From an uncultured Gammaproteobacteria bacterium (GTDB lineage: Bacteria; Pseudomonadota; Gammaproteobacteria; JAURND01): a stretch of DNA of 64,000 nucleotides. Positions within the stretch are counted from its first letter, which is position 1, and every line of letters begins with the position of its first letter. The stretch lies in the NCBI GenBank assembly GCA_963714975.1, contig CAVQQD010000003.1, positions 352,001-416,000 on the forward strand, in the 5' to 3' direction. The notes beneath the pieces were generated by a model. It made no database searches and was not told the origin of the DNA. It saw nothing but the letters and a program-made list of their open reading frames with translations. Positions 1-64,000 of this stretch are shown here, in pieces. Both the position numbers and the translations under genes were made by a program.

Positions 1-224
1 TTCTTTCGTGGCGAAACACCCAAAAGATTTTGTACAAAGCCTTAGAACAGGGGAAGATAAATTCAAAGGAGTATCAGGAAATCTTTGATCTCTGGGATGA
101 CATTGTTAAACAGCAAAGTTCATTAATTACTATTGAGAAAGATCCGCTAATTACTATTGAAAATAATTCATCGTCTGCTACTACCTCATCTTCAATGACA
201 TCAATCTCTTCCTCGTCAGTATGA
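1..224 (+). CDS. C-terminal end of a hypothetical, effector-like protein (5' truncated by the window)
   Basis: The frame appears open from the window start and ends in a Ser/Thr-rich tail (NNSSSATTSSSMTSISSSSV). Confidence 0.5.
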   Translation, partial: LSWRNTQKILYKALEQGKINSKEYQEIFDLWDDIVKQQSSLITIEKDPLITIENNSSSATTSSSMTSISSSSV

Positions 225-237
225 CTATTCACCGGCT

Positions 238-318
238 CTTCGTCATCCCGAGGAGCTTGCGACGAGGGATCTCCATGCCAGTTGCAGGAGATCCCTCGCT
301 TCGCTCGGGATGACGGAG
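238..318. repeat. Palindromic repeat, family B (GTCATCCCGAG...GAGATCCCTCGCTTCGCTCGGGATGAC), RPE-like
   Basis: Terminal CGTCATCCCG/CGGGATGACG inverted repeat between convergent genes; 288-314 is identical to 8653-8679. Confidence 0.8.
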
Positions 319-329
319 AAAGCGGGATT

Positions 330-1841
330 TTAGATCCCTAAAGTTTCTGGGGTAGGTTGGTTTTTGTCGATTAAGTTCGTCTTTTGCGAAGTTGAGTGTA
401 GTTGATGGGCAAACAAGTTCATCCACGAACATCCAAAGCTTTCAAATCTTTTATCCACCACCCAGGCAGCATTTTCTTGAGATATTCCTGCTGCCGCACA
501 TCTAAAATACTCGAATAAATCCAGCGAATTTACAGAGCCATAACGTAATTTTGCAAAATAATCCTCAACACTAGTTATAAACCTATGGATTGGCTTCTCC
601 TCCTCAGAAAAACAAATGCCGTTTCCTAGTTGTTTTTTTATGATTTTGGTCGCGTAAGCTTGGTATGGGGTGGAACTTTTTTGCAGAGTCTCTGCTACTT
701 GCTCTGTGGATGTTTTCGACATTTCTGCTAGTAGCGGGGTAAATTCATCTGCTATTTGTGTGATTATTTGTTGCCAATCTTTTTCATCTATGGGTGCCGA
801 ACTAATTTTATGATCATCTACTTTAGAGACGACAGCTTCGGTAGTGAGTTGCGAGGAGTTAGTAATTTCCTGCCCAGGTAATTTCCAATAACCGTCGACA
901 AATTTTAAATTAGGTGGTTTTTGCTGACTAAAGCTGGCATCAATGATCACTCGGCCGGTAGGATAATAAGCTTTTTCCTTCACGGTGATTGCTTGGGAAG
1001 GATGAAAAGTTTGAATTAATAAAAAAGGTGCTTTATTCTTTTTATGGTAAGCCCAGTAGGGATTTTCTTCTGCTTGTGGCTTAAATTCTTTCCAGCTTTC
1101 TGTATCTGTGAGGTTAAGCAGCGAGGGGATCAGTTGTTCCTTGGATACGAGTTTTAATCCCCTACCACAAGATTCATTAGTTGGTTTGATAATAAAGTAA
1201 TCATTTGGATTTTCTGCGAAAAATTTTTCGATAGCATTGAAATCGGGTTTATTTAAATCGACTAATAGTGTGTCAGGAATAAGCTTACTGCCTTGACAGA
1301 ATTGATGAAAAGCCACTTTATCAACACATGCTGTCGTTAATCCTCCTGAGACATAATGTAACAGCGTGAAATTGGTTTTATTTGTTGCTAGCAAGTGCTC
1401 TAGTTGTAATTTTGTCGCATAATCTAACCGAATTCCACTCAATGAAAAAAGTAAATGACGTTGTAGAGGGTATTTAGGCATGGCAGCGCAGGAGAGTAGT
1501 AGTGTTAAAAAAGCTTGTGGGTCACTTCCAGTATAAGTGGCGGTAAACCACGCTTCCTCAGCTTTCTTGTAAACAGATTTGCTCTCACGTTCGGCTTTAA
1601 AATCATGGATTCGGACTCGACCAGAGCCAGGCATACTTTGATCTTCAAGGTAAACGCTCTCTGGATATTGGTTCTTTAGCTCTGCTAAGTATTCCTTCTT
1701 GATTGGCATTTTCTCTTGAGTTTTTCGCAGTTTATCCAGGCCTTCAAAGGAAGATCGGAAAAAATCTCCCATTTCTAATAGCTTTACGCCTCCTTGCTTA
1801 GGGTTCCAGGTAAAATCGATGATAAATCTTTGTTGTGACAT
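330..1841 (-). CDS. ATP-grasp-fold protein (probably circularly permuted), candidate Dot/Icm effector
   Basis: FIIKPTNESCGRGLKLV and FLLIQTF ATP-grasp motifs; N-terminal D...LLE motif; PmrA-type box upstream. Confidence 0.6.
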   Translation of the reverse strand: MSQQRFIIDFTWNPKQGGVKLLEMGDFFRSSFEGLDKLRKTQEKMPIKKEYLAELKNQYPESVYLEDQSMPGSGRVRIHDFKAERESKSVYKKAEEAWFTATYTGSDPQAFLTLLLSCAAMPKYPLQRHLLFSLSGIRLDYATKLQLEHLLATNKTNFTLLHYVSGGLTTACVDKVAFHQFCQGSKLIPDTLLVDLNKPDFNAIEKFFAENPNDYFIIKPTNESCGRGLKLVSKEQLIPSLLNLTDTESWKEFKPQAEENPYWAYHKKNKAPFLLIQTFHPSQAITVKEKAYYPTGRVIIDASFSQQKPPNLKFVDGYWKLPGQEITNSSQLTTEAVVSKVDDHKISSAPIDEKDWQQIITQIADEFTPLLAEMSKTSTEQVAETLQKSSTPYQAYATKIIKKQLGNGICFSEEEKPIHRFITSVEDYFAKLRYGSVNSLDLFEYFRCAAAGISQENAAWVVDKRFESFGCSWMNLFAHQLHSTSQKTNLIDKNQPTPETLGI

Positions 1842-1872
1842 GCCTGTGTCTCGCGAACTAGAATTCTTTATT

Positions 1873-1905
1873 ATTCTAGCTCTGGAATATTAGGTGAATG
1901 TTAAG
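1873..1905 (-). promoter_or_regulatory. PmrA-type box plus -10 element
   Basis: Minus strand CTTAACATT-CA-CCTAATATT-N7-TAGAAT. Confidence 0.7.
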
Positions 1906-1965
1906 GGATTATGGTCAAAAGACATATAACTCTGCACTAGACAAAAATTGAACCGCAGATCTAAA

Positions 1966-1999
1966 CGTGCCCGATTGCGTGCCCGCGCCCGTGCCCGAT
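1966..1999 (+). repeat. Short GTGCCC-type hexamer repeat tract
   Basis: cgtgcccgattgcgtgcccgcgcccgtgcccgat in an AT-rich intergenic region. Confidence 0.5.
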
Positions 2000-2119
2000 T
2001 TTTTCTGTAAAATGAGGTGTCGGAATTCTTATAAAAAGTTCAAAAACTACGGTATTGATCTGTAAGGTTTAAAATCGTATGTTTAAATTCTTTTATCTGC
2101 CAATTAGGGGGCGTATACT

Positions 2120-2431
2120 GTGCAATATCACGAGCAGGCAAGAATGTTATTTATTGTGCAATCTGAATTGATTGAGTCTAAGGTAGAAATGGCAATGAAC
2201 AAAGCAATTAGTCAAGTAGTTGAACAAATTATGGCTCTTCGCTTAGAAATGCATCAAGAAATTAGCAAGGTGAATGAGCGCCTTATCGCATTAGAAACGG
2301 CTTTAGGAAAACGCAACAAGGTGCGACACGAAATTCGTACTCGTTTTGTGGATTATGCGTTTAAAGCAGGTTGGTTAATATTAGGTGTGGTTTTAACGTA
2401 TGCAGTATCTTATTCAAAATTTCTATATTAA
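2120..2431 (+). CDS. Small coiled-coil protein with C-terminal TM helix (DUF1640-like)
   Basis: Heptad-like segment plus a C-terminal hydrophobic helix; GGGGG RBS before a GTG start. Confidence 0.6.
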   Translation: MQYHEQARMLFIVQSELIESKVEMAMNKAISQVVEQIMALRLEMHQEISKVNERLIALETALGKRNKVRHEIRTRFVDYAFKAGWLILGVVLTYAVSYSKFLY

Positions 2432-3249
2432 GGCGCGCGGTTTAGGCCTTTGGCAATAAAGTAATGATATGAGGTCGGGATTTGTTTCGCCACTGAATTA
2501 GCCTGGGCTTGGCTGTCAAAGCGGGCAAAAATACTGCTGCCAGTTCCGGTTAATTTGGCTTGGGCAAATGGGGTTAACCAATTCATCGCTTCAACAATCT
2601 GTGGAAACATTTGACATACGACTTGCTCTGTATCGTTACGTCCCCCTGCAGATAGAAATTCCGCAAAGCTAATAGGGGGTGTATTGCGGGGTAATTGGGG
2701 GTGGGCATAAATTTCTGCAGTAGAGACAGCGCAGGGTGGGGTAATGACCAAGTACCACGCCTCAGGGAGCTCCACTGGGGTCAATTTTTCTCCAATGCCT
2801 TCACCCCAGGCGGTGTTGCCATGAATAAAGACCGGCACATCAGCACCTAATTGTACACCCAGCAACGCCAGAGCTGCTATTGAGACATCGAGTCCCCATA
2901 ATTGATTTAATCCGATTAAAGTAGTGGCGGCATTGGAACTCCCACCCCCTAATCCTCCTCCCATTGGTAGACGTTTGTGGAGACGGATGTTGGCGCCATA
3001 AGAGGTGGGGAACTCCGTTTTGAGTTTGCTAGCAGCTCGCCAAATTAAATTTTCCTTTACTGGAATCCCCAAGTTATCTTCGAGCTGAATAACCCCGTCG
3101 TCGCGTCGTTCAAAGGTCAAAGTATCCGCATAATCCAGCAACTGAAATAACGTTTGTAGTTCATGATAGCCATTCGAGCGGCGTCCAGTGATGTGTAAAA
3201 ACAAATTTAATTTAGCGGGCGCCGCTAGGGTGAGAGAGGTTGTGATCAT
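2428..3249 (-). CDS. ispE: 4-diphosphocytidyl-2-C-methyl-D-erythritol kinase
   Basis: APAKLNLFLHITGRR, PMGGGLGGGSSNAA, LGADVP motifs. Confidence 0.97.
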   Translation of the reverse strand: MITTSLTLAAPAKLNLFLHITGRRSNGYHELQTLFQLLDYADTLTFERRDDGVIQLEDNLGIPVKENLIWRAASKLKTEFPTSYGANIRLHKRLPMGGGLGGGSSNAATTLIGLNQLWGLDVSIAALALLGVQLGADVPVFIHGNTAWGEGIGEKLTPVELPEAWYLVITPPCAVSTAEIYAHPQLPRNTPPISFAEFLSAGGRNDTEQVVCQMFPQIVEAMNWLTPFAQAKLTGTGSSIFARFDSQAQANSVAKQIPTSYHYFIAKGLNRAP

Positions 3250-3869
3250 TAAGTTTTATTTATTTGCCAATTTTTAATCACCAATCTTAACTGCAATTGG
3301 GGATTGTTTAAAGCAATGAGGCTAGGTAAGTCCAGGCCGTTCACATTGGTATATTTCAGATAACGAATATTCCAACCTTGCTGATTTAATTCAGTCAAGT
3401 GATGAAAGGAGTCAGACTGAGTTTTAGCCGAGGTACCAGGGGCCGGTAATCCTCTAACCCAATAATAAAGGGAAGAAATAGGCATATGCCAGCCCAATTG
3501 CCTTTGCATTAGTTCCTCTGGGTTGTGTGCAGAAACAGGGGCACGATTGGATTGGGCTAGGGTGATAGAGCCTGGATTGCCGGTGATTTGCATTCGCCCC
3601 AAACTTAATGGCCCAAAGAAGGTTAAGGCATATTGATTCCCTTGCTGGTTCCAGGTCAGTGAAGCCATGTCTGTTTTACCGCCGCGGGTGATGCTGGCGG
3701 AGCCATTAATAGTCCAGTGGGTGATCTGGGTCAGCTGGGATGATCTTTTTTGCCAAGTGAGTTCCTGATTGGCTGCAGGGGTTGTGCTGGGTTGCATGGA
3801 GGCGCAGCCCGCTAGTGCCGAACCAACGATTACTGTGAGTGCGAAATATTTGAGTGAAATCCAATTCAT
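3249..3869 (-). CDS. lolB: Outer-membrane lipoprotein LolB
   Basis: Lipobox LAGC; QLGWHMP..LYYWVRGLP; hemA-lolB-ispE synteny. Confidence 0.93.
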   Translation of the reverse strand: MNWISLKYFALTVIVGSALAGCASMQPSTTPAANQELTWQKRSSQLTQITHWTINGSASITRGGKTDMASLTWNQQGNQYALTFFGPLSLGRMQITGNPGSITLAQSNRAPVSAHNPEELMQRQLGWHMPISSLYYWVRGLPAPGTSAKTQSDSFHHLTELNQQGWNIRYLKYTNVNGLDLPSLIALNNPQLQLRLVIKNWQINKT

Positions 3870-3928
3870 ATTAATAACTCCTTAGAGTATAGGGTTGCTT
3901 CAGTTTTTAAATCTGCGTATCCTAAACC

Positions 3929-5167
3929 ATGCCTTTTATTGCCTGTGGGATCAATCATAAGTCTGCTGCAATTGCACTTCGTGAGCAAGCTTTTTTTGCG
4001 CCACAAGATGTGAGCAAGACACTAGAAGGACTGGTTCAACAGAAGGTAGCGAATGAGGCGATGATCCTTTCTACTTGTAACCGGACCGAACTCTACACCC
4101 ACAGCCATAACCCCCAACAATTCAATGCCTGGCTTAGTAACTCTGCTATAGGTCAGGCTATTCCAGCAGATCATTGGTATTGGCATCAAGATCAGCAAGC
4201 AGTCAGTCATATCATGCGGGTGGCGAGTGGTTTAGACTCGATGATTTTGGGCGAATCACAAATCCTAGCCCAAATGAAGCAAGCATTTGCTTGTGCTAAA
4301 GCCGCCGGAACCGTAGGAGAACAATTGCAACGCTTGTTACAAAGAGTGTTTTCGGTCACGAAACAAGTGCGCACTGCCACTGGGGTTGGGGCCAATCCGA
4401 TTTCAATCGCCTATGCGGCAATCGGTTTAGCCAAGCGCATTTTTACTCATCTGCCGAAACGTCAGGTATTATTATTGGGAAGTGGGCAAACTATCCAATT
4501 AGTTGCGTTGCACCTGCGGAATTTAGGGGTGAAACGAATTGTTATTGCCAATCGCTCTTTACCTAAGGCACAGGCATTGGCCACGGAATTTAATGCTCTA
4601 GCGATGCCTCTGGGAGAGATTCCGCTGTATTTAAATAAGGTCGATATCGTCATTAGCGCCACCAGCAGTCCCCTGCCGATTATGGGTAAAGGCATGGTAG
4701 AACGTGCGTTAAAAACAGGGAAACGGCGTCCCTTAGTGATGGTCGATCTGGGGGTGCCACGGGATATTGAACCCGAAGTAGCGGATTTGGAAGATGCTTA
4801 TCTGTATAACTTAGATAGCATCAAAGAAATTGTTGCGGAAAATTTGAAATCTAGAGTCGAAGCTGCTAAATGTGCTGAGGAAATTATTAATTTGCAAGCG
4901 CAGTATTTTATGCGGCAATTACAGTCCTTGGATGCGGTAGATACCATTCGTGATTATCGCAAAAAAATGGATCAATTGCGCCATTGCGAACTGTCCCGAG
5001 CCCTGGATTTATTGAATCGTGGTACTGATCCGGCATGGTTATTGCAGGAAATGAGCCGATCCTTGCTTAATAAGGTGATGCATGTTCCGAGTGTGCAATT
5101 ACGCCAGGCGGGGTTTGATGGGCAAGTAGATGTTATTTTATCGGCTAGAAAATTATTTGATTTATGA
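3929..5167 (+). CDS. hemA: Glutamyl-tRNA reductase
   Basis: GINHK, STCNRTE, GLDSMILGESQIL, DLGVPRDIE motifs. Confidence 0.97.
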   Translation: MPFIACGINHKSAAIALREQAFFAPQDVSKTLEGLVQQKVANEAMILSTCNRTELYTHSHNPQQFNAWLSNSAIGQAIPADHWYWHQDQQAVSHIMRVASGLDSMILGESQILAQMKQAFACAKAAGTVGEQLQRLLQRVFSVTKQVRTATGVGANPISIAYAAIGLAKRIFTHLPKRQVLLLGSGQTIQLVALHLRNLGVKRIVIANRSLPKAQALATEFNALAMPLGEIPLYLNKVDIVISATSSPLPIMGKGMVERALKTGKRRPLVMVDLGVPRDIEPEVADLEDAYLYNLDSIKEIVAENLKSRVEAAKCAEEIINLQAQYFMRQLQSLDAVDTIRDYRKKMDQLRHCELSRALDLLNRGTDPAWLLQEMSRSLLNKVMHVPSVQLRQAGFDGQVDVILSARKLFDL

Positions 5168-5793
5168 CAATACAAATAGCAGGCACTTTATATATCATTA
5201 CTGCACCTTCTGGCACTGGAAAAACTACCTTAGCCAATGGCTTGGTGGCATCCATGGAAAAGCTGAGGCGTTCTGTTTCTTATACCACCCGCCCACAACG
5301 CGCAGGAGAAGTGCAGGGGGTCGATTATTGGTTTGTTAGCCAGGCGGAATTTGATGAAATGGTGGCAACCAATGCCTTCCTTGAATTTGCCCAGGTATTT
5401 AACTATTTTTATGGAACCTCCAAATCACAAGTGGAGCAGTACCTACAAGCGGGTGAAGATGTCATTTTAGCGATTGATTGGCAGGGAGCAGCACAAGTGC
5501 GTGAACACTTTCTCGCGGCCATCAGCATTTTTGTCCTGCCGCCCTCACGCGAGCAATTGCAGCAGCGCTTACAAAACCGGCGTCAAGATCAACAAGAGGT
5601 GATTGAAACTCGCTTGCGAGCAGCAGGTGGGGAAGTGGCACATTACGGAGAGTTTGATTATTTAGTGATTAATGAAGTATTGGCCGATGCCCTGGCTGAT
5701 TTATGCGCCATAGTACGCGCCAATCGAATATCGAAATCAAGACAAGCAATAAAATATGCTGGATTGCTGGAAGAATGGTTAAAAATGCATTAA
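5164..5793 (+). CDS. gmk: Guanylate kinase
   Basis: [23 protein letters not shown] motifs. Confidence 0.97.
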
Positions 5794-5825
5794 AATCCCT
5801 TCTCCCGCAAGCGGGCGAGGGGATA
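5793..5825. repeat. Short family A palindrome (CCCTTCTCCC...GGGCGAGGGG)
   Basis: aaatcccttctcccgcaagcgggcgaggggatat between gmk and rpoZ. Confidence 0.6.
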
Positions 5826-5858
5826 TCCTCACACCTACTAACCAACAGAGGTATTCAA

Positions 5859-6137
5859 ATGGCACGTGTTACTGTTCAAGATTGTTTAACGCGCATTCCT
5901 AATCGATTTGAATTAGTTTTGGCGGCGGCAAAGCGCGCAAGATTACTTCAGCAGGGGGCTCAGTCCATGGTTTCTCAGGGAAATCACAAATCTACCGTAA
6001 TTGCTTTACGTGAAATTGCTGCTGGAGATGTTACTGTCGGTATTCTAGAAGATGGCAGCGTAGCTATCGTCGCCTCAGAAGTCAAAACAGAAGAAGTTGC
6101 AAATCCGGTTTCTGGAGAAACCGGTGAATCTGATTAA
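5859..6137 (+). CDS. rpoZ: RNA polymerase omega subunit
   Basis: [30 protein letters not shown]; GAGG RBS before the ATG at 5859. Confidence 0.96.
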
Positions 6138-8238
6138 GCAATTACAGCAAAAATTAGGCTACTTCCCTAACGAAGCTATTGTCAAAATAATCGAGGCTTA
6201 TCACCTCGCCGAACAAGCTCATCAAAATCAAAAGCGCCATTCTGGTGAGCCTTATATTACCCACCCCGTTGCCGTGGCGGGTCTGCTTGCCGATATGCAC
6301 ATGGATCCCCAGACCATTATGGCGGCATTATTGCATGATGTCATCGAAGATACCCCCATCGAGAAACACACTATCGAAAAACGTTTTGGCACTGCAGTGG
6401 CAGACTTAGTCGATGGTGTCAGTAAGCTTACGCAGATCGAGTTTAAAAATCGTGCCGAAGCCCAAGCAGAAAATTTCCATAAAATGGTGCTGGCCATGTC
6501 ACGTGATATTCGGGTCATGATTATCAAGTTGACAGACCGATTACATAATATGCGAACCTTGGCTGCCCTTGCTCCAGAAAAACGGCGGCGCATTGCTGGT
6601 GAGACACTCGATATTTATGCGCCTATTGCCAATCGTTTAGGGATGAATGCTATTTATGTGGAACTGCAAAATTTAGCATTTAAGGCCCTATATCCCCAAC
6701 GTGCGACTGTTTTGCAAACGGCGGTTCGTAAAGTGTTGGGAGATCAAAAAAAGATTATGGATTTAGTCTATAGAGAGCTTCACCATGCCCTAGAACGACA
6801 TAATTTAACGCATTGCCAAGTGATTGGTCGGGAAAAACATTTATATAGCATTTATCAAAAAATGCGCACTCGGGGCATCTCTTTTAAAGCCATCACGGAT
6901 GTTTATGGATTCCGCATTGTCGTGGATTCTGTTGATAATTCTTATCGTGCTTTAGGGGTAGTGCATAGCTTATATAAGCCCTTGCCCGAAAAATTCAAAG
7001 ACTACATTGCTATTTCCAAGGTGAATGGTTATCAATCTTTACACACCACTTTATTTGGGCCATTTGGCATCCCTATCGAAGTACAAATTCGTACTAAAGC
7101 TATGGACCAAGTGGCAGAAAATGGTATTGCGGCACATTGGTTGTATAAGTCCGGCGAAAAAGCCTTGGACGAATCGCATGTGCGTGCACAGCAATGGGTA
7201 AAAAAACTGCTGGAGCTGCAAAAAAAGACCGGCGGTTCGGTTGAATTTTTTGAAAACGTTAAAATCGATTTATTTCCTGATGAAGTCTATGTATTTACTC
7301 CGAAGGGGTTAATTCTTGAGTTGCCAAAGGGCGCCACGGTCATTGATTTTGCTTATGCGGTGCATACGGATATTGGTAATAGTTGCGTTGCTGCTAAGGT
7401 GGACCGACAGCTGACTTCTTTATCCAGTGAATTGCGTAGCGGTCAAACCGTCGAGGTCATTGCTTCCCCAGTGGCGCGGCCTAATCCTGAATGGTTAAAT
7501 TTTGTGATTACCGCGCGAGCACGCAGTGCCATTCGGCATTATCTACGGACCAAACGGCGCCGTCAGTCCGTCGCTCTAGGCAAAGAACTGCTGATAAAAT
7601 CTTTGGAGCGATTGTCCTTGAGCTTAAAACAAATTTCTCCGCAGGCAGTGCAATTAATTTTAAAAGGCGCACAATTAGGATCCTTTGATGATTTGTTGGA
7701 AGAAATAGGTTTAGGTAACCGCATGGCAGGGTTAGTAGCGCATCAACTAGCGGGAGCGACCGAAGGATTGTCTGCTAATAAGGACATTTTGCAAGAAACT
7801 GGGCCACTATTAATTAAAGGCACTGAAGGGGTAGTCGTCCATTTTGCGACTTGTTGTTATCCAATACCCGGTGATCCGATTGTGGGAATTGTGAGCGCAG
7901 GTCAGGGGCTCGTAGTTCACATACAGTTATGCAAACATGTGCGCAAACAGCGACGTGATCCTGATAAGTATATGGCGGTGAGTTGGGCGGAGAGGGTGAC
8001 AGGAGAATTTATTGCCGCTATTCGGGTTACCGGCGAAAATCGCCGTGGTGTCCTGGCGCAATTAGCGCGAGCGATAGCAGATGCCAATGCCGATATTGTC
8101 GACATCATCGTATCAGAACAGGATTTACACCATTATGAAGATGTTTTTAAATTAGCGGTAGAAAATCGAAAACACTTAGCCCGAGTGTTACGGAATTTGC
8201 GTCGGGTGGAAACTGTAATTAAAGTTTCACGCAAATGA
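6124..8238 (+). CDS. spoT: Bifunctional (p)ppGpp synthetase/hydrolase SpoT
   Basis: HD motif (LLHDVIED), synthetase, TGS and ACT regions; gmk-rpoZ-spoT synteny; GTG start at 6124 assumed. Confidence 0.96.
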
Positions 8239-8260
8239 ACCCCCCATTGAGAGTTATTTT

Positions 8261-8647
8261 ATGAAACAAATTATTCAAACCCACGAAGCTCCTCAAGCTA
8301 TCGGTACTTATTCACAAGCTGTCAAGGTGGGTAATCATGTCTATATGTCAGGACAGATTCCTCTGGATCCGCAAACGATGGAATTAGTTTCAGGCGACAT
8401 TAAAGCGCAGATTCGCCGTGCTTTTGAAAATTTAAGTGCTGTTGCTAAAGCTGCTGGAGGAAGTTTGGCCGATATCGTAAAACTAACTATTTATCTGCTT
8501 GACTTAAGCCATTTTGCTGCAGTGAACGAGGTAATGGAGGAATATTTTACGGCTCCCTTTCCGGCTCGAGCAGTGATCGGCGTAGCGGAATTGCCAAAAG
8601 GAGCGCAATTTGAAGTCGATGGAATTATGAAATTGCAAGATCTGTGA
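8261..8647 (+). CDS. ridA: RidA/YjgF-family enamine deaminase
   Basis: [26 protein letters not shown] motifs. Confidence 0.92.
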
Positions 8648-8652
8648 ACAGC

Positions 8653-8679
8653 GAGATCCCTCGCTTCGCTCGGGATGAC
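8653..8679. repeat. Half copy of the family B palindrome
   Basis: 27 bp identical to 288-314. Confidence 0.75.
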
Positions 8680-8682
8680 ATT

Positions 8683-10869
8683 ATGCAAGAAGAACGTATT
8701 GAAGGTGCTGTAGAGCGTGTGACCTTTCATAATGAAGAGAATGGCTTTTGTGTGTTACGAGTGAAGGTGAAAGGTCAACGCGACTTGGTTGCTGTGGTGG
8801 GTAGCTTAGCCAGCATCGCGCCTGGGGAGAGTATCGTAGGTTATGGAAGTTGGTCTAACGACAAAAAACATGGGTTACAATTTAAAGCCCAGAAAATCCA
8901 AGTGGTTGCTCCTACGACATTAGAAGGGATCCAAAAATATTTGGGATCCGGGATGGTCAAAGGGATTGGGCCTCATTATGCAAAAATACTCGTCAAAGCA
9001 TTCGGGGAAACGGTATTTGATGTCATCGAACATCATCCGACGCAACTAATGAAATTAGGAGGAATCGGCAAAAAACGTTTAAAGATGATAACGGCTGCTT
9101 GGGCTGAGCAGAAAATGATACGCGAGATTATGGTTTTTTTGCAATCTTACGGCGTTGGGCCTGCTAAGGCGGTACGCATTTATAAATTGTATGGAGACTC
9201 GGCTGTTGCGCGCGTTCAAGAAAATCCTTATCGATTGGCCCACGATATTCATGGCATAGGGTTTAAGACGGCAGACGCCTTGGCTATACGTTTGGGTATT
9301 CCCAAAGATAGCATTTTACGAGCCCAAGCTGGAGTGCATCACGTCTTGCATGAACTGTGTCAGCAAGGACATTGCGCGGTTGAATATCAGCAGTTGGTGG
9401 ATAAAAGTGTAACGCTGCTCGAGATTGAAGAGAAAATCATCAAAGAGGCCATTGCCAATGAGATTGCCCTCGAAAAATTAATTCCTGATCGCATCCATGA
9501 TGTTGCTTGTATTTTCCCGGTGTCCTTATATCGTGCAGAAGTGGCTGCTGCAGAACATTTAATTCGTATTTTCAAGGGTCTGCCCCCTTGGGGTAAAGTC
9601 GACATCGCGAAAGCAATTCCTTGGGTAGAACAGCAGTCAGGATTGCAATTATCTTATTCTCAAAAAACAGCAGTTGAGACGGTGCTCAAATATAAATTGT
9701 CTATAATAACCGGCGGACCAGGGGTTGGAAAAACTACCATTGTAAAAAGCCTGCTGAGCCTGTTACAAATTAAACGCATGTTTGTTGCCTTATGTGCGCC
9801 CACCGGCAGAGCTGCCAAACGCTTATTGGAATCGACCGGATTAGCGGCTAAAACTATCCATAGGTTGCTGGCATTTGATCCAGTGAATCGCTCATTTAAT
9901 TATCATCAAGACAATCCATTGCCGATAGATGTATTGATCGTTGATGAATCCTCCATGATTGACACGGTGTTGCTTTATCATTTGTTGAAGGCTGTTCCAA
10001 ATCATGCTGCGCTTATATTCATAGGAGACATTGATCAATTACCTTCCGTGGGATCTGGGGCTGTTTTGATGGATATGATTCGATCAGGCGTTATCCCAAC
10101 GGTCAGATTGACGGAAATATTCAGACAGGCAGCTCATTCTAAAATTATTGTGAATGCGCATCGTATCAATGAGGGTGAAATGCCTTTGCCAAATGAATCT
10201 TCTAACAGTGACTTTTACACGATTTATGCCGATACGCCTGAAGAAATTCATGATCAACTGATCGAGCTGGTTGCTAATCGCCTCCCCCAATATACCGGCT
10301 GTCATCCAGTGCATGACATACAAGTGCTGACCCCGATGAATCGAGGTGGTTTAGGAACCGGATCTCTTAATCAGGCCTTGCAGAAACGGTTAAATGGCCA
10401 TGCTGAACCCAAGGTGACTCATTTTGGTTTAACGCTGGCGCCAGGAGATAAAGTGATTCAGATCGTCAATAATTATGATAAAGAAGTATTTAATGGGGAT
10501 ATTGGTTTTGTGACCCAGATTGATCTCATAGCAAATCAACTAAAAGTAACCTTTGATCAACGAGCCGTTAGCTATGAGTTAAATGAGCTGGATGAAATGA
10601 CTTTAGCCTATGCCATTAGTATCCATAAAAGCCAAGGATCTGAATTTCCAATCGTCGTTATGCCTCTTTCTATTCAACATTACCTGCTACTGGCAAGGAA
10701 TCTTTTGTATACGGGCGTTACTCGCGGTAAGCAGTTGGTGGTATTGATTGGCGAAAAGAAAGCAATTGGTATGGCAGTGAGGAATAATCGCGAAAATACG
10801 CGGCTTACAAAACTTGCTGATCGCTTAAAAACCTCTCAGTGGTCTCCTCACCTCAGTAATCACTCCTAA
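8683..10869 (+). CDS. recD2: RecD2 (RecD/TraA-family) SF1B helicase
   Basis: N-terminal GAVERVTFHNEENGF and HhH repeats; GGPGVGKTT, DESSM, LAYAISIHKSQGSEF. Confidence 0.92.
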   Translation: MQEERIEGAVERVTFHNEENGFCVLRVKVKGQRDLVAVVGSLASIAPGESIVGYGSWSNDKKHGLQFKAQKIQVVAPTTLEGIQKYLGSGMVKGIGPHYAKILVKAFGETVFDVIEHHPTQLMKLGGIGKKRLKMITAAWAEQKMIREIMVFLQSYGVGPAKAVRIYKLYGDSAVARVQENPYRLAHDIHGIGFKTADALAIRLGIPKDSILRAQAGVHHVLHELCQQGHCAVEYQQLVDKSVTLLEIEEKIIKEAIANEIALEKLIPDRIHDVACIFPVSLYRAEVAAAEHLIRIFKGLPPWGKVDIAKAIPWVEQQSGLQLSYSQKTAVETVLKYKLSIITGGPGVGKTTIVKSLLSLLQIKRMFVALCAPTGRAAKRLLESTGLAAKTIHRLLAFDPVNRSFNYHQDNPLPIDVLIVDESSMIDTVLLYHLLKAVPNHAALIFIGDIDQLPSVGSGAVLMDMIRSGVIPTVRLTEIFRQAAHSKIIVNAHRINEGEMPLPNESSNSDFYTIYADTPEEIHDQLIELVANRLPQYTGCHPVHDIQVLTPMNRGGLGTGSLNQALQKRLNGHAEPKVTHFGLTLAPGDKVIQIVNNYDKEVFNGDIGFVTQIDLIANQLKVTFDQRAVSYELNELDEMTLAYAISIHKSQGSEFPIVVMPLSIQHYLLLARNLLYTGVTRGKQLVVLIGEKKAIGMAVRNNRENTRLTKLADRLKTSQWSPHLSNHS

Positions 10870-11418
10870 AATTTGCGTTTCTGGATCCCGTCGACTGATA
10901 GCATATTGAGGATTCAGAGGCTGGAGTATCAATTCATTACCATCTTTGTTCAATAACCGTATTTTTAATGAATCCTTTATTCTAACTAATACCATGTCGC
11001 CTAATTCTGCTTGGATATCGGTATGAATAATTAACAGATCCCCAGGGCAAATGCTTTGCGCAATGTGTAGAGAAGAAATCATTGCGCTGCCTTCCATCTT
11101 GAGGCAAAAAATTTTTTCGGGAATATTGAGGGCTTGGATATTGTCTATCGTCAACAGGGGGGCGGGGATATGGCTAGAGGCTTGTTTTTGCGCATTATCA
11201 TGGTCCTCATGTACTAAATCTAACCAACCAACTGGTTTATCCAGCGCAGCTTCTAATTTTCTGGCTAATTTATCGCCAATTTTACCTTTAGTTCGATTGC
11301 TCAATATTTGGCTAAGATATGCAGGGCTAGTATTGGCAGCAAAAGCTAAAGAAGTAGCCGTTTTGGTTTCTTTTAATAATTTACGTAAATTGAGTAGTCT
11401 TATTGCTTTATTATCCAT
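10825..11418 (-). CDS. CI/LexA-like repressor (XRE HTH + S24-like domain)
   Basis: IRLLNLRKL..SPAYLSQIL..IGDKLARKLE..GWLD HTH; GSAM..PGD..LQPLNPQY S24-like region. Confidence 0.85.
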   Translation of the reverse strand: MDNKAIRLLNLRKLLKETKTATSLAFAANTSPAYLSQILSNRTKGKIGDKLARKLEAALDKPVGWLDLVHEDHDNAQKQASSHIPAPLLTIDNIQALNIPEKIFCLKMEGSAMISSLHIAQSICPGDLLIIHTDIQAELGDMVLVRIKDSLKIRLLNKDGNELILQPLNPQYAISRRDPETQILGVITEVRRPLRGF

Positions 11419-11456
11419 AGTCTGCTGGGTTATCTCGATGTTTTATTAGAGTGCAT

Positions 11457-11489
11457 ACTGTACTCCCTTAAGATTAAGCGAATATTAAC
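11457..11489 (-). promoter_or_regulatory. PmrA-type box plus -10 element upstream of the repressor
   Basis: Minus strand GTTAATATT-CG-CTTAATCTT-N7-TACAGT. Confidence 0.7.
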
Positions 11490-11598
11490 TCATTGGGCAA
11501 TTGCAAAATAATCGGCTATATTTAGGTATGAGTATTTTTATAACTATAAATAAGGAAAGGTTTTTGTAGCCTAAATCAAACATAGGGAGGATTTAATT

Positions 11599-12117
11599 AT
11601 GATTACTACTAAATTAATGACCGCTATAATGGTTGCAGGTATTACTGCAGGATTGAGTGGCGTTTTAACGGTGGCTAATGCTGCAACTGCATCTTCGAAT
11701 GCTTCTGCTATACCTAATGCTTCTGTTATACCTGATACCTCGGCTTCTGCCACACCGAGTGCTTCGGTTTCACCTAATGCTTCGGCCATACCGGCATCCA
11801 CAGGAGCATCTAACTCGGCTCAACCAATGAGTAGTGAGCAAATGCAAACCAAACCACATGCAAAGCCTCATAATATCCCTAAACACCATCACGTATCGAA
11901 GAATTCTGCGTCGGCGTCTGCGTCTGTTCATAAGAAAGCGTCTGTTCATAAGATATCTACGACATCAGCGTCGAAACCTCCACTCAAGCCAAAAACTGAA
12001 AATGGAGGTTTGAGGAAAGGTTTCCAACAGCCGGTGTCTGGCACTGAAGCCCAAGGACAGGCCAGCCAAATTCCAACCCAAACTCAAGGGCAGCAAAACC
12101 CAAACACAAGACCATAA
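11599..12117 (+). CDS. Exported low-complexity Ala/Ser/His/Lys-rich protein
   Basis: Signal peptide ending ANA-A; NASAIP-type repeats; strong GGGAGG RBS. Confidence 0.75.
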   Translation: MITTKLMTAIMVAGITAGLSGVLTVANAATASSNASAIPNASVIPDTSASATPSASVSPNASAIPASTGASNSAQPMSSEQMQTKPHAKPHNIPKHHHVSKNSASASASVHKKASVHKISTTSASKPPLKPKTENGGLRKGFQQPVSGTEAQGQASQIPTQTQGQQNPNTRP

Positions 12118-12139
12118 ACTTGCTTGCTTAAACTCAGTG

Positions 12140-12179
12140 ATCCCCCAGGCCCTTGGAAAAAGGGATGGGGGATTATTTT
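12140..12179. terminator. Hairpin between convergent genes, likely terminator
   Basis: ATCCCCCA...TGGGGGAT stem followed by TATTTT. Confidence 0.5.
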
Positions 12180-12209
12180 CGTTGCGTTGCGTACCTTGAA
12201 GCTGGCTGG

Positions 12210-14729
12210 TTATGAAATGTTGGACTGTGACGTTGCGAGCGTTGAAGGTGAGGTTGTTCGGTTGAAGCTAGTGCTATTGGAGCGTTGCCCGGTTGGTGTG
12301 ACTGCTCCGGTTAAGTTGAAGCTATCCCAGTTACTATTATTCAACTGACGTGCTGCAACTAAGCTGCCTTGTGTAGAGGTTCTTATAACTGCTGCTCCTA
12401 GAGGGTCTTGGCGCAGGTCATCACTGGAACTGGTTGACGGTTTTCCTGGACTCGCAGGTACTACAAGCCTATGCAGGTTCGGGATCGATGCGTGACCTAT
12501 TCCGTTGCTTGCAGTAAGTGTGGAAGGACGCCTTGGTTCTGCGGGTGGTAAACCTAAATCGAGCTGCTGTGGTATTTCTTGAAGCATAGGAGTGTCTGCT
12601 CTGTGAGGCTTATCGAGCTTTTTATCAGGATTGCGCAATGCTTTATTACAATATTTATAAGTGTCCTCAGGAATAGTAGACTGAGGTGGGGCGCTGAGCA
12701 TCCCAGCTTTGGTTACTTGCTCCCATTTGTTTAGCATCGAAACGGTAGAAGGAGGCAGACTTTTGAAGATTCCTGTGATCATCTCGGTAATTGCTTGCAT
12801 GTTTTCAAGCATTACCGTCGCGGCATTGGCAACAAAAGAGGATTCCACACGAGTTACTTTGTCTGCTCTGTCCCAAAAAGTTACCGAACTTTCATCTACT
12901 TGCACTCCCGCGCAATTGTTATTTTCGGGGGAGCGATTATGTTTAAATTGGGTCAATTCTCTGACTTTAATAATCCGCGGATCACCGCTGCTGATTTTTT
13001 TCCCTAACCCACTGTTTGGAAGATAACTTCCAAAAAATTGGTAGAGCTTTTCGCCAGTAAAGATCCAAGAGCCGATGGTATTAAAAATAGCTATTAGAAA
13101 AAATGTGCTCAGCATGATGGCATGATTATGAATCATACCGCCTACTTCAGAAATGTAGGGGTCCAGCGCGCCAGTGACAGATCGCATTGAGTTACCTAAG
13201 CCGCCAAAAGTGGCCCAATTCCCGAAACCGACTAGTCCGAGTGAAAGAGTCATGGCAACAGCTTTCCAGATCGCGGTGCCATATTTTCCTGCATTCCAAG
13301 GTTCAGCCAGTTCCTTGGATAAAAATTTTTGTGTGTTATCGAAACTAAATTCGCGGCAATATTTCGCTATTTTTGGCCCGAAAATAATACAGGCTTGAAC
13401 AGAAAATATCAGCCCGCAAACGCCACCAGCTACCCAATAAGGCCATTCGAGGCCGCCGAGCTGTGGGTATAGCTTGTAGACGATAGCATAACAAAAAGGG
13501 CCGCCGTAAATTGACATCACTCCCAGGGTAATAAAAACAGTGACGGCTTTTTTAAGCGGTGATAGTTTCTTCTCATCCTTATAAACCGTTTTTAGCTCTT
13601 TTAGAAAATCACGGGTGCTATCGCGAGCCAGTGACCAATTACTATAATAGTTGCTCACAAATATTAAAGCAAAAACCCCAAGCATGGCCAAAATGAGATT
13701 GAGTTCTGTAGGAATTAAATTCCAGCCCTTCATTAAACAGACGGTTGACCAAAAACTAACAAAGGCAGTAGAGGAGCGCCAGAGTGGATAAAGGTATTTA
13801 TTTAGAGTAATGGCGCGAGAATTATTTGTTGCGGCTTTTTCTTTGCGTTTATCTTCTTTTTCTTTGAAGTGTTTTTTATATTTGTCTTCCTCGCCAGCCT
13901 TAATTAGATGGTAAGCATTGGTTTTTCGCTGTTTCGCGGGATCATAGGCAGTTAATCTTGCGGGTTGGGGCTGCTCCAATTCCCTGGCCACGCCGTTGAT
14001 CGCTTTTTTTAACGTTTTTAATGAGGCTTGGTTGTCTTTTTCCCGGGCTGCTATTTGCTCCCTTGCATCATTGCCATAATATTTAAAGGTATGTTCAATA
14101 TGTAGCTTCTCTAGGAACTTCTCCCTATTTTTTTCTTCTTCTTTGCTGAGAGTCTTATCGTCAAGATAATCCCTAAGATATCTTTTGAATGTGTCTTTAT
14201 CCTTAAAAGAGTCAGAGCTAAAGAGAGCATGGTCTAAATTATCTGTATAAAACTTACAGATTTCCTCTTTCATGGTTGCAATTTCGGTATCTCTATTTTT
14301 TTTAATTGCAAAAAAAATCCCGTAGAGACTGTAAGAGGGTTCCCCGTTCTTATCTGGGCGTAATAGGGATGCGGGGTTATCACCTTCTAAAGTGTTTCGT
14401 ATGTCCTTAAGATAATGAGGATACAATACAGATAAAAAGCTTAGAATTTTGTCAAAATTAACTCGGGTGGGATGTTCTTTATCTGGTTCTAGAAAATATC
14501 CATCATCTACGAAACGGCTCCATTCCTTAGAACTGATGATGATAGATTTAGGCTGGGATGGGCTGCCATATCTTTCTTCATAGGCAGCCAGGCGGTGTTG
14601 ATAAAATGCAAAAGCTTGCGGTATTGATTCAGACACCGGACTTGGTGTCCTACTCTCACTTCTACCAATTTTGTCACTATCGCTGGCTGTGCTTTTTTCA
14701 CTTTCCGTGTCTTTATCATCTTGACTCAT
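12210..14729 (-). CDS. Orphan 839-aa polytopic membrane protein, candidate Dot/Icm effector
   Basis: Charged N-terminal half, about 6 hydrophobic segments, disordered Ser/Pro-rich C-terminus; PmrA-type box upstream. Confidence 0.7.
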   Translation of the reverse strand: MSQDDKDTESEKSTASDSDKIGRSESRTPSPVSESIPQAFAFYQHRLAAYEERYGSPSQPKSIIISSKEWSRFVDDGYFLEPDKEHPTRVNFDKILSFLSVLYPHYLKDIRNTLEGDNPASLLRPDKNGEPSYSLYGIFFAIKKNRDTEIATMKEEICKFYTDNLDHALFSSDSFKDKDTFKRYLRDYLDDKTLSKEEEKNREKFLEKLHIEHTFKYYGNDAREQIAAREKDNQASLKTLKKAINGVARELEQPQPARLTAYDPAKQRKTNAYHLIKAGEEDKYKKHFKEKEDKRKEKAATNNSRAITLNKYLYPLWRSSTAFVSFWSTVCLMKGWNLIPTELNLILAMLGVFALIFVSNYYSNWSLARDSTRDFLKELKTVYKDEKKLSPLKKAVTVFITLGVMSIYGGPFCYAIVYKLYPQLGGLEWPYWVAGGVCGLIFSVQACIIFGPKIAKYCREFSFDNTQKFLSKELAEPWNAGKYGTAIWKAVAMTLSLGLVGFGNWATFGGLGNSMRSVTGALDPYISEVGGMIHNHAIMLSTFFLIAIFNTIGSWIFTGEKLYQFFGSYLPNSGLGKKISSGDPRIIKVRELTQFKHNRSPENNNCAGVQVDESSVTFWDRADKVTRVESSFVANAATVMLENMQAITEMITGIFKSLPPSTVSMLNKWEQVTKAGMLSAPPQSTIPEDTYKYCNKALRNPDKKLDKPHRADTPMLQEIPQQLDLGLPPAEPRRPSTLTASNGIGHASIPNLHRLVVPASPGKPSTSSSDDLRQDPLGAAVIRTSTQGSLVAARQLNNSNWDSFNLTGAVTPTGQRSNSTSFNRTTSPSTLATSQSNIS

Positions 14730-14798
14730 AGGTCTGATTCCATAGGGGTTAGTTTTAAACCATCAAATACAACACCCTTCTTATTTTTATAGCTAGAC

Positions 14799-14831
14799 AC
14801 TATACAACAGCTAGCTTAAGTGAACCTTAAA
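14799..14831 (-). promoter_or_regulatory. PmrA-type box plus -10 element
   Basis: Minus strand TTTAAGGTT-CA-CTTAAGCTA-N7-TATAGT. Confidence 0.65.
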
Positions 14832-14931
14832 TACCAGAATTTTTCTTCGTTCCTTTTTATGATTAGTTAGCGAGCGCATTCTTAATGATTTGCTGACATC
14901 TTGTCAAGGGGTTTGCCAAAGTTTCCGTTTA

Positions 14932-15085
14932 GTCCCTCTCCCTCAAGTCCCCTCTCCCCCGCCTGAGCGTTAGCGAAGGAAGGTGGGAGAGGGTTAGGGA
15001 GAGGGGGTGCGGAGGTTGAGACCCCCCCCCCCCCCTCTCCCACCAACAAAAACGGTTGGGGGAGAGGGGACTTGGGGGAAGGGAT
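14932..15085. repeat. Family A palindromic repeat cluster
   Basis: Multiple CCCTCTCCC/GGGAGAGGG arms; CAAGTCCCCTCTCCCC and GGGGAGAGGGGACTTG outer inverted repeat. Confidence 0.8.
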
Positions 15086-15863
15086 TTACCGAGAAATTAC
15101 TTTTAAAATAGGCCCAAGTAGTTTAGGGGTGGCGGCAATGATAGCGCCATTTTCTAAATAGTTTTCGTTGCCTTGCCAATCAGACACGAGTCCACCGGCT
15201 TCTTTCACTAGCAAAGATCCAGCCGCCATATCCCAGGGTTGTATTTTGATTTCCAAGAAAGCATCCAAACGGCCGCTGGCTACGTAAGCGAGATTCTAAG
15301 GCAGCAGAGCCCAAACAGCGAATATTGGAAAGGCGGGGCATCAGTTGTTGGAACTGCTGTAGATAAGGGGGCAAAGCTTCAGGATAACGTACTGGAAAGC
15401 CGGTGCCGATCAGTGCCTGTTCCAGCTGGGTAGTGGGGCTGATGCGGATACGGCGTTCATTCAAACGTGCACCTCCTCCTCGGGAAGCAGTAAAGAGTTC
15501 ATGCCGAATGGGGTCGTAGACTAGACCATGTTCAATTTTTCCTTTGAATTGGAATGCAATAGAAATAGAAAAATGCGGGACCCCTCGGACATAGTTATGA
15601 GTTCCGTCAAGTGGATCAATGAGCCAGACACAATCAGCTTGGCCTTGGTGCAAGCCAGATTCTTCGGCAATAATTTGATGGTCGGGATAGGCTTTTAGGA
15701 TAGTAGCAATGATTTCTTGTTCTGCTTTTTTGTCTACATCGCTGACAAAATCATGCAGGCCTTTTTGCGTGGTGTGAATCATATCAAGGCGCTCCATGGA
15801 GCGTAGTACAACGTTTCCAGCTTTGCGTGAAGCGCTTAAAGCAATATTTAATATCGGGTGCAT
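15086..15863 (-). CDS. suhB: Inositol monophosphatase SuhB; one apparent +1 frameshift near 15295
   Basis: WLIDPLDGT, then GSAAL|[11 protein letters not shown] and PWDMAAG in the next frame; removing one base gives 258 aa. Confidence 0.92.
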
Positions 15864-15935
15864 CAGGTCTCCAGTACGGTATAGCGAAAATGAATTTTTT
15901 CGAGTTTAATAGCAATTGCTGGGAGTTACAATTAC

Positions 15936-16493
15936 ATGATAAAAAGTATTAGTTTGGGTCTGGGCATTTTATGCTTGCTGCTAACTGCTTGCAGCCATCA
16001 GCGGGCGCTGCAAGAGGATTTGGCGCGGCATCAAGCCGCCTATCTGAATGTTAAACTAGCCATGATATATATGCTGCAGCGGCAGGATTTCCCGCGAGCT
16101 AAGCAAAAATTATTACTGGCCCAAAAACAAGCCCCGAAAGATCCGCTGGGGTGGTATAGCATGGGTTATTTTCAGGAATATACCGGCAATAATGCCGCAG
16201 CAGAAGATTGCTATTTGCGGGCTCTGCATTTAGCGCCGCACGATGGGGCCGCCAATAATAATTATGGGGCTTTTTTGTGTCGACAGCGCAGGTATCAGCA
16301 AGGGATTCAGCATTTTTTGTTGGCTCTTAAGGATCCCAATTACCTGCATGTGGCTGATGCTTATGAAAATGCTACGAAGTGTGAATCCCTTCTCCTAAAA
16401 TCCCCCTACCCCCCTTTGAACCCCCTCACCCGCCTTCGGCACCCTCTCCCGCAAGCGGGAGAGGGGATTTTAGGGCTCGAGCGAGACAATTGA
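15936..16493 (+). CDS. pilW: Type IV pilus TPR lipoprotein PilW/PilF-like; C-terminus read through a repeat
   Basis: Lipobox LTAC; TPR motifs; [13 protein letters not shown]. Confidence 0.8.
16385..16471. repeat. Family A repeat at the overlapping 3' ends of pilW and iscS
   Basis: cccctcacccgccttcggcaccctctcccgcaagcgggagagggg. Confidence 0.8.
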
Positions 16494-17601
16494 TTGCAAA
16501 ATCAATTTCATCTTCAGTGGTAAATCGACCTATTGAAAATCGTAAAGAGCTTCTAGCCAAGGCATCACTAAGCCCGATACCACGCAGCACATGAGAAGGC
16601 TCAGCATTAGCAGAGGTGCAGGCTGAGCCAGAAGAAAGAGCTAAGTCCCGTAAAGATTCCAGTAAGTGCAAGGACTCTATCCCGGGGAAGCTAACATTTA
16701 AATTACCTGGTAAGCGCTGCTGCCAATCACCGTTCAGTTGCGCCTTGGTTGCTGTCTGCAGACCTGCCCATAACCGCTGGCGCAAACACAACAAGCGTGC
16801 GGATTCTTGCGGCATTTCGTTACAAGCTAAAGTGACTGCTTCCGCCATGCCCACTATCTGATGCACAGGTAAAGTACCAGGCCGTAGACCCTGCTCTTGT
16901 CCTCCTCCCTGGCTGAGTGGCTCCAGCCGCAAACGTGGCCGACGTCGCAAATAAAGCGCACCTACTCCTTTAGGGCCGTAAAGTTTATGCGCTGAAAAAG
17001 ACATTAAATCCGCCGCCATGGCCTTAACATCAATCGGTATCTTACCCAAACTTTGTGCCGCATCGACATGCAACAAAATTCCGCGTTCACGTGTCAACTG
17101 ACCAATGGCTCGGATGTCTTGAATCACGCCAATTTCGTTATTGGCATGCATAATAGAGACCAATAAAGTATCAGGGCGCAAGGCTTTGATTAATTCGGAA
17201 ATATCAAGCAAGCCATTGCTTTGGGGCGAAAGCATACTGACCTCAAACCCCTCGCGTTGTAATTGGGCACAAGGATCCAGGACTGCTTTATGCTCGGTTT
17301 TAGAGGTGACAATATGCTTACCCTGGCGACGATAAAAATGCGCCGCCCCCTTGATAGCCAGATTATTCGACTCAGTTCCACCCGAAGTCCAAATAATTTC
17401 GTCAGTTTCGGCATTGATTGACTGAGCCAGTTGCTGACGTGCTGTTTCCACCGCTTCTTCAGCGCGCCAACCGTAGGGATGAGTATGCGAAGCAGGGTTG
17501 CCAAAAATCCCATCAGCTCCCAAGTAAGGGAGCATTGCTTGAATCACTCGCGGATCGACTGGAGTGGTGGACATATAATCTAAGTAAATAGGTAATTTCA
17601 T
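16426..17601 (-). CDS. iscS: Cysteine desulfurase
   Basis: [30 protein letters not shown] motifs. Confidence 0.93.
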
Positions 17602-17649
17602 AGTGATTACGGTATTTGTAACAATTCAATCTCTGCTTATACTGGCCCT

Positions 17650-18081
17650 ATGTCGATACAACGAACTCTAGCTCAAAAAGGTTTCACCTTGCTTGAATTA
17701 ATGATCACCATTGCGATCATTGGTATTTTAGCGGCAATCGCCATTCCTAGCTATCAAGATTACACCCGGCGTGCTGCCTTTACCGAGGTTGTTACCCAAA
17801 TCGCGCCTTATAAGTTGGGAGTCATGCAATGCTTTCAGTTATTGGGCAATTTAATGGGGTGTAATGCCGGAAGCAATGACATTCCAGGGCCGATCAATCA
17901 GGGTCCGGGTCTTGTAAAACAGCTCACCGTGCAAGATGGGGTCATTACCGTGACACCTAACTCGCAAAAAGGAATTACTTCAGCAGATACCTATATCCTT
18001 ACTCCCACACTAACTGAAGAAACAAATGCGCTGCACTGGCACAGCTCTGGCGGGGGAGTGGAAAAGGGTTATGCGCCTTAG
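17650..18081 (+). CDS. pilA: Type IV pilin
   Basis: [11 protein letters not shown] prepilin motif, IAIPSYQDY. Confidence 0.85.
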
Positions 18082-18082
18082 G

Positions 18083-18238
18083 CCCCCTCTCCCTAACCCT
18101 CTCCCACCTTCCCTCGCTGCGCTCGGGTGGGGGAGAGGGAATCTACGGAATCCCCTCTCCCACCTTCCCTCGCTGCGCTCGGGTGGGGGAGAGGGAATCT
18201 ACGGAATCCCCTCTCCAGCTTGCGGGAGAAGGGATTTT
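18083..18238. repeat. Family A repeat array with two exact 56-bp tandem units (18097-18152, 18153-18208) and a variant third unit
   Basis: ccctctcccaccttccctcgctgcgctcgggtgggggagagggaatctacggaatc x2. Confidence 0.88.
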
Positions 18239-18638
18239 TCAGTACCTCCAGTAGGGGAACCAGGACAAATTCGCGTTCATGCATCCGTGGATGGGGGACG
18301 ATTAAGTCTGGTTCTTGGATTACTTCGTTGCCATAGAGCAATAAATCTAAATCTAAAGTCCGCGGCTGATTTTTCTTACCATCGCGTACCCGCCCTTGAG
18401 CTTGTTCAATGGCCAATAAATGGGTTAATAAAGTGCGTGCCGGTAAGTCAGTCTCTAATTGACAGACTGCATTAATAAAATCCGGCTGGTCTGCATAACC
18501 TACCGGTGTAGTCTGATAAAAGCTGGAAGTTGCTAGCACCGCTGTATTGGGCAGTCCCTCCAGTGCCAAAAGCGCACGTTTGATTTGGGCCACTGGATCT
18601 TCTAAATTACTGCCAAGACCGATATAAGCTGTAATCAT
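18093..18638 (-). CDS. folK: 2-amino-4-hydroxy-6-hydroxymethyldihydropteridine diphosphokinase, with a repeat-encoded C-terminal tail
   Basis: AYIGLGSNL, PRTLDLDLL, PHPRMHEREFVLVPL; ATGA overlap with pcnB. Confidence 0.95.
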   Translation of the reverse strand: MITAYIGLGSNLEDPVAQIKRALLALEGLPNTAVLATSSFYQTTPVGYADQPDFINAVCQLETDLPARTLLTHLLAIEQAQGRVRDGKKNQPRTLDLDLLLYGNEVIQEPDLIVPHPRMHEREFVLVPLLEVLKNPFSRKLERGFRRFPLPHPSAAREGGRGDSVDSLSPTRAQRGKVGEG

Positions 18639-19945
18639 TTCTTGGGTGCGCCCGCTCCTATTTTCTGTAGCATTTTTTCTCGCTCTTGAGTCGGCGCATT
18701 TTGATATTGTTTCCACCAGTTGACTGCCTTTTTTAAAGTGGTCTCGCCGGCTGCATAACGTAAGCTTAAAAAATCAAAAGCAGCGCGAAAGCGAGTATGA
18801 ATAAATAGAGGGGCAATGCGCCGTTTCAAGCGCTGCTCTAGCGGGGCTTGCATCATCCAAATTTCTTTCATCAAAACACTATAACGCTTAGGAATTGCCA
18901 CTAATTTCACTTGCTGATTGAGCACTTGGGTAGAGGCCATTAACATCGCTCCATAAGGCTTATGACCTTGCTCGCGATATTCATGCAAATAACCTTGAAT
19001 TGGTGGCCATAATAATACGGCCATTAAAAATGCCGGGTTGAGGCTTTGTTTTTGTGCTAAGCGTGTGTCAGTATTTTTGCAACTTTGCTCAATAAAAGCC
19101 ATGCTATAAGCTTTAGTTTCTTCCCGGTTTAATGTGGCCTCCGTCAGGGGGAATAAAACAGCAAATAATCCATACTCACGTAAGAGCTGAAAACCTTTGG
19201 CGGCGTGGCCACTGTAAAATAATTTCAATAATTCCTCAAATAAGCGGGCATTAGAAACATGCAATAATTCGGTCGATAGTGTCTCAATAGGTTCAGAAGT
19301 TTGAGCGTCTAATTTGAAATTGAGTTTAGCAGCAATGCGCAGAGCGCGAATCATGCGTACTGGGTCTTCTTTATAGCGGTCCACGGGATCGCCCAAAATG
19401 CGAATGATGCCCTTGGCTAAGTCTTCCATGCCGCCGGTGTGGTCAATGACCGAGAAATTATGCGCGTCAAAATACAAGGCATTAATGCTGAAATCACGGC
19501 GCCAAGCATCTTCTTCCATAGAGCCGTAAATGTTATCCCGCACCAACATGCCGGTTGCAGAACGGTGACCATCAGGATGAGAAGCTTCTGGGTGCTGAGC
19601 CCGAAAAGTGGCTACTTCAATAATTTCTCGACCAAAAAATACATGCACGAGTTTAAAGCGCCGCCCGATTAAACGGCTGTTGCGAAACAAACGGTGCACA
19701 GTTTCGGGATGAGCATTGGTGGCAATGTCAAAATCTTTTGGCTGAAGCCCGATCAACAAATCACGGACGCTACCCCCCACAATATACGCTTGATGCCCCG
19801 CTTCTCGGAGGCGATTTATGACCGAAAGCGCATTTTTGCTGATATGCGACTGTACGATGGGATGATTTTCTTTGGGCACCACCACGATATTTTTGAGTGG
19901 CTGCTTTTTATTTTTTATGCGCTTTGTTTTAGCAAGCCCGCGCAT
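18635..19945 (-). CDS. pcnB: Poly(A) polymerase I
   Basis: VGGSVRD, PKDFD, LIGRRFKLVHV signature, RRDFSINAL, FRAAFDFL. Confidence 0.96.
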   Translation of the reverse strand: MRGLAKTKRIKNKKQPLKNIVVVPKENHPIVQSHISKNALSVINRLREAGHQAYIVGGSVRDLLIGLQPKDFDIATNAHPETVHRLFRNSRLIGRRFKLVHVFFGREIIEVATFRAQHPEASHPDGHRSATGMLVRDNIYGSMEEDAWRRDFSINALYFDAHNFSVIDHTGGMEDLAKGIIRILGDPVDRYKEDPVRMIRALRIAAKLNFKLDAQTSEPIETLSTELLHVSNARLFEELLKLFYSGHAAKGFQLLREYGLFAVLFPLTEATLNREETKAYSMAFIEQSCKNTDTRLAQKQSLNPAFLMAVLLWPPIQGYLHEYREQGHKPYGAMLMASTQVLNQQVKLVAIPKRYSVLMKEIWMMQAPLEQRLKRRIAPLFIHTRFRAAFDFLSLRYAAGETTLKKAVNWWKQYQNAPTQEREKMLQKIGAGAPKK

Positions 19946-20010
19946 TATTTCACGAATAAGTTGAATTTTAGCTGCTCCTGGACGTTAAACTTGGTTATAA
20001 TACCAGATCA

Positions 20011-20086
20011 GCTCCCTTCGTCTAGTGGCCTAGGACGTCGCCCTCTCACGGCGCAAACAGGGGTTCGAGTCCCCTAGGGAGCGCCA
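20011..20086 (+). tRNA. tRNA-Glu (anticodon CTC)
   Basis: 76-nt cloverleaf GCTCCCT...AGGGAGC-G-CCA; loop CT-CTC-AC; GGTTCGAGTCC T arm; TATAAT at 19996-20001. Confidence 0.93.
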
Positions 20087-20095
20087 AGCTTATTA

Positions 20096-20170
20096 AATCC
20101 CCTCTTCCGCTTGCGGGAGAGGGTGCCGATCCGGCATACGGCCACCTTCTCCTACGAGGGGAGAAGGAAA
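20096..20170. repeat. Family A palindromic repeat downstream of the tRNA
   Basis: aaatcccctcttccgcttgcgggagaggg...ccttctcctacgaggggagaagg. Confidence 0.75.
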
Positions 20171-20191
20171 TAATAGTGTATTTATAAAATT

Positions 20192-23100
20192 ATGAAGCGA
20201 AACGACATTAAATCCGTGCTTATAATTGGGGCAGGCCCCATAGTGATTGGCCAGGCCTGCGAATTCGACTATTCCGGCGCCCAAGCTTGCAATGCCCTGC
20301 GAGCAGAAGGGTACCGCGTCATCTTGGTGAACTCCAATCCGGCGACTATTATGACCGATCCGCAAATGGCGGATGCTATTTATATTGAACCCGTGCATTG
20401 GGAAGTGGTGGCAAAAATAATTGAGGCCGAGCGCCCTGATGCTCTGTTACCGACGATGGGAGGGCAAACCGCCTTGAATGTCGCCCTTGATTTAGCTCGT
20501 GAAGGCGTATTAGAGCGTTATGGGGTGGAGATGATTGGCGCCACCCGCGAAGCGATTGATATGGCAGAAGATCGAGAGCTATTTTCCCAAGCCATGCGCA
20601 GAATCGGCCTTGATATGCCTCGATCTGGTTTGGCGCACAGCATGGAAAATGCCCTCAATATCTTAGATGAACTGGGGTTTCCCGTCGTAATCCGCCCTTC
20701 CTTTACCATGGGGGGAACAGGCGGGGGCATTGCCTATAATCGCGAGGAATTTATTGAGATCTGTGAGCGTGGGCTGGATTCCTCTCCCACCCGGGAACTC
20801 TTAATTGATGAAGCGATTATTGGCTGGAAAGAATATGAAATGGAAGTAGTTCGTGACCATAACGACAATTGCATTATTGTCTGTGTCATTGAAAACCTCG
20901 ATCCGATGGGGGTGCATACCGGAGATTCCATCACCGTTGCCCCAGCCCAAACCTTGACTGACAAAGAATACCAACGAATGCGCGATGCAGCGATTGCAGT
21001 ATTAAGGGAAATAGGAGTGGATACTGGCGGCTCTAATGTGCAATTTGCCATTAATCCAGAGGACGGGCGCATGGTCGTCATTGAAATGAACCCTCGAGTG
21101 TCGCGTTCTTCGGCTTTAGCTTCTAAGGCTACCGGCTTCCCTATTGCGAAAATTGCGGCGAAATTAGCGGTTGGCTATACCTTAGATGAACTACGCAATG
21201 AAATTACCGGGGGACAAATGCCGAGCTCATTTGAACCTACCATCGATTATGTCGTCACCAAAATCCCTCGCTTTGCCTTCGAAAAATTTCCTACCACCAA
21301 TACGCGGTTGACTACCCAAATGAAATCCGTGGGGGAAGTGATGGCTATTGGTCGAACCTTTAAAGAATCCTTGCAAAAGGCCTTACGTGGGCTCGAAGTG
21401 GGTGTTGACGGTCTAGATCTCTAAGTTAAAGGCTGAAGCGGAAGATAATTTGCAGATCTTGCGCCGTGAGCTATCCATTCCGGGTTGGGACAGGCTTTGG
21501 TATGTTGCCGATGCTTTCCGCCTTGGCTTGAGCTTGGAGCAAGTGCATCAGTTGTCCAAGATCGACCCGTGGTTTTTATTGCAAATCCAGGAATTGGTTC
21601 TGACCGAGAGCGCAGTGGCGCAACTTAGCTTGGCGGAAATTGATGCGACTTACCTGCGAAAATTAAAGCGTGATGGCTTTTCTGATCGGCGCTTGGCGAA
21701 ACTTTTGGGTGTCAGTGAACAGAGTTTTCGCAAGTATCGGCATGAACTGGGCGTGCGTCCGGTCTATAAACGCGTGGATACTTGCGCCGCGGAATTCGCT
21801 ACCAGCACGGCTTATTTGTACTCCACTTATGAAGAAGAATGTGAAGCCAATCCTACTGACCGAGAAAAAATTATGGTGTTAGGTGGTGGGCCGAATCGCA
21901 TTGGTCAGGGGATTGAATTTGATTATTGCTGTGTGCATGCCGCATTAGCCATGCGCGAATTGGGCTATGAAACCATCATGGTCAATTGTAATCCCGAAAC
22001 CGTTTCCACGGATTATGATATTTCCGATCGTTTATACTTTGAGCCTCTAACCCTAGAAGATGTCTTAGAAATTGTGGCGGTTGAGAAGCCCAAAGGGGTC
22101 ATTGTGCAATATGGGGGCCAAACTCCCTTAAAATTGGCTCGAGCTTTAGAAGCGGCTGGCGTGCCGATTCTGGGTACTTCGCCGGATGCCATTGATCGGG
22201 CAGAAGATCGGGAGCGCTTTCAACAATTAGTGCATAAACTGGGCATATTACAACCCCCTAATGGCACCGTGCGCAGTGTGGAAGAGGGCATCCGCCTGGC
22301 CAATGTATTTGCCTATCCTTTAGTCGTTCGTCCTTCTTATGTCCTTGGAGGGCGCGCGATGGAAATCATTTATAACGAAAAAGAGTTACGTCGCTATATG
22401 AGTCAATGCGGAGAATATCTCGTTTGAAGTCGCCTTTGCTTTTAGATCATTTTTTAGATAATGCCATTGAAGTGGATATTGATGCGATTTGTGATGGCAA
22501 AGAAGTGTTTATCGCTGGGATTATGGAGCATATTGAGCAAGCAGGGATTCATTCTGGCGATTCTGCCTGTTCATTGCCGCCGCATAGTTTAAGTCAGGAG
22601 ACGCAAATGCGCTTGCGGGAGGCGATGCACAAAATGGCGATTGAGCTAGGCGTAGTTGGCTTAATGAATGCGCAGTTTGCTATCCAGGGTGAGTCAATTT
22701 ATATCTTGGAAGTCAATCCTCGAGCTTCTCGTACTGTGCCCTTTGTTGCCAAAGCTACGGGTTTGCCCTTCGCTAAAATAGCGGCTCGTTGTATGGCGGG
22801 AATTATCTTTAGAGCAGCAGCAATGCTTAGGCGAGCTACCTGCCTCGGGTTATTTTGCGGTGAAAATGCCGGTATTTCCGTTTAGTAAATTCCCAGGGGT
22901 AGATCCCATTCTAGGCCCGGAAATGAAGTCCACTGGAGAAGTCATGGGGGTGGGAGAGAGTTTTGGTGCTGCCTTTGCTAAGGCTTTATTGGGGGCAGGG
23001 CAATACGATTCCGAAACAGGGCTGGGTTTTTATTAGCGTGCGTGATGCGGATAAAAATGAAGCGGTAGGGCTAGCAAGGGATTTGGTGAGCTTAGGGTTC

Positions 23101-23412
23101 TCGATTGTCGCCACTCACGGCACAGCCAGGGCTTTACAAACAGCGGGCGTGCCCTGTACTTCGGTGAATAAGGTGACCGAAGGGCGCCCGCATATGGTAG
23201 ATATGATTAAAAATGATGAAATTGATTTTATTATTAATACCACCGAAGGTGAGCACGCCATTGCTGATTCATTTACCATTCGTCGCAGTGCCGTGCTGCA
23301 TAAAGTGGCTTATACCACCACTTTAGCCGGGGGAAAGGCCATTTGTTTGGCGATGCGCCATGAGGCTTGCGCCAAGGTTACCCGGTTACAAGATTTACAT
23401 AAGGTCAATTAA
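20192..23412 (+). CDS. carB: Carbamoyl-phosphate synthase large subunit, with four frameshift sites (about 21420, 22410, 22805, 22998)
   Basis: Continuous CarB motifs across the fragments ([11 protein letters not shown] ... [12 protein letters not shown] ... MGS domain); removing 5 bases gives about 1071 aa. Confidence 0.93.
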
Positions 23413-23440
23413 TGTTCTCTTAAGTTTTGGAGAGTACAAT
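23408..23440 (+). promoter_or_regulatory. PmrA-type box plus -10 element at the head of the dot/icm region
   Basis: ATTAATGTT-CT-CTTAAGTTT-N7-TACAAT. Confidence 0.75.
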
Positions 23441-23504
23441 ACACGGTATGAAATTGTGCAATTCCTGCAATCCGTACAACGATAACTAGGGGCAAAGGAT
23501 AAAT

Positions 23505-23831
23505 ATGGGACATAAAAATATAGAAGTTCTTACCTGGGCTGCGGCTGAACTAACCTCCATTTGTGGCTCGCAACAAAAAGCAATAGATGCACGTGCGAAG
23601 AATAGGGGGATCGAGTTTTATGATGATGCGGGTGATACGCATAAGACTAATTTTGCTTTGACTAGCAACTTGCTAGATACAGTCAAGGGTCATTTAAAAG
23701 AGCAAATAGCGTTAGAAGATGGGAGTCAAAGATCTGCTCCTGCTTGGATAAAAAAGCAAGAGACAGCTCCAGCGCCGACACCTGCAGATACAGACCAAGC
23801 TAACTATCAGGTAGCTGGGGCAAGGTTCTGA
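23505..23831 (+). CDS. Small hypothetical protein in the icmR position (putative FIR, functional IcmR homologue)
   Basis: 108 aa, immediately upstream of icmQ, with an RBS and a PmrA-type box; call rests on position only. Confidence 0.55.
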   Translation: MGHKNIEVLTWAAAELTSICGSQQKAIDARAKNRGIEFYDDAGDTHKTNFALTSNLLDTVKGHLKEQIALEDGSQRSAPAWIKKQETAPAPTPADTDQANYQVAGARF

Positions 23832-23854
23832 TAAGATTAAGTGGAGATTTTTAA

Positions 23855-24424
23855 ATGCAAGAATCACAAATAATTAAAGATAAATTAGTCTCTGCCATTG
23901 ATCGCACCCTTGAACAAGGGCAATGGGAAGGAGGCTTGTTTTTTAAAAATATTCGCAAACGCTTAGAAAGTTTGCGGGATTTTGTGCAGCAAGAGCTGGT
24001 AGACACCCAAGCCCTACATCTTTTTGCGAATAGCTATAGTGCACGGCTGGAAGCAGAGAAAAGAAAATTAGGTTATGACGTGGTATACATCGCGATCTAT
24101 CAAGCTAATGGTGAATTTTTAGAAAAATGGGTAAATCCCATTAAGGCATTAACAGAACGTAGTGTTAGCCGTCCAGTTTATCAATCCGAAGCGCATGTGG
24201 CAGAACTGATACGTGCCAAACGTAGTCGAAATGATGGCTATGTCGCTGTTTGGGTAAAGCCCACGGACATTTTAAATCGGCAAAATTTTAGCGCCAAGGA
24301 TCGTTTAGGGCATCCGGTCCTGGCTTTAAAAGATGGCAGCGTCAGGCCAGAAAATATCATTGAATTTGTTTATGACAATAGACGTTTTAATTTGAAAGAA
24401 TCTCAATTAATAGTGAAAGAGTAA
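23855..24424 (+). CDS. icmQ: Dot/Icm protein IcmQ
   Basis: LEQGQWEGGLFFKNIRKRL, VYIAIYQ, SVSRPVY, KDRLGHPVLALK; synteny. Confidence 0.88.
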   Translation: MQESQIIKDKLVSAIDRTLEQGQWEGGLFFKNIRKRLESLRDFVQQELVDTQALHLFANSYSARLEAEKRKLGYDVVYIAIYQANGEFLEKWVNPIKALTERSVSRPVYQSEAHVAELIRAKRSRNDGYVAVWVKPTDILNRQNFSAKDRLGHPVLALKDGSVRPENIIEFVYDNRRFNLKESQLIVKE

Positions 24425-24430
24425 TAAGTT

Positions 24431-25573
24431 ATGCAAGCAAGACAACAAGGTGGCGGTGGCCAAGACAATTCGATGGATTTTTTATGGGGGGTTGCTCTCA
24501 TTATTGTGGGAGTACTGCTTATGTGGTATTTCGGCCGCACCCATATAACCAATTTTGTTTACGCGTTTAAATTATACGAAATTGATTTTATTCGTTATGT
24601 GATCACCAGCTATAACACGTTAGCCTATAAATTACATTTACCGCCGCTTTTTGCTAATGATTTAAATGCCTGGGAAAAATTAATTAAGAATGGGCAATTG
24701 GGTGCTAATTTCAGCGCTTTTACTAGTGTGCTGACTAGTGTGGGTAGCTATTTACGTTATCCCGTTTGCGCGGTGATTCTTATATTTGCGGTGGTGATTT
24801 ATGGCAAAAATGTGACTTTGAAATTCAAGACTATTTTTGACATGAAAACCATGAAGAACCGGGAGCAATATAATTGGCCGCAGATTACTCCAGTAGTTGA
24901 ATTAAATTTGGTTAAGGCGGATCTCAACAAAGGCCCCTGGGCTATGGCGATGACTGCAATGCAATTTGGTAAAGCACATAACATCTTAAAAGAAAAATCA
25001 GGAAAAGATGGGAAACCCACTGTGGAGCTAATTCGTGGCTTGAGCCATCAGGTATTTGTGCTGCAGCTAGGTCCTTTATTTACTGATTTAAATGCATTAC
25101 CGATCCACATGAAGGCGTTATTTGCTGTTTTCGCTGCTTGTGCCAACCAAAAAAGAGATGCTGCGAATCAGTTGTTACATCAAATTGACCTTTCCGCAAA
25201 ACATGGCAAGTTAAATTTTTCTGGCGCTGAACACTTATTGGCTAAAAACTACGATAGCAAAGTAGTGACTCGGGTAATACAAAAACATGCCTATGTTTAT
25301 ACCGTTTTAGCATCCATGTTGGAGTTAGCCAGAACAGATGGTGTATTGGCTACCAGTGAATTTCTCTGGTTAAAACCGGTGGATAGACGACTTTGGTATA
25401 TGCTCAATACAGTGGGCCGACCAACGGCTGTTCCTGAAATTGCTGGAGCTTATAGTCATTGGATTGCTGAGAGAAAATGGGGAGGAGCATTGCGTACTCC
25501 CATGGTGGATGAAGCGGTAAAAGCACTTGAAGTGGCGCTTTCAGAAGTCATTTATGACCCTGAAGAAGATTAA
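24431..25573 (+). CDS. icmP: Dot/Icm coupling-complex protein IcmP/DotM
   Basis: WPQITPV, GPWAMA, ARTDGVL..EFLWLKPVDRRLWYMLN. Confidence 0.93.
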   Translation: MQARQQGGGGQDNSMDFLWGVALIIVGVLLMWYFGRTHITNFVYAFKLYEIDFIRYVITSYNTLAYKLHLPPLFANDLNAWEKLIKNGQLGANFSAFTSVLTSVGSYLRYPVCAVILIFAVVIYGKNVTLKFKTIFDMKTMKNREQYNWPQITPVVELNLVKADLNKGPWAMAMTAMQFGKAHNILKEKSGKDGKPTVELIRGLSHQVFVLQLGPLFTDLNALPIHMKALFAVFAACANQKRDAANQLLHQIDLSAKHGKLNFSGAEHLLAKNYDSKVVTRVIQKHAYVYTVLASMLELARTDGVLATSEFLWLKPVDRRLWYMLNTVGRPTAVPEIAGAYSHWIAERKWGGALRTPMVDEAVKALEVALSEVIYDPEED

Positions 25574-25576
25574 TTA

Positions 25577-25742
25577 AATCCCCTCTCCTCAATAAACTCT
25601 CGGCATTATCCCTTCTCCCCTTGTGGGAGAAGGTGGCCGTAGGCCGGATGAGGGGGATTTAAGAGGGCAGTAGGCAGAGGAGGTATTATAATTCACCCCT
25701 CATCCGCCTTCGGCACCTTCTCCCACAAGGGGAGAAGGGAAG
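25577..25742. repeat. Family A doublet (REPIN-like)
   Basis: cccttctccccttgtgggagaaggtg...cggatgagggg and its inverted partner cccctcatccg...caccttctcccacaaggggagaaggg. Confidence 0.85.
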
Positions 25743-25767
25743 TGAAAATGGTATTAAGAGATAAATT

Positions 25768-28133
25768 ATGCGATCAATACGTGGTTTAGAACAAAGAAAC
25801 GAACAAAATTCGCAACAATTGTTGCGAGATGTGCGCACGGTTGGACAAACGATTATCGGATTTTTTCAAAAATCCGGCAGCTGTTTCTTTCGCCTTATTG
25901 ATAACCGCTATGGTTGGATTTGTTTTTCCAGCCATCATCGATTTAATTTTCCTAGCTGGCGTGGGAATTTTTGTATTTACTTTAACTCGAAAGGCCTCAT
26001 TGCCTTTTCGTCTTCCCATGCGTTCTCATAGAATCGATTACAATGATCCAGCGCCAGGTTCTAATAAACCTCGGAAGGCTCGTGGGATTTACTATGTTGG
26101 TAATGAGTTGCGTACGCGACAAGAACTGTGGTTTGCCAATGAAGATATGCGTACTCATATGCTTATTTTTGGTTCCACGGGTAGTGGTAAAACAGAAACT
26201 TTGATCTCATTGGCTTATAATGCCTTGATTCAAGGCAGTGGCTTTATTTATGTCGATGGCAAGGGTGATAACTCGCTGTTTGCTAAAATTTTTTCGATGG
26301 TTCGATCCATGGGGCGCGAAGATGATATGCTGTTGATTAATTTTATGACCGGCGCTCGTGATATTATTGGTCCACAGAAAAATCGTCTTTCTAATACCAT
26401 GAATCCCTTTGCCAGTGGTTCATCCAGCATGTTATCGCAGTTAGTGATTAGCTTGATGGACTCAAGTTCTTCCTCCTCGGATGGTGATATGTGGAAAGGC
26501 CGAGCCATTTATTTCGTAGAAGCGTTGATGAAAATATTGGTTGCTATGCGCGATGCCGGCCATATCTTGCTCAATGCCAATACCATCCGTAATTATTTTG
26601 ATTTAGAGCGCATTGAAGCGATGGTTGCAGATAAAGTGTTTATTCGTGATGAGCAAGAGCCAATCAATATCGAAAATTTGCCTCCTTTAGTGTCTGAGCC
26701 GATTAAGAACTACTTAGTGAACTTACCGGGTTATAATAAAGAGAAAAAAGGCAAACAAGTTTCTCAAGTGTTAGAGCAGCATGGATTTATTACCATGCAA
26801 TTAACTCGTGTATTCGGTTCATTAGCAGATACCTATGGGCATATTATCCGTACTAAATTAGCTGAAGTGGATCTGAAAGACGTGGTATTGAATCGCCGAA
26901 TTTTAGTGGTGTTGTTGCCTGCGTTGGAAAAATCTCCGGATGAATTATCTGGATTAGGTAAAGTCATTATTGCCTCATTAAAGGCGATGATGGCAGCAGG
27001 TTTAGGTGATGCGGTCGAAGGTAGCTATCGTGATGTGATCCAGCGTAAGCCTACGAATGCCCCCACCCCTTACTTGTGTATCTTAGACGAATATGGTTAT
27101 TATGCCGTAAAGGGCTTTGCTGTAGTGCCAGCACAAGCACGTTCTTTAGGCTTTTCAGTTATATTTGCTGGACAAGATTTGCCTGCCTTCCAAAAGGCTT
27201 CGAAAGAAGAAGCTTTATCCATTGGTGCTAACACGAATATTAAAATTTGTATGAAATTGGAAGATCCTTTAGATACTTGGGATTTCTTCATGAAAACAGC
27301 AGGTGAATCCTATGTGACGCATGTTAAAGAATTCCAGGCCGAATCTAAAGCCATGAGCAATGGCTATTATAGATAGTCGCAGTGCCCATGTTGAAAAACG
27401 TCAGCGCGTGGATTTATTAGATTTAAAAGAGCAGCGCGAAGGAGAGGCACATATTTTCTTTAAATCGAAATTGGTGCGAGCCAAGATGTTTTTTGCCAAC
27501 CCAGAGCCGGTGAAGTACATGCGCTTGAATCATTTCTTGAAAGTGGATACTCCTCCTGACGTTGTCTTAGCTGATTTAAGTAAGGCCTTTAAAAATCATG
27601 AGCGCTTGGCAAAAGCAGGCGATATATTTGCCAATGTTACGGCTCCGCAAGATGACTTAGAAAAAGTCATTGAAGCATTTACCAAAGAAGACAGCACCGG
27701 TTCTTCGATTGAACGTGGTGTGGCTGCTTTGATGGCATTTCATTCACGTGCGGTACCTGAGGAACCGCCAGGAGAAGTTTTGGTACCTGCAGTGCCAAAT
27801 ACTGAGTTGAACTTGTTTGCTCCGCTACGTTTTACCGACCACGTCAAACGTTATCTTTTAGCCAGTGACGTGGATAGTTTTAAAAATTCGTTTTTGGATG
27901 CTGTCACCCTGAGAGAGCAGGTAGTTAATGCAGAACGTTTATTGGGACAAGGAGAATTTCAAGCTGCAAACGTGGGTACTGAAATTATTAAAGATATGCA
28001 GCAGGCCACGCATTATCCGCCAAAATTGCACGATTTAAAGCCCAATGCGGAAGATATCGCTGGATTGGTTAAAGATTTGTTGGCGCACATTGTGTTGAAG
28101 AAGAGTGAGGCAGTAGCGACAACAACTAGTTAA
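25768..28133 (+). CDS. icmO: Type IV coupling ATPase IcmO/DotL, with two apparent +1 frameshifts (about 25847 and 27370)
   Basis: HMLIFGSTGSGKTE, YVDGKGD, ILDEYGYY; removing 2 bases gives 787 aa. Confidence 0.93.
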
Positions 28134-28141
28134 AAAAGCGT

Positions 28142-28171
28142 GTTGCCCTGGCATCCATGCCAGGACGACGG
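28142..28171. repeat. Family C short palindrome; related copies at about 28731-28763 and 31965-32021
   Basis: gttgccctggcatccatgccaggacgacgg; shared CATCCATG and GGACGA words. Confidence 0.5.
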
Positions 28172-28192
28172 TATGAGACAAAAGGAATTTTC

Positions 28193-28729
28193 ATGAGAAA
28201 ATGTTTTGGATGGTTATCCATTATCTTAGGATTGTTTTTATTATCGGCTTGTACAACACCCCCAATAGTCGTTGTTTCTAAAGACCCTGAAACCTTAAGG
28301 CGCGAAAAGATCGCTGAATACCGGGTGCTGTTAATGCAGGCTGGGGTATTGGTCGAGCAGGTCGGTGAGACAATGCGGATTATTATCCCTGGCGATGGAT
28401 TATTTAATCCTCATTCAGCGAATATTAGTCCCTTTTATGGTATGCCTACCTTAAATTTGGTGGCGAGGTTGATGGTGATGTTGGAAACCACCTCTGCAGA
28501 GATTTCGGGCTATACCAATACTGAATTTTCTCCACAGCTTGACCAAGTGATGTCCAAAAGACAAGCAGAAGTGGTTCTAGATTATCTTTGGTTGCGAGGA
28601 ATTGATTCGCGCTTGCTCTATGCGATAGGCTTTGGTTGCAGAAGGCCTTTAGCAGCAGATCCAGTCTCTTGGGCCAATCGCCGCATTGAGATTAATTTTA
28701 GGTTTTTCCCTTTAGGATTGGGTAGATAA
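28193..28729 (+). CDS. icmN: OmpA-domain lipoprotein IcmN/DotK
   Basis: Lipobox LSAC; OmpA-like ISGYT..SKRQA..NRRIEI; position between icmO and icmL. Confidence 0.8.
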   Translation: MRKCFGWLSIILGLFLLSACTTPPIVVVSKDPETLRREKIAEYRVLLMQAGVLVEQVGETMRIIIPGDGLFNPHSANISPFYGMPTLNLVARLMVMLETTSAEISGYTNTEFSPQLDQVMSKRQAEVVLDYLWLRGIDSRLLYAIGFGCRRPLAADPVSWANRRIEINFRFFPLGLGR

Positions 28730-28790
28730 TGCGTCGTCCCTCCCACGACTTGCAGGGACGACGGAGTATAAATGAGAGGTTAAGTAAATT

Positions 28791-29426
28791 ATGCCAAATG
28801 AAGATGCACTTGAAGTCATAAGGCTTCGTAACAATTTTTATCGTGATAGCTATCGCCGTGTATTGGCTGGTCTATTATTTTTGTTAGTCATTAACGGTAT
28901 ATTGTGTGCGGTATTGGGATATCTTGTGACCCATCGTCCAGGTCCGGAATATTTTGCCACCACAGCTGAAGGTCGATTAATTCGGCTTTATCCCTTAAGT
29001 CGTCCTGTGCTCACTCCAGCAGAGTTATTACAATGGGCCACTTTAGCAGCAACGAGTGTCAACACATATAATTTTGTCAATTGGCGCAAAGAGCTGCAAA
29101 CAGCTTCAGAGAATTTCACTCCTAATGGCTGGAAGGAATATCAAGACGCCTTGAAAAAGTCGCGAACTTTGGAAACAGTAATTGCCAAGAAATTAACGGT
29201 GAATGCTGTTGCAACAGGAGCTCCGGTTATTTTAGATCAAGGTGTCGTCAATGGGGAGTATAAATGGAAAGTACAATTGCCCATATTAAAAACCTATGAA
29301 AGTACGACGACGCGAATTTCGCAACCTGAGTTACTGACCATGTTGATAACGCGGGTTCCTACACTCGACAGCCCCAGAGGAATAGCAATCGATGCGCTTT
29401 ATTCCTCGGAGAAGCCGTTACAATAA
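28791..29426 (+). CDS. icmL: Dot/Icm protein IcmL/DotI
   Basis: LRNNFYRDSYRR, YFATT, TYNFVNWR..LQ, WKVQLP, PRGIAI. Confidence 0.93.
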   Translation: MPNEDALEVIRLRNNFYRDSYRRVLAGLLFLLVINGILCAVLGYLVTHRPGPEYFATTAEGRLIRLYPLSRPVLTPAELLQWATLAATSVNTYNFVNWRKELQTASENFTPNGWKEYQDALKKSRTLETVIAKKLTVNAVATGAPVILDQGVVNGEYKWKVQLPILKTYESTTTRISQPELLTMLITRVPTLDSPRGIAIDALYSSEKPLQ

Positions 29427-29452
29427 GCTGATTGACTAAAGGTAACATTCAC

Positions 29453-29618
29453 CACGATTTTGCCTCTCCCCTTGTGGGAGAGGCCGCCGCGCCGTAAGGC
29501 GCGCGGGTGAGGGGTAGTAGCAGTTAACATTTAGCTAATAAAATGCTCCTTGCTGATTTCAAGTTTACCCCTCATCCACCCTTTCGGGCACCTTCTCCCA
29601 CAAGGGGAGAAGGAAAAT
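29453..29618. repeat. Family A doublet (REPIN-like), near-identical to 58661-58825 in reverse orientation
   Basis: Both arms, the spacer and the flanking CACGATTTT are shared. Confidence 0.9.
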
Positions 29619-29632
29619 CTACCCACTCGATG

Positions 29633-30136
29633 CTACTTAACGTGGGTTTGTATTTGTAATGAATCTGCAGTAGGTGATTGACCTCTCGCTAGCTCATCCC
29701 GCAATTCTTCGCACTTTTTTTGCAGATCATCACATTGTTTTTTCGCTCCTGCTTTTTGAAAATCATATGCGCTTTCATGAAACATCTTAGCATGTTGAAG
29801 ATCAAGTGCTTTTGAATAAAGTGCATATTCTGGATCATCGCTCTGGTGTTTTTTATCAGCATAATAACCGGCAACAAAAATTAAAATACCTAAAACCAGA
29901 AGCGGGATACCTGCCTCAAAAAATCTTTTAATTGCTTCGCTGGAAAGAAAGCTTTCGGCTCCCAGGGCTCTTCCAGCTATGTTTGTGGATGCAATCACTG
30001 GTAAGGCAAATCCAATGCCTGTTGGCATAACGCCAAGCAGCAAAATAAGCTCTTCTTTCTGGCATGTTCGGTGAAGTTTATCAGCCTTTTCCCTAGTTAT
30101 TCCGAATAAATTTTCATCTTTTAAAGGCATTACCAT
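29633..30136 (-). CDS. Orphan 2-TM protein with a C-terminal coiled coil
   Basis: GGAG RBS and sigma70-type promoter upstream; two hydrophobic segments. Confidence 0.65.
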   Translation of the reverse strand: MVMPLKDENLFGITREKADKLHRTCQKEELILLLGVMPTGIGFALPVIASTNIAGRALGAESFLSSEAIKRFFEAGIPLLVLGILIFVAGYYADKKHQSDDPEYALYSKALDLQHAKMFHESAYDFQKAGAKKQCDDLQKKCEELRDELARGQSPTADSLQIQTHVK

Positions 30137-30185
30137 AAATATATCTCCCAAAAAGTTTAGATTTTTTAGTAAAAAGTTGTTGAAA

Positions 30186-30214
30186 ATTGTAAATGGGGTT
30201 GTAATGCTTGTCAA
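30186..30214 (-). promoter_or_regulatory. Sigma70-type promoter
   Basis: TTGACA-N17-TACAAT on the minus strand. Confidence 0.75.
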
Positions 30215-30236
30215 GCAAAATGACCAAAGACCAGAT

Positions 30237-31934
30237 TCAATCACGCCATCGCAATTTAAATCGTTTGCCAGAAAAGGCTAAACCGATTTGGAGTATCTTT
30301 GTTCTGCCGCGCTGCCTTGCTTCAGTCGCATAATTCTGTAATTCCATTTGTTCCAAAGCTTGTTGTGCAGTTTGTTCTAAGGCTTGATCTAAGTTAGGGG
30401 TATCTTTGGGTACCCGTTTGAGTTCAATTAAAATTGTCAATTTATTTTCATCATGCGAAAAAATCATATAGTCATAACGACCATAACCACTCTCTCTATT
30501 CGATTTAATTTCATAATTCTCATTGTGGTACAGGCTTGCTGTCGCACCAATCATAAAGCCATGATAAAAAACTTCAGAATCTTTGGAAGTATCGTGAACA
30601 CTAAAGGTTTGTTCAACCAAATGTTTTAAATCGTGCTCGAAGGCTGCTAAATCACCCGTAAGTAAGTGATTTAAGAAAGTATCAAACCATTTCGTGTCGT
30701 GGCCATCCGCTAACCATTCCCGAATGATGCGCCGATACAACCCACGTACTTCGCGGTTAGGAATATCTAATTGACACTGCAATTCTTCTTCAACCTGTTG
30801 CGAAGCCACCACTTTCAAATAACCCGCTGCGAACAATAAACTCCAAGTTCCTTTTTCGCTGTTTTTCAACGCAGCAAATGCCAAAGTTTCATCAAGCGCT
30901 TTTTCAATCGTCTTTCCTTGTAATAAATCCTCAAATTGAGCTCTAAAATTTTCACTCGATCCGAGTAATAGGATTTTAATCAGTTCATTATCACTAGTGT
31001 TGACCCAATAAGGCGCTAATTCCCCTTGTTCGCGAATGCAATTGACAATCGACCAAGGATTGTAGACGGTATAGGTTCCTGCCGTATAGCCGTTGTACCA
31101 ATCACGAATAGCAGGTGCTTGCTGTTGTAACCCTGCTTGCTGCAATAAATTTTCTACCTCGTCTTCGGTAAAACCAAAGTACTGCCCATATTGAGAATTC
31201 GTTAAAGTATAAACTTTTAAATTATTTAACCCTGAAAATAAACTTTCTTTGGCAACCCGCAAAATACCGGTAATCACAGCTCTTTCGAGATAGGGATTGG
31301 TTTTTAACGCAGGGCCAAAGATTCCCCGCATCAGATTAAGCATTGGATCGTAGTAGTTATGCACATACGCCGCTTGAATCGGAGTATCGTACTCATCGAT
31401 CAGTAACCAAGGTTTGACCTGATAATGCTGATACAGGTAATAGCATAAATCAACCAATGCCGAACGAACCGCTGATTCATCAGCACGTTTTTCCAGTACT
31501 GCAAGAAAGTTTTCCTTATCGCTTGGGGTTAATTGTGGACTATTGGTTAGCTCATGTTGGTATTCTCGATAAAGCTGTGACATGAGGGTCTTCATCAGAT
31601 CATAAGCGGCTTCAAAATGATTGTTTTTCACCTCTTTAAAGGTGACAAAGATTACAGGGTAGCGGCCTTGATGCTGCATGTACTTATCACCCAAAGCAGC
31701 AATTTTCGTACCATCAAATAAACCTTGGGTGGATTGACCTTGGGCTTTAGCCGCCAAAAAGTAATGTAGCATGGATAAATTTAGGGTCTTACCAAAACGG
31801 CGGGGGCGGGTGATTACGGCGACTTCAGTGGCTTTATCATCGAGGATTTCTTGAATAAATAAACTTTTATCAACCCAATCGAGTTGTTTATCTCTAATTT
31901 TTTTAAAATCATCGTAACCTAAAGGTAGTTGCAT
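30237..31934 (-). CDS. AAA-ATPase-like protein with a C-terminal PD-(D/E)XK nuclease domain (DUF1703 type)
   Basis: LPLGYDDF, RPRRFGKTLNLSML, LIDEYDTP, SNRESGYGRYD..IELK. Confidence 0.9.
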   Translation of the reverse strand: MQLPLGYDDFKKIRDKQLDWVDKSLFIQEILDDKATEVAVITRPRRFGKTLNLSMLHYFLAAKAQGQSTQGLFDGTKIAALGDKYMQHQGRYPVIFVTFKEVKNNHFEAAYDLMKTLMSQLYREYQHELTNSPQLTPSDKENFLAVLEKRADESAVRSALVDLCYYLYQHYQVKPWLLIDEYDTPIQAAYVHNYYDPMLNLMRGIFGPALKTNPYLERAVITGILRVAKESLFSGLNNLKVYTLTNSQYGQYFGFTEDEVENLLQQAGLQQQAPAIRDWYNGYTAGTYTVYNPWSIVNCIREQGELAPYWVNTSDNELIKILLLGSSENFRAQFEDLLQGKTIEKALDETLAFAALKNSEKGTWSLLFAAGYLKVVASQQVEEELQCQLDIPNREVRGLYRRIIREWLADGHDTKWFDTFLNHLLTGDLAAFEHDLKHLVEQTFSVHDTSKDSEVFYHGFMIGATASLYHNENYEIKSNRESGYGRYDYMIFSHDENKLTILIELKRVPKDTPNLDQALEQTAQQALEQMELQNYATEARQRGRTKILQIGLAFSGKRFKLRWRD

Positions 31935-32145
31935 AAAAAACCTTGGGACGTGAAAAGGTTGCATCCTGCGCCATGGATCCCCGCATCCATGTTGGGACGA
32001 AGAGGCTCGCCGGGACGAGCCTAGATTCTAGCCCAAAGCTGTTAGCGTTGTCATCATTGCTGTGGGGATGTCAAATCTATGGTATCTAGAAAAACTTCGT
32101 GTATACTGTGCCGCTAAAGGCTCGACAAAGGGATTCTGCGGAACC

Positions 32146-33237
32146 ATGAAGAAAGTGTTGATTCTAGCTATGCTGCTGCTTTGGCCAGCACAGTTTTTAT
32201 TGGCTCAAGAGCCCACGCCAGAGAGTAGCAATGCGCCTAGTGGTTTCCAGCAGCAATTGCAGAGCATTCAGCGGTCAATGGACCGCCCCAGTACCTCGGA
32301 TCAGCCAACTTCAACCCCAACTCCAAGCGCTAGCGCTAATCCCCCTCCTGCTTCCAATGTACAGATACCGATTGTACCGAGTCCGGGAGATTTAAATCCG
32401 ACTCCCCCTCCTGCTGCTCCTGCAGCAGCAAGTGCAATGGCGGCTGCTCCCGCGCAACCCGCTCCAGCTGATTTACGTGACGAGGCATTTTTAAAAGTCA
32501 CCAATACTTTATTACCTCTTTCTCCAGCACAGATTCAGATGCTAAGAAATGTCTATGATGCCACTCAACGGGCGGCTGCAGTTTTCCCTGGGGTTCCGCC
32601 GCGCCCGACCTCAACCTCGCTGTTAGTTGACTTATCCCCTGGATCCGTTCCCCCAGTGATTCGTTTAGGCTCAGGTTTTGTCACTTCTATCGTATTTGTG
32701 GATTCAACCGGAGCGCCTTGGCCAATTGATTCCTATAGTCTGGGGAACCCAGCGGCTTTTAACATTGTTTGGGATAAAAAAGGCAATATTTTGCTAGCTC
32801 AAGCAATCACCACACATCGCGTTGGTAACCTAGCCGTGATCCTAAAAGGACTGAATACCCCAGTGATGATTAACTTAAATCCAGGTCAGGCAGCCATGGA
32901 TGTTCGGGTTGAGTTGAGAATTCCAGGCCTTGGCCCCGAGGCAAAAAATACGGTTTTTTCTGGGTTGCCAGGAGAGCAAAGTCCATTTTTGCTCGATTTA
33001 TTGGCTGGAATTCCTCCGGCGGGTTCCAGAGTATTAAAAGCATCTGCCTGTGATGGTTGCGCCTGGTTACACCAGGGTAAGTTATACTTGCGTACTCCTT
33101 ACACGGTGATTTCGCCGGCCTGGATTTCGACACTCTCCAGCGCTGATGGTACTCACGTGTATGAGCTGCAACCCACTCCTTTAGTACTTGTTACGTATAA
33201 TGGTAAGACCATCAAGCTTAAAATTGAGGGATTTTAA
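32146..33237 (+). CDS. icmK: Dot/Icm core protein IcmK/DotH
   Basis: Signal peptide; PLSPAQI, VDLSPGSVPPVIRL, DSTGAPWPI, DGTHVYE. Confidence 0.93.
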   Translation: MKKVLILAMLLLWPAQFLLAQEPTPESSNAPSGFQQQLQSIQRSMDRPSTSDQPTSTPTPSASANPPPASNVQIPIVPSPGDLNPTPPPAAPAAASAMAAAPAQPAPADLRDEAFLKVTNTLLPLSPAQIQMLRNVYDATQRAAAVFPGVPPRPTSTSLLVDLSPGSVPPVIRLGSGFVTSIVFVDSTGAPWPIDSYSLGNPAAFNIVWDKKGNILLAQAITTHRVGNLAVILKGLNTPVMINLNPGQAAMDVRVELRIPGLGPEAKNTVFSGLPGEQSPFLLDLLAGIPPAGSRVLKASACDGCAWLHQGKLYLRTPYTVISPAWISTLSSADGTHVYELQPTPLVLVTYNGKTIKLKIEGF

Positions 33238-33240
33238 AGC

Positions 33241-35916
33241 ATGGCAAAACTTAGCCAGGGAAATAAAACTCGTGTCCTGCTCGTGTTGATCGCTGTTATT
33301 GTGATCATTATCGGCATTGCTGTGGTTATCTGGGCATTAAAAAAACGCAGCGAAAAATTGGAGCATGTACAGGCTTCGGTCCAAGGAGTTCCCTCAATTC
33401 TTTCCTTACCTGGAGTTGGAACAAGTACTAAGCAACATGCGCAACTAATTCAGCAAGAAAATATCGCTAAGGCTAAGAAGGCCGAAGCAGAGCGTGCCTC
33501 TTTTGTGCCCACGATTACTAGAAGAGGCTATGTCGGTCAAGCGGTTAATGTGCCTCCCATGGGGATGCAAATTCAAGGGCCGACAGCCACTGGCTGCGAT
33601 CCTGCGGAATTGGATCGCGCCCGCCGAGCCGGGGTGAAAGTAGATGAATTGCGTTGCAAAGGTTGCACCAGCGAACAGTTGCACGCAGCAGGCTTTACTG
33701 CTGGAGAATTGATGGCGGCAGGTTTAAGTGCTACTGACTTACGCGCAGGAGGCTATACAGCAGCTGAGTTACGACAAGCAGGTTTTGATGCTACTGAGTT
33801 GGCTCAGGCCGGCTATGCTGCCAGCGAGTTAAAACAAGCTGGGTTCAATGTCACCCAATTAAAAGCCACTAAGGCCTTTGATGCCAAAATATTAAAAGAG
33901 GTTGGATATAAACCTAGTGAACTCAAAGAGGCAGGATTTTCTGCGGCTCAGCTTCGGGCAGCAGGAGATTCTGCTGCTGATCTTAAGGCCGGTGGTTATG
34001 CGGCAGCAGAAGCACGAAAGGCTGATTTTGTTGCACTCGAGTTAATCAAAGCAGGTTATTCTCCCCAGGAACTTGTGGAAGCTGGTTTTACTGACAGTGA
34101 ATTATCTGCAGCCAATATTTCTCCACAAAATATCAAAGCAGCTCGATCGGCAGCTGGGCCGCTTGATAAACTGCCTAAAGACTGTAACGCGAAGGCGCTG
34201 GCGGATGCGCGAAGCAAAGGGTTTACCGCACAAGCGATTAGGCAGAAGCTGAATTGCCCGCCTAGTGCACTGATGGAGGCTGGTTTTAGTGCTGAGGATT
34301 TGCGAGTGGCTCAATATACCCCCAAAGAACTAAAAACGGCGGGTTTTTCACCTGCGGAATTAAAGGCTGGGAGTTTTGATTTGATGCAGATTAAGGCAGC
34401 TGGTTTTACGCTTGGGGAGCTTAAGTCTGCAGGATTTACTGTGGGTGAGCTGGCCCGAGCTGGCTTTACTGCAAGTGAATTGGCAAAAGCGGGCTTTAAA
34501 GCTGATGATTTGCGAGCGGCAGGGCTGACAGCCAATGATTTAAAAGCAGCTGGGCTTAGTTTGGCTGATTTGAAAGCAGCAGGATACAGTACCGGGGAGC
34601 TGATTCGAGCGGGTTTTGCCCCTGAGGGGGTTGCCGCACCGCCAGGAATTAGTCCAATTACCGCGGTTCCTGCGCTTCCTGCAGGGGCGCCAGTTGCACC
34701 GCCTAGTGCTGCAACTCGGGTGAATGAATTAATCCAAGCCGGTTATACGCCAAGTGAATTAGAGAAAGCGGGTTTTCTCACGCCGCCAGCCACCCTACCA
34801 TCTCAGCCAGCAGTGACCACCCCTACTTCTGCCCCTACTTCTGCTGCACCCAGTGCTGTCACCTCAGCCGCCAAGGAAGCAGCGCAGAGAGTCTCAGCAA
34901 TCTCAGGAACAGCGCCGGCTGCTATAGCAAAAGTGACCACCCCCTCGGCTTCTGCCATCAGTGCCGCTGTAACGCCACCGTTGCCGACGCAAGAAGCAGA
35001 TGCTGAAAAACTGTTGGAAAAGCTGCAGGAAAATCAGTCCAAAGGAATGAATCCTCAACAACGAGGTGATCTGCAAAATAAAATAATATCCAGTATGACG
35101 GCACAAGCGAATCAATTGATTGCTTCTTGGAATCCACCCCCCACTCAGGTATTTGTCCCGGGTCAAGCTGGCGTGATAGGAGGCATACCTCAAGGTTCTG
35201 CTATCGTGGAACAAGCTGGAGGATCTACTGCTGTTGCAGGTGGCGCAGCACCTGCAGGTGCATTACCAGGGACGGGTGCCGCTGGCGCCATCACGGCAAT
35301 AAAGGCCGGTGATATTATGTTTGGAGTCTTGGATACGGGGATCAATAGCGATGAACAAAGTCCTATTTTAGCTACTATCGTTCAAGGTTCGTTAAAAGGT
35401 GGCAGGCTTTTAGGACAATTTTCTCGAGCGGGTGAAAAAGTAGTACTCACATTTACCACGATGAGTTTGCCTGGTTTACCGCGTAGTATTAGCGTCAATG
35501 CCGTGGCGATTGATCCAGATACCGCACGGACCGCCATTGCCAGTGAGGTGGATAACCACTATCTGCTCCGCTATGGGACCTTATTTGCTTCTTCCTTTGT
35601 TTCTGGGTTGGCCCAAGCTGTTGCTCAATCAGGCTCTACGATTGTGACCGAACCTTTTGGCCAAGCTATTATTCAAAATCCTACCACTTCTGCTCTGGAG
35701 AAGGGTTTGATTGCATTAGGCAATGTAGGTACACAATACGCAGGTGTACTAAAACAAAATTTCAATAGGGCTCCTACGATTACCGTAGATTCAGGTGCAG
35801 GGATTGGAATTTTATTTATGGCTGATTTAAGTCTACCCAATCCTCCTCCTGCTGCAGGGGTGGCAGCAGGAGGTGAAATAGCTGTTGTGCCTGTACCTGC
35901 AGTACCTGCGGGATGA
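33241..35916 (+). CDS. icmE: Dot/Icm core protein IcmE/DotG (VirB10-like C-terminus, ELKAAGF repeats)
   Basis: 10-aa ELxxAGF repeats; KAGDIMFGVLDTGINSDE, AIDPDTARTA, VDNHYLLRYG. Confidence 0.93.
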   Translation: MAKLSQGNKTRVLLVLIAVIVIIIGIAVVIWALKKRSEKLEHVQASVQGVPSILSLPGVGTSTKQHAQLIQQENIAKAKKAEAERASFVPTITRRGYVGQAVNVPPMGMQIQGPTATGCDPAELDRARRAGVKVDELRCKGCTSEQLHAAGFTAGELMAAGLSATDLRAGGYTAAELRQAGFDATELAQAGYAASELKQAGFNVTQLKATKAFDAKILKEVGYKPSELKEAGFSAAQLRAAGDSAADLKAGGYAAAEARKADFVALELIKAGYSPQELVEAGFTDSELSAANISPQNIKAARSAAGPLDKLPKDCNAKALADARSKGFTAQAIRQKLNCPPSALMEAGFSAEDLRVAQYTPKELKTAGFSPAELKAGSFDLMQIKAAGFTLGELKSAGFTVGELARAGFTASELAKAGFKADDLRAAGLTANDLKAAGLSLADLKAAGYSTGELIRAGFAPEGVAAPPGISPITAVPALPAGAPVAPPSAATRVNELIQAGYTPSELEKAGFLTPPATLPSQPAVTTPTSAPTSAAPSAVTSAAKEAAQRVSAISGTAPAAIAKVTTPSASAISAAVTPPLPTQEADAEKLLEKLQENQSKGMNPQQRGDLQNKIISSMTAQANQLIASWNPPPTQVFVPGQAGVIGGIPQGSAIVEQAGGSTAVAGGAAPAGALPGTGAAGAITAIKAGDIMFGVLDTGINSDEQSPILATIVQGSLKGGRLLGQFSRAGEKVVLTFTTMSLPGLPRSISVNAVAIDPDTARTAIASEVDNHYLLRYGTLFASSFVSGLAQAVAQSGSTIVTEPFGQAIIQNPTTSALEKGLIALGNVGTQYAGVLKQNFNRAPTITVDSGAGIGILFMADLSLPNPPPAAGVAAGGEIAVVPVPAVPAG

Positions 35917-35932
35917 TAAAAAATTTGGGGTT

Positions 35933-35965
35933 ATTAATACTCTCTTAAGGAATACAGTGTAATAT
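35933..35965 (+). promoter_or_regulatory. PmrA-type box plus -10 element upstream of icmG
   Basis: ATTAATACT-CT-CTTAAGGAA-N7-TAATAT. Confidence 0.65.
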
Positions 35966-35978
35966 AAGGGTCAATGAA

Positions 35979-36716
35979 ATGAATACGAAAAAGTCTCCTG
36001 AAAAACCTAGTGAGGAATATCATTACCCAGAAGAGCAGTTTGGGGAAGAGGTAACTCCACCGGAGCCGCCTGAAAAAGAAACGAAACCTAAGTTTAGGAA
36101 GATTTCTCGTAAGAAAATATTTTTTGTAGTTATCGTTATTATCATTATAGGAGTTATCTACCAGTTTTTGGGGCAGCGGGAAAAGACGGTTTTAGAGAGT
36201 GCTAAACGTGAGTTAGCTCAAGTAGAAGCCCCCGTGAGTCCAAAGCAACCAGCAAAATCTGCGTCGGTTGCTAAAACAGAAAAAACCGAGGTGACTCGGC
36301 CGGCGGCTTTATCAGCTGAGCAAACTCGGCAGTTAGCTCAGATAGCCAAGCAAGAAGCGACGATTAAAGAACTACAAGGGGCAGTAAAGCAAGCTAACCA
36401 GTCGATCAATGACTTAAATACTGCTTTATTGAGCTTAGCAAATTCAGTAGAAGCCTTAGCAAACCAAGTGGTTGAGCTGAGAAATGTTGAACGAGTACAG
36501 GGGGTTGCTGCTACCAATGCACCACCACCCATGTTCCACCTGAAGGCAGTTATTTCTGGGCGGGCTTGGATAGAATCAGGAAAAGGTAGACTGATTACAG
36601 TTAAAGTAGGAGATAACCTACCGGGTTATGGTGAAGTGACTGGTATCAATCCAGGGGATGGATTAGTAAACACGAGTTCTGGAGCAGTCATTACTTATGG
36701 CCTGCATGATAGTTGA
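35979..36716 (+). CDS. icmG: Dot/Icm protein IcmG/DotF
   Basis: One TM helix plus coiled coil; AVISGRAWI..TVKVG..LPGYG C-terminal domain. Confidence 0.88.
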   Translation: MNTKKSPEKPSEEYHYPEEQFGEEVTPPEPPEKETKPKFRKISRKKIFFVVIVIIIIGVIYQFLGQREKTVLESAKRELAQVEAPVSPKQPAKSASVAKTEKTEVTRPAALSAEQTRQLAQIAKQEATIKELQGAVKQANQSINDLNTALLSLANSVEALANQVVELRNVERVQGVAATNAPPPMFHLKAVISGRAWIESGKGRLITVKVGDNLPGYGEVTGINPGDGLVNTSSGAVITYGLHDS

Positions 36717-36743
36717 GATCGATATGAGTAAGTGGGAATTACC

Positions 36744-37604
36744 ATGCGCAAAATAATAGTCAGTTTAATGTTGTTCTTTTCTTTACTTTTAGTGGCTGGC
36801 GTCTCTTTGGCAAATGATGCTTCTACTCCTGTTCGTACACCGATGACTCTAGAAGAAGCGAGACATTTTTTAAATGCAGGTGCTTTGGATCAAAAAAGCC
36901 TGTGGTTGAAGAGTCGTCGTTCGGAGTGGGAATTGCTGGAAATTACCATGAGAGGCGATTTTGATACCATTGATTGGAATGCAATTTTTAAAGATGTGTA
37001 TGGCTATGACCCTAGAAATCCTCCGAAGGGGCCAACTAAACCAGGTACTGGGGATGGTAATGATAGCGGGATTCCAGGTTTTCTGGATGTGACTTACATC
37101 CTGGAAAATTTGCAAAAGCAAATACCGGCACTGACCCGTTTAGTGGTTGCTATTAGTTATGTTTGTGGCCTAGTATTCATAATATTAGCGGTAGGCCGTT
37201 TAAAAGCGTATGGTCATCAAACTGTTGCTTCGGCTTACCATACCTCGATGGGACCTTCGCTGGCTTATGGATTGGCTGGGGCCGCATTGATGTACTTCCC
37301 GAGTATGATGAATGTGGGTACAGCAACGCTTTTGGGACCGGTAGGGGGAGACTCGTTATTAGGTTATTCGCCTTTAAATGGGTTGCCTTATGCGCAGTTA
37401 TTTGTCACCGTGATTATGATTGTGAGATTAGTCGGGTTTATTGCTTTTCTCCGCGGCTGGCTAATGTTATCCAAGGTGGGTAGTTCACATGGCCAGCAGG
37501 GCCAGTTGACCAAGGGAATTGTTCACCTCATAGGAGGTATTTTGGCGGTGAATATTATCACTACATGGGAAATTCTGAGGGCTACATTAGGTTATGTTTG
37601 GTAG
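36744..37604 (+). CDS. icmC: IcmC/DotE-family membrane protein with an N-terminal extension
   Basis: RLVVAISYVCG, LKAYG, RLVGFIAFLRGW, HLIGGILAVNI; synteny. Confidence 0.85.
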   Translation: MRKIIVSLMLFFSLLLVAGVSLANDASTPVRTPMTLEEARHFLNAGALDQKSLWLKSRRSEWELLEITMRGDFDTIDWNAIFKDVYGYDPRNPPKGPTKPGTGDGNDSGIPGFLDVTYILENLQKQIPALTRLVVAISYVCGLVFIILAVGRLKAYGHQTVASAYHTSMGPSLAYGLAGAALMYFPSMMNVGTATLLGPVGGDSLLGYSPLNGLPYAQLFVTVIMIVRLVGFIAFLRGWLMLSKVGSSHGQQGQLTKGIVHLIGGILAVNIITTWEILRATLGYVW

Positions 37605-37669
37605 GAAGATTGTAGTGATAGAATTGGTCGCAGGAAGCGATGGTATTTGTATTAGTTGATTTTTAAGAG

Positions 37670-38104
37670 GTGAATATGCGTAATTTAATCAGACACAATA
37701 AATTTTTATTGTTTATTGGGTTGGCATTTTTAAGCATGCTAAGTGGAGTTGCTTTGGCTGCTCCTGACATTGATTCCAGTTATACTTTGGGAAGTGTGGC
37801 GAACCAGGTGACTGGTTCGTTTAGAGAGCTTGGTATGTTAATGATTGCCGGGTGTTATATTGGTGGTTTTGGATTGGTTTGTGCTTCGATGTTTAAGTTT
37901 AAGGCGCACAAAGATAATCCAACTCAGGTGCCTTTGGGAACTCCGGTGGCATTGTTCTCCATTGGTGTGTTACTGGCCTTCTTGCCAGCAATATTATCGC
38001 CTGCCGGTGTCACAATATTTGGTGACAAAACTGTTGCTGGTGGTTTCAGAGGAGAAGGTGTGTCTGCCATGTATGATGATGGTGCTCCTGATCCTGATGT
38101 TTAA
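37670..38104 (+). CDS. icmD: IcmD/DotP
   Basis: KFKAHKDNPTQVPLGTP signature. Confidence 0.92.
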   Translation: MNMRNLIRHNKFLLFIGLAFLSMLSGVALAAPDIDSSYTLGSVANQVTGSFRELGMLMIAGCYIGGFGLVCASMFKFKAHKDNPTQVPLGTPVALFSIGVLLAFLPAILSPAGVTIFGDKTVAGGFRGEGVSAMYDDGAPDPDV

Positions 38105-38115
38105 GGAATAATACA

Positions 38116-38724
38116 TTGCATGAATTGCCATTAACGGTAATTCCTGGGGCCTGGCGCTTGTTTTTGGCCAGAAAGGCTGATAAAGGATTTGAAAAATTTA
38201 GTCGGCAAGTGTGGGAACGGGATGATTACACTTGCCGATTTTGTGGATTCCAAGCTAGGCAATTCCAGGAAATAATTAATTTAGATTGTAACTATCACAA
38301 TAACAAGCTGTCCAATTTAGCGACGGCTTGTTGTTTTTGTGCCCAATGTTTTTTCTTAGAAGCAGTGGGTAAAGGAGAATATGGCGGAGGTACGTTAATT
38401 TACCTGCCAGAAATTAGCCAACCCAATCTTAACGGATTATGTCACGTCTTATTTTGTGCGATTGCTAATGCCAGTGAATATCGGGTTGATGCACAAAATA
38501 TTTATCGAAGCCTAAAACTTCGTTCCAAACTGGTAGAAGAAAAATTAGGTGAAGCGATGGGCGATCCTTCCATAGTAGGCCAAATGCTCAATAATGTCTT
38601 ACAAGATCCCAAAGCCTCTTTACCTTCTTGGTTAAATTTCTTACGCTTATTGCCAGCGCGAGCTCGATTTACCCAACAAATCGAAGCCTGGGCGGCAGCA
38701 GCCTTAAATGAATTAGCAACGTAA
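38116..38724 (+). CDS. icmJ: IcmJ/DotN
   Basis: RDDYTCRFCGFQA, TACCFCAQCFF, GGGTLIYLPEISQ. Confidence 0.93.
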   Translation: MHELPLTVIPGAWRLFLARKADKGFEKFSRQVWERDDYTCRFCGFQARQFQEIINLDCNYHNNKLSNLATACCFCAQCFFLEAVGKGEYGGGTLIYLPEISQPNLNGLCHVLFCAIANASEYRVDAQNIYRSLKLRSKLVEEKLGEAMGDPSIVGQMLNNVLQDPKASLPSWLNFLRLLPARARFTQQIEAWAAAALNELAT

Positions 38725-38732
38725 GGAAAAGC

Positions 38733-41700
38733 ATGGCAAATTTCATTAATTCTTTTCTTGATAGCATTGATGTATTTTTAGCGTGGTTATCGACTTCTTT
38801 AAAACAAACCGTCCAATCGTATTGTGATATTCAAACTGCAGATAGTCCTACTTCCTTAGTATCACACGACGGTTCTTTAGTTTCAGTGATCAAAGTACGG
38901 GGAGTAAGAGCGCTAATCGGCAAAGAAGAATTTGATAAAATTCAAACGGGTTTGGGTCATAGTTTGCAAACGACCATGTCTAGGCCGGGACATGCGATCC
39001 AAATTTATTTTAACTACAATAAAGACGATATTGCCGAGCAAATTGGTGAAATTTTTCAACCGGCAAAAGAAACGGCGCATCGTCTTGAATGCCAAGTAGA
39101 AGATTTATTTAATGAACGTATTGCGCATCTATCCCGCTATTGTGCGGATGAATCGGTTTATCTGGTATTGTGGACACGTCCTGCTTCTTTAACCTCGGAA
39201 CAACTCAGACGGGCTAAAAAAGACAAAACTAAAACGATTAAAGATAAAAAAATCCCGCCGTTTCGCTATACCCAAAATGTGGTTGCTGCATTGGCTGATT
39301 TACGTGAGTCGCATGATTCTTTTGTTCGAGCGCTGATGAGTGACTTGGGCATGTTGGAAATTGCGGCTGATTTGCTGGAAGTGCATGAAGCTATTTATGC
39401 GATGCGCAAGACGGTAGATCCTACTTTTACCGACCGAAATTGGCGTCCGTTATTACCGGGTGACAAAATTACGATTAAAGATTCTCAGCAAGTTCGTGGT
39501 GAAGTCTCGGATATTTTATGGCCCTCTCTGGCACGCCAATTATTGCCGCGGGAAGCAGAAAATATGGATTTGCGTACCGTGCGGATAGGTGATCGGATTT
39601 ATTCTGCGGTTTATGTTGATTTGTTTCCTAAAGAAGTATTGCCCTTTGCTACGTTATTTGCCCGCACGGTACAAACGCAAATTCCCTGGCGTATTTCCTT
39701 TTTAATCGAAGGTGGGGGCTTGAGTTCCTTGCGACTGAAATCCGCTTTGTCGACGATTTTAGCGTTTAGCTCGGCACAAAATAGATTGCTCAATGATGCC
39801 GTGAGTTTGTTAAGATACATTAATATCAATACCGATGATGCGGTAGTCAAATTACGCGTGGCCGCAGCGACTTGGGCCCCGGAAAATAACCTGCGGTTAC
39901 TGCGTAATCGCACCGCGCAGCTTGCCAAGGCGATTGAAGGCTGGGGTTCCTGCGATGTTTCGGAGATCTGCGGTGATGCATTTGCTGGCGTGGTTTCCAG
40001 CATGTTGGGGGTCAGTGCTGAAAGTGTCGCTACGGCCTCGGTCGCGCCGTTAACGGATATATTGCACATGGCTCCTTTATTCCGCCCTTCTTCTCCCTGG
40101 CCGGAGGGAGCGATTTTATTTCGATCTCCTGATGGGAAACCCTGGCCGTATCAACCGGGGTCAAGCGAACAAACGACCTGGATTGACCTGATTTATGCTC
40201 GACCGGGTTCGGGTAAATCTGTTTTGTCCAACGCGATCAATTTGGCTTTAGTGCTAAGCCCTGGAATTCAAAGATTACCGCGGATCGGTATTATTGATAT
40301 CGGCCCTTCCAGCAGTGGTTTGATCTCTTTGGTAAAAGAATCATTACCGCCCAGCAAGCGGCACTTGGTGGCTTATTATCGTTTGCGGATGACACCCGAT
40401 TACAGTATTAATCCCTTTGATACCCAATTAGGGTGCCGTTACCCCACGCCCTTAGATCGGAATTTTTTAGTTAATTTCCTTACTTTGCTAGGCACGCCGA
40501 TTGGGTCTACCAAGCCCTATGATGGTGTTTCCGATATGGCTGGTTTGATTGTGGATGAGATGTATAAAGTATTGGCAGATGATGGCAACCCCCACGTTTA
40601 CACCAAGGGAGTTGAAGAAGTTGTCGATGGTATTTTGGAGGAAATAGGCTTTGTGCAAGACCCACATACCACCTGGTGGGAGGTGACGGATGCACTTTTT
40701 GTCGCTGGATTTATCCATGAGGCAACAATTGCTCAACGTCATGCGGTACCGATTTTAGCGGATGTGACCTCGATTTGCCGTTCTCCCGGGGTTGAAGACT
40801 TGTATGGAAAAATTATTGCGCCGACTGGAGAGCATTTAATTGCGGCTTTTTCGCGAATGATTTCAAGTGCCATTCGTGAATACCCCATTATTGCTGAGGC
40901 CACGAAGTTTGATATTGGCGATACCAAAATTGTCTCATTGGACTTAGATGAGGTGGCCAAAAGCGGAGGAGATGCAGCTAACCGGCAAACTTCCGTGATG
41001 TATATGTTGGCACGTTTTGTGATGGCACGTCATTATTTCTTAACTGAAGCGGATATCAAAGATATGCCGGAGACCTATCACAGCTATCATGAAGCCCGGA
41101 TTATGGAAATTCGGGAAGATCCTAAGCGTATTGTGATGGATGAATTTCACCGCACCGCCGGGGTTGAAGCAGTTCGAGCACAAGTGATTCAAGATATGCG
41201 CGAAGGACGAAAATGGAAAGTGCAGGTTGCCTTGATTTCGCAATCCCTAGACGATTTTGATCCAGTGATGGTAGAGTTTGCAACTTCGGTATTTATTATG
41301 GATGCCGGCCCGGAGCAGGCGGTACAAAAAACCACCCGGATTTTTGGGTTGTCGAGTACCGGGCAGCAAGCCTTACGGACGCGCGTGCATGGTCCGAAAG
41401 AAGGCGGTGCTACTTTTTTAGCCCAATTTGCGACTAAAAATGGTATGAATACCCAATTGTTGACCTTGACCCTCGGGCCGGTAGAGTTGTGGTCATTTAG
41501 TACTACATTAGAAGACACCCAAGTTCGTAATAAACTCTACCAAAAGCTTGGTCCTGTTGAGGCTCGTCGTGTTTTAGCAGTATTATTTCCTGCGGGTTCA
41601 GTAGTCAAAATTATTGAAGAGCGTCTATTAACTGTGAAGGAAAAGTTTGGTTTGATTGGCGAAGAAAGTAAATTAGGCGTGATTGACGAATTAGTACAAC

Positions 41701-41750
41701 AAATTCTAGCGGCTTATGCTCAGAATCCTGACGTTCGATATTTGGTATGA
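38733..41750 (+). CDS. icmB: IcmB/DotO VirB4-like ATPase
   Basis: ARPGSGKS Walker [22 protein letters not shown]. Confidence 0.95.
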
Positions 41751-43084
41751 AGAAAAAACTCTATATAAAAACCCATGGCTGTCAGATGAATGAATATGAT
41801 TCCTCGAAGATGATCGATGTTCTTAGAGGCACATATGAAATTGAAGTAGTAGCTGCACCTGAGGGGGCAGATATCCTTATCCTGAATACTTGTTCAGTAC
41901 GAGAAAAGGCTCAAGAAAAAGCGGTTTCTGATGTGGGCCGATGGCGGCTGTTAAAGCAGAATAACCCCGATATTATTATTGGCGTGGGGGGGTGTGTAGC
42001 TAGTCAAGAAGGGGAGTTGCTGCTTAAGCGTGCTCCCGCTATTGATATTATATTTGGCCCACAAACTTTACATCGCTTGCCGCAATTAATTGCCGAAAAG
42101 CAACGAACACGCCGTCCTGTTATTGATATTTCCTTTCCTGAGATTGAAAAATTTGATCGATTACCTGAGCCACGTGCCGAAGGGTGTACGGCCTTTGTTT
42201 CCATTATGGAGGGCTGTAGTAAATATTGTAGCTTTTGCATTGTGCCCTACACGCGTGGGGAAGAGCTCAGCCGCTCGCTGGATAGTGTTATTTATGAAAT
42301 AGCCAAATTAGCCGAGCAAGGAGTGCGAGAAGTCACTCTGTTAGGCCAAAATGTGAATGATTATCAAGGGGCCATGCATTCAGGAGCAGTGGCAGATTTA
42401 GCCTTATTAATCCGCTATGTGGCTGCGATTGATGGAATTGAACGCATTCGCTTTACCACTTCTCATCCCGTAGCTTTTTCCGATGCCTTAATCGAAGTAT
42501 TTGCCCAGGAGCCCAAGCTGGCTAATCATTTGCATTTACCGGTACAAAGTGGCTCAGATCGAATTTTAGCGGCCATGAAGCGGGGTTATACGGCTCTTGA
42601 ATATAAAGCAAAGATTCGGAAGTTGCGTAAGGTAAGGCCGGATATCAGTTTAACTTCCGATTTTATCGTTGGGTTTCCTGGTGAAACAGAAGCAGATTTT
42701 ATGGCGACGATGAATTTAATTCATGAGGTCGGGTTTGATTATTCATTTAGTTTTTTATACAGCAAGCGCCCAGGCACTCCGGCAGCACAATTACCCGACG
42801 ATGTTCCTCTGGAGCTAAAGAAACAGCGTTTAGAGGTTTTGCAACAGCGTCTAGTGCAGCAAGGAATGGCGATTAGTCGTGGCCTGGTAGGGACAATGCA
42901 GCGCGTTTTAGTTACCGGTCCCTCAAAGAAAGATCCAGAACATCAGCTATCAGGTCGTACTGAAAATAATCGAGTGGTAAATTTTGCTAAACCAGTAGGC
43001 ACAGGAAAAATAGTCACAGGCAGCCTTATCTCAGTGCGCATTACTGAAGCATTGACAAATTCCTTGCGTGGGGTAATCGATTGA
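41747..43084 (+). CDS. miaB: tRNA methylthiotransferase MiaB
   Basis: [28 protein letters not shown] radical-SAM motif, TRAM domain. Confidence 0.97.
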
Positions 43085-43099
43085 CCGCAACCCTACAGC

Positions 43100-43534
43100 T
43101 CAGCCTCGATGAGTCAATGGCTGTGACTCAATGTCCTCCTCCGCAAAGTCTTCTACTGTTACTATCTGATTTGGGTCCATGCTTGCTAGTTCTGCTTCCG
43201 CTCTTGCTAGTTGTTCTTCCGCAGTTAATGGGGGATCCCAGCTTTCAACCAATTCCCTACTGCAGGGAAAGAATCGCATTAGCTTAGCCGTTAATCCCCC
43301 ACCTATAGTCGCAACCACTGTCCCGGCAAGGCTGAAAAAGGCGAAAGCGCGGCGCTCATCAGTTGAGAGAGGTGTTTCATACAAGTGATTAGTCAAAGGA
43401 ATACTTATAGAATATGCAATGAGAGAAACTAATGCTCCAGAAACGAAACCATTGACTGCGAACTTTTTTTCTGCACGAAGTTGATTATATTCATGCTGAA
43501 TTTTTTGTAGACAACTTTTTTTTTCATCGCTCAT
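43100..43534 (-). CDS. Orphan 2-TM protein with an acidic C-terminus, candidate effector
   Basis: GAGG RBS; two hydrophobic helices; EDFAEEDIE near the C-terminus. Confidence 0.65.
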   Translation of the reverse strand: MSDEKKSCLQKIQHEYNQLRAEKKFAVNGFVSGALVSLIAYSISIPLTNHLYETPLSTDERRAFAFFSLAGTVVATIGGGLTAKLMRFFPCSRELVESWDPPLTAEEQLARAEAELASMDPNQIVTVEDFAEEDIESQPLTHRG

Positions 43535-43670
43535 AGGTCACCTCTATTGGGTTAAAGTTTTACTATTTGATTTTGCAAAAAATTGCAAATAAATATTACG
43601 CCTTAATGTCAGGAATGTCATGTGTGTTAATCTTGTGTATAATGCTGGTTTCGGAGATAAAAGGTATTTC

Positions 43671-44642
43671 ATGAAAAAACCACGTTACACCATTGAGTTC
43701 GAACTCACCCCCCTGGACAATCAACGCTTGGCTGTTTTGTCTGGACAGTTTGATAAAAACCTGCGGCAAATTGAACGTTTTTTTGGGGTTGAAATAAATA
43801 ACCGTGCGGCTAATTTTCAAATTATTGGTCCAAAACGCTCTGTGGAAAAAGCTAAAGCAGTATTAGATAGGCTCTATCAGGAAACAACCACTGCGCTGAT
43901 TGATTCGGCAAAAATTCAAATTTTAATGCAGACCGTCGATACCCAGCAAGGAGTAAAAAAACCACCGCCTGATTATAATGAAGCTATCATCATTACCCCC
44001 AAAGTTAAGGTACGGCCTCGCAGTCCTAATCAATATCATTATGTCAAAAATATTCTGAGTCATGATATTAGTTTTGGGGTAGGCCCTTCGGGTACTGGGA
44101 AAACTTATTTAGCAGTGGCTTGCGCGGTAGCTGCTTTGGCATCCGATCAGGTGCAACGGATTATTTTGGTTAGGCCTGCCGTGGAAGCAGGGGAACGTCT
44201 GGGCTTTTTGCCGGGCGATTTAGCACAAAAAGTCGATCCTTATTTGCGTCCTTTGTATGATGCCTTGTATGAAATGATGGGAGTTGAAGCGGCAGAAAAA
44301 TTAGCTACGAAAAATATCATTGAAGTAGCGCCCTTGGCTTATATGCGGGGCCGCACGCTCAATGAAGCCTTTATTATTTTGGATGAAAGTCAAAATACCA
44401 CGCGTGAACAAATGAAAATGTTTTTAACTCGGATTGGTTTTGGATCAAAAGTAGTGATTACTGGCGATATTACGCAGACTGATCTCCCTAAGCACGAGCT
44501 TTCGGGTTTGCGTCATGCGATTGCCGTGCTTAATGAAGTCCAAGATATTCACTTTACGTTTTTTCAAGCCCACGATGTCGTGCGTCATCCTTTGGTACAA
44601 CTGATTATTCAAGCCTATGAAAAAGCCGAACATCCAAATTGA
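43671..44642 (+). CDS. ybeZ: PhoH-family protein (YbeZ)
   Basis: GPSGTGKT, RPAVEAGERLGFLPG, YMRGRT; miaB-ybeZ-ybeY synteny. Confidence 0.94.
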   Translation: MKKPRYTIEFELTPLDNQRLAVLSGQFDKNLRQIERFFGVEINNRAANFQIIGPKRSVEKAKAVLDRLYQETTTALIDSAKIQILMQTVDTQQGVKKPPPDYNEAIIITPKVKVRPRSPNQYHYVKNILSHDISFGVGPSGTGKTYLAVACAVAALASDQVQRIILVRPAVEAGERLGFLPGDLAQKVDPYLRPLYDALYEMMGVEAAEKLATKNIIEVAPLAYMRGRTLNEAFIILDESQNTTREQMKMFLTRIGFGSKVVITGDITQTDLPKHELSGLRHAIAVLNEVQDIHFTFFQAHDVVRHPLVQLIIQAYEKAEHPN

Positions 44643-44662
44643 GAGCAGAAGAAAAATAGAGT

Positions 44663-44703
44663 GGTTCTATGTAGAATCTACCCACTCAAAACTTCATAGA
44701 GCC
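44663..44703. mobile_element. 41-bp MITE with an 8-bp target duplication (AATAGAGT)
   Basis: Ends GGTTCTATG/CATAGAGCC; direct repeats at 44655-44662 and 44704-44711. Confidence 0.75.
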
Positions 44704-44709
44704 AATAGA

Positions 44710-44742
44710 GTTAATATTTGCTTAAGATAATTGTGTTAGGGT
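44710..44742 (+). promoter_or_regulatory. PmrA-type box plus -10-like element
   Basis: GTTAATATT-TG-CTTAAGATA-N7-TAGGGT. Confidence 0.65.
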
Positions 44743-44771
44743 TAAACCTGATCATTGACAGAGGAGATATT

Positions 44772-45380
44772 ATGATGGCTAGACAGAATGAAATAGAGCG
44801 TAATGAATCTGCAAATTCAAGGCTTGTTGAAGCTCGGAAATTAGTGGAGAAAATGCATGCAAAAGGAGAGTCACTTTGGATTCGTTTCTTTTACCCAGAA
44901 AAAGCAAAAATTGCTAGTGAATGGGCACGGCGAGCTCGGCAAGATTTGTGGAGAGAGGACGAATCAGAAAAGACTATACCAAGCTTAAGTCAAGACCATC
45001 CACAAATACAGGCTCAATCACACCGCCCTCTTACAACAGAGCTAAACTTATCAGATCATGAACAAGAAGTATTATCCGAGGTTCGCATGCGGCAAATTTT
45101 GGTTCCATTTGTCATTGGAATCGGGGCAATTGCCTCAGCGCCAGCTTGGCTGCCAAAGGTGGCGAATGTTACAACTGATGAGGCAGCGCTCTATTTGGGG
45201 ATCGCTCTTGTATTTTATTTTTTCATGTCGTTGCATCTGATGGCTGAGCATTGGAATTATAATCTTACTGAAGGCAAATGGATAATCAAGGATGGAAAAA
45301 CTGATTCAATGGCAACGGTCGATCGTTATAACGCACTTGTGCAGGAAGAACAAGTGGAAACCAGGCCTTCCCTCGTTTAA
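44772..45380 (+). CDS. Orphan 2-TM protein, candidate effector
   Basis: GAGGAG RBS; two hydrophobic helices; QEEQVE near the C-terminus; PmrA-type box. Confidence 0.65.
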   Translation: MMARQNEIERNESANSRLVEARKLVEKMHAKGESLWIRFFYPEKAKIASEWARRARQDLWREDESEKTIPSLSQDHPQIQAQSHRPLTTELNLSDHEQEVLSEVRMRQILVPFVIGIGAIASAPAWLPKVANVTTDEAALYLGIALVFYFFMSLHLMAEHWNYNLTEGKWIIKDGKTDSMATVDRYNALVQEEQVETRPSLV

Positions 45381-45413
45381 AATGCAGCAGTGTATTTATA
45401 ATGCTATAGAGTA

Positions 45414-45498
45414 GGTTCTATGTAGAATCGAGTGGGTAGATTTTCCTTCTCCCACAAGGGGAGAAAGATATATTACCCACTCAAAACTTCATAGAGCC
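45414..45498. mobile_element. 85-bp MITE with the same ends and an 8-bp target duplication (ATAGAGTA)
   Basis: GGTTCTATGTAGAAT...AAAACTTCATAGAGCC; direct repeats at 45406-45413 and 45499-45506; contains a family A hairpin. Confidence 0.75.
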
Positions 45499-45527
45499 AT
45501 AGAGTAGGAATTGTTGGCACATTGAGA

Positions 45528-45965
45528 ATGCTAAAACTTCATCTCCAAATTGCTTCGTCGTCCCAGCAGAAACGACGCTTTGGTACATTCATTCCGAGCC
45601 GTGCTCAATTTCGTCGTTGGATTGGTGCGGTAGTAGCTGACACTGAATTAACCATCCGTATCACCGATGAAGTTGAAAGCACCGAGTTAAATCAAAAATA
45701 TCGTCGCAAGCAAGGCCCTACTAATGTGTTGTCATTTCCTTCAAGTGAAACCCCCTATCTGGGTGATCTAGTGTTTTGCGGACCTTTAGTGCAGCAAGAA
45801 GCGCAGCAACAAAATAAATCCTTGTCAGCGCATTGGGCGCATTTAACCATTCATGGGGTGTTGCATCTACTGGGTTATGACCATGAACGCTCACAAGATG
45901 CTGAAATTATGGAGGGCTTGGAGATAGACATCTTACAGAAATTGGGTATTGCAAATCCGTATTAG
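45528..45965 (+). CDS. ybeY: rRNA maturation RNase YbeY
   Basis: PTNVLSF, HGVLHLLGYDHE. Confidence 0.95.
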   Translation: MLKLHLQIASSSQQKRRFGTFIPSRAQFRRWIGAVVADTELTIRITDEVESTELNQKYRRKQGPTNVLSFPSSETPYLGDLVFCGPLVQQEAQQQNKSLSAHWAHLTIHGVLHLLGYDHERSQDAEIMEGLEIDILQKLGIANPY

Positions 45966-46096
45966 AAATTCGCATTCATGACTTGACCGCAAGACAATAC
46001 TGCAAGACAATACTGTAGGTAAAATTACTTGCCTTGAGCAATAAATTCTTGAGTTGTTAGCGATTTAATTTAAAAAATTAAGGAGGTATCAAATTT

Positions 46097-46795
46097 ATGA
46101 TAAATCTCTATTACTGGCCGACGCCAAACGGGCATAAAATTACTATTTTTCTTGAAGAGGCAGGGTTGGCTTACCGTATTATTCCGGTGAATATCGGCCA
46201 GGGAGAACAATTTGCTCCTGAATTTTTACGGCTATCACCTAATAATAAAATGCCGGCTATTGTTGACCCCGAGCCTGCAGTAGGTCAGGAGCCTTTGGCG
46301 ATATTTGAATCAGGCGCCATTTTGCTGTATTTGGCGGACAAAACCGGGCGCTTTTTGCCGCAAGAGCCGCATAATCATTATCAGGCATTGTCCTGGCTGT
46401 TCTGGCAGGTCGCTGGCTTGGGGCCTATGGCAGGACAAAATCATCATTTTGTGCAATATGCACCGGAGAAAATCTCTTATGCGATAGATCGTTATGTCAA
46501 AGAGACGGCGCGTTTATATGCGGTTTTGAATAAGCAATTGCACCATCATGAATATATTGTTGGGGAATATTCGATTGTGGATATGGCTTGTTATCCTTGG
46601 ATTGTACCCTATGAAAAGCAACTACAGCGTTTGGAAGATTTTCCACATTTAAAGCGCTGGTTTGAATTGATGGGGAGTCGGCCAGCCGTACAACGGGCTT
46701 ATGCTCGGGCAGAGGGGTTCGATAGTCAACCGCTGAGTGAACAGGCTAAGTGTATTTTATTCGGTCAGGATGACAGTGTTGTGCATGATGATTAG
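46097..46795 (+). CDS. GST-like disulfide oxidoreductase (YfcG/Nu class)
   Basis: YYWPTPNGHKI, SPNNKMPAIVD, FESGAILLYLA. Confidence 0.9.
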   Translation: MINLYYWPTPNGHKITIFLEEAGLAYRIIPVNIGQGEQFAPEFLRLSPNNKMPAIVDPEPAVGQEPLAIFESGAILLYLADKTGRFLPQEPHNHYQALSWLFWQVAGLGPMAGQNHHFVQYAPEKISYAIDRYVKETARLYAVLNKQLHHHEYIVGEYSIVDMACYPWIVPYEKQLQRLEDFPHLKRWFELMGSRPAVQRAYARAEGFDSQPLSEQAKCILFGQDDSVVHDD

Positions 46796-46812
46796 ATGAA
46801 TGGGAAACTGCC

Positions 46813-47355
46813 ATGTCTAACTTCGATTCTATTTTAGGGCAGCTAGAACCATGGTCGTTATTCGAGCTTTATCGGTTGCATTCTGCTATCGGTAGGCTAT
46901 TAAATAATCCTGCTAGAAATGAGGCTATTAAGCGTCACCTCAAAGTGGGAATGAAAATCAGCTACTTTGATAGCACCACTAATAGCCTGATCGAAGCAAC
47001 TATCGTTGAGATCAGAAAAACTTGGGTTTCTGTAATTAACATCCATAACGGAAAAAGATGGAGAATTCAGTTTTTCCTTATCAATATTCAAGAAGTTGAT
47101 GTCAGCATTGCACCTACGAAAACAGGCGCTAGTTTAGACAGAAATTCATTAAAGGTGGGAGATTTTGTTGGATGGAATTCCAAAGGATTTGATTTGTATG
47201 GGGTCATTGAAAAGCTTAATCCTAAAAAAGCAATGATACAATTAGGAACTGGAGAACGCTGGACGGTTCCTTATTCTTTATTGTTTTTTGTGATGGATGG
47301 TGTCGTTACAAAACAAAATGCTCAGTTATGCATAGAGGGGGAAGTCATTCGTTGA
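46813..47355 (+). CDS. Hypothetical protein with two SH3/KOW-like repeats
   Basis: LKVGMKISY..WRI and LKVGDFVGW..WTVPY internal repeat. Confidence 0.7.
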   Translation: MSNFDSILGQLEPWSLFELYRLHSAIGRLLNNPARNEAIKRHLKVGMKISYFDSTTNSLIEATIVEIRKTWVSVINIHNGKRWRIQFFLINIQEVDVSIAPTKTGASLDRNSLKVGDFVGWNSKGFDLYGVIEKLNPKKAMIQLGTGERWTVPYSLLFFVMDGVVTKQNAQLCIEGEVIR

Positions 47356-47541
47356 TTTGTCCAAAGTCCTATATAGTAGAATTATGATTAATGTCAAAAT
47401 AGCTGGCAATTGCAAAAATGATAGAATCTAAAGTGTGGAAAACTTCTTACATTAAAAATAACGCAAAAAGAGCGCAAGTTTAATGTCATCTGCTTTACCA
47501 CATTCATAAGATCACTCGTTTCGCTTGAGATGCCTGGAAAG

Positions 47542-48144
47542 TTACTTTTCTTCTTCAATTGATCGCTGTATCGCTGGTCGCTGCATCAGTAGATGAAAAT
47601 AAGAATTTATATTGGACCATTTACTGAGTTCTATGTTAAATAGAGGGAGCCATTTAAGAATTACCATCAAGTAGGCATCTGCTAGGGTAAAGCTAGAACC
47701 TGTAATATATCCGCCTTTTTCTAATTGTTGATTAACAAAGTCTAACTTACGTTCTAGAGCGGGTGAAAAAAATTGAGTTTTCAAATCTTGGGGAATTGTT
47801 GGCTGAAAAAGTAAACCGGCAGTTTTATGTAATTCAGTGCTTACATAGTTCAGCCATTCCAACACACGATAGCGCTGAAGCTGTCCTATGCCAGGTAAAA
47901 GGTTAGTTGCCTGATAAGTCTCAGCTAAGTATTGCTGAATAGCGGAATTTTCGGTAAGTACACTCCCGTCATCAAACTGTAAGACAGGAACATAGCCTTT
48001 GGGATTAATAGCCAGAAAATCACTGCCGCTAGCTGTTTTTTTGGCTTTTAAATCTACCGCTTCAAATTCGCAATCAATGCCGATTTCATGGATGATAACT
48101 CGTACCGCAAAAGAGCAAGCACCTTTTGAGTAATACAATTTCAT
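47542..48144 (-). CDS. gstA: Beta-class glutathione S-transferase
   Basis: MKLYYSKGACS, INPKGYVPVL, STELHK. Confidence 0.9.
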   Translation of the reverse strand: MKLYYSKGACSFAVRVIIHEIGIDCEFEAVDLKAKKTASGSDFLAINPKGYVPVLQFDDGSVLTENSAIQQYLAETYQATNLLPGIGQLQRYRVLEWLNYVSTELHKTAGLLFQPTIPQDLKTQFFSPALERKLDFVNQQLEKGGYITGSSFTLADAYLMVILKWLPLFNIELSKWSNINSYFHLLMQRPAIQRSIEEEK

Positions 48145-48235
48145 TATAAAAACTCCTTTTAGTTGTAGCTTTACTTGGAAGCCTTAGTCTAACATTGTAA
48201 CAAACAGTTTCAAGGCTTGCATATCGTTAGCAGCA

Positions 48236-48400
48236 ATTGTAAGTCACCACTTGTGTTAAAGTAGTTTCTAAGAGAGAAAAGGCTCCCTCGCAAGAAGAAG
48301 CCTGCGGGCGTGAGCGACCGGGCAGCAATAGGTCATACAGCCGTGAGAATCAAGGTACTCTAGCCCTAACTCTCGATACGTTTGAATAGTTAATTTGGGA
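48236..48400 (+). mobile_element. Truncated IS110 left end (partial bridge-RNA locus, no transposase)
   Basis: 48231-48400 matches 50648-50817 with 6 substitutions. Confidence 0.9.
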
Positions 48401-48457
48401 GGCAGATTCAGATACGAAATGCAATTTTTAGTTAAATTTATTAAGAGGGGATTTGCA

Positions 48458-49159
48458 ATGGATATGCCTGTTTGTGTAATTGTAGGAGTTGGGTCTGGCA
48501 ATGGCGCTGCTTTTGCTGATCAATTTTCAAAGGCTGGTTATCACCTCGCTTTGCTTGCACGGCACACTAGCTTTACTGATGAACTTGCAACCCAATTGGG
48601 TAACGCATCTTCTTACGAATGTGATGTAACCAGCGTCTCGTCAATTACCCAAACTTTTCAGCGCATCCAAAAGGAGCAAGGTGAAATTGACGTGCTAATT
48701 TACAATGCCGGTTCTGGCACATGGGGCAATATTGAAGATATTACCGCTCAGCAGTTTGAGGATGCTTGGTCCGTCAATGCAAAAGGCTTGCTCATGGTGA
48801 GTCAGCAAGTAATTCCAAGCATGAAAAAACGTGGCCAGGGAAGCATTGTTGTTATTGGCGCTACAGCTTCAAGACGCGGTGGCATAAAAACTGCGGCATT
48901 TGCACCTGCTAAAGCGGCTCAGCGCAGCCTGACCGAATCCATGGCCAGGCATCTATGGCCCTTAGGAATTCACGTGGCTTTGGTTATTATTGATGGCATC
49001 ATCGATTTACCCAAAACTCGTTCCAATCTTCCCGATAAGCCTGATAGTTTTTTCTTAAAGCCGGCTGATATAGCAGCTACCGTGTATTGGTTAACTCAGC
49101 AGCCCTCATCCGCTTGGAGTTTTGAAGTCGAAGCCAGGCCCTTTGGGGAGGCGTGGTAG
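48458..49159 (+). CDS. Short-chain dehydrogenase/reductase
   Basis: VGVGSGNG, YNAG, GATAS..FAPAK. Confidence 0.9.
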   Translation: MDMPVCVIVGVGSGNGAAFADQFSKAGYHLALLARHTSFTDELATQLGNASSYECDVTSVSSITQTFQRIQKEQGEIDVLIYNAGSGTWGNIEDITAQQFEDAWSVNAKGLLMVSQQVIPSMKKRGQGSIVVIGATASRRGGIKTAAFAPAKAAQRSLTESMARHLWPLGIHVALVIIDGIIDLPKTRSNLPDKPDSFFLKPADIAATVYWLTQQPSSAWSFEVEARPFGEAW

Positions 49160-49179
49160 CTGCTGCTAAATTTTGTTAG

Positions 49180-49409
49180 TTATCTAGAAGATACAGGCGG
49201 CCATCGTCTGACTGTATGCACCAATGCTAATATCCAGATGGTTTGTTGGTTAATTTCATATACTAGGCGATAACTTTCGTGTGGAATTAATTAAGTTCTC
49301 GTGCTAGCTGAGAAGTAGGTCGATCGATAGCTTGAGTTTCGGCGATAAACTCAGCGCGTAAATCAGACTCCAGCTTCATGGTAAAAACGGCTTCTTTCGA
49401 CATAATCAT
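49180..49409 (-). pseudogene. Collapsed toxin-antitoxin relic: antitoxin N-terminus joined to a RelE/ParE toxin C-terminus
   Basis: MSKEAVFTMKLESDLRAEF..RPTSQLAREL then, out of frame, IPHESYRLVYEI..IWILALVHTVRRWPP. Confidence 0.75.
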
Positions 49410-49727
49410 ACCCTTTCTCTATTTTTACATACTAAGTATGACGTTTTCATTACTTCATGCCACAAAATTCCGATAAAATTCATTGCCAAACCGTAACCAT
49501 TCACCACAATGTTAATGGCAATATTCCTTCTCCCACAAGGGGAGAAGGAGTTTGCCCAATTATCATGCTGAATGTTTACGCCAAACCTTACTATTGGCTG
49601 TTGAATATAACCTATGCCGCCTTGTGATGCGGGGGTTCACTAACCAAAGCCGATCAAATTTGCTGGCAGCATTAACGGAGCGCATGGTGGCGAGGTTTGA
49701 ACTATTATAACTATCGAGATACATTGT

Positions 49728-50627
49728 ATGAAATATCTATCATTATTCATAACTGCGATTTTTTTTAACAGTATTACTGCGCTTGCCAATATACCAGTAA
49801 TTAAATTTACACGTGTCCAGAAAAATCTGGAAGCTCTTGAGAAGAGTTTTGACGGAAAAATTGGTGTTTATGCTATTAATACCAATAATAATCAAATTAT
49901 TGCTTATCGGGCTGATGAGCGTTTTCCAGTCCAAAGTACCTCTAAATTAATAGTAGTTGCTGCGTTGTTAAAACAAAGTGACCAAAATAAAAAATTATTA
50001 CAAGAGAAAATCTATTATACAAAAAATGCTTTGATTACTTGGCATCCAGTGACAGGAAAATATATTAATAGTGGCATGACATTTGAAGCATTATCAGAAG
50101 CAGCAGTAAGTTATAGTGATAATACAGCTGCGAATCTTATCATAAAAAAATTAGGTGGGCCGACATTCGTAACTAATTTTGCTCGCTCTATTGGAAATAA
50201 AACATTTAATATCCGGCACTATGAAGGAGATTTAAACTCTAATCCGGAGAATGAAGATGATACTGCTACGCCTAAAGATATGGCAATAGGTATACGGGAA
50301 TTAACATTGGGAAATACATTGTCACCACCTCAACGAACTCAATTACTCACATGGATGAGGAATAATACGACCAGTTACAAACGAATGCGTGCAGGTGTTC
50401 CGATTGGCTGGGTTGTTGCTGATAGAACGGGGTCTGGCGATTATGGCGTCGCCAATGATATTGGCATCTTGTGGTCACCTCTATGTAAACCAATTGTATT
50501 AGCTATTTATACGGTACAAAACCAACCAAAGGCAAAGGGTCGAGATGATATCCTGGCGTCAACAACGACTATCGTACTCGATGAATTGGCAAAAAAAGAC
50601 CAATGCTTTAAAGATTTATTTGCATGA
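49728..50627 (+). CDS. Class A beta-lactamase (RTG variant of motif 3)
   Basis: Signal peptide; ERFPVQSTSK, SDN, ExxLN, DRTG. Confidence 0.93.
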   Translation: MKYLSLFITAIFFNSITALANIPVIKFTRVQKNLEALEKSFDGKIGVYAINTNNNQIIAYRADERFPVQSTSKLIVVAALLKQSDQNKKLLQEKIYYTKNALITWHPVTGKYINSGMTFEALSEAAVSYSDNTAANLIIKKLGGPTFVTNFARSIGNKTFNIRHYEGDLNSNPENEDDTATPKDMAIGIRELTLGNTLSPPQRTQLLTWMRNNTTSYKRMRAGVPIGWVVADRTGSGDYGVANDIGILWSPLCKPIVLAIYTVQNQPKAKGRDDILASTTTIVLDELAKKDQCFKDLFA

Positions 50628-50654
50628 TATCTGAAAGGAGTAATCATCAGCAAT

Positions 50655-50845
50655 TGTAAGTCACCACTTGTGTTAAAGTAGTTCCTAAGAGAGAAAAGGC
50701 TCCCTCGCAAGAAGGAGCCTGCGGGCGTGAGCGACCGGTCAGCAATAGGTTATACAGCCGTGGGAATCAAGGTACTCTAGCCCTAACTCTCGATACGTTT
50801 GAATAGTTCATTTGGGACTAAAGCTCCCGCTTACAATCGTAAATA
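50655..50845 (+). ncRNA. Predicted bridge RNA (target- and donor-binding loops); exact ends unknown
   Basis: LTG TCAGCAAT 50739-50746, RTG GGGAAT 50762-50767, LDG ATAGTTCAT 50803-50811, RDG CTTACAAT 50830-50837, each guide pair flanking a hairpin. Confidence 0.8.
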
Positions 50846-50856
50846 TCGAGGTTACC

Positions 50857-51810
50857 ATGAAATTGTATAGTTCTTTTATCGGTATGGATATAGGGAAATT
50901 TAATTTTGTTGTTGCCTTACATGGAGAAAAGATCACGAAAGAGTATCCAAATAGCGCTGAGGGCATTAAGGATTTTTTAAAAGATTATGAAGAAATTTTA
51001 CCCACAGCATTTTGTGTGGTTGAAACGACAGGGGGTCATGAAAAAATTTTGTTACTGGCCCTGCGTTCTAATAGATATGCAGTCCATCGTGCAGATACTA
51101 GGAAAGTAAAAAACTTTATCCATTCCTATGGTAAAAAGGCAAAAACAGATGCATTAGACGCTAAAGGACTAGCCCATTATAGTTATGAAAGGTATCAGGA
51201 ATTAGATATTTATGAACCTCCTGATGAAACGGATATAGCACTTTTTACATTGGTAATGCGTAAAAATGATTTAACAGAGATGCTGGTTGCTGAAAAAAAT
51301 CGCCTTAAATCGCCTAATAATCATGAAATAGTAGAAATAAGTTGTAAAAAAATGATTACCATGCTCTCGGAAGAAATCAAATTGCTCAATGAGAAAATAA
51401 ATGAGCTGATTGAAGGTGTACCTTATTTAAGGGAAAAAAGGAAAGTTTTAAAGAGCATTCCAGGGATTGGTGATGTGCTGAGCTGTGAATTGATTACTTT
51501 ATTGCCTGAACTAGGAACACTGGATAGGAGAAAAATAGCTGCTTTAGCTGGGTTAGCTCCTCAAGCAAATGAGAGTGGCAAATACAAAGGATACAGGCGC
51601 TGTGGTTATGGTCGTCAAGGAGTGAAGCCAAAATTATTTCTCGCTGCCATGGCGGCAAGGAATTCAAATTCGCATCTAAAAGTCTTTTATGAAAAATTGG
51701 TTGGGTCAGGTAAAAAGAAAATGGTGGCTTTAACCGCTTTAATGAGAAAAATTTTAGTCATCGCCAATGCAAAGGTAAGAGATTTCAATAAAGAATATAA
51801 TTTGGCTTGA
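50857..51810 (+). CDS. IS110-family recombinase/transposase
   Basis: GMDIGK, VVETTG, KTDALD (DEDD); SIPGIG, AGLAP..ESG. Confidence 0.95.
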   Translation: MKLYSSFIGMDIGKFNFVVALHGEKITKEYPNSAEGIKDFLKDYEEILPTAFCVVETTGGHEKILLLALRSNRYAVHRADTRKVKNFIHSYGKKAKTDALDAKGLAHYSYERYQELDIYEPPDETDIALFTLVMRKNDLTEMLVAEKNRLKSPNNHEIVEISCKKMITMLSEEIKLLNEKINELIEGVPYLREKRKVLKSIPGIGDVLSCELITLLPELGTLDRRKIAALAGLAPQANESGKYKGYRRCGYGRQGVKPKLFLAAMAARNSNSHLKVFYEKLVGSGKKKMVALTALMRKILVIANAKVRDFNKEYNLA

Positions 51811-51857
51811 AAGAGCACCAAGGAGGGTGCGGTCAAGCCAAATCGACAAGCCCGCTC

Positions 51858-53270
51858 TATAGCGGGCGAAAAATCTAGACAATTTTTTAAAAAATTAAGA
51901 TATAAATTCTCGTCCAGTGTTTGTTAAAATAAAGCCACGATACAGCCGGGGACGGCAATGACCGTGACGTGATTCCGGGCAGCTTTTGCCACCCAAGCCA
52001 CTGCCCGGTTATTTAAATCACGTCTTAAATATCCCGGGGTGTGGGGCGGAGCCCCACCTTAATCCGCATCTTTAATGCACCAATTTTGAATGTACCCTGT
52101 TAGGTGTGAGCCCATTTAAACTTTGATGGGGTCTTTCAAAATTATAAAACTGAAAGTACTCGTCCAATCCTTCCCGCGCAGTCGTAACGTTTTCCCACTC
52201 CTGCAGGTACACACATTCATATTTTACCGATCGCCATAGGCGCTCAACAAAAATATTATCTGCCCATCGTCCCTTTCCATCCATGCTGATTTTGATTTGA
52301 TGCGCGGCGAGCACATCAGTAAAATCTTTGCTTGTAAATTGCGCTCCCTGATCAGTATTAAATATATCGCAGCGTGAATGCGCTAATACCCGCTTAAGTG
52401 TTTCTACACAAAAATCAGCCTCCATAGTGATGCTAAGCTGCCAATCCAATACAAAACGGCTATACCAGTCTATTATGGCCATCAAGTAAACGAAACCTCG
52501 TCGTAGCCTAATATACGTGATATCTGTACTGAAAACTTGGCAAGGCCTGACTATTGCAACGTCATTCAGTAAGTACGGATATACTTTATGTTCAGGATGC
52601 GGCTTACTGGTATGAGGGCCCGGCGCCAATGAGTGCAATCCTAAATGCTCATAAGCCCAACGTGTCTCATGGCGTTTACAAGGGTAATGGTGATAAGAAA
52701 TGTAGTCACTCATTTGCCTTGTACCGAAAGCTGGATGCTTTGTGTAAATTTCATCCACTAAGCGCAGTAATGCTAGCTGTTTATCACTTAATACCTTGGG
52801 ACGTGGCACGTAATATACATTGGAACGGGTTAAATCCAGTAGATCACATTGTCGACAGACTGACAACAATGGGTGTTCTCTCTCAACCCAACCTCGCCTT
52901 TCATCCACGGAACAACTCAAACTTTTTTTTTAAAAAATCATTCTCTACTTTTAAACGACCAATTTGTTCATATAATTCAGCCAGTTGAGTAGCATGTTCC
53001 GTAATTTCATTTTTATTTTTATCACTAAAAACATCGGGCAACAAGGCTAAGGCTTGTTTTTTCCATGCGTTTATTTGCGTTCCATGGGCACCATACTTCG
53101 AGCTAATTTGTGCCAATGTTAGCTCCCCTTTAATAGCTTCCAAAGCAATTTTTGCTTTTTCTGCTGGAGTATATGTTTTACGTTTTTGGCTCATTCTCGT
53201 CTCCTGATCCGAAGCGAGAATTATATCTTAGCTTGCCATTTTAACTGTCTGAATTTCTTCGCCCACTATA
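51858..53270 (-). mobile_element. IS3-family insertion sequence (1413 bp, 3-bp TSD CTC) nested in the IS110 right end
   Basis: Imperfect IRs TATAGyGGGCGAA; CTC at 51855-51857 and 53271-53273. Confidence 0.9.
52072..53194 (-). CDS. IS3 transposase OrfA (52901-53194) and OrfB (52072-52920), joined by a programmed -1 frameshift
   Basis: KAKIALEAIKG HTH; TDITYI, NTDQGAQFTS, ERLWRSVKYE DDE; A9G slippery run at about 52922-52931. Confidence 0.93.
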
Positions 53271-53801
53271 CTCAGCGGGCGCGTCAGTAGGGAGAAACCC
53301 TAGTTTAGGCTGGGGTTTATAGACTTGTATGCTTAAAAATTTTATTTTTTTAAAATTTTTAAGACATAGTTGATTCCCGGTGAATTAAAATCGCCTTAAT
53401 TTTCGTACAGTTAGCGAGACTGTGAAATAAATTTTTCGTACAATGTGGGCATTATTTCTTGAATGGTATTCCATCCCCTCGGTTTTATAAGGAAATGGCA
53501 CAGCCATTTGACCGACGGGTGACGCGCAGGCGGGGACCCCAACGCGCGCAGGAACGAGCACGGTGGGGTGCCGCAGCGGCAGGACCCGTCGTGGATCAGG
53601 GCATCAGCGGGAATTGCTGGAGTAATCATCCTTTTTCTGGATTATTGTCTTCTTTACGTATATAATGCTGGTTTTTAATTATTTCAACATGAGGTTTTGC
53701 ATATCATGAACATGACTACTTAAAGTTGCCCGTCAAGGGCCAAAGAGCGCGCTATTTACGCTCTGTTTTGAGAATCGCCCTTCACTTTAAGAGAGTCACT
53801 T

Positions 53802-55241
53802 ATGCATAAGCCCATTCAAATTGAACAGCTAAGTTTATCCTTCCCTAACAAGACCTGCTTTGAAGCATTTAACGCTGAAATTCATCATGGCAGCCGCATT
53901 GCCATTATTGGTCGCAATGGCTGTGGAAAAACGAGTTTACTGAATATATTGCGTGGCTTAGCAGAACCGACTATGGGTCGTATTATCATGCCTGCCGACG
54001 CAATAATTGGTTTTGTGCCACAGGTAATTAACGACTTTGTTGATCACAGTGGTGGTGAGCGGCTCAATTGTGCTTTGACCCAAGCCTTAAGTCTTCAGCC
54101 CAATATTTTATTGCTGGATGAACCCACTAATCACCTCGATGAGCGGAATCGCCGCCATGTGTTGCGTTGGCTGGAGCATTTTTCCGGCACATTGCTGGTC
54201 GTTTCACATGATGTGGTTCTGCTGCGTCAGTTGGTGAATACGTTTTGGCATATCGATCAAAGCCGTATTCAGATTTTTACTGGTGGTTTTGATGATTATC
54301 AACAAGCCCGAAACATTCAGCGGGTGCAATTGGAAATATCGTTACAGAATCTAAAACGCGAACGAAATGACCTGCATCAATCACTCATGCAAGAACAACA
54401 GCGTGCAGCCAAAAGCAAGACCAAGGGTGCAAAAAATATTGATCAAAGAAAATGGCCAACGGTAGTGAGTCATGCGAAGGCCAGTCGATCTCAAGAAACT
54501 AGTGGGCGGAAAAAAGCTGCGCTTGCTAGTAAAAACCAAGCGGTATTGGCAGAATTGGCTGAGTTGCATATCCCTGAAGTCATTGTTCCTAAATTTCATT
54601 TGTCTTACCAAAAAAATAATCATACGGTATTATCCATTAGTCAGGGGTCAGTAGGCTATGCTGAAAATAAATGGATATTGCAAAATATTCATTTATCGAT
54701 AATGGCTGGAAACCGTGTTGCACTGCTTGGTGATAACGGTTCAGGGAAATCCAGCTTATTTAAGGCTATTTTAGCAGCTGAAGATGTGATTCGTTCTGGG
54801 GAATGGTTCTTGCCTAGGCAACATGCCATGGGCTATTTAGATCAGCATTATCAAACGCTTTGTCCTACAGACACGGTATTAACATCCATCAGTCGCTTGA
54901 TGCCAAACTGTTCTCACGTGGAAATTCGTTATCATTTAAGTGATTTTTTATTTCGCAGTCAAGAGACAGTTAATACGCCGATTGCACAACTGTCCGGCGG
55001 TGAAAAAGCGCGTTTATCGTTGGCGCATATTGCCGCACAAACACCGGAGCTGTTATTGCTGGATGAAGTGACTAATAATTTGGATCTAGAAACTCGTCAA
55101 CATGTAATTGAAGTATTGAAAGATTATCCAGGCAGTTTGTTGGTGATTTCACATGATCAAGAGTTTTTGCGTGCGATTGCAATCCAAGATTATTATGAGA
55201 TCACTGAGGGTAGTCTGCATTTGCAATTACCATTGAGCTAA
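53802..55241 (+). CDS. ABC-F family ATPase (possible ribosomal-protection type)
   Basis: Two ABC domains (GRNGCGKT, GDNGSGKS; SGGE; LLDE), long helical linker, no TM segments. Confidence 0.88.
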   Translation: MHKPIQIEQLSLSFPNKTCFEAFNAEIHHGSRIAIIGRNGCGKTSLLNILRGLAEPTMGRIIMPADAIIGFVPQVINDFVDHSGGERLNCALTQALSLQPNILLLDEPTNHLDERNRRHVLRWLEHFSGTLLVVSHDVVLLRQLVNTFWHIDQSRIQIFTGGFDDYQQARNIQRVQLEISLQNLKRERNDLHQSLMQEQQRAAKSKTKGAKNIDQRKWPTVVSHAKASRSQETSGRKKAALASKNQAVLAELAELHIPEVIVPKFHLSYQKNNHTVLSISQGSVGYAENKWILQNIHLSIMAGNRVALLGDNGSGKSSLFKAILAAEDVIRSGEWFLPRQHAMGYLDQHYQTLCPTDTVLTSISRLMPNCSHVEIRYHLSDFLFRSQETVNTPIAQLSGGEKARLSLAHIAAQTPELLLLDEVTNNLDLETRQHVIEVLKDYPGSLLVISHDQEFLRAIAIQDYYEITEGSLHLQLPLS

Positions 55242-55431
55242 CCAGACTCTTAAGTTTTTAAAAAATCTACCCTGACCTAATAGCTGTTTGGCCGACTGAA
55301 CCTTGATCCGTCAATATTAAATATGGTATATCTGCGTTGGTCTTAGGGATCGCTATTGGGCGCATCAATGGAAATTTTCTGCTGCCTTATATAATATTAT
55401 CACGTAGCTCATGTTCTGTAAGAGACTAAAA

Positions 55432-56169
55432 ATGACTTCATTAAAAAATAAAGTAGCCATTGTTACGGGCTCTACTGGCGGCATAGGCGAAGCTATTGCG
55501 CGCTTACTCAGCCATGAAAGCACTCGCGTTGTAATCAATTCAGTCTCTTCGCGAGCTAAAGGGGAGGCATTAGCCACTGAATTGCATGGTTTGTATTGCC
55601 AAGCGGATATCACCATTGAAGAGGATTGTCAGCGCTTAATTGAAACCACCATTCAACACTATGGACGATTGGATTTTTTAATTAATAATGCAGGTAGCGT
55701 AGGTCGGCTACCAAGTAATAATCTTGCAGATTTGAGTAATGAATTATTTTCTCGCATGTTAAATATCAATGTAGTAGGTACCTGGTGTTTAACACGTTAT
55801 GCCATTCCTCAGTTAAAACAGTCTCAAGATGGTGTGATTATCAATATTACCTCCGTTGCAGGCACAGATGCGGCTGCAGCCACTAGCTCCATTCCCTATG
55901 CTGTTTCCAAAGCAGCCTTGAATCATTTGACTAAATTATTGGCCAAAGAGCTAGGCCCAGAAGTTCGAGCGAATGCCATTGCTCCTGGACTGATTAAAAC
56001 ACCCCGCACTCAAAATTATACAGAAGCAATCACTAAATTTACTGAAGGTTCTCCGTTAAAACGCACCGGGGAACCTAATGATGTTGCTGGAATTGCCCTG
56101 GCTTTGATCAAATCCAACTATATCAATGGTGAAGTGGTGGTAGTTGATGGTGGATTTTCGACTATGTAA
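55432..56169 (+). CDS. Short-chain dehydrogenase/reductase
   Basis: TGSTGGIG, INNAG, YAVSK. Confidence 0.92.
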   Translation: MTSLKNKVAIVTGSTGGIGEAIARLLSHESTRVVINSVSSRAKGEALATELHGLYCQADITIEEDCQRLIETTIQHYGRLDFLINNAGSVGRLPSNNLADLSNELFSRMLNINVVGTWCLTRYAIPQLKQSQDGVIINITSVAGTDAAAATSSIPYAVSKAALNHLTKLLAKELGPEVRANAIAPGLIKTPRTQNYTEAITKFTEGSPLKRTGEPNDVAGIALALIKSNYINGEVVVVDGGFSTM

Positions 56170-56322
56170 ATTTTTTTAAAGAATAAGTGGCAAGAGCCAT
56201 CAAGTGATAGCAAAATCAACAGCGCATTCAGTTTGCAGCACTATGGGGTTAAAATTAGAATTGCTGTGGGAGAAGGGATTTCCTTTGTTTGCTGGGAATT
56301 GCTGCTATATAATAGCTCGCCT

Positions 56323-58626
56323 ATGAAAACTACTAAGATTAAAAATAAATCCAAATCATTTGCTAAGCCTTTTCCCTTGCGCTTGCGTGAACCTTTACTC
56401 ATATTGGTTGTGGCGATTGGCTTATTCTTAGTACTCTCTTTACTCACTTATACCCCTGCTGATCCTGCCGGGTTTGCTGTGCTGAAAAATCAAGCCGTGA
56501 TGAATGGTGGTGGTAAGTTAGGGGCTTTTTTGTCCAGCAGCTTGATTCATTTGTTTGGCTATTTTTCCTTTGTGTTCCCCTTCATGCTGTTTTATGGTGT
56601 TTGGCTTTATTTCCGCTATCGTGGCGCCATGGATCAAGAACAGTTTGCTTATTTTCGGATGTTGCGGGTGGCTGGGTTTTTTTTCATTTTGATCCCGGGC
56701 TGCGCTCTAGCGAGTTTACACGTTGCCATTGATTGGGCTCCAGGAGTCACGGGTGGCGGTTTTATTGGACGTCGGATGGCGCTTGGGATGGTGCATTTCG
56801 TCAATGTTTCAGGTACTGATCTTTTATTAACTGCGTTTTTCTTAGGCGGAATTACTCTTTTTACGGGTTTATCGTGGTTAACGGTTGCTGATGTGCTAGG
56901 CGATGCATTATGGCGCGCCAATCGTTCCATTCGGGCGATTTTATCGCGGATTGACCAATGGGCTATGAACTCCAGTGTGAAAGAAGAACGCTTGGGAGAA
57001 ATAGAGCCGATTATCCTGCCAAAACGCCAACCCAAAATTATGCGGGTGGAACCTAAGCTTGAATCTGTGGCGCCGCCTGAACCTATGATGCTAAGCAAAA
57101 AGGTTGATGTAGAGCCAGCATTATTTGAACCGCCATTGGCGGGAACTTTACCTCCGCTTTCGTTATTGGATCCTCCAAATCATTCTCATGTGAAGGGTTA
57201 CACTAATCAACAGCTCGAAGAAATCTCACGAGAAGTTGAGCTCCGGTTACAAGATTTTGGCATTCAAGTTAAAGTGGTTGCGGTGCATCCAGGTCCTGTT
57301 GTCACGCGATTCGAATTACAATTAGCCGCAGGCACTAAGGTCAGTCGGATTACTGCCTTAGCCAAGGACTTAGCACGCTCTTTATCAGTCATTAGTGTGC
57401 GAGTAGTCGAGATTATCCCAGGCAAGCCGGTGATTGGCTTGGAACTACCGAATATCGATCGTGAAATTGTGCGGTTAAGTGAGATTTTAGCCGCTGATCT
57501 ATATCAATCGGCTTTTTCTCCGCTCACGTTGGCCATGGGCAAAGATATTTCAGGTTGCCCAGTAGCAGTAGATTTGGCCAAAATGCCGCATTTATTGGTG
57601 GCAGGAACGACCGGTTCGGGTAAGTCAGTGGGATTAAATGCTATGCTGCTTAGTTTATTGTATAAGGCAACCCCTGCTCAGCTGCGTTTAATTTTAATTG
57701 ATCCAAAAATGCTAGAGTTATCGGTTTATGAGGGGATTCCGCATCTATTAACTCCTGTGGTAACCGATATGAAAGATGCGGCAAATGCCTTGCGTTGGGG
57801 CGTGGCGGAGATGGATCGGCGTTATCGATTGATGGCATTTTTAGGGGTGCGTAACATTGCTGGTTATAATGCTAAAGTAAAGGAAGCTGAGAATAAAGGC
57901 ACGCCGTTGTTTGATCCTTTTTTGCCTGGTGATTTGAGCCAAGATAATCCGCCTCCTTTGACTAATTTGCCTTATATTGTGGTGTTGGTGGATGAATTTG
58001 CTGACATGATGATGTTAGTGGGCAAGAAAGTAGAGGAACTGATTGCCCGAATTGCGCAAAAAGCTCGGGCGGCTGGCATTCATTTAATTCTTGCTACCCA
58101 ACGACCTTCCGTGGATGTGATTACTGGTTTAATTAAAGCGAATATTCCTACGCGCGTGGCTTTCCAGGTTTCCTCAAAAATTGATTCGCGCACTATCTTA
58201 GATCAACAAGGGGCAGAACAATTATTAGGTCACGGTGATATGCTTTACCTGCCGCCTGGCACAGGCGTGCCGATTCGGGTTCATGGTGCTTTTGTTGCGG
58301 ATGAAGAAGTACATCGAGTTGTGTATGATATTAAACGCCGTGGGCAACCGCAATATTTAGAGGAAATTTTGCAAGGTGAAGCTACAGACCCTGGATCTGA
58401 ATCTGCAATTGAGGGAGAAGTCACAGGTGAACAGGATCCTTTATACGACCAAGCCGTGCAAATTGTGGTGGAATCACGTCGGGCCTCGATTTCGCATATC
58501 CAAAGGCGCCTGAAGATTGGTTATAACCGCGCGGCTAATATCGTGGAAGCAATGGAAGCAGCAGGAGTTGTTACCGGTATGGATAGTAGTGGGGTACGCG
58601 AAGTATTAGTGGCGGAAGCGCAGTAG
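56323..58626 (+). CDS. ftsK: DNA translocase FtsK
   Basis: 4TM N-terminus, [26 protein letters not shown], gamma domain [12 protein letters not shown]. Confidence 0.97.
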
Positions 58627-58660
58627 TAACAGTAATCATTCACCATCCTTTGTGTGTAAA

Positions 58661-58825
58661 AATCCTTCTCCCCTTGTGGGAGAAGGTGCCCGAAAGGGCG
58701 GATGAGGGGTAACCTTGAAAACAGCAAGAAGCATTTTATTAGCTGAATGCTAACTGTTGCTTACCCCTCACCCGCGCGCCTTACGGCGCGGCGGCCTCTC
58801 CCACAAGGGGAGAGGCAAAATCGTG
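58661..58825. repeat. Family A doublet, inverted copy of 29453-29618
   Basis: Located between convergent ftsK and rne; see the 29453-29618 feature. Confidence 0.9.
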
Positions 58826-58830
58826 TTATT

Positions 58831-61158
58831 TTAACTTTCCTTTTTTTCTTTTTCTTCAACTGCTTCTTTATCTTTAGGTACTTGTGGACGCACAATGACC
58901 GGTGGGGTGGCTTGGGTTTTTTCAGTATGGGTTGCTGGTGGTGGTTCAGGTGGTGTTATTGGAGCTGCTGTTACAGCGGTGCTTGCCTCTTTAGGTCTTT
59001 CCACTTTGGCAGAGGGTTCTGGTTTAGTTTTGGTTCCTTTAAAGCCAATACTATCTTGATAGTAATCCTCAAGATTCGTTGGAAAAGGCGGTAGATGATT
59101 TGGAAGTGTTGTTTCTTCAGCCTGAGGCGGCGCAGGGGGAGTTGCTGTAGCTGCTGGTGCTGCGGTTTTTTGTGGCTTAGCAGCCTGTGGCGGTTGAGCT
59201 GACCCTGCTGCCCCGCCTTGACTGCTGCCACTAGCGCCGCCCCCACCAGCAGCACCTCCTCCACCACCACGGCGACGGCCACCACGGCTGCCACGTCGTG
59301 TTCTGGGTTTGCTCTCGCCCGCAGGTCCTGGTCCTTCAGCTTTTTCTTTTGGTTTTTGCTCTGGAGGGTGAGTAAGCTTTTTCTCGGGCTTGGTGGTGGT
59401 CGGCGCCGGTTTTACAGGAACCGTTTCAACAGGAGTTTGTTCAGCTAATTTTCGTTCTTCTTCCTCAGTTCCAAACAAACTAGACAAAAATCGTTTTAAC
59501 AAACCAGTCGGTGCTTTTTTGCCGGGAATTAGGCCTTCGGTGGCAAAAATACTTTTTACTGCGGGTTTTTCTTCAGGCTTACTCGGTGCAGGTTTTTTAT
59601 ATAATTGTTCTGCCTCTTTACTGGCGAGTAATGCGTGGCTGGCTATTTTCCCGCTGGCGCCACCAGCTTCTTCTTTGGACAGGCGTTTAATTCGGTAATG
59701 GGGAGATTCCAACTCGGGATTAGGGATGATCACAATATTGACGTTTAAGTTTTTCTCAATACGCAGCAGTGCCTCGCGTTTTTCGTTAATCATGAAAGTC
59801 CCGATATCAATCGGTAATTGCACCTGAATTTGGCCGGTGTTGGGTTTAACCGCATCTTCTTCAATCATACGAATGATCGAGAGAACTAATGATTCTACAC
59901 TGCGAATGGTTCCCCAACCGGCACAACGTGGGCAGACGACTTGGGTTGCCTCGCCTAAAGAATGGCGCAGACGTTGGCGTGACATTTGCAGCAGGCCAAA
60001 ACTCGAAGAAACACTGCCAATTTGAGTGCGTGCCTTATCCAACTTCAAGGCATTTCGTAAGTGATTCTCGACTTCACGACGGTGACGTACTGAAGCCATA
60101 TCGATAAAGTCAATCACGATTAAGCCGCCAATATCGCGTAAGCGCAGTTGACGGGCAATTTCTTCGGCTGCTTCTAAATTCGTGTTGAGAGCAGTTTCCT
60201 CGATATCGCTACCCTTGGTGGCTTTACGAGAATTGACATCAACCGCTACCAAAGCTTCCGTATGATCAATGACGATTGACCCGCCCGAAGGTAAGCTGAG
60301 CTCGCGTTGATAGGCAGATTCTATTTGATGTTCAATTTGATAACGATTAAATAACGGGATAGTAGCCGTATAAAGCTTTAAACGATAAGCAAAATCAGGG
60401 CGGATTTGCTCTAGGTGCTCTTTGATCTTGGCATATAAAGCAGCATCGTCTACGATGATTTCCATCACATCTTGGCGCAGGTAGTCACGGATCGTGCGAA
60501 TGACGACATCGCTTTCCTGATGAATTAAGAACGGCGGATTTCTTTCTGTAGAAGCTTTCTTGATGGCTTCCCATTGTTTGAGTAGGGCATTTAAATCCCA
60601 TTGCAGTTCGCTTGAATTTTTCCCCACCCCAGCAGTGCGAACAATGAGACCCATCCCTTCAGGCAATGGCAATTGGTTTAATATATCGCGCAGCTCATCA
60701 CGATCTTCGCCTTCTACTCGGCGCGAGATGCCACCGGCGCGGGGATTATTGGGCATTAGCACCAAGTAGGAGCCTGCCAGGCTGATAAAACTAGTTAGGG
60801 CGGCGCCTTTATTCCCTCGCTCCTCTTTTTCTACTTGCACTATGATCGGCGTTCCTTCCTTAAGAACGTCTTTAATGTTAGGCCGATCTGCTGGTTTCGT
60901 TTCAGAGGGGAGGTAATATTCTTGGGCAATTTCCTTTAAGGGCAGGAAACCGTGGCGTTCACTGCCAAAATTGACGAACGCTGCATTAAGGCTGGGCTCA
61001 ACACTGGATATTTTACCCAGGTAGATATTCCCAGTTTTGGTTTTGTAGCTTTGACGTTCGGTAATTAAATCAAGGAGTTTTAAGTTCTTAACTTCAACAA
61101 TCACTACCCGCAACTCTTCACTCTGAGTTGCGTTAATCAACATTATTTTCATAATCAT
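58831..61158 (-). CDS. rne: Ribonuclease E
   Basis: MLINATQSEELRV, S1 domain, DVNS, CPRCAG zinc link, disordered C-terminus with RRGSRGGRRR. Confidence 0.96.
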   Translation of the reverse strand: MIMKIMLINATQSEELRVVIVEVKNLKLLDLITERQSYKTKTGNIYLGKISSVEPSLNAAFVNFGSERHGFLPLKEIAQEYYLPSETKPADRPNIKDVLKEGTPIIVQVEKEERGNKGAALTSFISLAGSYLVLMPNNPRAGGISRRVEGEDRDELRDILNQLPLPEGMGLIVRTAGVGKNSSELQWDLNALLKQWEAIKKASTERNPPFLIHQESDVVIRTIRDYLRQDVMEIIVDDAALYAKIKEHLEQIRPDFAYRLKLYTATIPLFNRYQIEHQIESAYQRELSLPSGGSIVIDHTEALVAVDVNSRKATKGSDIEETALNTNLEAAEEIARQLRLRDIGGLIVIDFIDMASVRHRREVENHLRNALKLDKARTQIGSVSSSFGLLQMSRQRLRHSLGEATQVVCPRCAGWGTIRSVESLVLSIIRMIEEDAVKPNTGQIQVQLPIDIGTFMINEKREALLRIEKNLNVNIVIIPNPELESPHYRIKRLSKEEAGGASGKIASHALLASKEAEQLYKKPAPSKPEEKPAVKSIFATEGLIPGKKAPTGLLKRFLSSLFGTEEEERKLAEQTPVETVPVKPAPTTTKPEKKLTHPPEQKPKEKAEGPGPAGESKPRTRRGSRGGRRRGGGGGAAGGGGASGSSQGGAAGSAQPPQAAKPQKTAAPAATATPPAPPQAEETTLPNHLPPFPTNLEDYYQDSIGFKGTKTKPEPSAKVERPKEASTAVTAAPITPPEPPPATHTEKTQATPPVIVRPQVPKDKEAVEEKEKKES

Positions 61159-61282
61159 CCATCTTGTCAGTAAGCGCGTTCAAACCACCTATTGTAGGGG
61201 TGGGATCGCTATTAATTCTGAATTGGTTTCAGCTCGTTTTTTTTGCGCACTATAACAAAGTTTAGCGCCTAGAGCAAATCCA

Positions 61283-61376
61283 ATTCTCTCTCCCCGTCGA
61301 GCGGGAATTCCCCTCCCCCTTTGAAGAATCCCCCCCCCCTTTGAAAAAGGGGGGTAGGGGGGATTTAGGAGAGGGC
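61283..61376. repeat. Family A-related palindromes (CCCCCCTTTGAAAAAGGGGGG type)
   Basis: aatccccccccctttgaaaaaggggggtaggggggattt. Confidence 0.7.
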
Positions 61377-61509
61377 GCAAGTGCCGTAGCTGCGCTCTAC
61401 AGGCCTGATTGTCAATATTAGAAAATTGTGTTATTTTCACAGGCACTTATCAACAATCATGAATTTTTTGTAGTGAGACATCAAGCAAACCCTCTGCGAG
61501 GACTAACAT

Positions 61510-64000
61510 ATGACTATAACCTTTGACCCTATACAATTACCCAACTTGGATATATCAATCAAACTTGATGTTTCTGAGGATCCAGAAAATCCCCTGAATC
61601 TACTGCTGAAACCTACCATTACAGCGACCCATCCGCAGGATGCGGAAGGGGGGCGCCATGTGGTATTCATGCTGGATAGAAGTGGTTCTATGAAAGGACC
61701 GCGATGGGAGGCTTTAACAAAGAGTGTTGCTAAAATTCTTGAAACACTAGATCCATCCAAAGATAGGGCCTCAGTCATGCTCTTTGAGGATAAAATACAA
61801 ACTGTAGCTAATAAAAGCCCAGATTTTGCTCAGATTAAACACGCTATTGATCAGAACCCCCCAGTGGAGGGACCCACCAATATTAAGGGGGCTATAGAAG
61901 CCCTCACCCCTGAGTTGATTGGTAATTCGAGTGCCACCACAGTAATGTTTTTTACCGACGGAATCGCGACTTCAGATGGAATAAATTTTGATAAGTTCGG
62001 ACTAGCAATTGACCCTACAGCCTTAATGGCTAAACGACGACAAAAGTTCAAAGAAGCTAAAAGCCATTTCCCACCAAGCATTAGTGTGGGCTGCTACAAG
62101 CCGGCAGTTGACGTTTTAGAAGGTATTTCCAGACCGTTCCCCTTTTATTATTCAGGTGATGCGGATGGTATCTTAGCAAAAATGGATGAGGCGAGTCAGT
62201 TTGTTGGTTATTCCTATCCAATTGATATGGGTGTTGTTCTCGATACTAGGAAACATGTTACAAATACTAAGGCTAAGGCATTTAGCAAATCGTTTGGAGA
62301 TTTTGGCTATATTACAAATAAGGACCCATTGAGTCCCCCTGCTGTATCTGTTAGCAAAGCGTATTTGAGTGGGGGTTTTTCGCCGTATTTTCAGCTGGGT
62401 AACAAAGTTTGTGTGATAAAGCCTGAGGATGTGCTGCGCGAGGGTGCAAGTGATCAAAAAGAAACTAAACAAACAGATGGGTCAATTATTGATTTGTCGG
62501 CTCTGCTAGTAGAATATAAAGCAATATTAGCAGGGATACAGAATAATAAGCCTGCTTTAGTCAGGTTGAACGCACTCCGGAATAAACTTCCTCAGAACGT
62601 TGTAGGCCCACAAGCTATTCCACTACAAGACCTTAGAAATCAAATAGAAGAAAGTATCAGCAAAGTATCCAACTCAGCCATGACAGCACAAGAGGTATTA
62701 GAAGCCAGTGCTTTGTTAAGCCAAACGAACTATAGAGCTAGAACTGGCATTCTGGCTAGGCAACTAGAGAAGAAGAAAACAGAATTAGCTGAAGGTGGCT
62801 TGGAATTTAATAATAGGGAAAGATCTCTTACAGAAACCAAGAGTGGTAAACAATATTTTATTGTGAGTCATGATTTCAATTTGGTTGATGTGGTCACAGA
62901 AGAAAAGACATCCGATTTGAGTCCCACTCATCCTCTATCCTACAAAAAAGGCACTCCTATCGCTTTTGTGGATCCTTATAGCAATGACTTTATTACTATA
63001 GACCCGCAAGATAATGACGGGATGAATGCTGCTCTAGGCTGTATCCCTACGACAGGAAATGACCAGCTCCTGGTAGACAGGGTGGCTTCCCCTGAATATT
63101 TGAAACAAATACTTAAAGGGGGGGTCGATCACTCTCCTCAGCCTGCCTTGGTGTCATTGGCAATATTTTTAAAAACTAACTATTTAAAGAATGATTTGCC
63201 AGATATTGCAACGCCAATTTCATTCTGTCGGCAGTATGCGGCATTATTAGCCTATTTGTTAGCCAAAAAAGAAAGCCTAAAGTCTCCAGAGAAACGTGCA
63301 GAAATTTTTGTTTATCGTGCCACTGCTGACAATCTTAAGGCGCATGCCTGGGTGATAAAAAAGCAGGGATCGCAGGTTTTTTTACTCGATGCCACCAATG
63401 CTAAGGATGAGCGAATATTTGAAATTTCTAAGCCGAAACAGCTAAAGCAGGCTATTAGCTATTACAAACAGCGGGGTTTGCCTGGTATTCTGCGTAATTT
63501 ATGTGCGGAACTTAATAAACCGAGCTTACAGAATAATGAGCAGGAGCAGAAAAAAAGCATCAATCAACAACTTCCCTTTCATCATGATTCTTTAATCAAG
63601 CTACCCAATATCCCTGAGCTCAGTCAGCAACAAAAGGATTATTTTCAAGGGAAGGGCTGGATTTGTCCACTGAGTAGGTTGCCGATCAATGAGCCAGTGG
63701 TATTATACGGTCAGGGTTTTACAGCTCCATTTCTATGTGATAAGCAGTCTTTTGAGTTAGATCAGTTAATTAATGGACACACAGGCATAAATCCTTTTAC
63801 TAAGGAACCATTATCCTCTTATGGCTTGGAGCCTCAACCGCAAGTGGCTGAGGAGATGTTTAAGATATTGACGGATTGGTTTCCTACCGCCGAGCAAGCT
63901 GTTTCTGCTGACGATGCATCCGTAAAGCGTGAAGCGATTAAGCTGGAACAAGGGAAAACAGCAGGGATTCGGCAAAGAGAAGAAGAAGAAATCGAATTAA
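61510..64000 (+). CDS. Multidomain candidate effector (at least 830 aa, 3' truncated): VWA + transglutaminase-like + U-box-like
   Basis: Translated by hand with no stop to the window end; GAGGA RBS; LDRSGSM/GPTN/FFTDG; FCRQYAALL/AHAWV/LLD; WICPLS..EPV..NPFTKEPL. Confidence 0.85.
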   Translation, partial: MTITFDPIQLPNLDISIKLDVSEDPENPLNLLLKPTITATHPQDAEGGRHVVFMLDRSGSMKGPRWEALTKSVAKILETLDPSKDRASVMLFEDKIQTVANKSPDFAQIKHAIDQNPPVEGPTNIKGAIEALTPELIGNSSATTVMFFTDGIATSDGINFDKFGLAIDPTALMAKRRQKFKEAKSHFPPSISVGCYKPAVDVLEGISRPFPFYYSGDADGILAKMDEASQFVGYSYPIDMGVVLDTRKHVTNTKAKAFSKSFGDFGYITNKDPLSPPAVSVSKAYLSGGFSPYFQLGNKVCVIKPEDVLREGASDQKETKQTDGSIIDLSALLVEYKAILAGIQNNKPALVRLNALRNKLPQNVVGPQAIPLQDLRNQIEESISKVSNSAMTAQEVLEASALLSQTNYRARTGILARQLEKKKTELAEGGLEFNNRERSLTETKSGKQYFIVSHDFNLVDVVTEEKTSDLSPTHPLSYKKGTPIAFVDPYSNDFITIDPQDNDGMNAALGCIPTTGNDQLLVDRVASPEYLKQILKGGVDHSPQPALVSLAIFLKTNYLKNDLPDIATPISFCRQYAALLAYLLAKKESLKSPEKRAEIFVYRATADNLKAHAWVIKKQGSQVFLLDATNAKDERIFEISKPKQLKQAISYYKQRGLPGILRNLCAELNKPSLQNNEQEQKKSINQQLPFHHDSLIKLPNIPELSQQQKDYFQGKGWICPLSRLPINEPVVLYGQGFTAPFLCDKQSFELDQLINGHTGINPFTKEPLSSYGLEPQPQVAEEMFKILTDWFPTAEQAVSADDASVKREAIKLEQGKTAGIRQREEEEIEL

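Follow-up and report, generated by a model that had tools for sequence, protein, structure and literature searches.

The 64,000-nucleotide stretch of DNA analysed here (the window) contains the left end of one mobile element twice, once as part of a full copy and once as a stump of 163 bp that ends abruptly, and the two differ in segments that would guide insertion. This raises the question of whether the stump records a change of target within one family of insertion sequences, a relic that has only accumulated mutations, or a sequence that still acts on its surroundings. The stump is probably what is left of an older variant (A), a sister of the resident element (B): a truncated and now dead left end with guides aimed at a second subfamily of the REP-like repeats of the host, the remainder of the element having later been cut away.

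The full copy, variant B, is an IS110-family element at 50655-53374 (+), in which a bridge-RNA left end is followed by a recombinase gene (50857-51810) and then by a right end that closes in ATAGTTGAT. The recombinase matches the Pfam families DEDD_Tnp_IS110 (PF01548, E=4.5e-19) and Transposase_20 (PF02371, E=1.1e-13) as well as the NCBIfam model NF033542, 'IS110 family RNA-guided transposase' (160.7 bits, cut-off 140), and in comparison with solved transposase structures it is homologous to those of ISCro4 (E=9e-32) and IS621 (E=5e-29). There are four full B copies in the 2.56-Mb genome, the one in the window and those at G000:C2:68585-69888, C3:459657 and C3:520424; the uninterrupted element is 1304 bp long and the copies differ from each other by 0 to 1 base. 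The window copy is interrupted at 51858-53270, within its right non-coding end, by a 1413-bp IS3-family element that leaves the recombinase gene intact. This second element carries orfA/orfB on the minus strand, shows a 3-bp overlap that suggests a target duplication and occurs three times in the genome. Comparison with the three uninterrupted B copies confirmed that the window copy ends on the right at 53374 and is flanked there by TCCC (53375-53378, +). All four copies read ...CAGCAAT/TGTAAG...ATAGTTGAT/TCCC..., where the slash marks the element border, with TGTAAG...GTTGAT ends and the core AT, so that site-specific insertion at a shared core dinucleotide, with no target duplication, holds for four of four.

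The guides of B can be read from this arrangement. The LTG, TCAGCAAT at 50739-50746, repeats the left flank and core, that is, the left target half-site TCAGCAAT at 50647-50654 (+), and the RTG, GGGAAT at 50762-50767, is the complement of AT plus TCCC. Of the nine positions of the LDG, ATAGTTCAT at 50803-50811, eight agree with the right end ATAGTTGAT; the RDG, CTTACAAT at 50830-50837, complements AT followed by TGTAAG, with which the left end begins. The predicted fold of this left end comprises two internal loops closed by conserved stems, and a scan of 44000-58000 against Rfam 15 at E<=1 gave no match. The architecture is shared with IS621 of E. coli and with ISCro4, the IS110-group elements to whose recombinases that of B is homologous: a guide RNA with a target loop and a donor loop lies in the left end, each loop repeats a left half in its 5' strand and complements a right half with its 3' strand, and the target is a repeated extragenic sequence. 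According to passages of Durrant 2024 (PMC11208160), the 5' loop strands of the IS621 bridge RNA pair with 8-9 nt and the 3' strands with 4-7 nt; the guide lengths here are 8 nt and 6 nt. The core is AT here, in contrast to the CT described for IS621 in passages of Hiraizumi 2024 (PMC11208158), and DNA similarity to both known elements is too low for an alignment. By mechanism the full copy is an IS621-type bridge-RNA element, and every membership feature tested was found in it, whereas the subject of this study is a first 163 bp only.

The stump occupies 48238-48400 (+) and corresponds to element positions 1-163, being 96% identical to the same part of the full copy. In a whole-genome search this match has E=1.6e-75 and is thus not due to chance; apart from a 24-nt scar match, discussed below, the genome has no partial copy other than the stump. 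An ungapped alignment of 48231-48400 with 50648-50817 contains exactly six mismatches (stump/full copy: 48267 T/C, 48298 A/G, 48322 G/T, 48334 C/T, 48346 A/G and 48392 A/C), and a seventh difference concerns the adjoining flank base (48230 G, 50647 T). Identity breaks off after 48400. The left target half-site of the stump, GCAGCAAT including the core AT, lies at 48230-48237 (+) and carries G at -8, while its remaining seven nucleotides, CAGCAAT, also flank each of the four full copies on the left. The core AT and the first 29 element bases, which include the right-donor half-site read by the RDG of B, are identical in the two variants. Further into the stump are an extended -10-like motif, TGTTAAAGT, read from the sequence at 48254-48262 (+) and the same in the full copy at 50671-50679, the bridge-RNA 5' stem-loop at 48280-48303 (+) and a complete target-binding loop at 48306-48366 (+). 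The loop holds the LTG, GCAGCAAT at 48322-48329 (+), which is the same 8-mer as the left flank, an inner stem-loop at about 48331-48344 and the RTG, GAGAAT at 48345-48350 (+), followed by a CA that is likely the handshake dinucleotide by analogy with passages of Hiraizumi 2024. The LDG, ATAGTTAAT at 48386-48394 (+), forms the 5' strand of the donor-binding loop, and the breakpoint falls between it and the RDG, so that the stump has no recombinase gene, no right end and nothing of the donor loop beyond this strand (neither its stem-loop nor the RDG). The earlier note on this DNA had described a 170-bp copy with six differences, three of them in guides, and had read the element as encoding a bridge RNA with four guides in register with the core AT, of which this copy keeps a whole target-binding loop but stops inside the donor loop before the RDG and transposase; alignment, motifs and coordinates all agree with that description, including its own caveat that the direct covariation of flank and guide amounts to one base.

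Three of the six internal differences fall in guide positions, which make up 23 of the 163 positions (14%; binomial P=0.040), and the importance of these positions can be assessed in relatives of the element. A scan of metagenome contigs with the conserved target-loop scaffold gave 31 loci (L036 and 30 others), to which were added one further relative in a Legionella sp. MAG (L025) and six copies of a 65%-identical element in the genome G054; a first pattern scan of genome contigs had given one locus, its fixed 3-nt spacer missing the 2-nt form of G054. These relatives share the scaffold TGAGCGACCG ... AGGTACTCTAGCCC, the left-end architecture, the TGTAAG start, a right end in ATAGTTGAT or ATGGTTGAT and the AT core, and their own guides track their flanks; they differ in that none has the guides of the stump or of B and none is from the same genus. 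One related copy in G054 (L014, G054:C2:389157-392845) is also cut short, its similarity to five sister copies ending after 814 bp. The B-type element itself was in none of the 60 relatives' genomes searched, and an intact copy of variant A was found neither in its own genome nor in those 60, nor in the pattern scans of genome and metagenome contigs. RNAalifold applied to 29 relatives recovered the two-loop architecture with 24 predicted pairs, seven of which have undergone compensatory changes; the inner stems of the two loops account for all seven.

Guides and flanks of the relatives were compared with the element ends defined independently of the target guides, the left end as the first TTGTAAG that precedes the loop and the opposite end as AT[AG]GTTGAT more than 900 nt downstream. 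The 42 loci examined, one of which had no left end, gave 34 unique guide/flank pairs and 28 unique insertions with a right end. LTG and flank agree at -8 in 22 of 34 pairs (shuffle mean 10.0; none of 2000 shuffles reached 22), and at -7 to -3 they do so in 26 to 31 of 34; all positions from -8 to -3 exceed the 2000 shuffles, whereas -9, with 14 of 34, is no better than shuffled pairs. On the right side the RTG matches the flank at +1 to +4 in 28, 25, 26 and 25 of 28 insertions, with shuffle means of 10.2, 17.1, 10.5 and 8.2, and none of 2000 shuffles reached any of these counts. Because the relatives are kin to each other, the shuffles overstate the significance of this covariation. Both target-guide positions at which the stump differs, -8 in the LTG and the base reading +3 in the RTG, covary with flanks in relatives and are therefore genuine guide positions. 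The third guide difference, A instead of C at the seventh base of the LDG, was considered as a sign of a changed donor and rejected, since every relative with an identified right end has G at that position of it, against A, C or G in the LDG; L036 shares the LDG of the stump, yet its right end has G at the partner of the seventh base. LDG position 3, by comparison, follows the right end in three of three relatives with G there.

The target of the element is a family of REP-like repeats, CAGCAATTCCCGCTG...CGACGGGT, found genome-wide. Uninterrupted CAGCAATTCCC sites (TCCC) number 36 in the genome, and most continue as GCTG...CGACGGGT; uninterrupted CAGCAATTCTC sites (TCTC) number 10. REP-like repeats also occur within the window, for example at about 53609-53619 (-) and 56294-56304 (-), and an inverted empty REP-like site lies about 245 bp beyond the right end of the full copy. 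The guides of the stump predict the target GCAGCAAT/TCTC, and the exact 12-mer GCAGCAATTCTC is present at two empty sites of one REP subfamily. At a third GCAGCAAT/TCTC site (L006, G000:C2:41381-41409), a 17-bp insert equal to left-end positions 1-17 lies exactly between the AT of GCAGCAAT and TCTC, as shown by alignment with three paralogous repeats that lack it; an element of this family therefore once occupied the target predicted for the stump. Only the site would assign the scar to variant A, because the 17 bases are the same in A and B. The scar may have been left by a partial excision that used the right end only. Sites of the type GCAGCAAT/TCTC make up 3 of the 51 CAGCAATTC[CT]C sites (P=0.059; jointly with the G flank of the stump, P=0.019), and these P values of 0.02 to 0.06, being calculated after the pattern had been seen, are only suggestive.

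The two target-guide differences do not carry the same weight. The four B copies share one LTG with T at -8, and their flank bases there are T, T, A and C; sites with T are not clearly preferred (2 occupied and 14 empty, versus 2 occupied and 22 empty for non-T sites), and the G054 copies show the same softness. Because -8 is soft among the B copies, the agreement of G in guide and flank of the stump says little when taken by itself, and because G is also the outgroup state this agreement needs no new event. The informative target-guide difference is the RTG base, as all four full copies lie in TCCC. The change in the RTG is not polarisable and could itself be a mutation of decay. Taken together, it is fairly likely that the guides of the stump had been set to the second subfamily of the host repeat, that is, retargeted. 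The earlier note had spoken of natural retargeting and proposed a check of guide and flank in all genomic copies. This check is clean for the RTG, which fits TCCC in every full copy, but not for -8; the broader claim gains from the covariation of -8 and +3 in relatives and from a predicted target that is a real REP subfamily bearing a scar, but loses from the single LTG shared by B copies with varied flanks and from an LDG difference that has no counterpart in the right end.

The age and condition of the stump can be judged against L036 (77% identity in an alignment of 1211 bp), an outgroup that polarises five of the six differences. Three are changes on the B lineage (position 30, the LTG base at -8 from G to T, and the LDG base from A to C) and two, at 48298 and 48334, are changes on the A lineage. 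Both of the latter break helix pairs. At 48298, where the outgroup has the base of the full copy, A creates a C·A mismatch that weakens the 5' hairpin (-8.2 kcal/mol in the stump versus -15.1 in the full copy), and at 48334 C disrupts the inner stem of the target loop at its fourth pair, which 27 of 29 relatives retain; the minimum-energy structure predicted for the stump is no longer the canonical loop fold. Since both substitutions assignable to the stump lineage break conserved helices, decay is suggested. Since the B copies differ by at most one base in 1304 bp while A and B are 3.7% apart, A appears to be an older lineage and not a recent duplicate. A promoter scan gave no plus-strand consensus promoter at the stump, and, by analogy with the account in Durrant 2024, a -35 partner for TGTTAAAGT may form only across a junction of right end and left end in a circle. 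In IS621, as stated in passages of Hiraizumi 2026, transcription of integrated copies depended on read-through; the gene upstream of the stump, a GstA-like gene at 47542-48144, is divergent, so that read-through into the stump is unlikely.

The course of events would then be as follows. The left end of an intact variant A would have encoded a bridge RNA whose first loop carried an LTG on its 5' strand, repeating the left target half-site, and an RTG on its 3' strand, complementing core and right flank, while the second loop would have read the ends of the element itself in like manner. With G instead of T at -8 and with A instead of G at the base reading +3, A would have been aimed at the GCAGCAAT/TCTC subfamily, and B at (T)CAGCAAT/TCCC, the main subfamily. 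Everything past element position 163 would later have been lost in a deletion or rearrangement that brought the stump next to the DNA preceding the SDR gene. Alone, the stump would have neither mobility nor a complete bridge RNA and would be drifting.

From the breakpoint, 48401-48457 (+) is unrelated DNA without any other match in the genome or in relatives; it leads into a short-chain dehydrogenase/reductase (SDR) gene at 48458-49159 (+), which is followed by a class A beta-lactamase gene (bla) at 49728-50627 (+; PF13354; NF033103 at 295 bits, cut-off 200). The left junction of B sits 20 nt after bla. The SDR and bla pair occurs once in the genome and not in the 30 relatives searched, where homologues of GST, SDR and bla at 49-73% protein identity are never found together; because relatives keep these genes apart, the breakpoint 48400/48401 has no outgroup. 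Among 72,556 plasmid records, none carries the unit and none covers even 80% of 48230-51860. The spacer between the two genes contains, on the minus strand at 49287-49409, a 40-codon ORF that is the front part of a truncated ribbon-helix-helix-type antitoxin gene, and 49330-49407 has 80-86% DNA identity to antitoxin genes on dozens of broad-host plasmids. As the spacer holds a truncated plasmid-like antitoxin gene, the SDR-bla segment is a mosaic, and by its sequence the spacer suggests debris of mobile DNA. At 49524-49549 there is also a palindromic repeat of about 26 nt that recurs many times, at 92-100% identity, in six of eight other genomes of the same family. Truncation of the stump by recombination at right-end-like LDG-coding DNA was considered and rejected, since identity with B runs five bases past the would-be core, to 48400.

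A reading in which chance and decay suffice would make the stump a relic whose guide differences are neutral substitutions or ancestral states, and the TCTC scar an off-target insertion by an element of B-type specificity. Two stump substitutions are indeed clearly degenerative, the outgroup likewise has G at -8, a position where B also accepts A and C, +3 is mismatched in 2 of the 28 insertions of relatives, and half-matches and off-target insertions appear in published work, including parts of a 2026 preprint (bioRxiv 10.64898/2026.08.14.744561). This reading is nevertheless rather unlikely, as it has to accommodate the excess of differences in guide positions, the location of the only other relic of the genome in a site that agrees with both variant bases, the one type (3 of 51) to do so, and the fact that both variant positions follow the flanks in relatives. 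It is still less probable, indeed very doubtful, that the orphan target loop acts in trans, as the earlier note had raised, which would mean that a transcribed stump loop joins a dimer of the B recombinase, pairs with a donor loop of B on another RNA molecule and sends B to GCAGCAAT/TCTC. The sequence allows it, with the loop complete and the -10-like motif kept. Passages of Hiraizumi 2024 (PMC11208158) report that target-loop and donor-loop RNAs supplied as a split pair supported IS621 recombination in vitro, which makes action in trans possible in principle, and passages of Durrant 2024 (PMC11208160) that the bridge RNA works in trans; no title listed in the literature searches concerned an orphan or truncated target loop acting in this way. 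No support came from the locus, however: B copies lie in TCTC sites in none of four cases, the two helix-breaking substitutions weaken the 5' hairpin and the inner loop stem, the canonical fold is no longer favoured, and neither a plus-strand consensus promoter nor a plausible source of read-through serves the stump.

Although the genome has only four full copies, one of them is just 2.25 kb away from the stump, a distance with a chance of about 0.007 under uniform placement, and two independent insertions do not explain it. In a further reading, the left junction of the stump (core AT and TGTAAGT...) and the right end at 53374 would be the ends of an expanded or composite 5.1-kb unit, 48238-53374, with SDR, bla and the full copy as its contents and with the recombinase and bridge RNA of B as the agents of its excision and insertion. 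Excision of SDR and bla as cargo, which the earlier note had proposed, is allowed by the sequence and by published work: the outer borders present the right-donor and left-donor half-sites, the distal right end is intact, the stump junction offers the bridge RNA of B the same right-donor half-site as B's own, the left flank of the stump departs from the LTG of B at -8 only, as in two of four B copies, and the SDR-bla segment is a mosaic with a truncated antitoxin gene. Parts of the preprint cited above (Hu et al. 2026) describe natural loci of the IS110 group that expand as DNA and partial modules are added to them; such loci carry genes for resistance, to beta-lactams among others, and form partial or alternative circles. 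Here too a partial module, a cargo with a beta-lactamase gene and a full module stand in direct order between intact outer donor half-sites, but the partial module is a diverged older variant and not a duplicate, and no evidence was found that the unit moved. The composite reading is improbable. The pair of genes occurs once in the genome, the unit is in none of the plasmid records and none of the 30 relatives searched, and no empty site or second insertion is known. Moreover, B arrived on its own, because its left junction after bla shows canonical insertion into a target of which a paralogue (G000:C3:113379) is empty; A and B, 3.7% apart, are not a tandem duplication, and the B copy here also bears the IS3-family insertion. 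A combination of both roles, in which the stump is a natural 'split' bridge RNA reaching the second REP subfamily as well as the left border of a 5.1-kb bla-carrying unit, with the scar as its trace, has a similarly small probability.

Other REP-targeting elements of the IS110 family offer a comparison. Parts of the work on ISPpu9 and ISPpu10 of Pseudomonas putida (PMC12288879; bioRxiv 10.64898/2026.03.19.712850) report solitary ssr9 modules as mobile units; insertion at one conserved position of REPs and separate modules found alone in the chromosome are common to that case and this one, whereas host and sequence differ and the stump has one end only. Covariation of guide and target was the basis of the discovery of bridge RNAs (Durrant 2024, PMC11208160), and the legend of Extended Data Fig. 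5a in that paper mentions 16 distinct natural target-guide sets, which may already include close variant pairs. Loci of the IS110 group that carry cargo are likewise known from the 2026 preprint, in the parts cited. The finding would have greater weight if the stump were active in trans or mobilised the beta-lactamase gene. As it stands, it is a natural example of the mechanism described in 2024 and involves no new principle. It is a small-scale case of a probable target shift, in which one point change in a guide of 8 nt and one in a guide of 6 nt agree with the division of a host repeat into two subfamilies, with a scar at the predicted site, and it is useful for annotating this family of insertion sequences by its AT core and its TGTAAG...GTTGAT ends.
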